Shown: piece by piece, positions 1-64,000 of the stretch
Position numbering within the stretch: position 1 is the first letter of the stretch
Layout of the letters: each line of letters begins with the position of its first letter
From: Aotus nancymaae
Taxonomy: Eukaryota
Reading direction: 5' to 3'
DNA length: 64,000 nucleotides
Assembly (NCBI RefSeq): GCF_030222135.1
Contig: NW_026988463.1
Location: 27,112,907 to 27,176,906, forward strand
The notes under the pieces: model-generated
Database searches by the model: none
What the model was told of the DNA's origin: nothing
What the model saw: only the letters and a program-made list of their open reading frames with translations
Position numbers and translations under genes: made by a program

Positions 1-71
1 CCATGTTGGTCAGACTGGTCTTGAACTCCCAACCTCAGGTGATCCTCCCGCCTTAAGCCACCACGCCCGGC
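1..71 (-). mobile_element. Alu, 3' part truncated by the window start
   Basis: The GGTGATCC...CACGCCCGGCC reverse-complemented Alu 5' end. Confidence 0.8.
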
Positions 72-169
72 CCACTATATCTATTTTTGAACATTATCAG
101 GAATTTATAGCCTGTTTGTCTAAAGAGTTTTTCTCCAAATTAACTAAATTTTATGTAATTAAAAAAAAA

Positions 170-462
170 TTTTTTTTTTGAGACAAGATCTTGCTCTGTC
201 GCCCAGGCTGGAGTGCAGTGGCTCCGTCTCGGCTCACTGCAACTTCCGTTTCCTGGGTTCAAGCAATTCTCCTGCCTCAGCCTCCCGAGTAGCTAGGATT
301 ACAGGCATGCGCCACCACACCTGGCTAATTTTTGTATTTTTAGTAGAGACAGGGTTTCCCCATATTGGCCTGTCTGGTCTCAAACTTGTGACCTCACGTG
401 ATCCACCTGTCTTGGCCTCTCAAAGTGCTGGGATTACGGGTGTGAGCCACCACACCCAGCCT
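170..462 (-). mobile_element. Alu (full length)
   Basis: Poly-T then GAGACAAGATCTTGCTCTGTCGCCCAGGCTGGAGTGCAGTGG...GGGATTACGGGTGTGAGCCACC. Confidence 0.9.
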
Positions 463-482
463 ATGTAATTTTTTAAAAATTA

Positions 483-1067
<585 letters not shown>

Positions 1068-1094
1068 TGCATTATGTCTTTAACTCTTCAAAGG

Positions 1095-1185
1095 ACCCTA
1101 TGGGACAGGGATCATTTATTAATCCCATTTTTCAGATAAGGAAACTAAGGCTCAGAGATGGGAATTGACTTCCTCAGGAGGCTCC
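1095..1185 (+). repeat. MIR fragment
   Basis: The TTTTCAGATAAGGAAACTAAGGCTCAGAGA MIR core. Confidence 0.6.
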
Positions 1186-1332
1186 AAAAAATGGCCAAAC
1201 AGCGCAGTTTGCATTTAGCAATGCAAATACTAAATGCTAAAATGAATTAAGCATCTGCATTGCCAAATGCAAACTGCACGAAGCCTACTGGCTAGTAATG
1301 GGTGTGGTGTGTTCTCATAGGCATGAAGCCTA

Positions 1333-1866
<534 letters not shown>

Positions 1867-1868
1867 AA

Positions 1869-2161
<293 letters not shown>

Positions 2162-2567
2162 ACCAATTAAAAAAAACAACAACACTCCAATCATATGCCT
2201 GCATCCAGCATCCACATCCAGCAAAAAAAAAAGGACCCTTATGCACCTCTACCCCAGAGAAACCACACCGGAGCACTGCATGAGCTGGGGGAGGGGAGAA
2301 TCCCTGTCTCTTTATCAAAGCCTTTCATTCCTGGTGTCCTTGCTGGCTGAGGCTGGAGGGTCCGGTGATGAATCCAGAAAACTTTGACAGCTTCAGGATG
2401 ATACTGCTTATGACCACGAGATCCCCGCAAACGGAAGTGGTTAACGAGTAGCAAAAGAGGAGTTTTGAGGCATGTTCTAGGGATAAAAGGAGGAAGCATG
2501 AGAGGCCAGGAGCATCAAAGAGGGGCGGGCTCATCTTCCAAACAGGTAGTTAGGAAGAGCTCCATGA

Positions 2568-2785
<218 letters not shown>

Positions 2786-2789
2786 ATAT

Positions 2790-3340
2790 ATATTTTTTAT
2801 TGCACTTTAGGTTCTGGGGTACATGTGCAAAACATGCAGGATAGTTGAATAGGTACATACATGGCAATGTGGTTTGCTGCCTCCATCCCCCTGCCACCTG
2901 TATCTGGCATTTCTCCCCATGTTATCCCTCCCCAACCTCCCTACCTCCTGCTGTCCCTCCCCTATTCCACCGCAACAGACCCCAGTGTGTGATGCTCCCC
3001 TCCCCATGTCCATGTGTTCTCATTGTTCAACACCCGCCTATGAGTGAGAACATGCGGTGTTTGATTTTCTGTTCTAGTGTCAGTTTGCTAAGAATGATGG
3101 TTTCCAGATTCATCCATGTCCCTACAAAGGACACGAACTCATCATTTTTTTATGGTTGCATAGTATTTTATGGTGTATATGTGCCACATTTTCGTTGTCC
3201 AGTCTATCAACGATGGGCATTTGGGTTGGTTCCAGGTCTTTGCTATTATAAACAGTGCCGCAATGAACATACGTGTGCATGTGTCTTTATAATAGAACGA
3301 TTTATAATCCTATGGATGTATACCCAGTAATGGGATTGCT
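2790..3340 (-). mobile_element. LINE-1 3' end fragment (about 550 bp, ORF2 3' end and 3' UTR, reverse orientation)
   Basis: TTATTGCACTTTAGGTTCTGGGGTACATGTGCA... and ...TGAGTGAGAACATGCGGTGTTTG...CCAGTAATGGGATTGCTG are typical primate L1 3' sequences in reverse complement. Confidence 0.85.
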
Positions 3341-3444
3341 GAATGCCCGGCTAATTTTTTAAACCTCGATAGCAGGAACTCTGTTTTGCTCACAGCAACA
3401 CCCCAGCCCTCAAGCAGTGCTGGCACATAGTAAGTGCTTAATTT

Positions 3445-3757
<313 letters not shown>

Positions 3758-5379
3758 AGAAAATGATTTCTTTAGGTGCTACCTCCTTCAAGAAGCTCCA
3801 TGGCTCCTTTCAGTCCTATCCAAATCAAGGCTGGTATAAGAGTACAATCTCACTGCTTCCATTTCTATTATGGAAACTTATCCATACTGTATTGTAATTG
3901 GCCATTTCCTTGTCTGTCCCCACACTGAAGTGTGACCTCTTCAAGGGCTGAGACTGTATCATTCATTTTTGTGTCCCAAGCACCTAAGACAGGGCCCAGC
4001 ATATAGTGCAAACTCAAAAGGTTTGGTTAATATCAAGTAGCCTTGTCATCTACAGATGCTGCATGTACCTTTTCGCGAGGGGCCGGCAGGAGGTGTGACT
4101 TGGTGCGGGTACAGCTTCTGTCAGAGCTGGAGATGGTGGAAGAGAAAGGAGAGGGCTGAGAATTCTGAATTTGAGGATCAGGGCAGAAGAGAATGGAAGT
4201 ACACAGTTCAAAAATCTCCCTACCCTGCTGGGATGTTGTGAAACCCCCACTCTCTCCCCTCCAGGCTCCTCATTTCTCTCCCTGGACAAAGAGCATCTCC
4301 CTTGAAGCCTCACTCACCGGGTGTCTGTGCTTCGGGTCTTGGTGAAGAATGCTGGAAATAGAGACCCCAGTCAAAGAAAGGACCATCCCCATGACCAGGA
4401 AGAGAATGTGGCCAGGGCAGATGGGGCTAAGAGGATTCTCGGCCAGTAGTGAGGAGTGGGCACTGGGTTATCGGGTCAGGGGGCGCTTTGCAGGTCCTAG
4501 AGCTGGCTGTGAGAGGGGCGAGATGGGCACAGATTCCTGGAGGGCTCAGCTAGGGGCTGGAGGGCTCAGGGACTGGAACCAGGCATGGGGGGAGGGGGCG
4601 GCGTTCTATAGACAGTGATCCTGAGGCAGGGGTTACCGCGTGTGGATATCTGAGTCGCTTGGTCTTGTGTCTGCTTTTTTTTGATGGGCACAGGGTTCAA
4701 AGGGCAGCAAGCCATAAATAAAGCCTCCTCCGTGAGTTCTGCACTGATCCGGGACAGGTATTCCTCAGAACTAGACAACGAAGCCTGGGAAAGGAAAAGG
4801 CGGAGGGGTTCAGCCCGGGAGCTCCCATATGGGAGTGTTGGATGTGGGAGCTCCCAGGCTGGGGCCTCTGGGTCCAAGGAGCTTGGTCTTGGAGTATTGG
4901 GCCTTGAGATTTAGCTAGAAGGCTCTGGATCTGGGGGAGGTGGATGGGGGGTTGTTGCAGAGACAGGGCCTAGTGCTGAGGGCTATGGGTCTGGGCTTCA
5001 GGGCTCAGCGTTGAGGCTAGAATCTCAAGGCTAACGGCTCAGACCTGGGACGGGCTCCTCTGCCTGGGAGGCCTTCACTTCCTTACACTCCCACCTCCAC
5101 TGTCCCCTGCAGCGCTCACCAGACCTTCTCTCGAGGAGGGTGCAGCTTGAAACGGCCAGCTGTCCTTCTTCTCCCCGTCATTCCCCATCAGAGTGGACGC
5201 CATCCCCCTGGGAACAGTGGAGGCCTGTATTGGCCTGAGAAACCGGCCCGCTTTCCCCAGAACCCAGCCCACCACCATTCCCCGGGCCCAGGTTTAAACA
5301 AGGCCTTTAGAGGAAACATCCCGCTGCATTCCCTCTCTCAAGAAAAAATAATGTTGCCTTATATCTTCAGGAGAGAGGG

Positions 5380-6760
5380 GGACCTCCCACACCCCCCAAC
5401 CCCTTCGCCCGGTGGGGCCTCGCCTTCCTTCTTCCCTCCCAAGCCCTTTCCCAAGCCAAGGCAGCCAACTTGCCGCCCCAGACCTGGCAGATGGGTGGAA
5501 ACCTTGGGCTACTCGGCAGAAGGGGAGACGGGGAGGCCTAAGGACCTCTGGTATAGATCGCGGAGGACAGGGAATGGGAGATGGGGAGGAAGGCTGGAAA
5601 AGGGGGAGCCGGCTCCGTGTTGCTACCGGCCGCTATAAACCCTCGGGATCTGCGGAGGTTCTGCAGCCTCGTTGCTAGGAGATCAGGGGTTCTAGAACTA
5701 AAGACAGAGACGTTTCCTAGCGCGCCCGGTTTGGTCCTCCAGCCTCCCCTCCATACCCCTCCAGGTGCTTCCTTGGGGGCAGTGACCCCAAACACCAGAG
5801 GATTGAGAAGCTTGAGAGGATGACGTAGGGGTGGAGCCTGCGACCTAATCCTCCCACCACAAGGGGCAAGCGAGAAGCAACCCGGCTGCAGGGCGATCTA
5901 GAGCCTCTCTAGCCGCCTGGAGCCTGAGAGAGCAAAGGCAGCAGAAGACTTAGGGGGCGGGGAGAAAAGTGCGGGCTGCACCAAAACTCCCAACATCTCG
6001 GGGGTGCAAAGACTCAGGAGGGAGGAATTTTATCGCTTTATCTTTGTCTCAGGAAGTTACATCTTCCGCAAAAGAAAATCAGAGATTTTTATTCGGCCTT
6101 CTTCTCTTTTGCTCTTTCCTTTTCCACCCCTACCTTTGCTCGACGTCGATAATTCCTTCCTCCCTCTCCCCCTCTGCGTTTTGGTACGAGCCAAGGGAGA
6201 GGGGCGGAGGGAGGAAAGGGAAGAGGAAGCAGACAGGTCTTAAAGGGGCCGCAACTATTTTTTAAAGCCTTTTTTTCCTCTCTCCAATTTTGCAACGACT
6301 GGTCCGGAGGAGGAGGTTCCCGGAAGCCCCGCGCATCTGGAGCAGCGGTGACCGCAGCTGGAGGCGGGAGCGTCTGCGGGGCGGGCGGAGGCTAGGGGGC
6401 TGCGGGTCAGAAGGGCGGGCTGCACGCGCCCCCTGCTCCCGGCTCGCCTTGGGGCCGGCCCGTGCTCCCGACTGCTGCGGGCTTCAGCATCTGGGGCTGG
6501 GCGAGGGCGGAGGGGTCCAGGGCGCAAGTGGCTCGGTTTATGCGCCGGGCCGGAGGCTGAGGCCGCGCGGCGAGGCAGGGACAGCGCTGGCATCTCCAGA
6601 GCGGGCCCGGGGCGGCAAGGAGAGCTCCGCGATGTCAGACGAAAATATCTTCTTGTTCGTGCCCAACCTCATTGGTGAGTGCTGCCCGCAGCCCCGGATC
6701 GGATGGGAGGGCCAAGGGCCTTGGCGGGCTCCCTGATCCCGTCCTGTCTCCCCGCGTCCC
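5380..6760. promoter_or_regulatory. CDIPT: CpG island over the CDIPT 5' end
   Basis: High GC content and CpG density by eye; GC boxes at 6366-6400; overlaps CDIPT exon 1. Confidence 0.75.
6632..6674 (+). CDS. CDIPT: CDIPT coding exon 1 (ATG 6632; MSDENIFLFVPNLI then G codon split), donor GTGAGT at 6675
   Basis: ATG in Kozak-like context; reading continues in frame into exon 2 across a GT...AG intron. Confidence 0.9.
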
Positions 6761-6768
6761 GTTCCAAG

Positions 6769-6903
6769 GTTATGCCCGGATTATCTTCGCCATCATTTCT
6801 TTCTACTTCATGCCCTGCTGCCCCCTCACGGCCTCTTCCTTCTACCTGCTCAGCGGCCTGCTGGACGCTTTCGATGGACACGCTGCTCGCGCTCTTAATC
6901 AAG
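6769..6903 (+). CDS. CDIPT: CDIPT exon 2 (YARIIFAIISFYFMPCCPLTASSFYLLSGLLDAFDGHAARALNQ)
   Basis: Acceptor AG at 6767-6768, donor GT at 6904-6905; matches the CDP-alcohol phosphotransferase motif region of CDIPT. Confidence 0.9.
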
Positions 6904-7037
6904 GTGACAGACACCCCTCCCAGCCAGCCTTGGGGCCCAACAACCCCCTGCCCCCTTCCCCTGCCTCCTTGGGACCTCAGGGTCAGAGAGCTGTCATTCC
7001 CATCTCTGAAAAAAGCAGAACAGGATGGTCTGAGGTT

Positions 7038-7310
7038 TTTGTTTTGTCTTTTGTTTTTGAGACAGGGTCTCGCTCTGTCACTTAGGCTGGAGTGCAATGG
7101 CGCGATCATGGCTCTCTGCAGACCCCATCTCTTGGGCTCAAGTAATCCTCCCACTTAAGCTTCCTGAATAACTGAGACAACAGGCATTTGCCACCACACG
7201 TGGCTAATTTTTAAACTTGTGTAGAGACTGGGTCTTGCAGTGTCGCCCAGACTGTTCCCCAGCTCCTGGCCTCAAGCGATCCTCCTGCCTTGCTCCCAAG
7301 GTGCTGCGCC
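7038..7310 (-). mobile_element. Alu (CDIPT intron 2)
   Basis: Alu consensus in reverse complement. Confidence 0.85.
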
Positions 7311-7454
7311 CCGCAAGAATGGACTGATTTTGTAGCAAAAGGGATTTAAGCTAGCTCTTGAGAACTCACTGCTTGTGAGAGGTGTGGATCAGCAAGACAT
7401 GACATGGCCGTGGTGAGGCTGAAGGTCTCTCTGAATACAAGTCCATTTAGTCAG

Positions 7455-7767
<313 letters not shown>

Positions 7768-7814
7768 CTACTGTGTGCCCTGCATAAGCATTTGAGTTCC
7801 AGAAGGATGTTTAG

Positions 7815-8163
<349 letters not shown>

Positions 8164-8514
8164 TAATCTTTTCATCTGTTCTCCAGACCCACTTCTAAGG
8201 CTTCTCCTGAGGCATCAAGTTTCTTGGTCTAGCCCTGGAGTCTTGGTTCTGGGGTTGATGAGTTGCAGTCACAGCTTTCCTTTCTCCTACCCTGTTCCCT
8301 CCACTCTCATGCCTTCTCAGTCCATGTCATGGTGACCTTTGCCCACTGACCTCACACAGAGCCTGTTTTCCAGCCTACGTTCCTCCCCAAGCTGGTGGAC
8401 ACTTTGAGTCTTCACTTACACCCTGGATCAGAGTGATAAACCAAATATGGGCACTTGTCCTGTGTCCACTGTACCCTAACAGCCCCTGCCCACCTAATAG
8501 CCCCCATCTTCCAG

Positions 8515-8668
8515 GAACCCGGTTTGGGGCCATGCTGGACATGCTGACGGACCGCTGCTCCACCATGTGCCTCTTGGTCAACCTGACCCTGCTGTACCCT
8601 CGAGCCACGCTGTTCTTCCAGCTCAGCATGAGTTTGGATGTGGCCAGTCACTGGCTGCACCTTCACAG
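8515..8668 (+). CDS. CDIPT: CDIPT exon 3 (GTRFGAMLDMLTDRCSTMCLLVNLTLLYPRATLFFQLSMSLDVASHWLHLH)
   Basis: Acceptor AG at 8513-8514, donor GT at 8669-8670; reading phase is consistent with the flanking exons. Confidence 0.9.
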
Positions 8669-9117
8669 GTGTGCGGCGATTCTCGGGGCCTTGGCCAGTT
8701 GGAGACACTACAGTGGGGCGGGGGGAGCCTAGATGGAAGGGTGTCTGGGATGGCATTAGGCATCCTGGGAGGGCTCCTTTTTAGCTCCGCTTTATAGAAG
8801 GGCCCCAGGCAAACCTGCCTGTCTTAGAATCAGCTTCAGTCATGTTTACAGTTGCATTAAGCAATTCTTAGGACTCTTCCAGCTGGATATTCTAGGATTC
8901 CAAATAGGTGACAGCTTGCAGGAAGGGGCATGGGGGCTTTCGAATGTGGCATTTAAAGCCTGATTCTACCCTCAAATAGGTAGGTAACTGTGGCTTTGGG
9001 CAGGATACTGGTCCTTAGCTATGCCCAGTCTTCCATCCATACAATAGGGGCTAACATGATGATCAGATGCAGGCTAGTGGTCATAAAGCTCATGGGTTCT
9101 CCTGTTTTCTCCCCAAG

Positions 9118-9199
9118 TTCTGTGGTCCGAGGCAGTGAGAGTCACAAGATGATCGACCTGTCTGGGAATCCGGTGCTTCGAATCTACTACACCTCAAGG
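9118..9199 (+). CDS. CDIPT: CDIPT exon 4 (SSVVRGSESHKMIDLSGNPVLRIYYTSR)
   Basis: Acceptor AG at 9116-9117, donor GTGAGC at 9200. Confidence 0.9.
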
Positions 9200-9379
9200 G
9201 TGAGCGTTTCCTGCACACCCCGCCCCTCATGCGCTTGGCTGTGGGAAGTCCTGGACTGAACCCTGGTCCTAGGCTAGGAGAAGGCACAGAGCAGGTCCTG
9301 CCCAGTTGCTTCAGGAGGAGGGGCCTGTAAGCTTAGGCTTGGAGGAGGAGGATTGGTTGTGGGGGGCCTGCGTGAATTA

Positions 9380-10130
<751 letters not shown>

Positions 10131-10140
10131 GATATGCTGA

Positions 10141-10627
<487 letters not shown>

Positions 10628-10734
10628 GTAGGAGATGAGGGGCTGGGCAGAAGGATGGGAGGGGGCTCTGGCCTGCCCAGGGAAACGAAGGCCCCCTCCT
10701 TCGGTCCCCGAACTTCCCTGCTGCCTTTCTGCAG

Positions 10735-10880
10735 TTGGCTCCATGGGGCTGTTCTGGATGGGCCTCTGGGTCACTGCCCCCATCGCCTTGCTGAAGTCAC
10801 TCATCAGTGTCATCCACCTGGTCACAGCTGCCCGCAACATGGCTGCCCTGGATGCAGCAGACCGTGCCAAGAAGAAGTGA
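10735..10880 (+). CDS. CDIPT: CDIPT exon 6 coding part (VGSMGLFWMGLWVTAPIALLKSLISVIHLVTAARNMAALDAADRAKKK, stop TGA 10878-10880); 3' UTR continues to about 11755
   Basis: Acceptor AG at 10733-10734. The ORF track entry 10635..10880 ends on the same stop codon. Confidence 0.9.
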
Positions 10881-11624
10881 CGCTGGAGTCCCCAGTCCTG
10901 GCTGCCCACCTGCCCTGGGAGTCTTGCTGTGCCACATGGCTCCCCACCCCCTGCTAGGAGGTCCCAGTCTCACGCCTTCCTCATGTGTTGTCCTACCTGC
11001 TGGGATGGGGATCAGCCTCTCTTTAGTGACGTCATGTACTCTGGGATCCTGAGGACCAGGCCCACCCCTGGGATCCCCAGGGAGCCAGGCCTCAAATCAG
11101 GGAGGATACGCAGGAGGCCCCATCCGTATAGACGGTGCTCCTGGGGTGCCAGGACCAGGTACTGTCACACCCTGCCGGCTCAGCCCTGGAGTGTGAGATG
11201 CTAGGGACGCTTGAGTGAGGGAGATCGTGTGGGGGCTGGGTTTCCCAAAAGCAGGGGAATCAGACCTCTGCTCCCAGCCAGAGCAAGCCTGGGGCACCGT
11301 GCTCGGGAGGGAAGAATCCGTCCACAGCCTTCCCCTTCGTTGGCTCCTCTGTCCTGCCTACCCTGGTCCTGGAAGCCTTGATTATAAAGGCGGGAACTTC
11401 ACTATTTGACTTGCTTTCCTTTCAGACATACTTGGCTCAGGGCCTGGGTTGAGGGAGCTTCGGGAAGGACGTCCGTCTGGGTGTTTTTCCTCCAATTTGC
11501 TGGCTGGCTTCTCCATCTGCTGTCTACAGTGACCTCAGAGAGAGGCCACTCACGCTCATGCGGTGTCCCCACCGCCCACTTGTTTTATGTCACTGTCTAC
11601 ATGTATTTATATTCTTGATATTTT

Positions 11625-11780
11625 CTACCCTCACTAGAATGTAAACTCCATGAAGGCACAGACTTTTCTCGTTCCCTTCTCTATCTCTAGAATGAGACCA
11701 ACCTGAACCTGGCATATAGTAGCTGCTTAATAAATATTCGTCTGTCAATTATTAGTTGGTTTGTCAGAATGTGGACCTTA
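11625..11780 (+). repeat. MIR 3' end inside the CDIPT 3' UTR, carrying the poly(A) signal
   Basis: AGAATGTAAACTCCATGAAGGCACAGAC...CATATAGTAGCTGCTTAATAAATATT follows the MIR consensus tail (...GGCACATAGTAGGCGCTCAATAAATATTTGTTGAATGAATG). Confidence 0.65.
11729..11734 (+). promoter_or_regulatory. CDIPT: CDIPT polyadenylation signal AATAAA (inside a MIR-derived segment)
   Basis: AATAAA lies about 850 nt after the stop codon; no Alu in between; position is consistent with the expected gene length. Confidence 0.7.
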
Positions 11781-11822
11781 GACCACCTGTAGAATATTTC
11801 TATTTCTCTCTTTGTTTTCTTT

Positions 11823-11964
11823 CTTTTTTTTTTAGAGACAGAGTCCTACTTTGTCACCCAGGCCAGTGGTGTAGTCCTAACTCACTGCAGCTCCAAACTC
11901 CTGGCCTTCAAGTCATCCTCCTGCCTTAGCCTCCCAAAGTGCTATTATTACAGGCATGAGCCAC
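11823..11964 (-). mobile_element. Alu, partial
   Basis: Partial Alu consensus in reverse complement. Confidence 0.8.
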
Positions 11965-11992
11965 TGAGCCTGGCTGGATATTTCTTTAAATG

Positions 11993-12298
11993 CAACTTTG
12001 AGCTGGGTACAGTGGCACACATCTGTAATCCCAGCACTTTGGGAGGCCAAGGTTGGGTGGATTGCTTGAGTGCAGGCGTTGAAGACCAGCCTGGATAATG
12101 TGGTGAAACCCTATCTCTACAAAAAATACAAAAATTAGCAAGGTGTGGTGGCATGCACCTGTGGTCCCAGCTACTCAGGAGGCTGAGGTGGGAGGAGAGC
12201 TTGAGCCTGGGAAGCAGGAGGCAGAGGTTACAGTGATACATAATGGTGCCACTCCAGCCTGGGGGCCAGGGCCAGACAGTGTCAACAACAAAAAAAAG
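11993..12298 (+). mobile_element. Alu
   Basis: Forward Alu consensus. Confidence 0.9.
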
Positions 12299-12320
12299 CA
12301 ACTTCAGCCCATCTCGGAGG

Positions 12321-12613
12321 CTTATGACTGGCCTGTAATCCCAGCACTTTGGGAGGCTGAGGTGGGAGGATCATTTGAGCCCGGGAGTTTGAGACCAGCC
12401 TGGGCCATATTGCCGGACCCCGTCTGTACCAAAAAAAAATATATATATATATAAATTAGTCAGGTATAGTGGTGTGTGCCTTAGTCCCAGCTACTGGGGA
12501 GGCTGAAGTGAGAATTGAATGAGCCTGGGAGGTCAAGGCTGCAGTGAGCCATGATTGTGCTACTGTACTCCAGCCTGGGCGACAGAACAAGATGTCTCAA
12601 AAAGTAAAATAAA
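12321..12613 (+). mobile_element. Alu (5' truncated) with an internal (AT)n
   Basis: Forward Alu consensus; ATATATATATATATA at 12432-12450 in the middle A-rich linker. Confidence 0.85.
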
Positions 12614-12669
12614 TGCAAGTTATCGGATCCTGCAGCAGACCTTCAAGAGTTGGAAGCTCTAGGATGGAC

Positions 12670-12969
<300 letters not shown>

Positions 12970-13677
12970 AAGAAGCTCCCAGAAGCCTGCAACTTCAGTG
13001 CTGGGGGATTCTTCCAGTAATGTTGAGAAACACTATTCCCTGTCTGTGGGCTCCTGTCAAATATACTAGGCATTGTTCTGGGCATCTATCCCCTACCATC
13101 TGTGGTTTTAAACTACGGTACTGTAGGCCAGACTGTGCTGGGGGTTCTTTGCAGATGTTACTCATTCTATCTGCATAATAGCTTAGCCAAGGGGCCCGAG
13201 AGGCCCCCGTGTCCGGGGAGAGCGGAAATTTACCAGACATGTACCGAGTCTCAACTCCTGTGCTAGGCCCAGGGGAGTCACTGGGTACTGGGTGGCTGCT
13301 TCCCCTACAATATCACAGGAAAGTGCTCGTTGAGGATGGGAGTAGAAGATGCGCAAGACCTGACTCAGGGTTTGGTGAAAGGGCTGGATATCCCATGTAG
13401 AAGGCTGGTAGGGATGGGAGAGGAAAGCATTAGTGCAGAGGAGATTGCTTCTTAGCTGAGAGAATGGCATGGAAAGGCAGGAAGGGCAGAGAGGCCCCTG
13501 GGTTCTGCAGCTCTTTCTCCTACCTATCAGCTCTTCCTCCAGCACGGTGGGTCCTCTGAGCACTCTTCAGCCCCAGAACACGGAGCCCTCAGCCCTCCTG
13601 GCTCCCATGTCCCTGACTGGCTCCTGGGCTCCTTGGTTCTAACCATTTACAGTGACATCAGAAATTGGAACAGATCG

Positions 13678-14012
<335 letters not shown>

Positions 14013-14191
14013 TCAGGCACCCCCCACTGCTGCCAACCTGGCCTGCTCCAGTCAAGGCAGGGGAAAAAAAAAAAACAGATCTAAATCTCGTGGGCTGGAG
14101 CACCGAGTCCTGGGGGTTGGGGACTGGGAGAGCTGGGGAGAGGCAAGGAAGAGCCAGCTGCGGCGGCCTAGGAACCCAGAGGACTTTTTAA

Positions 14192-14486
<295 letters not shown>

Positions 14487-14930
14487 CATTTCCATATCTT
14501 AACATTCATTTATGGAAAAGGGAAGAGCAGGCATGTGATGTCATTTCCCCTTGCATTTCACTGGTGAGAGCAAATCACATCAAAGCCTGATCGCCAATCG
14601 ATGTCCCTGTGGAGACATCAAGGCATAGATTGGAAATAAGCCCAGAGCTCTTGGGTGAGGTGAGGGCTGGAATAATGGATTCTGAGGTCAGTGGTATAGA
14701 GACCACCTAAGGTCATAAGACTGGACAAGAATGTCGGCATGAGAAGGGGGCCTCAGGGAACCCACAAATCAGAGTCTGAGAGAAGCAAGAAAGAAAACTA
14801 GAACAGGTGACATCAGGAAAGCCCAGCATGAGAGGAATGGCCAACTGTGCCAAGTGATGGAGTGGCTGATCAACTACTGCCTTTAGCAACGAGACGTGAC
14901 TGGTGACGTCAAATAGAGCAGCTTCCATGA

Positions 14931-15258
<328 letters not shown>

Positions 15259-15469
15259 CTATCTGGAGTGGTTTGAAAAGATAATGAGAGATGAGGAATG
15301 GAAAGTGAGACCACAGAGAACTCTGGAAAAATTTGGCTGTGACAGAAAAAGGAGAGGTGGGAGTTGGAGGGGCTCATAGGGTTACAGGAGTTGTTTTATA
15401 TGGACAGAGTAGGTATGTCGATGTCCTGATGACAGTGCTGCTCAGAGAAGAAGAAACTGATGGCTTATC

Positions 15470-15932
<463 letters not shown>

Positions 15933-16211
15933 TCAAAGAGGTGAGAGAAAGTGGGCAGGGGCGTAGGAGGCTGAGAAGAGAGGTGGTGTGAAGGGTTGTC
16001 TCAAAGCAGATCGCACACAAGATAGAGCAGCAGTCAGAGGAGCTGTACCTCCCCCAAAGTTTGTTGCCATGAGTTTAAAATAAGATCAGTCAGCTCCGAG
16101 GGGTGTTCCTCCTCCAGCAACGTGCAGCTGGTCAGGGGCAGTGCAGAGAGGGAGGGAGGTGGTTTAAGAAAGGATGGGGCTTTTAAGGAGGGATGGGGCT
16201 TTTTCCAATAA

Positions 16212-16858
<647 letters not shown>

Positions 16859-17490
16859 GTAGGATGTTTATACTTCCTTGGCGGAGATGGGGCAGGCCTG
16901 GCACTTAGAACTCTACCTGGCCTACAAAGGGCTGGTGCACCCAGGCTAACTGCACCTGGATCCTTCTCTCAAATGAGGGCCCCTTACTGGTTGTGGGGGA
17001 GAGGGTAGGATGAGGGCATCCCTCCCTCAGTGTTCCCGAAAAACCCAGACCAGAAGCCCAAGGAGATGCCCAATTCCTACTGCCCTGGGCAAGGTCCTCC
17101 TCCCCAACCTGACAGCCCCCTCCTGGGAAGGTACAAGCATATGGCACAGGGTGCAAGCCTGGCATGCCCACTGGTGCTGCTGGTGCTACCAGCAGGGAGC
17201 CTCCCCTATGGGAAGCTGAGCTGTATCTGCCGCAGCTGAAGGGTTAGATGCTGAGAGTCCCAGGCAGCTGGGCTCCTGGAGGCCTGGTGGTGAGACGTTG
17301 CTAGTGTGGGCCCCATGCCCCTGCCTGTGGCATCATCGCCCCTACCGGGGCTCTAGGAAACCGACAGCTACTCAGTGCACAAGGCTTTGGGGCCACGTTC
17401 CTACTGGGTGACTTCCAGTTCATCCTTCCCCTGCCTTGGGGTCCTCTCCCCTTTATAGAGAACAGCCTCCTGTAACTATCTAAATATGTC

Positions 17491-17797
17491 AGCCAGGCAC
17501 GGTGACTCAAGCCTGTAATCCCAGCACTTTGGGAAGCTAAGGCAGGTGGATCAACTGAGGTTGAGAGTTCGAGACCAGCTTGGCCAACATGGTGAAACCC
17601 CATCTCTACTAAAAAAGAAAACACAAAAATTAGCCAGGCATGGTGGCACGCGCCTGTAATCCCAGCTACTCAGGAGGCTGAGGCAGGAGAATCACTTGAA
17701 CCTGGGAGGCGGAGGTTTCAGTGAGCAGAGATCACACCATTACGCTCCAGCTTGGGTGACAGAACAAGACTCAGTCTCTAAAAAAGAAAAAAAAAGA
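17491..17797 (+). mobile_element. Alu just downstream of the MVP 3' end
   Basis: Forward Alu consensus. Confidence 0.9.
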
Positions 17798-17900
17798 TGT
17801 CAGGGCACCTCCCCTCTCCACCATTAAGCTCCCTTGTGACCCCCAATTAACGTCAGACAAGAGAAAAGCGTTTAAATTTTAAATGCCCAAAAATGTCCAT

Positions 17901-17906
17901 TTTATT
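17901..17906 (-). promoter_or_regulatory. MVP: MVP polyadenylation signal (AATAAA on the minus strand)
   Basis: TTTATT on the plus strand lies 3 nt beyond the MVP stop codon. Confidence 0.8.
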
Positions 17907-17908
17907 GG

Positions 17909-18139
17909 TCAGGGGTGCAGTACAGGCACCACGTGGTTATCCGCAGGAGCTTTAGGGGTCTGAGCAGACTGAAGGGATATCCCCTCCCCGGGGCTGGGCC
18001 CACTGACCACCTTTCTGCCCAGGGGCTGACCCTCAGGCCCCATCCCCAGCAGCCCAAAGGCCGTGTTGAAGAGGTTGATGGGAGTGGAACCGTCGGTGAT
18101 GAGGGTTGATTTCAGGCCCAGGGACTGGAGCAGTTTGAC
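17909..18139 (-). CDS. MVP: MVP exon 15 coding part ([76 protein letters not shown], stop TGA at 17911-17909); short 3' UTR
   Basis: Acceptor AG at 18141-18140. AATAAA on the minus strand (17906-17901) lies just after the stop codon. Confidence 0.9.
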
Positions 18140-18294
18140 CTGGAGGGTGAGAACAGGAGGAAGTTGAGAAGATGGGCATCAAACCCTGGCTACTTCTCCT
18201 CGGCTGCCTCTCTAGGGAGCCAAGCTGCAGAGTGACTCTCCTTAAGTCAGCTGGTTTGAAGGGTCACCTCTCCTGCATCTGATCACCCTGTTCA

Positions 18295-18786
<492 letters not shown>

Positions 18787-18787
18787 T

Positions 18788-19053
18788 TATTTTTTGACCC
18801 AGGCTGGAATGTAGATCAGGACTCACTGCAGCCTTGAACTCCTGGGCTCAAAGAAGTCTCCTGCCTCAGCCTCCTGGGTAGCTGGGACTATAGGCACATG
18901 CCGCTACAGCCAGCCAATTTTTTTTTTGTTGTTGTTGTAGAGAGGAGGTCTTGCTGTGTTGCCCAGGCTGGTCTTGAACTGCTCTCAAACTGACCTCAGA
19001 TGATTCTCCCACCTCAGCCTTCCAAAGTGCTGGGGTTACAGGCATGAGCCACC
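18788..19053 (-). mobile_element. Alu (MVP intron 13)
   Basis: Alu consensus in reverse complement. Confidence 0.85.
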
Positions 19054-19077
19054 ACACTAGGCCTCTTTTAAAATTTA

Positions 19078-19380
<303 letters not shown>

Positions 19381-19384
19381 TTAT

Positions 19385-19543
19385 TTTTACTTTTTATGGA
19401 CAAAGTCTTGCTCTGTCACCCAGGCCGGAGTGCAGTGGCAGGATCTCAGCTCACTGCAGCTTCAACCTCCTGGGCTCAAGTGATCCTCCCACCTCAGCCT
19501 CCCAAAGTGCTGGGATTGCAGGCGTGAGCCACTGTGGTTGGCC
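19385..19543 (-). mobile_element. Alu with an internal deletion
   Basis: Partial Alu consensus in reverse complement. Confidence 0.75.
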
Positions 19544-19857
19544 AAAGCAGAATCTGAACCCAGATCATCCAACCATCTCCAAAGTCCTCCATCCACTGAA
19601 TGAATTACTTATCCAGCATGTCAGTCACATGAGACATTCAAATTTTCAGCATCCTTTAGATCACGTGGTCCCTCAGAACTGTCCAGCAAGTCACCCTTAC
19701 CAGCCAGCCCGAAGGAACTGAGGTAGAGGGATGGAGCTAGGAACATGTAGTCAGTGAGGTGTGAGTCCCAGCTCTTCCACTGTTTAACTAGTGACCTGTG
19801 GGGCTCCTGAGCCCAAGCCTCAGCCCCTCATCTACCTACCTTACTGGGATTTTTGTT

Positions 19858-20283
<426 letters not shown>

Positions 20284-20572
20284 TAATGGGATTTCAAGCA
20301 TTAAGTAAGGTCATTCGTGTGAAGCACACGTGATGCCTGTGCCAAGGTGGCCGGTGCATGAGCGCTCAGCTGCAAAATGGGTGTTCTAATCCTTACCTTC
20401 CAGGAATGGAGTCAATGAATCCTACAAGGCAAAGGACTTTGTCAACTACAAAGTACTTGGATAGGGCTTTATGTTGGGGGACCTGGTATCCTACACGGTC
20501 TCAGGGACTGGAAGGAATGGGGTTTTCCAGGCCTCAAGGCCACCCCCTTCCTGAGGCATAACCCCCACTCAC

Positions 20573-20699
20573 CGTCTCGATGGCCAAGGCCTCTGCTTTC
20601 AGCTTAGCCTGCAGCACGGACCCTTCTCCCTCAATCCGGGCTGCCTCTGCCCGGGACTCGGCCTCCGCCTTGGCGTTCCCGGTGCTCTCCACGGCCATG
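20573..20699 (-). CDS. MVP: MVP exon 13 ([43 protein letters not shown])
   Basis: 42 codons; donor GTGAGT. Confidence 0.9.
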
Positions 20700-20885
20700 C
20701 TGGGGAGGAAGCAGAGTCAGGTAAGACCTGGGAGACAGCCCAGTCCTCCCACAGCCTTGACTTATGCTGTAGCCACGCACAGGTGCGCACCATCTTATCC
20801 ACGCCCCACCCTGGCGTGCTGCCCACCAGCTGCTGTCCCAAGATCCTCAGCCCCTGCCAGTCTCCTCCTCTTGTTCTCAACCCAC

Positions 20886-21002
20886 CTCAGAGCCTCCAGC
20901 TCCAAGAGTTCCTTGCGCGCTTTCTCAGCTTCTGACTGGTCCAGGATCTTCTGCCGCTCAAGCCGGCCGCGGGCTTCCTGCTCCAGTCTCTGAGCCTCGT
21001 GC
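20886..21002 (-). CDS. MVP: MVP exon 12 ([38 protein letters not shown])
   Basis: 38 codons; GT-AG boundaries. Confidence 0.9.
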
Positions 21003-21674
21003 CTGGAGGAGACAGAGCGCAGGTGAGAGGCTGGCATGGGCCGGAGCGGAAACAGGAGCACCAAGGGCAGCGACCACCAACCAAACTGGTGCCTGGGACG
21101 GACTCCGGCCCCTAGAAGGCACTCGACAAGCAACTCAACCCAGAATGATGCAGGTGCCGCAAGCCGGTGTCATTCTAGGCCTGGCAAATGCAGGCGTCAT
21201 CGCGGCCCCTGCTTTCACGCCACTTGCCTTCCAGTGGGAAAAAAACAAGCACACAAGGAGGATTTCAAACAGTGACAAGTACTTTGAAGGTAGTAAAGTG
21301 GGAGAGACCAGGCAAAGAGGGTGCTATTCAGCTGTGAGAGAAAGAAAAGGACTTCCTAAGGCGGGGAGCTTTGGGCTGAAGCCAGAAGGAGGAGCTTGCC
21401 TAGAAGGGAGCTGGGGGCCGGTGGTAGGGGGTGGGAGGGGAGCTTTCTGGGCAGCGGGAACAGCCAGTGCAAAAGGCCTTCAGGTGGGTCCAAGCTGTGG
21501 ACTGAAGGAGCAGAAGGGGGCCAGTGGGGCTGGAACACGTTCCGGGGACGAGGAACATGGAACGGGGAGGGTGGAAGGCAAATCGGGGGAGGCTGGCTGG
21601 ACCTACGGGAAGGAGTTTGGGTTTTATCACATGCAAGATGGGAGGCTGCAGGAGCCGCATCTGATACATGCCTT

Positions 21675-21855
21675 TTTTTCTCCCCCACTTTCTCTTTTGA
21701 GACAGGAGGGTCTGTCTCCCAGGCCTGTTGCCCAGCCTGGAGTGCAGTGGCACAATCATGGCTCACTGCAGCCTCAAACTCCTGGCTTCAAGTGATCTTC
21801 CCGCCTCGGCCTCCCACAGTGCTGGGATTACATGCATGAGCCAGCGCGCCCAGCC
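21675..21855 (-). mobile_element. Alu, partial (MVP intron 11)
   Basis: Partial Alu consensus in reverse complement. Confidence 0.8.
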
Positions 21856-22017
21856 TGTTTCACATTTTAAGTGGGTCACCTGGATCTGTCAGCTAGGGAA
21901 TAGATCCTTGCGGGTGGGGACAGCAGCAGGCAGTCCATAGGGGACACCAGATTATCCAGGTCCCGGCAGTGGCCTGCCATGGGCATGATGGGCAGCCAGG
22001 CTCCCGGCCTCACTCAC

Positions 22018-22404
22018 TTGGCTGCTGCTTCCTGGGAGTTGGTGGTGATCTCAATGGCCAGCTGGACGCTGCGTTGCAGGGCGTCCCGGGTCCTCTGGTC
22101 CACGGGCTCTACTGACTGCACATCCACGCTGCTGACCACCAGCCCATTTTGGGGGAAGACAGCCCGATCCCGGGGCCTGGGCAGGGCTATGCCATCAGGG
22201 CCCTTGGCTTCCGAGGTCTCAAAGCCAAAGACAGCAGTGCGAATGATGCGGGCTGAGTTCTTATGGAAGTCATCGAAAGTGACAGAGGCCACAGCCCCCC
22301 GCACCCGGGATGCGATGGCCTTGCAGGCGTCACCTACAAAGTCTGGCACTGAAAAGAGCTTGGCTGTCTCTTGGGGGTCCTTCCGGTCATTCACCTCGAA
22401 GTGC
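22018..22404 (-). CDS. MVP: MVP exon 11 ([129 protein letters not shown])
   Basis: 128 codons with phase 1 to 2; donor GTGAGT. Confidence 0.9.
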
Positions 22405-22455
22405 CTGTGAACAAACAGTCTCAGAATGGGAAAACCGCTTTCACCCAGGAATCTC

Positions 22456-22584
22456 TTTTTTTTTTTTGGAAAGAAATAAGGTCTTGCCATGTTGACCAGG
22501 CTGGTCTTGAACTCTTGGGCTTAGGCGACCCTCCTGTCTCAGCCTCCCAAAGTGCTGGAATTACAGGTGTGATCACGCCCGGCC
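22456..22584 (-). mobile_element. Alu, partial (MVP intron 10)
   Basis: Partial Alu consensus in reverse complement. Confidence 0.8.
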
Positions 22585-22734
22585 AGCAACTCTCAGAGAA
22601 CTTCAACACTCACCCTCTATGGCCGGACAGGGTCTCTCACAATGGAGAATGCTAATGTATGCCTGGCAAGGGCCTAAGAAAACACGTGCTCTCCTTTAAT
22701 CCACTCAGCCACCCTCTGAGATGGTAATGATCAT

Positions 22735-22840
22735 CACCTCCATTTTGCAGATGAGGAAGTAGAGGTCCAGAGAGGTCAAGTGACTGACCCAAGGCCATAT
22801 AACATGTGGCAAGCCAGAAAGCTGAACCAGGCAGCTGCCC
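22735..22840 (+). repeat. MIR fragment
   Basis: CATTTTGCAGATGAGGAAGTAGAGGTCCAGAGAGGTCAAGTGACTGACCCAAGGCCATATAAC matches the MIR core. Confidence 0.7.
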
Positions 22841-22933
22841 CAGGGGCCTGTGCGCTCAACTATGATGCTATAGTGCCTGGGAATATGTCAGCAGCTGTCT
22901 GCTGCCATCCGGGCACTGGCTGCTTCCCGCTAA

Positions 22934-23247
<314 letters not shown>

Positions 23248-23261
23248 TTTTCTTTCCTTTG

Positions 23262-23532
23262 TTTTTTCCTTCTTCAAGACAGGGTCTCCCTCTGTTGTCC
23301 AGGCCGGAGTGCAGCAGCACAATCATAGCTCACTGCACCCTCAAATTCTCCCACCTCAGCCTCCCAAGTAGTTGGGTCTACAGACAGCTACCATGCCGAG
23401 CTACTTTTTAAAATTTTTTTGTAGAGACAGGGTCTCGCTATGTTGCCCAGCCTGGTCTCAAACTTCTAGCCTCAAGCAATCCTCCTGCCTCAACCTCCCA
23501 AAGTGCTGGGTTCACAGGGCACCATCCCTGGT
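23262..23532 (-). mobile_element. Alu (diverged)
   Basis: Alu consensus in reverse complement. Confidence 0.85.
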
Positions 23533-24103
23533 CATGAACACTGTTTCTGTACATGATTTATCTCACCTAATCCTAATAGCTGCCATTGAGCTCTGACCAC
23601 ATTTGGGGCACTGTTCTAATGCTTGTTGCATCCTTTCAACAGCTTTGTGAAGGAAGCAATGCTGTCTTCTTCATGTTACTGATGCGGAAACTGAAGAAAG
23701 CACCCTGTCCCTTGCCCAGGTCCACAGGCTGCAAACAGCAGGGCTGGGGCACAGGCCAGGGTGGTCAGTTTCAGAACATGTGTTCTCACTGCCCGCTGGC
23801 ACCGCCCACTTCCGCTGGGTGTGTCCCTTGCATCTTTTAACAGCCTGGCATTAAGCATTTGGCTGCAGGCACGAAGGGAGCTTAACTGTGTAGTGTCTTG
23901 CTACTGGGTCCCCAAGTGCTGATCCCAGGAGGTGAGCTCATGCTTCACTGTATTTGCGTGACTTCCTGGGTTCCCTCTTGACCTCGGGACTGAAGGAGGT
24001 GTCCTGCTCTCATGAGGAGCCCAGAACTTGAGCAGGCACCTCTTTTTCTTGGGGTTCCTGGGCTGCATCCAGCAGGAGCCCTCACCCACTGCTCCCCACC
24101 CGG

Positions 24104-24254
24104 TTTGGTTTGAGACAGGATCTTGCTCTGTCACCTAGGCTGGAGTACAGTAGGGGCATCATGGCTCACTGTAGCCTGGACCTCCCGGGCTCAAGCGATC
24201 CTCCCACCTCAGCCTCCCAAAGTGCTGGGATTTCAGTAGTGCACCCCGCGCCTG
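24104..24254 (-). mobile_element. Alu, partial (MVP intron 10, about 15 bp from the exon 10 donor)
   Basis: Partial Alu consensus in reverse complement. Confidence 0.8.
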
Positions 24255-24268
24255 ATCCCTGTTTTTAC

Positions 24269-24466
24269 CAGTTGTAGGCCAGCTGCAGTTGCAGCCTGGC
24301 ATGGTCCGCCGTTTCAATGGTGATGACGTCTGTGAAGAAGTCAGGCCCCAGCAGCAGGCAGAGTGCACGGCGGGCGTGGGGACGCTTGGGCCGCCCGGCC
24401 GAGAGGGACAGCACCGTGAACTGCTCCTCAGGACCCAGCGACACCAGCTCAGGCCCAAAGACCACA
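24269..24466 (-). CDS. MVP: MVP exon 10 ([66 protein letters not shown])
   Basis: GT-AG boundaries; donor GTAA. Confidence 0.9.
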
Positions 24467-24544
24467 CTGCAGAGAGAGCTGGGGGTCAGAGCCAGACCCA
24501 TGGAGAGCCGCCCCCACACCCTGCCCGGCCCCACCAGCGCTCAC

Positions 24545-24789
24545 CGGGCTCGCTTCGCTCGGTAGTCATACACCTGCACGGCAGCGTTGTGGGGCACGCG
24601 GTAGCTGACCACGCGGGTCTTGTTCCGGGGCGCGGAGGGCTGGAGGCTCTTAGCTGTGCCCTTGTCACCCCTGTCCGCCAGAGGGTCCTGCCCCTTGTTG
24701 AGCAGCTCCTCTACCCCAGGAGGCAGCTCCTTCTCCCACAGGACTTCGTCCTCCGTCAGCATGTAGGTGCTTCCGATCACGGCGCGCAC
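24545..24789 (-). CDS. MVP: MVP exon 9 ([82 protein letters not shown])
   Basis: GT-AG boundaries; the ORF track entry 24541..24939 covers this exon. Confidence 0.9.
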
Positions 24790-25132
24790 CTTGGGGTGAG
24801 GACAGGGAGGGATGCTGCCGGTGATGGTGGAAGGGAGGAAGACCCGCCCAGCGGTCCTGGTCCCGAAGCACAGCCCGTCCATCCGGGGAAGGTGCGGGGC
24901 AAGGTTAAACATGGCCTCCGTGGGGAGGGCAGGGTCCACCCCGCGTTTGCCTTCGGCTGGCCCTGTCGTTGTGGGCTAACTACCTCACCCCTAGGGCTTC
25001 AATTTCCTCCTCTGTCAAGTAGACTTGAGAGTGGCTACCTCCAGGGGTGGAAGGGTGAATGACATCTCCCACATCTATCTCAAACAGCCCTTGCACAGAG
25101 AAGGTGCTCTATGTTATTTCTAGAATTTTCTG

Positions 25133-25432
<300 letters not shown>

Positions 25433-25744
25433 TCAAGGGGCAGTTTGGAGGGCACCCCAGGGACTGTGAAGTAGGCCGTGTATACGGACACTCCCTTGGG
25501 TTCCGAGCTGGACTTCCAGCTTGGATTCTTAGAGAAGGTTGGAGATGTGGCCCAAGGTGAAATCAAGGTCAAGGTTTTAGGTGAAGTAGCAAAAATGAAA
25601 GATTCTACTGGCATATGGGCATGGGGGAGGAGGTCTTTCTTTCCCCAGCCACTCCATTAGATCTTCATGCTGGGGACCAGGTCTGCTGTGAGACAGGGTC
25701 CCTGTCCTAAAACCCTGCTTGCCTTCTTAGGGGAGATTCTAACT

Positions 25745-26531
<787 letters not shown>

Positions 26532-26888
26532 CTAATGGAGAGACGAGAGGTTAGCGCCAGTGCCTTTAGGCTTGCGGATGCCTCAGATGGCACCTCCCCA
26601 GCCCCGTGCTGGGGTGGAACATCAGGCTTCTGTGGAGGACAGGAGCCCTAGAAGCACGCCCCCACCCCCACATCATAATACGGTGAGGCTCTACACAATA
26701 CCTGCCAAATCTCATCTGGTCAAATGTGTCCTTGAAAGATTCCATAAACTGTCAGGTCCTAGATCCACACAAGCTAAACCATTAAAAATCAACCTCTTTT
26801 TTCTCCTTTCTCCCAGGCTTTGTTTTCTAGAGAGGGTGTAACCTAAGGCTTGACGAGTTCTGGTTTTCAGGCCAAATCTGGATTCTGC

Positions 26889-27188
<300 letters not shown>

Positions 27189-27473
27189 ACCGCCTGTTTT
27201 TTAAAAATTTTATTGAGCTATAATCCACATATGAAATTTTCCCATCTAGAGTATACAATTCAGTTGTTTTAATATGCTCAAAGTTGTCCACCCATCACTA
27301 CTATGTAAGTCTAGAATATTTTCATCATCACCCTGAAAAGAAATCCTGTACCTAGTAGAAGTTACTGCTACTCCCCACCCACCCTACCCACCACTCGTCT
27401 ATTTTCTTTATTTACCTATTCTGGACATTTCATATAAATGGAATCATGCAATATGTTGTCTTTGATGTCTGGG

Positions 27474-27779
27474 TTTTTTTTTTTTTTTTTTTTTTTTTTT
27501 GAGACAGAGTCTTGCTTAGCCACCTAGGCTGGAGTGCAGTGACGCGATCTTGGTTCACTGCAACCGCTGTCTCCCAGTTCAAGCGATTCTCCTATCTCAG
27601 CCTCCTGAGTAGCTAGGATTACAGGCACCCACCATCATGCCTGGCTAATTTTTGTATTTTAGTAGAGATGGGGTTTTACCATGTTGGCGAGGCTGGTCTG
27701 AACTCCTGACCTCAGGTGATCTGCCTGCCTCCGCCTCCCAAGGTGTTAGAATTACAGGCGTGAGCCACCACGCCCAGCC
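27474..27779 (-). mobile_element. Alu
   Basis: Long poly-T then the Alu consensus in reverse complement. Confidence 0.9.
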
Positions 27780-27857
27780 AGCTTCTTTCACTTATCATAA
27801 TGTTTATCAATTTTAATCCATGTTGTAGCACATATAAGTATGTCGTTTCATTGTCTT

Positions 27858-28355
<498 letters not shown>

Positions 28356-28427
28356 TGCCATTTCTTTCTTATGACTGAATGATATTCCATTGTATGGATA
28401 TGCCACAATTTTTTATCTATTCGTTAA

Positions 28428-28787
<360 letters not shown>

Positions 28788-29145
28788 TAAAATATTCCAG
28801 GAACGCAGCAGTACTCGCTTGTTTATGTACAGCCCGTGCTGCTTTCCTGACATAACAGCAGAGTTGAAGAACTTTCACGGAAATTATGACTCACGGAGCC
28901 TGGAATATCTACCATCCAGCCCCCTTTACAGAAAGAGTTTGGCAACTCCTGGGATTTCCACATATAGTTCAGAGAGGGGATGAGGTACGGGGTGGGAGAG
29001 GGTACACCAAGAGGTTTGTTTTACAAAAGATGACAAAGCAAAGCGAACACCAGAACATAAAAGATGTGAAATAGTCACCGTGTGCTAGTTCAGGCCACTG
29101 CTGACTGCACATGGTGGTCCCGTAGGATTATAATGGAGCTTTGGG

Positions 29146-29444
29146 TTTTTTTTTGGTTTTTTTGAGACAGTCTCCCTCTGTCACCCAGGCTGGAGTCCAA
29201 TGGCACAATCTTGGCTCACTGCAGGCTCGACTTCCTGGGTTCAAGTGATTCTTGTGCCTCAGCCGCCCAAGTAACTGGAATTACATGTGTGTGCCACCAC
29301 ACCCAGCACAGTTTTGCATTTTTAGTAGAGACGGGATTTCCCGATGTTGGCTAGGCTGGTCTTGAAACTCCTGACCTCAAGTGATCCACCTGCGTCAGCC
29401 TCCCAAACTGCTGGGATTACAGGCATGAGCCACCGCAGCTGGCC
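29146..29444 (-). mobile_element. Alu
   Basis: Alu consensus in reverse complement. Confidence 0.9.
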
Positions 29445-29972
29445 TTACACTGTATTTTTACAGTACCTTTTCTATGGTTATATACACAAGTACTTACCAT
29501 TGTGTTCAGTTGCCTGCAGTGTTCAGGACAGTCACATGCTGCGCAGGTGGGCAGCCTCGGGGCAGGCTAGGCCATCTAGCCTAGGTGTATAGTAGGCTGT
29601 GCCACCTAGGTTTACGTAAGTGCACTCTTTTGCACAAAGACAAAATTATCTAATGACCATTTCTCAGAATGCATCCCCCTTGTTAAGTGACACACGACTG
29701 TATCAGAGAGTTGCAGGGTCTCGGGCTGGGGGGCAGCCAGAAGGCCTTCCCAGAAAGAGAAGTAACTTCAGGTCTGAATGGTAAGGTGGAGGCTGCCAGG
29801 AATCAAATGGGCCAGGGTCTCAGGCGTGCGAGAACTAAGCATGCAAAGGCACAGAAGATGTTCCTAGAATGTGCGTCTGAAGGAAAGAAGGGAGAAAGGG
29901 CAGAGGGCCTCGTGCCACTCGAGGGCATTCGCCTCCCAGGGTCATCCTCTGCGGCGGGTGCCGGGGCCTCAC

Positions 29973-30209
29973 CTTGACCACGCGCTTCTGCCCCAGCTGA
30001 TTCTTGCCATCCTGTCCAACGGGGTCGAGAATCACACAGTAGTTGCGGGGGCCCAGGGTGGTGATGAGCACAACCCCCAACACCTCCTCATGGACATCTG
30101 GTACATGGGCCTCCGTGTCCTGCACTGTCACCAGCCACTCCTCTCCAGTGCGGCGGGACAATCCCATGAAGTCCTGGAAGTTCTGCCGAGCCCGGAGGTG
30201 CAGGGCTGT
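29973..30209 (-). CDS. MVP: MVP exon 7 ([79 protein letters not shown])
   Basis: 79 codons with exact phase; donor GTGAGG. Confidence 0.9.
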
Positions 30210-30325
30210 CTGCAGAGCAAGATTTGGGTATTTGAATGACCTGCCTCCAACTTCAGGGGATCTGCGAGCCCCTTTAGCCACCAAATGCTCTCAGGTCTCA
30301 GAGAAAATTTCTACCAATTGAGGGC

Positions 30326-30985
<660 letters not shown>

Positions 30986-31122
30986 TGATCTCTGAATTTT
31001 TTTTAAGTGACCCTAAAATTATTGCTTGTCTTTTACTCTCATGCCATCCTGCCACTATTCTCTGCCTCTCAGAAGGTTCCCTAGCCCCAGGTCCCTTAAA
31101 CCACAGCCCTCAGACCACCAAC

Positions 31123-31217
31123 CTTTTCTGTAAGGATCACGGCATCCACCAAATCCAGGACTTCCTCAAACACCGCTGGAAGGTACGCCCCCACTGTGGT
31201 GACCAGCCATTCTTCCC
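31123..31217 (-). CDS. MVP: MVP exon 6 ([31 protein letters not shown])
   Basis: GT-AG boundaries with reading phase preserved. Confidence 0.85.
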
Positions 31218-31424
31218 CTGGGCCGAGAGTGGAGGGTAAGTGACGAGGGTCCCCCAGCCTGCTCCCCACCTGCCTCTCCCACAGCCTAGACTCAGGGGAT
31301 TGGCAGATTTCATTGGCAAAGATACGCCACTGGCCCAGGCTCAAGGTCCTGACTGTAGTCCTCTTATTCACTCATTTGAAGCCAGAGGAAAACAAACTCC
31401 CACCCCAGTTGAATTTTAAACACC

Positions 31425-31702
31425 TTTTTCTTTTTTTGAGACGGAGTCTCCTTCTGTCACCCAGACTGCGATCTCAGCTTGCTGCAACCTCAGCCTCCTG
31501 AGTTCAACTGATTCTCAAGCCTCAGCCTCTTGAGTAGCTGGAATTACAGGCACTTGCCACAATGCCTGGCTAATATTTGTATTTTCTGTACAGATGGGGT
31601 TTCATCATGTTGCCCAAGCTGGTCTCAAACTCCCGGCCACAAGTGATCCACCCACCTTGGCCTCCCAAGGTGCTGGGATTCCAGGTGTGAGCCACCGCAC
31701 CT
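31425..31702 (-). mobile_element. Alu (MVP intron 5)
   Basis: Alu consensus in reverse complement. Confidence 0.85.
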
Positions 31703-31822
31703 AAAAGCCTTCCTAAGAGGCCCAAGTTGCTGCTATGCTGACAGCGTGCTTTGCCTTCCCTAAGCTCCAAAGACCAACCTTTGTCCTTCTCCTAAAACGG
31801 GCAGCAGAACTGTCTCTGGTAG

Positions 31823-32263
<441 letters not shown>

Positions 32264-32569
32264 TAAACATGTGCTTTGTTGATCCAGAATCAGATAAGAC
32301 ATGGCCACCGCCCACAGCTCATGGTGAAGGTGGGGGAAGGAAAAGCTACGTCAGGCCCCATGATCATGGTCACATTTTCTGGCCCAAGTGGAAACAGCAT
32401 GAAGTAGGGGTGGGGAAAGAATGGCAGTGGGCGGCCCTCAACAGCTTTCAAGAGATACCAGGAAAGCACCTCTCTGGGGCTACAGGAGGCTTTCCTTAAC
32501 TTTTCCATGTTTTCCCTGCAGTGGGGGTCCCTCCTGCCCACCTGCCGTCATCGCCCCTTGGTGCCCCAC

Positions 32570-32701
32570 CTGTCACCCTTTCCTTGCCGTTCCGGTCCCA
32601 GCACTCCTTGCGGGCCCTCAGCCGCAGAGCCTGGTTCTGCCTGATGATGGTGGCCTGAATGATCTCCACGACCTCCACTTCCTTCCGGGGGATGTACGTG
32701 C
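32570..32701 (-). CDS. MVP: MVP exon 5 ([44 protein letters not shown])
   Basis: GT-AG boundaries with reading phase preserved. Confidence 0.85.
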
Positions 32702-32811
32702 CTGGCGAGGGAAGAGGACGTGGAAGGTGATGGTCAGAAGGTATCGGGGCTATGGCAGGAAGGCAGGGAGCCCCTGACTCCGACTTAGTATCCGTGGAGA
32801 CAGAACTTACC

Positions 32812-32935
32812 AGGTCCCTCGAAGAGCCACTCGTCTCCGGCCACCACTTTGTCTCCGTCTTTATCTTCAAAATCGAGCAGCGCCTTCAGATGGAGGGCAG
32901 TGTTGGGCAGAACCACCTGCAGGGGCGTGATGTCC
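32812..32935 (-). CDS. MVP: MVP exon 4 ([42 protein letters not shown])
   Basis: GT-AG boundaries with reading phase preserved. Confidence 0.85.
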
Positions 32936-33056
32936 TAGTGGGGAAGAGGTGGGGACACAGAACAGTCAGTGCTGTGACACCAGGGCCACTCCTGATGCTC
33001 TGGAGGCAGGCCCACAGCATCCATCTCTGCATGTCCTGAAATAAGACTAGGGTAGA

Positions 33057-33352
33057 GGCCAGGCGCGGTGACTCTTGCCTGTCATCCCAGCACTTTGGGA
33101 GGCTGAGGTAGGAGGATCACTTGAGCTCAGACATTCAAGACCAGCCTGGACAACACAGCAAGATCCCATCTCTACAAAAAAAAAATAATTTAGCCAGGCA
33201 TGGTGGTCCACACCTGTAGTCCCAGCTACTCGGGAGGCTGATGCAGGAGGATCACTTGAGCCCAGGAGGTTAAAGCTTCAGTGAGCTACGACTGTACCAC
33301 TACACTCCAGCCTGTCTCTTTTTGAGACAAGGTCTTGGTCTGTCTCAAAAAA
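33057..33352 (+). mobile_element. Alu (MVP intron 3)
   Basis: Forward Alu consensus. Confidence 0.9.
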
Positions 33353-33367
33353 AAGATCAGAAGACAT

Positions 33368-33425
33368 GACCAAGGTCACACAGCTAGTGAGAAACAGAAT
33401 CAAGACTTGAACTCTGGTCTTGAGT
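33368..33425 (+). repeat. MIR fragment
   Basis: GGTCACACAGCTAGTGAGAAACAGAATCAAGACTTGAACTCTGGTCTTGAG. Confidence 0.55.
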
Positions 33426-33804
33426 GAAGCCTGCCCTGCTCCTGACTCTGATGAGGCTGGTCCCAGGCTGGAGGAGCTGGCAGAGGGACTCCACTCCACC
33501 CACTGGCCGCACACTGGCTATAGAGCAGGGTGGAGGCTTGCTGCTCGGAGCACCTTTCCCTGCTCACCCACTTCCTACAGGGCACCCTGGTTGTGGTGGC
33601 GAGAACATATCCCGTCTTCATGAAGTTTAAATTCCAACAGGGTGATAACATACAGATGCCAACCATTCTGTCCCAGCAGACTACAGATACTCTCAGGGTG
33701 AGAGGTTCTTCAGGTGTTCAGATGAAGGAGAAGTTAGAGAAGGCCCTTTGAACTGAAACTGGGGCTCGAAGAAAGAGCTGGCTTTTTTGGGGGGGAGGGG
33801 GGGA

Positions 33805-33962
33805 CAGGGTCTCTCTGTGTCATCCAGATCCAGGCTGGACTGCAGTGGTATAACCATGGCTCACAGCAGCCTCAACCTTCCAGGCTCATGTGATCCTCCC
33901 GCCTCAGCCTCCTGAATAGCTGGAATTACAAGCGTGTGTTACTACTCCCAGCTAATTTTTTT
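33805..33962 (-). mobile_element. Alu, partial
   Basis: Partial Alu consensus in reverse complement. Confidence 0.8.
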
Positions 33963-34250
33963 TTTTTTGAGACAGAGTCTTGCTTTGTCACCCAGGCTGG
34001 AGTGCAGTAGCATGATATCAGCTCAGCGCAACTTCTGCCTCCAGGTTCAAGGGATTCTCATGCCTCAGCCTCCTGAGTAGCTGAGATTACAGGTGCATGC
34101 CACCACACCTGGCTAATTGTTGTATGTTTAGCAGTGATGGGGTTTCGCCATGTTGGCCAGGGCTGGTCTTGAACTCCTGACCTCAAGTATTCCGCCCACC
34201 TCAGCCTCCCAAAGTGCTGGGATTACAGGCATAAACCACTGTGCCCAGCC
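33963..34250 (-). mobile_element. Alu
   Basis: Alu consensus in reverse complement. Confidence 0.9.
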
Positions 34251-34278
34251 GAATGTATTCTTTAAAATGAAAGCTTAG

Positions 34279-34445
34279 ACAGGGCATGGTGGCTCACGCC
34301 TCTAATCCCAGAATTTTGGGAGAACAAGATAGAAGGATCGTTTGAGTGCAGGAGGTCGAGGCTGAGTGAGCTCTCATCATTCCACTGCACTCCGGTCTAG
34401 GCAACAGGAGGAGATCCAGTCTCTATTAAAAAAAAAAAAAAAAAG
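34279..34445 (+). mobile_element. Alu, with an internal deletion
   Basis: Partial forward Alu consensus with an A-tail. Confidence 0.8.
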
Positions 34446-34867
34446 TACAAAAATCCCTATATACTCTTCACTTGGATTCCTTAAGGGGTATCATCTTAAT
34501 CATTCTTCGTTTTCTTTCTACACACACGCTTCTTCCCCAAAACTGTCTGCACCTAAGTGGACATGAATGTCTCTAAAAGCTCCCCAGGTCCTGCCATTAT
34601 GCATTCAGGATCAAGCGGCACAGGTTAGTAAAGTCAGTAAAAAAGAATTGAATGGCCAGAAGGTAAAGATGGGAGAACAGGTAAGGGAATGAAGGTGGGA
34701 TGCTCACCTGCTCAGGCCCAGGCCTAAGGCCAAGGGGGACGAGAGGCTGGCTGCAGGTTCAGGCCTGTGACGGCTTCTCCTAGAACAGGCACAGCCCAGG
34801 CCTGGGCTTGTCACTGCTGCTTTGGCACTGCCCACCAGTGTCTGGCACTGGGTGAATGAAGTGCTTA

Positions 34868-35447
<580 letters not shown>

Positions 35448-35524
35448 TTAAAAAAGGCAGTCCAGAGCCCAAGGTAGGTGGAGCGTAGGTAGGGTGGGGC
35501 AGAGGGAGTGAGGAAGCCAGGTAC

Positions 35525-35720
35525 CTTTTCCAGCACCTCCCCTGGGTACAGGGGGAAAGGGTCCTGGGCCAGCCTGATCTCGAGGTCAGCGTGGCGAAGT
35601 CGAACTTGCCCTGTGACATCAAACAGCACCGAGCCCTTGGCATCCCGCGACACAGGGTTGGCCACTGTGCAGTAGTGGCGTGGGGGGACAGTCACCATGC
35701 GCATGGGGGCAAACAGTACC
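35525..35720 (-). CDS. MVP: MVP exon 3 ([66 protein letters not shown])
   Basis: GT-AG boundaries with reading phase preserved; matches human MVP. Confidence 0.9.
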
Positions 35721-35937
35721 CTGCAGGAAGATGAGAAGAGGTGTGAGGTGTAAGGATGGGGGACCAGGTCTCCACTACCACAGGGGACACCAAATGAGAG
35801 AAACCTTTCTATCACCCAAGTGAGGGCCACTCTTGCTTAGGAACAGGCAGGAGGAAAAGGATGATCATGGCAGCCAGACTCACAGGCCCCCACAGCCCCG
35901 AGTCTCCCCCACAGCCCCGAATCTCCCCAACGCCCAC

Positions 35938-36097
35938 CTCTCATTGTCCTGCCGGATGTAGGTCTTTGGCCCGACCTCCACACGGGACACGTTGCTGTTC
36001 TGGTCCAGCACGTGGATGTAGTGGTATGGGGGGATGCGGATGATGAACTCTTCAGTTGCCATGGTGACTCTTAAGCCCAGAGCTCACCAGAAGATGA
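35938..36097 (-). CDS. MVP: MVP exon 2 (first coding exon; ATG at 36062-36060; [41 protein letters not shown]); 5' UTR part 36063-36097
   Basis: The ATG sits in a CC-ATG-G context. Donor GT at 35937-35936 (minus strand); upstream acceptor AG at 36099-36098. Confidence 0.9.
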
Positions 36098-37070
36098 CTG
36101 GCAGGTAAGGGAGAGGACACAGGATGAGCCTGGGGAGCCTGGGCTGGGGCAGGCATGAGTCTGGAGACAGGCCCTCGGTGGGATACGGCCCTACCTCCTC
36201 CAGCCAGGCCACGGCACCCTTCCCTGTCCGTATCCGCATGCCCACCACTCCCTGTCTTCACCCCACCCAAGATAACACAGCCTATCCTGACCACACCTTT
36301 GCCAAGAACTGCTTGATGCAGTGAGCCACAGAGACCCAGGCTTCCTTGCCCATTCCGTTCCCTCATTCCCATCAACTACTTCCCCCTACACTGCTACCAG
36401 CACTGCAAAGGGCTTCAGATCAAGGCACTCCCAGTCCCGAAGGTGGAGAAATACAGCAAGCTGGGAGAGTGGGGAGCCATGGAGGCAGTGACGTGGCCTT
36501 GTCCAGCACGTAACAGGCAGTGGCTCTGAGGAGCTGTTTGGCTCCTCCGGGGACACGGGCAGGCTTTGAGAATCCTGAGGCCTCAGCTGTATTCAAACAT
36601 CAGCCCATAGCCAAAGAATATCTGTATGCCTCAGGTAGTGCAGTGGCTAGGATTCAGCCATAGCAAACAAACACAAGGAAATGTTTGCATGAGCTGTGTC
36701 TACACCCCCGCCCCCGTTCCTACACTTTCAGACCTGGCCCACCGCTCATGAAAGGGATCCCAGATGGAACTGAGGCTTCCACAGGACCAACTGCATCAGT
36801 AACACTGCAAATTGCTCTCATCCCTTCACCCCCAGTTCTCTCACCCTCAGCTCCCGCAGTTGTGAGCAAGGGTGGGGTGGAGAGGAAGGAGAAGGGGGAT
36901 AATTATCATATTCCACCCATCCCATCCATCTGCTTCTGAATCCTGAGTGGAGTGCCACATGCCCTACCTAAGCCCCATCCCTGCCCCCAGCACCCCTTGG
37001 ACTTTGGACATGTCCCTTTGAGTCACACAAATGGAACCATTTAGTAGGTGCTCCAGAGCCTCATCCTTAA

Positions 37071-37668
<598 letters not shown>

Positions 37669-37712
37669 TGATAAGGAGACTCTTTTGTCTGGTTGTGGCC
37701 TCAAAAATGTCT

Positions 37713-37788
37713 GGCCAGGTGCAGTGGCTCATCCCTGTAATCCCAGCATTATGGGAGGCAGAGCGAGACTGTCACAAAAAAAAAAAGT
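37713..37788 (+). mobile_element. Alu fragment (left arm 5' end plus A-tail)
   Basis: GGCCAGGTGCAGTGGCTCATCCCTGTAATCCCAGCATTATGGGAGGCAGAGCGAGACTGTCACAAAAAAAAAAAG. Confidence 0.7.
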
Positions 37789-38283
37789 GGCTTTTCATCA
37801 GTTCCACCATCTGCCCAGCCTCCCACCCCAGGTGAGAAATGCAAGGGGAAGGAGGGAGTGGCCTGGCCAAGAAAAACAGGCAGGAGCCATGAATTACAGA
37901 AGAAAGGCTAGATACAGCCCAAGAGAAGAGGTATACTTGAGTCCTATAATCTGTAAAATTTCAACTTTTTGTTTAGAAGTTGTGAATCTTCACAAAATCC
38001 CAATTCCTGCTTCACTTGGAGAATTAGAAGACCAGCAACACAGCCTACAGTCAAGCCTCAGCCGCCCCTTTAGATGGAACACAAGCTTCCCCACCTACCA
38101 CAGTCCCCATCACCCCATACTGCCTTACGGCCACACCACTGCACTGCCCTCCTTGTTTAAAAACCCTTTAACTCAGCAGTGTCCAATGGAAACTTCTACA
38201 GTGATGGAAATTTTCTAAATCTGTGCTGTCCTTGGACTAACCACATCCACATGTGGCTCCTGAACACTTAAAATGTGGCTAGC

Positions 38284-38580
38284 GGCTGGGCACTATGGCT
38301 CACGCCTGTAATCACAGCACTTTGGGAGGCCGAGGCGGGTGGATCATCTGAGGTCGGGAGTTTGAGACCAGCCTGGTCAACATGGTGAAACCCTGTCTCT
38401 ACTAAAAATACAAAAATTAGCTGGGCATGGTGGTGCGTACCTGTAATCCCAGCTACTCGGGAGGCTGAGGCAGAATTGCTTGAACCCCAGAGGCAGAGGT
38501 TGCGGTGAGCAGAGATCTCATCATTGCACTCTAGCTCTGGGAGACAAAGCAATACTCCATCTTGGAAAAAATAAATAAAA
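38284..38580 (+). mobile_element. Alu
   Basis: Forward Alu consensus. Confidence 0.9.
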
Positions 38581-38619
38581 TGTGGCTGATGCATCTGAGG
38601 AACTAAATTTTTAAATTAT

Positions 38620-38909
38620 TTTTTGAGACAAGGTCTTGTTCTGTCGCCCAGGCAGAAGTGCAGTGGCACAATCATGGCTCACTGCAGCCTCAACCTCCAG
38701 GCTCAAGCGATCCTCCCACCTCAGCCTCCCAATTAGCTGAGATTACAGGTACATGCCACCAGGCCTAGCAAATTTTTTTTTTTTTTTTTCCTGCAGAGAT
38801 GACATCCTGCTATGTTGCCTAGGCTGGTCTCGAACTCCTGGGCTCAAGCAATCCTCCCGCCTCAGCTTCCTAAAGTGCTGGGATTAGAGGTGTGAGCTAC
38901 TACACCCAG
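38620..38909 (-). mobile_element. Alu
   Basis: Alu consensus in reverse complement. Confidence 0.9.
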
Positions 38910-39388
38910 GTGATTTTAATTTAAATTGCCAAACAAGTCTGGTTGATCCCATATTGGACAATGGAGTTCTAAATAGTTGAGACCCAGATAGGGACAATGA
39001 ATCCTTCAAGGCCACACAGCAACTTAGTGGTACTGTTGGGACTAGAACCCCAGTGGAACGCCTGGTCCTGTCTTTCTAGAGAGGCATCACGGTCCCGTCA
39101 TTAGGGGCACCCATTCTGAACCGAACTGCCGGGTCTTACAACTCTGATGGGCTGTTTTCATGTTTTTATATTGTTTCCTTACTGCCTTGCCTCATTTTGA
39201 AAGAGGTTACAGTTTGGATGTTTTCCTGGCACACTCCACATCACAGGTAGGTTATTCTGCTGCTCGTTCTTTCATCTTGCAACTTTGTATGAGATCTGAA
39301 CTTGATACTTTTCTGTTGCTCATTTTTGTTCAAAGTTACTTTCCCTTCATTTGTAGGAGCGTGGCTTGTCTAACATCAGAATTGCCAC

Positions 39389-39988
<600 letters not shown>

Positions 39989-40164
39989 CTCCTCTCACCA
40001 CTCTTAAGGGGACCTTGTCTTTTCTTCCTATTGCCGCGTCCTGCTCAGCTTTGATTTCACTCCCCAGTTGCTCTACAATACTGGGTGCAGTTCTGGAAAG
40101 GCAACTTCCTAGAGTCCAGAGGGCTGGGACTGCCTGGATCTGGACCTTTTTTGGGGGGGGGGCG

Positions 40165-40444
40165 GGAGGCGGGGATAAGATCTCCTTGTTGCCCAGGCTG
40201 GAGTGCAGTGATGTAATCATGGCTCACTGCAGCCAGCCTTGAACTCCTCAGCTCAAGGGACCATCTCAGCCTCCCGAGTAACTGGGACTGGAGGTACATA
40301 CCACCACACCTGGCCAATTTTTAATTTTTTGTAGGTGTAAGGTCTTTGTTGTCCAGGTCGGTCTCAAAATCCTAGCCTTAAGTCATCATCCAGCCTTAGC
40401 TTCCAAAAGCACTGGGATTACAGGTGGAGCCACCTCGCCCAGCC
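40165..40444 (-). mobile_element. Alu (diverged)
   Basis: Alu consensus in reverse complement. Confidence 0.85.
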
Positions 40445-40454
40445 AGGATGCCTG

Positions 40455-40600
40455 GATCTTGGCTCTCACCATTATGGGATCGGTGATCTTGGACAAGTCC
40501 CTTGACCACCCCGTGCCTATTTCCTCATCTACAAAATCATCAACCGAGTTAGCACATAAAGCACTCGGAACAGAGCCTGGCTCTTCATCCACACTGTCTG
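40455..40600 (+). repeat. MIR element (MVP intron 1)
   Basis: GACAAGTCCCTTGACCACCCCGTGCCTATTTCCTCATCTACAAAATCATCAACCGAGTTAGCACATAAAGCACTCGGAACAGAGCCTGGC follows the MIR core. Confidence 0.75.
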
Positions 40601-41740
40601 ACTGCAGAGGAGGGAAGAGTGCCTGAGGCCCAACTTTCCTATCCATTGTGGGATCTAGGGAATGTAACAATTGCCGGGGGCTCCCCACCTGACCTGGCAT
40701 GCTGGTTTAAGCCTCAGTTGTTTACTGGTCAGTGGCAAGTCTTGTTTCACCCCAGCTGCAGGGATGGAACAGCAAGTAGGGGCTTCACTGCCAAGCGAAG
40801 CTTTTTCCACTGCTCCCTTGGTGGGTTCTCTGTAGGGCAGAAACCTGGCCAGGAAACCAGATGGGAGAAGAGGAAGGGCTGGGGCTCTGAGCGGAGGTAC
40901 AGACAGGGCTCTGAGGCTCCCCGGAGAAGATCTGAACTCTAGAAGGCCATGCAAGGTTGGAAGCGGGCTCCGGGAACAGCCTCCATTGGCTCATTGACTG
41001 ATGACCCCCCCATACCCCCGACAGCTGAGGCCTCTCCACCATCTGCTGCCCCAGCTGGGCCCTGTCGGGGGGCTGAGTGCCGCGCCCAGCTCAGCCCGGT
41101 GACTCAGCAAGTCATTCTCACGGCTGGACTCCTGCCTTGTTCTGAGGCCAAGCCCTCGCCACCTGCCCCTGCATCAGCACTGGGACCCCACCTCGCCTCC
41201 CTGACCGCCCGCCTGCCATACCCCAAACCTGGGCCTTCTGCCTAGACCACCTGCCAGGTTCTACCCTCGCCATCCATGGAGGTGAGCCAGGAAAACCCTT
41301 TGACTCAGCAGCACGTTCCTGACAAGTCTCAGATTTAGGTTTTTGTAGTTTCCTTCCAGATGACATGCGCAGTTAGAGCATTTTACTTCCAATAGATCAG
41401 GGCCCTCTAAAGACAATGGCATGGATTGTGTTGACCTTTGAAAGGTTCTGCCCAGCCCTCAGGCTTGGCCCCAACTCCCCAAATCCACTCACCCACCTGT
41501 CTCCCTTCAGTCCCTGCTTCTGAGGCCTGCCCTAGTTGAGTCTCAGCGTAGACGCCAGTCCTGCCTGATCACACCTCCCTCAGGTGTCGTTAGGCTCCTG
41601 CAAGAACCACAACCAGCTTTCACCCAAAATCCCACCAGTGTCTCTCCCACCATGAGGCTAAATGGGCAGAGAACTAAACAGCCTGTCTAAAGCAGAAACC
41701 AGGTTCGTCATCTAGTTAAGAGGGGCTCTTGGCTGAGGGG

Positions 41741-41873
41741 TGGCTCACACCTATAATCACAACACTTTGGGAGGCTGAGGGTGGGAGGATGGCTTGAGGC
41801 CAGGAGTTCAAGACCAGCTTGGGCAACATAGCAAGGCCCTACCTCTTTTTTCTTAAAAAAAAAAAAAAAAAAC
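41741..41873 (+). mobile_element. Alu, left-monomer-like with an A-tail
   Basis: Partial forward Alu consensus. Confidence 0.75.
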
Positions 41874-42007
41874 GTAAACTGGATCACAGACTCTTGACTC
41901 AAAAGGAAACTTCTGCTACTTACAGCAAAACTTAATAAATAAATGAGTCATGAGTCACTACTTCCCAGAGATCTTCAGGGTCAACTGTGAGTAGCCGATA
42001 CAGTGAG

Positions 42008-42307
42008 TCTTTTTTTTTTTAAGACAGACTTTCACTCTGTCACCCAAGCTGGCGTGCAGTGGCACGATCTCGGCTCACTGCAATGTCCACCTACCTCCCG
42101 GATTCAAGCAATTCTCATGCCTCAGCCTCCCAGTAGCTGGAATTACAGGCACAGACCACCAAGCCTGGCTAATTTTTTGTATTTTAGTAGAGATGGGGTT
42201 TCACCATGTCACCCCCAGGGTGGTCTCAAACTCCTGAGTTCAGGCAATCTGCCTGCCTCAGCCTCCCAAAGTGCTAGGATTACAGGTGTGAGCTACCACA
42301 CCTGGCC
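42008..42307 (-). mobile_element. Alu with target-site duplication AGTGAGTCT
   Basis: Alu consensus in reverse complement; the TSD is visible on both flanks. Confidence 0.9.
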
Positions 42308-42549
42308 CATAGTGAGTCTTAACTAGCAATTGACCAAGTGACCACACTGCCTCCGGCGTCTGCAGTGAGCAGAGTGGCACCACCTGGAGGCTTGTTAGCA
42401 ATGCAGCCTCGGGCCCCACCCCAAAGCCACTGAATCCTCAGTATTATAATTTGACCTACAATGACTTGCACACACATTAAAGTCTGAGCAGCTCTGGTCT
42501 AAAGCAGAGTAACTGACGGCCCAGGCTGCACACTAGTCATCTGGAAATG

Positions 42550-42854
<305 letters not shown>

Positions 42855-43095
42855 TTCTGGAGATCTTTTTTAAAGCCATCCATCTCTGGTGATTCTGTTT
42901 AATTGGACTGGGTGAGGTTCAAGCACTGCAATTTTAAAAAGTTCTCCCCTCTGACTCTGAATATATAGCCAGGATTGAGAGCCAGTGGGAAAATGTCACT
43001 CCAGCAGTTTTTAGCACTGGCAGCATGCTCCTGGGCCACTTACTAGCCTCTGAGCCTTCCTCTCCAGTGAAGTGAGAATAAAAGTGACTGGTGAC

Positions 43096-43399
43096 CAGGC
43101 TTGGTGACTCACACCTATAATCCCAGCACTTTGGGAGGCCAAGGTGGGAAGATCGCTTGAGGCTAGGAGTTCAAGACCAGCCTGGGCAACACAGGGAGAC
43201 CCCGTCGCTACCAAAATCATAAAAAATACTAGCTAGGTGTGGTGGCACACACCTGTGGTCCCTGCTGCTTTGGAGGCTGAGGTGGGAGGATCGCCTGTAC
43301 CTGGAAGGTCAAGGAAGGTCAAGGCTGCAGTGAACCGTAAATGAAGCTCACAAGTGCACTCTAACCTGGGCAACAGAGTGCATGCACTCTCAATGCACT
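43096..43399 (+). mobile_element. Alu (diverged)
   Basis: Forward Alu consensus. Confidence 0.85.
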
Positions 43400-43516
43400 A
43401 TTTTTTTGAGACCATCTCAAAAAAAAAAAGTGACTGCTTTCTGAAATCAGAGGTATTAGAGGACAGAGGGTTTCTGATGCACAGTAGGACCTGGAAGGAG
43501 GATAAAGTTCTGTTCC

Positions 43517-43832
<316 letters not shown>

Positions 43833-44547
43833 TCAAGGGCAGGGAACTGTACTTATTCTCCTCCAGCCCATTCCCTTACCCAGGTCCAAGCAGCCTCCTT
43901 TGTCCCCAACCCCAGGGCTCTTGGTCCAGGCGATCCAGAGGTTGGAGGTGAGGTCGGTGACCCAGCCCTGTCCCCAGACCTCCCACAGCTTCAGGTTCAG
44001 GAAAAGGCACGTAAAGTTTGGTATAAACAGGAACACAACTTCATGGAGTTTCTCCTCACTGATTTAAGTTAAATATTCTAGTCTATTTAGAGAATGAGTC
44101 ACATGACTCAGGAATTACCAACAGCCTATTTTCACCCAGTGGCTTCCTGGTTTACCTGCTTTAGGAGATCATTAATGGAAATCGAGAATCTGTCTCACAA
44201 AAATTGCCTTTTTTAAAAGCCACACAGTTTTAGGAACTTCTCTTCCCAAGGAAATCGTATCTGAGCTCCAGCCCAACTGGGCCACTTTGTGGGAGGGGGA
44301 ACAGCCTGGTGGCCTTCAGGAGGTGAGGGGGAGACAGAACAGCTCAGCTAGCCCAGACCTCCACTTGTTCTCCCTCCCCACATTCCTGCCAATTAACGCC
44401 AGTCACTGGAGGCAAGAACCAACTGGATCAGATACGACCCACGAAACAAGCTTCAGAACCCCTCATCTACAGCAGTATTTTCTAAACTTGCCTAATCGTA
44501 GGACTGAGCTGGAATTTTTTTTTTTAAAAAAAGAACAACCTCCCCCC

Positions 44548-44566
44548 CCACCACACACACACACAA
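44548..44566. repeat. (CA)n microsatellite next to a poly-C run
   Basis: CCCCCCCCACCACACACACACAAAAC. Confidence 0.8.
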
Positions 44567-44687
44567 AACAGAGACGGAGGTCTCCCCATGTTGCTCAGGC
44601 TGGTCTGAAACTCCTGGCCTCAAGCCATCCTCCTACCTGGGCCTCCCAAAGTGCTGGGATTACAGGCCTGAGTTACCACGCCCAGCC
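44567..44687 (-). mobile_element. Alu monomer fragment
   Basis: Partial Alu consensus in reverse complement. Confidence 0.75.
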
Positions 44688-46062
44688 CTGGGCTGGAATT
44701 CTTAACCCCACTCCGGCTGCTTTTTGCAGGCCTCACTTCTGACCCACTGGGTCTAGGTTTCCGGGAGACAGCCTCTGGACCCTGTGTTCTAGGCAAACGC
44801 CCCTAAGTAACAGCTCCCACTTAACCATGAGCTTAATCTGTGTCAGGCCTCAATTAACTCATGTTATCCTCACAAGAGCCTGCAAGTTAAGAAACTTGCC
44901 CAAGAGCCCACAGTTATCAAAGGATGAAGCTGAAAGTCTGCTCTGGAAATCATGACTGCAGAGACCACAAACCAGGAAGCAGTGGCTTTTCAGGCAGAAA
45001 CAGGAAGATTCTAAACCGAGAACAAGGACTAGAGGACCTGGGTGGGGCTGGGTACTTTCCCAGATGGCACCAATGGCAGTTCAAAGGTGAATGTTTTCTG
45101 TAACCCGGGCCAGTGCCCAGCCTCTGTTCCCCCAAGACCTGGGAGGGCAGCACCCAAGGTAACCTGAGCACCCTGTTACCTTGGAGCCCTCAGGCTGTCT
45201 CTGGGCCACCCACTCAAGGTGGCCTCCCTACCTGCTCAAGGCTACAGAGGGCTGTCCTGTCCAAACAGTCACACCCCAGGGCCAACCCAGTGCTCTGCGT
45301 GCCAAGGGAGTTTCTGGGAGAGCCACCTGATACTCCACGTGACAACCGGCCTTTCCCCCATCACCCAGGGGTCACCCAGGCACGGAGCAGAGGACACAGG
45401 GGCCATCAGCCTTACTATCACCCCCACCCGAGGGACTGCTCTAAGATCCGCAGAATCTCAGCCTGGTGGGTACAGCTAAGCATCCTCCCAAAAAGTGAAA
45501 GAACCTGGGTTACCAAATTCTATGCCTTCTGGAAATCACTCTAATGACTTCTGGAATGATTGGCTGAGGCCAACATCTGGCCCAGCCCTGCATGGGGCAG
45601 TAGGAAAGCCTCCTCTGTCAGAGTTAAGGGGCCTGAATGTGGACAGGTCACATTCTTGGGGCTCAAGGTGACAGGCCAGAGCCCAGGTCCCCAGGACAGT
45701 GCAGGTAAGTAGAACAATCACCAATCTAGCTCTGAGATGGGGTCTGAATGGACCCTGTGAGGTTGCCCACCTGATGTCTCATGTGGAACCCTGAATCAGA
45801 GGCCCGAGAGTTGTAGGGCAGTGGGGGACAGTGTCGGTGAGTTAATCTACCTTTACTTCAAAACCCAGAAAACTCCAATTATTGGAAAGTGAAATCTCCC
45901 AAAGCAAAGCCACCGCCCATCCTCCTTGCCCACTCTGATTCAGATCTTCCCTGCCCCCCAGCAGAAGCAAGGCCCTTGAAAACAGGACAGGGTTAAAGAG
46001 AGCCTTAAGGGATACAAAGATCTGCCCGATTTGAGGTTTGGGGGGCCAGCACCACGTACTCA

Positions 46063-46110
46063 CATCTAGAAGTGCGGCTAGCTGCAACACACGCCTGAGA
46101 TGGGGAACTC
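46063..46110 (-). other. MVP: Candidate MVP non-coding exon 1 (donor GTGAGT at 46062-46057); 5' end not determined
   Basis: A consensus donor lies directly downstream of a GC-box and inverted-CCAAT promoter-like region about 10 kb upstream of exon 2. The distance matches the human intron 1 and gene span. No coding constraint is available to confirm it. Confidence 0.4.
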
Positions 46111-46450
46111 TCACCCAGCCCTGAGGATCACTTCCCGGCAGGCCAAGCCAGGCCTGGCCCAGGGGTGGGGCTTGGGAGTTAAAGGGCCCTTGCAGCTGGT
46201 TCTCATTTTGTCCTCTGGGCCGTCTCTGCTGCAGCTGAAGGCACACAGCTCCCTGCCCGCTAATTAGTTTCTGCCTTGGAGCCAGCTGGCGGCACTGGGG
46301 TGTGGCTGGGAGGGGCTGGAGAGCCCAAGACAGGGCAGGTGCTGACTGAGGGTGCCTCTGCCCATCTGGCTTTCATTTTCCAATCTGGGTGAATACAATT
46401 CTGCCTCTCCCTTCAAGTGGGGCCAAACTGTTGAGGCTCCAGCTATAGCC
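46100..46450 (-). promoter_or_regulatory. MVP: Putative TATA-less MVP promoter region (GC boxes CCCCACCCC, GAS-like TTCCCGGCA at 46131-46139, inverted CCAAT at 46381-46385)
   Basis: The motif combination matches the described architecture of the human MVP promoter. The region sits immediately upstream of the candidate exon 1 donor. Confidence 0.45.
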
Positions 46451-46481
46451 ACTCCTCTTAAGAGATGATAGCTCTGCATCT

Positions 46482-46487
46482 TTTATT
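46482..46487 (-). promoter_or_regulatory. PAGR1: PAGR1 polyadenylation signal (AATAAA on the minus strand), about 260 nt after the stop codon
   Basis: TTTATT on the plus strand; it is the first canonical signal downstream of the PAGR1 stop codon. Confidence 0.55.
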
Positions 46488-46554
46488 TCAGTCTCAGAAA
46501 ATTCAGTCCTAGTCTCCAAATAGGTGTTCAACAGAAAACACGCACACACTCTCT

Positions 46555-46600
46555 TCCTTTCACACACACACACACACTCTCTCTCTTTTTTCTCTCTTCC
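46555..46600. repeat. PAGR1: (CA)n(TC)n compound microsatellite in the PAGR1 3' UTR
   Basis: CACACACACACACACTCTCTCTCTTTTTTCTCTCTTCC. Confidence 0.85.
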
Positions 46601-46744
46601 TCTTTCCCTCTTTTCCGCAACGTGCTGTTTGGGAGCTTGGGGTTTCTCTCTTCTTCCCAAGTTTCTCAGTGTCTGGGCTGGGGAAGGAGGGCCCAGGCCC
46701 CAGCAGGTACAGACGCTGCACACTAGAGGCAGGAGCAGCAGGAG

Positions 46745-47014
<270 letters not shown>

Positions 47015-47309
47015 TTATTACTTGGGGAGCTAGTTAAACATGCAGGTCCCCAGGCCTCTGACTGGGAGGACCTGAGGCTCAGGGTTGGGCCTCAGAAAGG
47101 GTGAGTGGTGAAGGTCTTGAATGACAGGATGGCATGAGCAATGTGAAGAGCATGGAGGACCATATTGGGGAGGGGGACGGCAAGGGTAAAGGCCCAGGAC
47201 AAGAACAGAGTTCTGTTCAGAGAAGAGTGCAGAGAGCTGGCATTCTTGCTCTTCCCTGGCAAGATGGAATCCCTTGGAACATTTTAAGCAGAAAAGTGAC
47301 ATGACTTAT

Positions 47310-47599
47310 GGTCAGGCGCAGGGGCTCACGCCTGTAATTTCAGCAATTTGGGAGGCTGAGGTGGGCAGATCACTTGAGGTCAGGAGTTCAAGACCAGCCT
47401 GGCCAACATGGCAAGACCCCATCTCTAGTAAAAATCACAAAAATTAGCTAGGCGTGATGGCATGTGCCTGTAATCCCAGCTACTCAGCAGGCTGACGCAG
47501 GAGATTCATTTGAACCCAGGAGGCGGAAGTTGCAGTGGGCCGAGATCGTGCCACTGCACTCCAGTCTGGGTGAGACTTCGTCTCAACAACAAAAAAAAG
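47310..47599 (+). mobile_element. Alu (PAGR1 intron 2) with target-site duplication AAAGTGACA(T/C)GA
   Basis: Forward Alu consensus; TSDs on both flanks. Confidence 0.9.
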
Positions 47600-47626
47600 T
47601 GACACGATTTATATTTTAAAAGGATC

Positions 47627-47967
<341 letters not shown>

Positions 47968-48131
47968 TTAGGAGCTACTGCAACTATCCAGGCAAAGATG
48001 GTGGCTTGGATGGGGATGTGGTGTTGAAAGAGGAGAGTAGCAGAGGTACTTGGAATGTACATCTTGTAGTTAGCAAGACTTGCTGTCGGTGTGAAAGTGC
48101 AGGTAAGAGAGAGAAATCAAGAATGGCTCTA

Positions 48132-48235
48132 GGCTGGGTGCGGTGACTCATGCCTGCAATCTCAGCATTTTGGGAGACCAAGGCAGATGGATCACTTGAG
48201 CCCAAGTGTTTGCGACCAACCAGTCTGGGCACGAC
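48132..48235 (+). mobile_element. Alu left-monomer fragment
   Basis: Partial forward Alu consensus. Confidence 0.75.
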
Positions 48236-48417
48236 TCTGAGGGTAAATTCTAGAAAGGCATGTGGGGTGAGAAATGGGGTCACCGGTGTGATTAAAGATG
48301 TACATGGTAGTAGAGGGATGCGAGCTACATAATATTGAAAGGCCAGGACCTGGACTTCTGGGAATGGGAAACATAATATAATTATTTGTAATTTTCCAGA
48401 ATCAATGACTAGTTTTT

Positions 48418-48432
48418 TTTGTGTGTGTGTTT
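48418..48432. repeat. (GT)n microsatellite
   Basis: TGTGTGTGTGTTTTTT. Confidence 0.7.
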
Positions 48433-48453
48433 TTTAATGAATTATCTGTAATT

Positions 48454-48612
48454 TTTTTTTTTAAACAGAGTCTCACTCCGTGGCCCAGGCTAGAGTGCAG
48501 CGGCGTGATCTCAGGTCACCACAACCTCCACCTCCAAGGCTCAAGCAATTCTGCCTCTCCAGTAGCTGGGATTACAGGCACTGGCTACCACAACCGACTA
48601 ATTTTTTGTATC
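48454..48612 (-). mobile_element. Alu, partial
   Basis: Partial Alu consensus in reverse complement. Confidence 0.8.
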
Positions 48613-48640
48613 ATAACCGTCTCTTAAAGGAAGACAAGGG

Positions 48641-48939
<299 letters not shown>

Positions 48940-49074
48940 CTACTGGTGAATGCTCTCTCCTGTAGCTGAAGTTGTGTGGCAGCTGAGGCAGCAAGCAAAG
49001 GCCTCTAGGGCAGCCGATCTGGGGTAACTGAGCCGAGGCCCTTCACCTCCCCAACCTTCCCCTCTCCATTGTAC

Positions 49075-49157
49075 CTGGGGTGCGTCTCCGGTCAATCAGG
49101 GAGTCCTTCGGTGTCACTGGCTCATCATCAAAATCAAATTCCGTGGGCATGTGTGGC
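49075..49157 (-). CDS. PAGR1: PAGR1 exon 2 ([28 protein letters not shown])
   Basis: Acceptor AG at 49159-49158, donor GTACAA at 49074. Confidence 0.9.
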
Positions 49158-49359
49158 CTAGGACAGGTGAACAGAGTGCAGGGTGAGGGCGGTCCTCCTC
49201 TCCCCACCCACACGTGTGCTTCTCCCCTGCCCACTCCTCCTCCCTCGCTGGCTTCCCTCCCTCTGCCTTCTAGGCTCCTGGGTCCCACATTTTCCCCTCC
49301 CTACTTCCTCCTGCCATCAGGGGAGTAGCCCCGGGACAAGGTGTAAGGGTGTGCCTTTA

Positions 49360-50480
<1,121 letters not shown>

Positions 50481-50504
50481 GAGGCGAGTCTCATGCAGTC
50501 TCCG

Positions 50505-50510
50505 TTTATT
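50505..50510 (-). promoter_or_regulatory. PRRT2: PRRT2 polyadenylation signal (AATAAA on the minus strand)
   Basis: TTTATT on the plus strand about 1.2 kb after the stop codon; consistent with the human gene span. Confidence 0.55.
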
Positions 50511-51339
50511 GGTGTTTCAGACTCATGCAACATTCGGCATACAAAAAGGGATAAATCAATTATATATGTATATATATTTTAAAGAATTTTAGTTTCTTTT
50601 TCCCCCAGACTTTTTTTTAGGGAAAAAAAAAACCCGCCAAATCTGAACCATGCTGTAGCTCGGTCCCCGCCTCCTCAGCGGGCTGTCGCGTGCAACAAAC
50701 CTCCCCCGTCATCTTAGAAAATAATTATAGAGCTCCCCGCCCCGCCCTCGCTCCTGCCAGTGGGAGCTTTGGTCCTATTTTTTGGATTCTTTCGTTACAA
50801 AACACGTGAAGGAATCTAGCCCGACACCTTCAAGAAAACTCGCAGACTGGGGTTGAAAAGCCCAGGTGAGCGAGTCAACTCCAGCTGACCTGGGAAGGGT
50901 CAGCGCTTTTTCCCTCCCTTCTCCCCTGCGCGTGTTCAGAACCAGTGCTCGCCACCCTCGCAGAAGTCCCCACACGAGGCCCGGCTTGCCAGCTCTGCGA
51001 CCTGCAAGGCACCCTTGGGTGTCTGAGCCTGGGCGGTCCCAGCGGAGAACAGTCGGAGCCCGGGGTTGGGGAGCCCTCTCCCAGCACTGCTCCCCACCCC
51101 CCAGCCTGATCTAAGTGCTGTCATTTTTGCAGAGGAAACGGTGCCGGGAGGGTGGAGAAGAGGATGCCTTAGGGGAGATGAGGAGGCAGGAAGAGGAAGG
51201 GGGTGGGAAGTGGAGAGGGAAGGGGAAATGGTAAAGGAAGGAAGGAAGAGAGGACTTGGGGGTGGAGAGGATGCCAAGACAATGAAAGTTGGGAGGAGGA
51301 GGCCAGGGTGGAGGTCCAGGGAATTTGAGAGGCTGGAAG

Positions 51340-51560
51340 AAGTGCAGGGAGGCCAGCCGGGAGAGATGCAGGGAGGCTGAGAGCGAAGAGTTGGGGAGGT
51401 GTTCAGGGAGGTTTCCAGAGTGCAGGGAGGTTTCCAGAAGTGCAGGGATAGGGGGCCAGGAGGCTGGAGGGGATGCAGGCAGAAGTGCAGGGAGGTTAGA
51501 ACCAGTGCAGGGATGAGGGAGGCCTACAGTTGGCAGAAGAGCCTGGCAAGATGCAGGAGC
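51340..51560. repeat. PRRT2: Degenerate tandem repeat (about 10-20-bp unit containing TGCAGGGAGG) in the PRRT2 3' UTR
   Basis: AGATGCAGGGAGGCTGAG..TTCAGGGAGGTTTCCAGAGTGCAGGGAGGTTTCCAGAAGTGCAGGGATAGG..GATGCAGGCAGAAGTGCAGGGAGGTTAGAACCAGTGCAGGGATGAGGGAGG; seven or more copies. Confidence 0.7.
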
Positions 51561-51709
51561 AGGACAGAAGCTGTAAACAAGGCCGCTCAGGCTCCCTTGG
51601 TCCTTAGGGGTGGGGGCCAGGGCCATCAGTTGGGCTCCCCCCAGGGGAGGGATGGGCCCAAGGCAGCTCCCAACAGGAAGAAAAGTCTTGGGATTCGGGG
51701 CAGAGCCCC

Positions 51710-52015
<306 letters not shown>

Positions 52016-52428
52016 TTAGGGTGAGGGGTGGAGGCACATGGCCAGGGTCAGGAGAAGCCAGCCCAGAAGGGATCAGGTGGAAAAGTCATCCAGAAGAGAG
52101 AGGCCAGCCCCATGGACGGAGGATAAGGGAGGAAGAGGGAGTGGAGGGGTGGAGGAAGGAGGAGAGGAGGGGCAGAGGGAGGAGGGCACAGGTCAGCAAG
52201 GCTGTGTGACATGTGTGTCTCCATATCCCTCCCACCCAAAGGGGCAGGGCAGTGGTGGCTCAGAGGGTTAGGTCCTAGGGAGAGGCAAACAAAGGCCCTG
52301 GAATTGGGGAGGTGGGATCCATGCAGAGAGAAGAGAAGAAAGGCATGGTTACTCCTGGGCCTCTGTCCCAGCACTGGCGGGAAGCCGGGAGCCACAGCAG
52401 GCTTGGGCCAGGGTCCCATGGGGCTCAC

Positions 52429-53283
52429 CATGACAGCATAAGCGAAGGCCACAATGTTGACAGGCCACATAGGGCAGAAGCAGGACAGGATGGCAAGGAT
52501 GATGTAGTCTCGAGGTTTCTGGGTGCCTTCACCCCCCTCCACCCCAGGACCTGCCAGCTGGGAGCTGGGGTGGCGGCTCAGGCTACCTCGGGGAGATCCT
52601 GGATGCCCACTATGCGCCCTTCCCAGTCGATCCTCCTCAACCAGCTGCTGCAGTACCCGGGGGGGAGCCCCATTGGCTGGGGGGGATTTTTTTGACGGTG
52701 GTGAGTGAGGCTCAGAAGCTGGGCCCTCTTCCCCATCGCCAGCCTGCAGGGGCACCACTGCCCCATTCTCTTGCTTCTCCCCTACACTCTCAGACAGAAT
52801 CTCAGGGGTGGGGTCTTCCTCGGTAGGGAGCTCTGGTTGAAGGTCTGGCTTGGGGGTGGGCTGGGAATCTGGCTGGGGGTCTGGCTCAGGTGGGGCTGCA
52901 GACTCAAGCCTGGACCCCTGGTCTTCAATGGCCTCTTTGCTCACTTCTGGTTTGGACACTGTTTCTTGACATGGCTCTTCCGGGATGCAGTTGGCCTTGG
53001 ATTCCCCTCCTGGGCTTAAGCTGAGGTCTGTGCCCTGGGCTGTTTCTGGGGCCCCAGCTGGGGTCTCTGTGATTTCTGGAGCCAGCCCAGCCTTGGGCCC
53101 TGAGTCCACAAGGGCTGCAGTGGTGTCTGGGCCTGGCTTCGGGGCCTCTGGCTGGTCTGGGACCCCTGCTAGGACCTGGGGAGGGCCAGTTTCAGCTTCA
53201 GAACGGCTAGGCCCTTTGCCTGGAACCTGGGGACTCTCCTCAACCCCCTTCATTTCAGAGACCTCAGAGCTGGTGGTTGCCAT
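52429..53283 (-). CDS. PRRT2: PRRT2 exon 2 coding part (ATG at 53283; [26 protein letters not shown]...proline-rich...[10 protein letters not shown]); the exon extends 5' to an acceptor near 53310 or 53348
   Basis: The ORF track entry 52048..53283 covers it; donor GTGAGC at 52428. Confidence 0.9.
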
Positions 53284-53739
53284 CTTGAAATGGGAGAGGG
53301 GAGAGAACCCCTATGGGGAGGATGGAATAGCAGAGACAGCCGCGAACCCTGGAAGAGGAGAAGACAGGCTTGGGGTGAGGAGGGAAGAGGGCGCTCAGCA
53401 CTGCAGGCCCAATTGGGCCACATTCCTGTCTCAGGGCCAGGCTTGCAATGCCTCTAGGGAGAGTAAGAAAAGTTGGGGTTTCCTTTGCCTTAGGGTGGGA
53501 CATCCCTGGGGGTGGAGTGCTCCTACTCTAAGTCTTCCGCTTGGAGAGCCCTGGGGAAGATTAACCCTTTTGTAAACAGGACCTTCTCCATGGTCTCTCC
53601 CTGGGTCCATCCAACAAGATCCAGACTCTCAGATCCCAGCCGATGCCCCAGCACCCCAATCAACGAGCTGTGCAAACACCCAACACTCCGACAGGCAGAC
53701 TGGGCAGAGAACCCGACATTTGCATTCCACTCTCTCTGC

Positions 53740-54430
53740 ATCCTCCCCTCCTCCCGGGGCGCCCAGGCGGTGCGGGTTTTCTAGCTGCGCGTTTAGGGCG
53801 AGGACGCCCCCGCCCCTCCCTGGGGGACTTGGTTATCTCCTCCGATCTCCTGTCAGCCCCTCTCTGGGGCTTCCCTCGCCTTCGGTGGGCTGGCGCCTTC
53901 TCCCGATGGTTCAGCCCACCCAGCACCACCACCAGCCCTCTAGACACCCGCATTCCCGCGCAGCCCGCCCGGCGTCGGCCGTCGGTCGGTCCATTCCTAC
54001 CCGCAGCCTCAGTCTGCCCGGGTCTCACCTCGACGCCGGCCTCCGGACAGCTCCCGCTGCCGCTGCTGGCTTTTACAGCAGCCGCAGCCCGGGAGGGAGC
54101 AAGTCAGTGAGGGAGGGAGGGAGGCGGCGGGTCTCCCTCCTCTCCCCTCCCTTGTGCTCATCCCCTCCTCTTCGGTCCCCTCCCCTACGCTCCTCCGCCG
54201 CCGCCGCGCGCCGCCCCCGCACCTCGCGAGCCTCCGGCCCCTCCCGCCAGCCCAAAGGAGCCACGCGTTACCCAGGCAACCGGCCCGGGGACCACTCGCG
54301 CCCCCTCCCTGCCCCTTCCCACGCGCGCCTCCAGGCGGGGCGGCCTCCTTCCTAAGTCCCTGGCCCCTCCCGTCAACGGTCACCGGGATTCCTGGAGGAG
54401 TCGGGGGTTTGGGGAAAACGGAGAGGGTTC
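53740..54430. promoter_or_regulatory. PRRT2: CpG island over PRRT2 exon 1 and promoter
   Basis: Dense CpG by eye; contains the exon 1 donor at 54028. Confidence 0.7.
54029..54290 (-). other. PRRT2: PRRT2 non-coding exon 1 (donor GTGAGA at 54028-54027); TSS approximate
   Basis: A strong consensus donor (CGAG|GTGAGA) lies inside a CpG island at the expected distance upstream of exon 2. Confidence 0.55.
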
Positions 54431-55221
54431 TGCGAGGATACGGGAACAGTGAGGCAGGCAGGACAGGGTGGAGGTGCCCCTACGAGGAAGGCAAGGAAGA
54501 TGGGGCAAGATGCGGGGAGGCTGCAGAAGCGGCGCAGGGTGGGGTTTCGAGAGAACCGAGCCTGCAGAAGGCAGCAGCAGAAACGGGCGCTGGAAGGCTC
54601 AAAAAAGGGGCCCTGGAAAGGACGAAGCGGGGACAGGAAAGGGAATTCCAAGGGGCAGGGCAGAGGCTGCAGGGCCGGCCTGGAACAGGAGGGGGCTGGG
54701 CAGAGGAGCCCGTGTAAACACGGGGTGGCCCACGCCCAGGATGAGGGACAGGTGCAGCTTCCATTCTCAACCTGGTAACAGCCACAGAGCTTGGGACTCC
54801 TCAGCCTTTCCGCAGCCGCATCACCCACCATGGCCTCAGGGCTGTGACGGGAGCAGGGAAGGATGCGGCTGGGGGCTTAGTGGCCACGGGTGTGGACAGA
54901 GGGCGGCATTCCAGTCTGGCAGTTGTTTGGGTTTCTAACGGGGCCTCTTCAAACATGCAGGAGCTATTCTGGGTTTGTACCGATTGGGAATTCCCCAGAG
55001 ACCTGAACTTGCGCTCCACAGCCGCGGGAGCCTTGGCCCCACCCTAAATGTGTGCTGCCGCCACTAGGGCTGCCCCTGGGGACGGCGGACCCAGAACCCC
55101 ACAGACACACAGGACAAAGTAAGGCTGGACTGACACCAGACCGGGAAAAAAACCCTTGGGAGTGGGTGGGGGCAGTTGCTTGGTGAGGGCAATTCATTCA
55201 ATCCAGAGCCAGAAACAGGAT

Positions 55222-55238
55222 TTTATTTAAAATTTATT
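55222..55238 (-). promoter_or_regulatory. MAZ: MAZ tandem polyadenylation signals (two AATAAA on the minus strand)
   Basis: TTTATT at 55222-55227 and 55233-55238 on the plus strand; the resulting gene span of about 4.7 kb agrees with human MAZ. Confidence 0.6.
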
Positions 55239-56237
55239 GTAATGGGGTCCGCGCAAAAGGAGGGAGTGGAGGGTGGGGTACATGCAGGGGACACAGGAAC
55301 ACGATGACATGGCCAGGGCCACAGCTTCTTCTGTCGTGGGGAAGAGGGATGAAAAGACAAGACCAGGGCTGGAGCTGGGGTGGAAGAGGGGAGGGGGACA
55401 CTGGCTGCATTCCCCCACCCCCAGGAAGCACCTCTAGGCCCTGGACCCCTCGCTCACCCTGGCCCCTAAAACTCCATCTCTCCTCTGCCTCTGGCCCTCC
55501 TGGCTCCTCCTTCTGCTCCCCTGAACTTTTTCCCCTGACAGGTTCTCAAGTAGGACGTCGTTCAGGGCCTGACCCCAAACCCCCTACCACCTTATGAAGG
55601 TACAACCTTTGCGGGCCCTGCTTCTGCCCCTCCTCAAACCTCACCGCTTTCCCTCTTTGGGACAGAAGCTCTGATCTCCCTCCTTCCTCTCCTCCCTCCC
55701 CCTGGAAAAAAAAAAGAAAAAGGAAAAGAAAGCACCAACTCCCCAGGGAGGGGCAGCAGACAGCAGGGGGAGAGGATTGGAAGGAGAGTAAGAGAACCAT
55801 TGAGGGAAGAGGCTCACAAGTCCCTGGGAGGACAGGGCACGGGCTTACAGAGAGGAGAGAGGGTACGGGCAGTGGCTGCTCCTGTCCTCTGCCACCCCTG
55901 CCCACTGTCCAGGGGATTTCAACATAACCGAGGGGGCAGGTTTGTGTGGGGTCAGGTCTGATAGAAGAGAGGAGCAGGAGAAACAAATCGTTAAAACCTA
56001 GCGAATTCCCCTAAAACATTTCTTCCTCCTTTCCTTCCGGAGGCTCCTTGGTTGGTGGGGAAGTAGTGAGGAGTTGGTGGGAAAAGAGCGGGGAGAGGAG
56101 CCTGTACCAAGGGACTCTACTCCATTCTCCCCTCTCCCCCCCAACCAACTTGGAGCTCACCAGGGCTGGGAGGGAAGTGGCTGAGAGCTCACAGGCACCC
56201 CCTCTGCCCCGGAGAGGGAGCCCACAGCCGTGGGAGG

Positions 56238-56300
56238 AGCTGCTACTGCCGCCGCCGCAGCTGCCGCCGCCGCCGCCGCTGCTGCTGCTGCCGCCGCCAT
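56238..56300. repeat. MAZ: (GCC)n/(GCT)n trinucleotide repeat in the MAZ 3' UTR (GGC/AGC on the mRNA strand)
   Basis: GCTGCTACTGCCGCCGCCGCAGCTGCCGCCGCCGCCGCCGCTGCTGCTGCTGCCGCCGCC. Confidence 0.85.
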
Positions 56301-56651
56301 TGGACAAACCTCACCAGTACCTGCAGGAGAAACACCACAGATCACAGCGCAATCTGAATGGCAAAAGCCTTGCCCTCATCCCAGACCTTCCCAGCCTGCT
56401 TCCCCTGGGACACAGCCGTTGCTCACTTCCTATCTGGTCCCCAGAGACCTCAGCCTGCATCCTCACCCAGACAGAGAAGTTCTCAAGGGTCTTCCCTGTG
56501 CCTGGAAGTCTCCCTAGCCTGAGTGGCACATGGGCATCCCTTGCCTTCCTGAGATCCCCTATTGGGCCCTTTGAGCCCCCTTGTCCCCCACACCCCCCAT
56601 CCCGCCCCCCAGCCATGCCCCACGCCTTGCCTGGTGGGTGCGGGGTCCCCC

Positions 56652-56854
56652 TCAGCAGGTGGGCTGTGGCTGGGGGGCGTCTCCTGGGACAGGGGGGGCG
56701 GCCCCCCCCAGATGGGTCTGCATGTGGCCGGCCAGCTGGGCAGGGGTCTTGCAGTGCACGCTGCACAGCTTGCACAGGATGCGGTCAGCCCGCGGGGCCT
56801 GGAGCCCGTGGTCCTTCACCGCGTGGATGCGCAGGTATGCTGCCGTGGTGAAGC
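56652..56854 (-). CDS. MAZ: MAZ exon 5 coding part (GFTTAAYLRIHAVKDHGLQAPRADRILCKLCSVHCKTPAQLAGHMQTHLGGAAPPVPGDAPQPQPTC, stop TGA at 56654-56652)
   Basis: Acceptor AG at 56856-56855; the C-terminus is identical to human MAZ isoform 1. Confidence 0.9.
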
Positions 56855-57659
56855 CTATTGGGGGGGTGGATTGGGATGGGGCGGGGGTCAGCCCAGAGAC
56901 GGAGACCCCAGAGACGGGGCTGATCTCCTAGGCGGGGGATGCCCTCCTCAGATGGCCCTGTCCTCCTCCCACGGCATCCTTGGTAGCCTGGGGCCAACTG
57001 CTCTGCTGGGGCTGGTGGGTACCGCCCCTCCCTAAGCCTGGGGCCTGGCTTGCGAGGTGCCTGCTTCTCAGCCTGGGTATCTACAGAGCTCATTCTTCAT
57101 GGCCGGGAGACCTCTCCCAAGATGACAGGACACTGACTCCTAGCCACTTACAAGGTTGACCCTCAGCAGAGACGGCTGTGTCCCCTTCCTTCCAGTGCCC
57201 CCCAGTCTCAACCCAGTTAGCCGGTGAGTCTGACTGAAGGCAGCTTTCTCTGCTACCCGGGCAGGATGTGTGCTAGTAAAGCCAAGACCGTGTATTCCAC
57301 CTGCCCCAGGAGCTGGAGACAAGACCTTGTGGCTGCCTGGCGGAAACCTTGCCTTGTGACCCCTGGAACTGGCTTCCCTGACAACTCCTTACCCAGAGCA
57401 GCCAAGTTCCACTCCCACTCTCCCTACACATGCCCAGGAGGTTCAACCTCTCCGGCAGATGGTCTCCTCCAGCCAGGACTTCCTAGAGCCTAACGACGCT
57501 CATTCAGGTGTCCCCCCTCCGCTGCTCCCTTGACCTCTTGGAGGACTCTAGTAGCCACGAGCTCTTGGCTACAGCACCCTTAATCCGTATCACTGGCAGG
57601 ACGTCTGGCTAGGCGCCCACCCTCTGCCCCTGGCCCTCCCTGCAGCCCTCAGCATGTAC

Positions 57660-57831
57660 CTTTGTTGCAGAGCTCACAGACATGGTGAGGGCCCTGGCTG
57701 TGCACCTTCATGTGGTCCGAAATATAAGCCGAGCTCAGCATCTTGCCACACACGTGACATGGCACCTTCTCCTCGTGTCGTACTGTGTGCGCCCGCAGCC
57801 GATCCTTCGTGGCGAAAGCTGCCTCACATTT
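57660..57831 (-). CDS. MAZ: MAZ exon 4 (KCEAAFATKDRLRAHTVRHEEKVPCHVCGKMLSSAYISDHMKVHSQGPHHVCELCNK)
   Basis: Acceptor AG at 57833-57832, donor GTACAT at 57659. Confidence 0.9.
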
Positions 57832-58108
57832 CTGGGGAGGGGGGAGGGGCGTGGGGGGTGTCACAGGAGAGTTAAAGCTTTGGGGGCTGGGGAGGGGGGA
57901 GCAAGAGGTTAAAGGAATCAGAGCCTTGGGGATCTTTGATCTGTAGGAAACGGGAGTGAGATGACGAGGCCTTGAAGAAGGAATGAGAAAATGAAGTGAA
58001 AAGGCAAAAAGAAGAGAGAGAAAAAGGGGGTCTGAGAGGCTGAACTCAGACAGCTACCATGAGGATCAAAATCATGAAAACCAGGACTGGAGGCGGCGGG
58101 CTTCCTAC

Positions 58109-58172
58109 CTCACATTTGAAGGGCCGTTCTGTTGAGTGCACTTGTCTGACGTGACTGTTGAGGTGATCTGGC
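58109..58172 (-). CDS. MAZ: MAZ exon 3 (64 nt; RPDHLNSHVRQVHSTERPFKCE)
   Basis: Acceptor CCCCAG at 58174-58173, donor GTAGGA at 58108. Confidence 0.85.
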
Positions 58173-58334
58173 CTGGGGACACGTTGGGGTTGGGGTTAGG
58201 GCGGAAGCGGTGAGCCCCAAATCCGCCAAACTGCACCACAGGCCTTTCCGAGGATCCCTGCGCCTCCTCCCGGAGCCCAGGCCGTCACAGCGCCACTTCG
58301 GCAGGAAATCCCTCCCCTCCAGGCCGGCAGCCAC

Positions 58335-58362
58335 GGCCGCCGCCGCCGCCGCCTCCTCCCAC
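58335..58362. repeat. MAZ: (GCC)n repeat in MAZ intron 2
   Basis: CGGCCGCCGCCGCCGCCGCCTCC. Confidence 0.8.
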
Positions 58363-58576
58363 GAGAAGCTTCCGTCAACCCCAAGGCCCACCTCCTCGGC
58401 AAAGGACCACCCCCTGCTCCCTGGTAACCCGGAGAGGCTTCCTCCCTCCGCCCTGGGAGGGGCTCTCCTTCCCCAGCCTCAGCAGCCACCTCCCTCCCCG
58501 CCAGCCACGGCCAGGCCACCTCTGTCGCGTCCCTCCCTCCCCATGGCCTAGTGGGCGGCCGAGGCCCCGTGCACAC

Positions 58577-59424
58577 CGGGAGAAGCTCTTGCCACAGTGG
58601 GAGCAGTTGTAGGGCTTGTGTACAGCGCCGTCATGTGAGCGCACGTGGTAGCTCATGCGGTCCTTGCGCTTGAAGCGCTGTTGGCACACCGGGCACTGGT
58701 AGGGCTTCTCGTCCGAGTGCGACAGCTTGTGTCGGTTCAGGTGGTAGACGTCGCGGAAGGCCTTGCCGCACATCTCGCAGGCGTGGTTCTTCCGGATGCG
58801 CTTCCCCGAGGCGGTCGTGGTCACCACGCCACCGGCGGCCACTGCGGCCGCGCCGCCGCCGGCACCCGCTTCTCCCCCTCCCCCGCCGGCTCCGCTCAGC
58901 TGGGGCACGCTCAGGAGGCTCAGGGGCACCATGGTAGGCATCTTCATAGCACCCGAAGGGACCCGGCCGGCCTTGGCTCCCGTGTGGATGGCTTCGTGCC
59001 TCCGGAGGTTGTAGCCGTTCTTGAACTCCTTGGCGCAGAGAGCGCAAATATAGGGCCCCTTGCTCTTTGTCTTCTTCTCCAAGGCAGACGCGACTGGGGC
59101 CACGGCGACCGTCGAGGTTGGGGCTACGACGGCGGTGGCCGCCGCCGCGGCGATGGTGGCGGCGGAGGCGGGGGGCGCGGCCTCGGCCGCAGGGGCCGAC
59201 ACGGGTGGGGGTGGCGGAGGGGGCGCCGAGGGCTGCTTCAGGGCCGCTGTGTCCACCGTGGAGGCGGTGGCCGGAGCCGGGGGCGCGGCAGCGACGGCGG
59301 CGGCAGCGGCGGCGGCCGCAGCGGCGGCGGCGGACTCCTGGGCAGCAGCGAGCACAGGGAGCAAGTCCACCTGGAGGGGCTCGGCCGCCGGGGCCTGGGG
59401 CGTGGGCGGGGGCGCCGGCGCGGC
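58577..59424 (-). CDS. MAZ: MAZ exon 2 (AAPAPPPTPQAPAAEPLQ...poly-Ala...zinc fingers 1-3...HKPYNCSHCGKSFS)
   Basis: Acceptor AG at 59426-59425, donor GT at 58576-58575; 848 nt with reading phase preserved. Confidence 0.9.
59281..59335 (-). repeat. MAZ: GCN repeat encoding the MAZ poly-alanine tract (exon 2)
   Basis: (GCN)n; the minus-strand translation reads SAAAAAAAAAAAAVAAAPP. Confidence 0.85.
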
Positions 59425-59510
59425 CTGCAGAAACAAGGCGCAGAGTGGGCCGCGGGTGCCGGCGGGCGCGCGCCCCCCCGGCCCTGGCCGCCGCGGCGGG
59501 CCCTACTCAC

Positions 59511-59702
59511 CTGGAATGGACTCTGGGCGCAGCCCTGGGAGGCAAAGAAGCGGGACTGGAGCTCAGCCCCGACCTGCAGGGGGTTCTGGGCGTGACCCTG
59601 AGGTGGCGGGAAGGAGTTCATGAGGCCGCCCACCCCCCGGGAGTCCAGGCCCAGCACGGGGAAGGGGGGGGCCAGCAGCGTGCAAGGGAACACCGGGAAC
59701 AT
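59511..59702 (-). CDS. MAZ: MAZ exon 1 coding part (ATG at 59702-59700; MFPVFPCTLLAPPFPVLGLDSRGVGGLMNSFPPPQGHAQNPLQVGAELQSRFFASQGCAQSPFQ)
   Basis: Donor GTGAGT at 59510; 64 codons; matches the human MAZ N-terminus. Confidence 0.9.
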
Positions 59703-60220
59703 GGCCACGGCCGCAGCGGGGCCCCCGGGGCTCAGCGGGGGCCGGGGGCGCGAGCCGCGCGGGGCCCGGGCTCGGGGCGCCGCCCCCGGCCGGCCGGCCT
59801 GGGCCGCGCCGAACGCATGGCCCGCGGGCCGCCCCGCCGCCCGCGCACCCCGGCCGGCGGGAGGGAAGGAGGGCGCCTTGCGGGCCGCGGAGCGCCGCGG
59901 CGACGGCGGCGGCGACGCCCCCTGGGTGGGGGCGGGAGGCCCCGCGGGGCCGGGGCCGGGGCCGGGGGCGGGGGCCCGGGCGGCGGCGGCGGCGGCGGCG
60001 GTTGGAGCCTGGCGGGGCGGGGTGGGGGGAGCGAGGGAGCAGCCTCGGCCCCCGCCGCGCGCGCGCCCAGTCGGCGCCTCGGGGAGGGCGGGGGAGGGCG
60101 CGAGGGAGGGAGGGGGACAGCTGCGCGCGCACCGGGCGCGCGGAGGGGGGGTGGGACGGGAGGGAGGGCGGGCAGGAGGGGGTGTGGGCAGGGGGTGGGG
60201 GCGGGGGAGGGGGTTGTTAC

Positions 60221-60256
60221 CTGGAAGATGAAGCTGCTCCAGTTGCTGGGATCCAT
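60221..60256 (-). CDS. MAZ: MAZ alternative first coding exon 1A (ATG at 60256-60254; MDPSNWSSFIFQ), donor GTAACA, in frame with exon 2
   Basis: GCC-ATG-G Kozak context and a GT donor immediately after the 12th codon. Phase 0 matches the phase-0 acceptor of exon 2. Resembles a known human MAZ N-terminal variant (recalled from memory). Confidence 0.55.
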
Positions 60257-60596
60257 GGCGAAGGGAGGGAGGGAGGAAGGGAGGGAGGTGGCTCGCGCTC
60301 ACCCTGGGGCGGGAGGAGGAGGAGGCGGCGGTGGGGGAGGGGGAACCCGGGGAGGAGGCGCGCGGGGCGGGCGGGGGGAGGAGGAGGGTGGGGGGAGCGG
60401 AGCACACTGCGCGCAGGGAGGGCGGGCGGGGGGCGCGAGGACACACAAGAGGCTGGAGCGGGCGCGAGCGCGAGTGCGAGCGCGCGCGGGGCCAGCGGGA
60501 GGGGGAGGCGCGAGAGGACTTTGGCGGGAGGAGGGACGGGGGAGCCACCCAGCAGCCCGAGTCGCCCCGAGCGCGAGACCCCTGAGACGGCTGCTG

Positions 60597-60601
60597 ATTG
60601 G
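60597..60601 (-). promoter_or_regulatory. MAZ: CCAAT box (AGCCAATCAG on the minus strand) in the MAZ upstream region
   Basis: GCTGATTGGCT on the plus strand is an NF-Y consensus; it lies about 340 bp upstream of the exon 1A ATG. Confidence 0.45.
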
Positions 60602-60885
60602 CTGACGATGGCGCAGGTGGTGGGCGCGCGGGAGACCGGTGGCTTCTCTCCTCTTTCCCCCTCCAACGATTCCACCCCCCTCCCTTCGCCAGCGGCCGTT
60701 ATTTCGCGCGCACGCGCACAAGGCTGCCGTCGTTGCTAAGCGGGAGAATGGGGGAGCGCGCGTCGGGGGCACGGACAGGGCGGGGCTAATCCCTGAGCGC
60801 GCGCCCGCCTAACGGTTGCGCTCAAGCTTCGACTTTCGCTTTTTGCATCCTGCAGGCCACCGTCCTCCTCGCCCCGCTCCAGAGG

Positions 60886-60891
60886 TTTATT
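60886..60891 (-). promoter_or_regulatory. KIF22: KIF22 polyadenylation signal (AATAAA on the minus strand)
   Basis: TTTATT on the plus strand about 200 nt after the KIF22 stop codon. Confidence 0.65.
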
Positions 60892-61091
60892 TACAATCCT
60901 GCGCTGAGTGGGTCCCCGAAGATGGCGCCCAGCGGAGCCGTCGGCCGCACTGGCGGCCCACCCCGGGGCGGTCACATCCCGGTCCCGCCCCCGCAGCCCC
61001 AAAATTCAGGCGGAAGCACCAGAGCCAAAACTGTATTTACACAACACGGGCTTATACAAGGATTTAAAAAGGCGGAGTGAGGAAACGGCGG

Positions 61092-61139
61092 TCAAGACGG
61101 GTCACAGCGCTGGCCGGCGGCGAGACCCAGGATGTTCGC
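61092..61139 (-). CDS. KIF22: KIF22 last exon coding part (ANILGLAAGQRCDPS, stop TGA at 61094-61092); 3' UTR to about 60865
   Basis: Acceptor TTGCAG at 61141-61140; human KIF22 ends ...AAGQRCGAS. Confidence 0.8.
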   Translation of the reverse strand, partial: ANILGLAAGQRCDPS

Positions 61140-61228
61140 CTGCAACACAGGAAGGAGGGTGGGGACAGCGATGTTAGAAGGCCGCGGTGTGCAGAACAGG
61201 CAAAGGAGGGGCAGGGCTGTGACCTCAC

Positions 61229-61288
61229 CTTCAAGAAGGACTCCATCTGTTTCCCTGTTATGCCCTCCACGCGTTCCAGGTCCTCCAC
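61229..61288 (-). CDS. KIF22: KIF22 exon (VEDLERVEGITGKQMESFLK)
   Basis: Acceptor AG at 61290-61289, donor GTGAGG at 61228. Confidence 0.85.
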
Positions 61289-61367
61289 CTGGCGGGACAG
61301 GATCGGTAGGAGATGGTGTCTCGGGGGTGCCTGGTCTCCCCCATTCCCCACCCTCCCCCAGTCCTCA

Positions 61368-61637
<270 letters not shown>

Positions 61638-62369
61638 TTAGGGCTCCTCTGCCAAGACTAGCCCAGCACCAGCTACCTCCCCACGCTCCAGCCTCTTCCT
61701 CTCCTCAAGTGTCCCCAAAATCCTGCCCTTAGGTCACTCTGGGTTAATTCTCGTTATGCTACTAGTGAAAGAGAGGTACTACTTAGTACCAAGTAGTAGC
61801 ACCTTTCTCATGGAGTTACTGTGGCGGTCAAGTGTGTTAATGAATGTAAAGCACAAAATAAGCTATTAAATCTGGTCTCTCATCTCTAAAAAGGAAATAA
61901 GCTCTTTCAGAAGTACATGGGAGAATGTAATATGAATAAATGATACCTCCCTCAACCATCTGTTTTTCGGTAGTTGTAGTGGTGTTCAATTCTGGGCATG
62001 CTGGTGCGCGCGCATGTGTGTGGTTTCATTCTTGAGTGTTTAGGTCATCGTTCCCTAAGTCTTCCGTCTTAAGCTTGTAGATGGCAGAAGTCAAGCTACA
62101 CAGTGGACCTAGTTAAGTACCTACTGAGAGTAGCTATCAGGAAGGGAACACCCGCTCTGCTAGGTACATCCACATCACTGCCTTTCACGCTAAATGCCCT
62201 GCAAGGAGCCATCCATCGCCACATTCCAGGGGTAAGCAAGTTGAGGCCTGTAAATAGCTGGCGGCCATCACCCAGTGGGTTAACCCCAAGGCCAATGCTC
62301 CTCCCCCTAGAGCCTACTCCCCCTTACTTCTGGGGTCCAGGTGTAGCCTAAGCCCCCAGCTACTTTCAC

Positions 62370-62437
62370 CTTTCTCTTCCGGCCTTTATTCTTCAGGATA
62401 TGGATCTCGGCATTTGGGGATGCTGCCTGCTCTTGAA
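62370..62437 (-). CDS. KIF22: KIF22 exon ([23 protein letters not shown])
   Basis: Acceptor TTTCAG at 62439-62438, donor GTGAAA at 62369. Confidence 0.85.
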
Positions 62438-62826
62438 CTGAAAGCAGGAATTGATAATTGGAGTCAGGGCAGAGGCTACTTTTCATCCTCCCTGGTAGCC
62501 CCTCAGTTCTTCCACTTCTGATTCCCCAGTTCCCCTCCACCATGAGTTAACCTGTTGCGTCTCCACATGACCTTTTTTATACCTGTATTTGAAGTATCTC
62601 AGTCAGTCCTGCATTTTCATCAACTCTCTACTTGTCTGTCCATCCCACTGTACTAAACACCTGAGGGCAGAGCACCCCCAATGCTGCCTCAGAGCCTCCT
62701 CAGCCCTCCCTGGGACTGGCATATGATGGGAGAACATGAATGACATGGAGACAGCTGCTCCTAACACCTCCTCCCTTATGGGATCTCAGCTGCCTTGGCA
62801 CCCCCAGCCCCTGGAGTCAAACTTAC

Positions 62827-62995
62827 TTAGCTGTAGGGGCATCACCACAGCCTTTTTCAGGGGCTTTGCCACTGTGACTGTGCGATGCAAAAGGGGCCGG
62901 AGCATTGGGGGATAATGGTTCTCCTTTTCCTTTGAGTCTTCAGCCTTTTGGGCCAACACCTTGGCCTCCAGTTCTTTTTGCTTCATCTTAAGCCT
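62827..62995 (-). CDS. KIF22: KIF22 exon ([56 protein letters not shown])
   Basis: Acceptor AG at 62997-62996, donor GTAAGT at 62826. Confidence 0.85.
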
Positions 62996-63468
62996 CTGTT
63001 GGAAAGGATCAGGGAGATGTGATAACCCAGACCCAACTCCAGGGCAGCCTGAAAGGCAGTGGGTTACCAGGGTGTATATGCAAGGCTGAGGCCCCAGGGG
63101 GCAGAGCTAGGACCAATGGGAGAAGTTACCAGGAGTCAGGTGAAGCCTACCATAATTAAGGGCTTTCTGTGATCAGGGGGCTACTCAGAGGTGGAACAAG
63201 CCTCTTGCAGATATTGAAGGGAAAGGCTCTTCAAACAGAGAGTCCTCAATTAATTGAGCTGGGTTTTAGGAAATGTAATGTTTAACATTTGTTGCTTTTA
63301 CTTTGAACTTTTTCTTCTCACCCCCTCACATCTGATCTCAATTGTATGTCAAAAGTTCAGCCACGTTAAGGACATTCAGGCAGAAGCTGGAGAACTTCCA
63401 GTGTTGGGAGAAAACTGGACTCTCCCAGTCCAGCCTGTGTCCTTCCCTGTCACAATGATTGCTTCTCA

Positions 63469-63729
<261 letters not shown>

Positions 63730-64000
63730 CTACAGCAGCAGGACTCCCCTCACACCTTAACTTGGTATATCCTGTAGTTCCAGAATGTTAACTTGCTAGG
63801 TATCTAGTTTCTCTAGGTGCAATGTCTTCATCAGGTAAAGTGACTTCTCAGGGATGCCAGGATATCAGGCACACATTCAAGTGCCAGGTAGTAGAGATCT
63901 AAGACACTATCCAGCCCTGGAAGCACTCTGTCTACTGAAGAAATCAAGAGACCATGATAAGGTGACAGGGCAGTGCCTGTCCATTTGGAGTAGTTAGGGA

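Follow-up and report, generated by a model that had tools for sequence, protein, structure and literature searches.

Exon 1A of MAZ in Aotus nancymaae: a conserved first coding exon of the known SAF-3/MAZ-3 type, very probably spliced to an acceptor within canonical exon 1

The 64,000-nucleotide stretch of Aotus nancymaae DNA analysed here (hereafter, the window) carries, on its minus strand, a 12-codon exon of MAZ—exon 1A—which is very probably the first coding exon of the known SAF-3/MAZ-3 isoform, spliced from 60221 to an acceptor at 59597. This exon is already known as the published first coding exon of human SAF-3/MAZ-3; its use in the window species, together with its transcription start site (TSS) and choice of acceptor, is what we infer from other mammals. 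The original prediction had exon 1A spliced to exon 2 at 59424, replacing the canonical 64-residue N-terminus. With exon 1A joined to the acceptor at 59597, 29 of these residues (GHAQ…SPFQ) would be kept and only 35 N-terminal residues replaced.

Exon 1A and the architecture of the MAZ gene

Reading of the minus strand over 59000-61200 located an ATG at 60256-60254 within TTCGCC-ATG-G, with a purine at position -3 and a G at +4. The coding part of exon 1A (60221..60256; ATGGATCCCAGCAACTGGAGCAGCTTCATCTTCCAG) comprises 36 nt, i.e., this ATG and 11 further codons, which translate into MDPSNWSSFIFQ and end in phase 0 with base 60221. GTAACA follows directly after codon 12 (60220-60215), forming the phase-0 GT donor CAG|GTAACA. 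Upstream, an in-frame TGA is found 15 codons 5' of the ATG (60301-60299), within the conserved block CCAGGGTGAGCG, and no further ATG precedes that of exon 1A between 60848 and 60256 on this strand. The canonical MAZ ATG (59702) is located 554 nt downstream. The Kozak-type start, the 12-codon exon and its GT donor had thus been predicted correctly, in every coordinate and sequence statement. We also observed a block, CCCCAGGGTGAGCGCGAGCC, approximately 45 nt 5' of the exon 1A ATG (60312-60290, minus strand), which is kept in the window, in jaguarundi and in a murid-like contig; it resembles a 5' splice site (AGG|GTGAGC), holds the in-frame TGA and, judging from its sequence, may represent an alternative donor of a non-coding upstream exon.

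The model built for the whole MAZ gene, on the same strand, places the 64 canonical codons of exon 1 (MFPVFPC…SPFQ) at 59702-59511, followed by GTGAGT. The first 35 of these codons (MFPVFPC…PPPQ; 59598..59702) have counterparts, among the proteins compared, in mammalian ones only. The remaining 87 nt (59511..59597; GHAQNPLQVGAELQSRFFASQGCAQSPFQ), encoding the 29 residues GHAQ…SPFQ, are bounded by the acceptor cctcag|GGTCAC and the donor CAG|GTGAGT. In 1A transcripts these 87 nt form a separate internal exon; canonical transcripts have them as the 3' portion of exon 1. Exon 2 (58577..59424; AAPAPPPTPQ… to …CGKSFSR) opens with the phase-0 acceptor ctgcag|GCC GCG CCG, and is followed by exon 3 (58109..58172), exon 4 (57660..57831), the coding part of an alternative C-terminal exon of the MAZ-2/SAF-2 type (56652..56854; ending in …PQPQPTC) and that of the terminal exon of the MAZ-1/MAZ-3 type (56157..56320; ending in …SQPLPSQPW), with the mRNA 3' end near 55216. 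Two residues and the lengths of the poly-Ala tracts distinguish the MAZ coding sequence of the window from what we take to be the human one.

Two acceptors are available to exon 1A in this model, and both (59597 and 59424) have good pyrimidine tracts. Judged by its match to the splice consensus, the internal site aactccttcccgccacctcag|GGT CAC GCC, at 59598|59597 within canonical exon 1, has the features of a good 3' splice site. It separates codon 35 (Q) precisely from codon 36 (G) and is in frame with exon 1A. Use of this acceptor would yield a predicted product of 456 aa (…SQPW end) or 469 aa (…PQPQPTC end). The phase-0 match between exon 1A and the acceptor of exon 2, on which the original prediction was built, was likewise borne out: the 60221|59424 junction leaves the frame open, with products of 427 or 440 aa according to which C-terminal exon is used. 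As exon 1A can join in frame at either position, sequence alone does not decide between them.

Correspondence with human SAF-3/MAZ-3

The human MAZ (= SAF) gene has an isoform, SAF-3/MAZ-3, that arises from an upstream TSS under an alternative promoter and has a different N-terminus (PMC6340948, PMC12102611, PMC5622404); its primary description is Ray et al. 2009 (FEBS J 276:4276), as cited in the same three papers. Two promoters have been reported for the human gene, with SAF-1 and SAF-3 produced from two TSSs (PMC6340948). Three further elements of the original prediction—an alternative first coding exon that lies upstream and brings its own start codon, a human isoform annotated with such an N-terminus, and two promoters—find their counterpart in SAF-3/MAZ-3. 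Features expected of a SAF-3-type exon were found in the window as well: a start codon within ATGGATCC at 60256, upstream of the canonical (SAF-1) TSS; a peptide common to MAZ orthologues (MDPSNWSSFIFQ or a near-identical sequence, in P0016, P0141, P0018, P0023-26 and others); and a phase-0 GT donor right after codon 12, at 60221|60220. The exon 1A start is positioned approximately 380 nt upstream of the inferred SAF-1 TSS, an arrangement that mirrors human SAF-3.

The restriction map provides an additional link to the human gene. The start codon of human SAF-3 carries GGATCC (PMC6340948, methods); in the window, this BamHI site lies at 60254-60249, at the start codon of exon 1A, and is the only one in 59000-62200. 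The published promoter fragment, -1692/+277, was cloned via Bsu36I sites and cut with MluI at -1401 (PMC6340948). In the window, the two Bsu36I sites fall at 61568 and 59603, a spacing of 1965 bp compared with the published 1969 bp, and an MluI site at 61274; the downstream Bsu36I site (CCTCAGG) is the internal acceptor itself. Human MAZ-3 and the window thereby share both the start ATGGATCC…, with its BamHI site, and the flanking restriction map. Expression of human SAF-3 depends on the upstream promoter, since deletion of -1401/-595, equivalent to ~61274 to ~60470 in the window, abolishes expression of a SAF-3 reporter (PMC6340948).

The published material also speaks to the splice partner. 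The forward primer of the SAF-3 reporter, CATCTTCCAG|GGTCAC… (PMC6340948), matches the window over its first 16 nt only if 60221 is joined to 59597, a junction through which the human sequence can be obtained in the window. The endogenous SAF-3 amplicon was reported as 208 bp, against predicted lengths of 203 bp if the 87-nt segment is included and 116 bp if it is skipped, and the SAF-1 control amplicon as 271 bp, against 269 bp predicted (PMC6340948); the predictions are thus off by 5 and 2 bp from the published sizes. Human MAZ-3 has 454 aa (PMC5622404), i.e., 477-35+12, whereas a direct join of exon 1A to exon 2 would give 425 aa; the wording of the same source, "34 aa replaced by 13", does not by itself sum to 454. 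The corresponding product predicted from the window has 456 aa, and human MAZ isoform 3 is predicted to read MDPSNWSSFIFQGHAQNPL… under the SAF-3 model. SAF-3 is described in the SAF/MAZ literature as a stronger transactivator expressed in inflammation, and MAZ-3 mRNA as scarce in gastric tumours in the literature on MAZ-3. A full-text literature search with the exon 1A peptide returned nothing. Unlike the source of human MAZ-3, the window derives from a non-human primate, and it contains Alu elements: at least 11 in 10141-48675, two of them with a perfect match to the 36-nt 5' consensus. These elements by themselves identify the DNA as that of a primate.

Splice junctions in other mammals

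All the mammalian evidence found joins exon 1A to 59597, inside canonical exon 1, where the acceptor cctcag|GGTCAC is present and in frame and matches both the human primer and the spliced sequences of other mammals. Three homologue searches were run. The first, with exon 1A joined to exon 2 as the query, was dominated by poly-Ala/Pro words and gave 17 significant matches among 8000 candidates, including two proteins with a 1A start: P0016 (ENA), reading …MDPSNWSSFIFQ|GHAQNPLQ…SPFQ|AAPAPPP…, and P0001 (titi monkey), reading MDPSNWSSFVFQ|GHAQSPLQ…. The second was seeded with 72 N-terminal residues and gave 12 candidates; the third, with low-complexity stretches taken out of the query, returned MAZ proteins from across the vertebrates, to which cluster members were added. 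Every mammalian 1A record found reads FIFQ|GHAQ. Among these is the RefSeq model of MAZ isoform X3 from Peromyscus californicus (XP_052570623.1, P0141), which reads MDPSNWGSFIFQGHAQ… / MDPSNWGSFIFQGHAQNPL… and runs from exon 1A through GHAQNPL…SPFQ to AAPAPPP…, as in the contig L001 described below, with Gly at position 7 (NWGSF). Exact look-ups of six isoform models derived from the window produced no match, and the canonical controls were equally absent; the same was true, canonical controls included, for mouse-like, Peromyscus and human models with each of three N-terminal types, so that these look-ups carry no weight for or against either junction.

The internal acceptor was also compared as DNA in the window, in L001 and in the titi monkey sequence L002; the Fukomys sequence L003 is gapped over the whole 5' region, and that of jaguarundi (L004) right after the exon 1A donor. 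L001 (ERZ14425263 NODE_1111) is a 5.6-kb spliced, RNA-type contig with blocks equivalent to 61144-60220, 59600-59510 and 59427-59342 of the window, i.e., with the junctions 60221>59597 and 59511>59424, after which it loops back into the canonical isoform. Its exon 1A is identical to that of the window (36/36 nt), although the contig itself is a chimeric de novo assembly that runs through from KIF22 and loops between isoforms, and is trustworthy for local junctions only. Its 477-aa MAZ ORF matches what we presume to be mouse Maz, and the murid-like label rests on this assumption.

The titi monkey sequence is an intronless MAZ copy with the same two junctions (60221>59597 and 59511>59424) and a single substitution in exon 1A; its 5' end corresponds to window position 60270. 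An A11 tail immediately 3' of the MAZ poly(A) site, a flanking 13-nt direct repeat (AAAACTGAACAAC), frameshifts and stops, together with the lack of introns, identify it as a processed pseudogene derived from an mRNA of the 1A-GHAQ type. It is located at L002:5986-8145 (GCA_040437455.1, JBDJOS010000026.1). The protein record KAL0586802.1, labelled "Myc-associated zinc finger protein", is the product of this processed pseudogene, which carries internal deletions and stops.

Conservation of the 1A start across vertebrates

The peptide MDPSNWSSFIFQ is identical in 12 of 12 residues in turtles, tuatara and a lizard, and remains recognisable in sharks. In jaguarundi (L004, a genome of the cat family), exon 1A is kept with one substitution (S4G), along with its GCCATGG context and its GTAACA donor, the latter base for base; the exon ends at the same donor in L001 and L002. 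A 1A-type peptide starts MAZ in turtles, tuatara, lizard, crane, caecilians, frogs, salamanders, teleosts and sharks. In the sauropsid proteins (turtles, tuatara and Podarcis; e.g., XP_077663127.1 and P0023), the same 12 residues are followed by a homologous cassette of 29-30 residues, in the form MDPSNWSSFIFQ|(Q)SHTQNPLQVGAEIQSRFFASQGCTQSPFQ|AA…, with a NAGNAG-like Q/no-Q alternative at the cassette acceptor and no MFPVFPC-type start among the records. Turtle isoforms P0154-P0167 illustrate this alternative, with both FIFQ|QSHTQ and FIFQ|SHTQ on record. Some turtle isoforms start with MSL(Q)SHTQ…, a sequence that points, in reptiles, to an independent alternative first exon located 5' of the cassette.

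Outside these groups, the homologous first coding exon takes other forms. The crane (Grus americana) has MDPANWSSFIFQ|APPPPPPP…EPLPVDLLPVL; caecilians and frogs share MDANWSSFIFQ|TPPPPPAEPLQVELLPVL, and salamanders resemble frogs with an extra LGLQ; MDTSWSNFIFQ is internal to a longer predicted protein in lungfish; sharks have MDGTWSNFIFQ and close variants, and teleosts MDTSWSNFLFQ or MDAAWSNFLFQ. A shark VEZF1-like protein begins with MEAAWGAFIFQ, and human VEZF1 with MEANWTAFLFQ; the core W-S-x-F-[IL]-F-Q extends to sharks and to the VEZF1-like paralogue. In crane and the non-amniotes, the 1A-type exon is followed immediately by the exon-2 equivalent, and the GHAQ…SPFQ cassette is absent—the layout that had originally been proposed for the window.

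Taken as an evolutionary series, these sequences point to exon 1A as the ancestral first coding exon of the gene family and to its direct junction with exon 2 as the ancestral layout, with the 87-nt cassette as a probable amniote feature. The MFPVFPC start, seen in mammalian proteins only among those compared, appears to have been added in mammals through a promoter that lies within intron 1. On balance, we lean towards a scenario in which the MAZ-1 start is lineage-specific, having arisen through a promoter in intron 1 upstream of the amniote-specific cassette, while the 1A form is ancestral and shares W-S-x-F-[IL]-F-Q with VEZF1. If so, the isoform regarded as minor and inflammation-induced would carry an N-terminal motif some 450 million years old, and a cassette-skipping 1A-exon 2 product could survive in primates as an ancestral relic. 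Neither an ancestral 1A start nor a mammal-specific textbook start was found stated in the searchable literature, and a search on the MAZ/VEZF1 paralogues gave nothing relevant; the idea is only mildly new, being visible in public protein models.

Weighing of alternative readings

That exon 1A is instead spliced directly to exon 2 (60221 to 59424), skipping the 87-nt segment to give MDPSNWSSFIFQ|AAPAPPP… as the main 1A product or as a minor isoform, is an unlikely alternative. The open frame and the good pyrimidine tracts at 59597 and 59424 would permit it, and its presence in crane, caecilians and frogs, with equivalent exons in teleosts and sharks, indicates that such an architecture is functional and ancestral. 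The mammalian data, however, run in the opposite direction: the human primer, amplicon size and 454-aa length all include the 87-nt segment, as do the murid-like contig, the Peromyscus model and the titi retrocopy. Inclusion is further favoured by the segment itself, which combines a donor matching the consensus at 9 of 9 positions (CAG|GTGAGT) with a good, pyrimidine-rich acceptor. Moreover, no FIFQ|AAPAP sequence occurs among the mammalian proteins examined from the peptide-seeded homologue searches, in which coverage of mammalian isoforms was poor. Of the original expectation of a human isoform with this N-terminus and of a supporting junction, the former holds, whereas no mammalian record of a direct 60221-59424 junction was found in searches of limited reach. 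The splice partner of exon 1A in the window would accordingly be the acceptor at 59597.

Two other readings deny exon 1A its role as the start of an isoform. The ATG at 60256 might mainly act as an upstream ORF (uORF) in long unspliced leaders of canonical MAZ mRNA: its Kozak context is strong and, unspliced, it opens a 174-codon frame (60256-59732, minus strand) with a stop approximately 30 nt before ATG 59702, which could serve as a long uORF in such transcripts. Conservation, however, is confined to the 12 codons up to the donor and takes the form of a vertebrate protein N-terminus, the spliced form is on record in three mammalian lineages, and studies of MAZ-3 have worked with the expressed protein; the predicted N-terminal peptides of a translated 1A isoform begin MDPSNWSSFIFQGHAQ…. 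A pure uORF role was rejected in view of this conservation and of the spliced records, and we consider even a predominantly uORF function highly improbable. Still less credible is a functionless mini-ORF, running by chance from ATG to GT in a GC-rich CpG island. Although 36 nt is short, and the original prediction leaned partly on memory, a peptide that is identical in 12 of 12 residues from primates to turtles and a lizard, with a core reaching sharks and a VEZF1-like paralogue, already refutes such an origin—and the Kozak context and donor are conserved as well, and the isoform has been published.

Promoter choice and the genomic neighbourhood

In the SAF-3/MAZ-3 reading, transcription would start from an upstream promoter situated, within a CpG island, 3' of the KIF22 poly(A) site and 5' of 60257, as reported for the human gene. 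The putative 5'UTR of exon 1A and upstream (SAF-3) promoter region span 60257..60885 on the minus strand, from the KIF22 poly(A) signal to the 1A ATG, with a CCAAT at 60601. The first AUG met by such transcripts would be the one at 60256; after 12 translated codons, the donor 60221|60220 would be spliced to 59598|59597, as shown in other mammals. The 623-nt intron removed from exon 1A transcripts (59598..60220, minus strand), whose junction 60221|59597 is found in L001, in L002 and in the published primer, contains the canonical (SAF-1) promoter and TSS, the 5'UTR, ATG 59702 and the first 35 canonical codons—all of which would be taken out. The 87 nt of GHAQ…SPFQ would then become an internal exon, connected through its CAG|GTGAGT donor to exon 2 at 59424. 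Because this intron holds both the canonical promoter and its ATG, promoter choice would set the N-terminus, with MDPSNWSSFIFQ in place of MFPVFPC…PPPQ.

These results bear on how the locus should be annotated and studied. In this primate, MAZ should be modelled with exon 1A and with the 60221-59597 junction; that the exon runs straight into exon 2 should not be taken for granted. The 12-residue start is conserved and ancestral in MAZ, and apparently also in VEZF1. This suggests that functional studies of the MAZ N-terminus, and of the higher transactivation reported for SAF-3, should regard the 1A peptide as the conserved element.

The CpG island extends over 59400-61100, with 76% G+C and a CpG observed/expected ratio of 0.89, and the KIF22 AATAAA is situated at 60891, 635 nt upstream of the exon 1A ATG. 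Positions 1-2857 of L001, aligned to 63684-60220 of the window, comprise spliced KIF22 exons and the KIF22 3' end and continue unbroken through the intergenic region into MAZ exon 1A; this continuity reflects either KIF22-MAZ read-through or an assembly merge of overlapping transcripts. Exon 1A is flanked on both sides by a cluster of 14 GGGAGGG motifs (60082-60503, plus strand; CCCTCCC on the sense strand of the gene), with 80 such motifs in the whole window versus ~35 expected from shuffles. G3AG3 is the consensus binding site of MAZ. Together with the repression of the MAZ promoter by MAZ and Sp1, as cited in PMC6340948, this cluster would fit autoregulation of the gene. Over the same interval (60082-60503), the sense strand is extremely C-rich, with a GC skew of up to +0.59 on the plus strand.

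Between exon 1A and the canonical ATG, we further observed a (GCC)8-like run and a (GGCCCC)3-4 run (60000-59945, minus strand), where G+C reaches 89%; the jaguarundi and mole-rat assemblies have a gap at the counterpart of this repeat region. Finally, the putative canonical 5'UTR contains a 28-codon uORF, MRSARPRPAGRGRRPEPGPRAARAPGPR (59818-59732, minus strand), which starts in a GCCATGC context and ends approximately 30 nt before ATG 59702.
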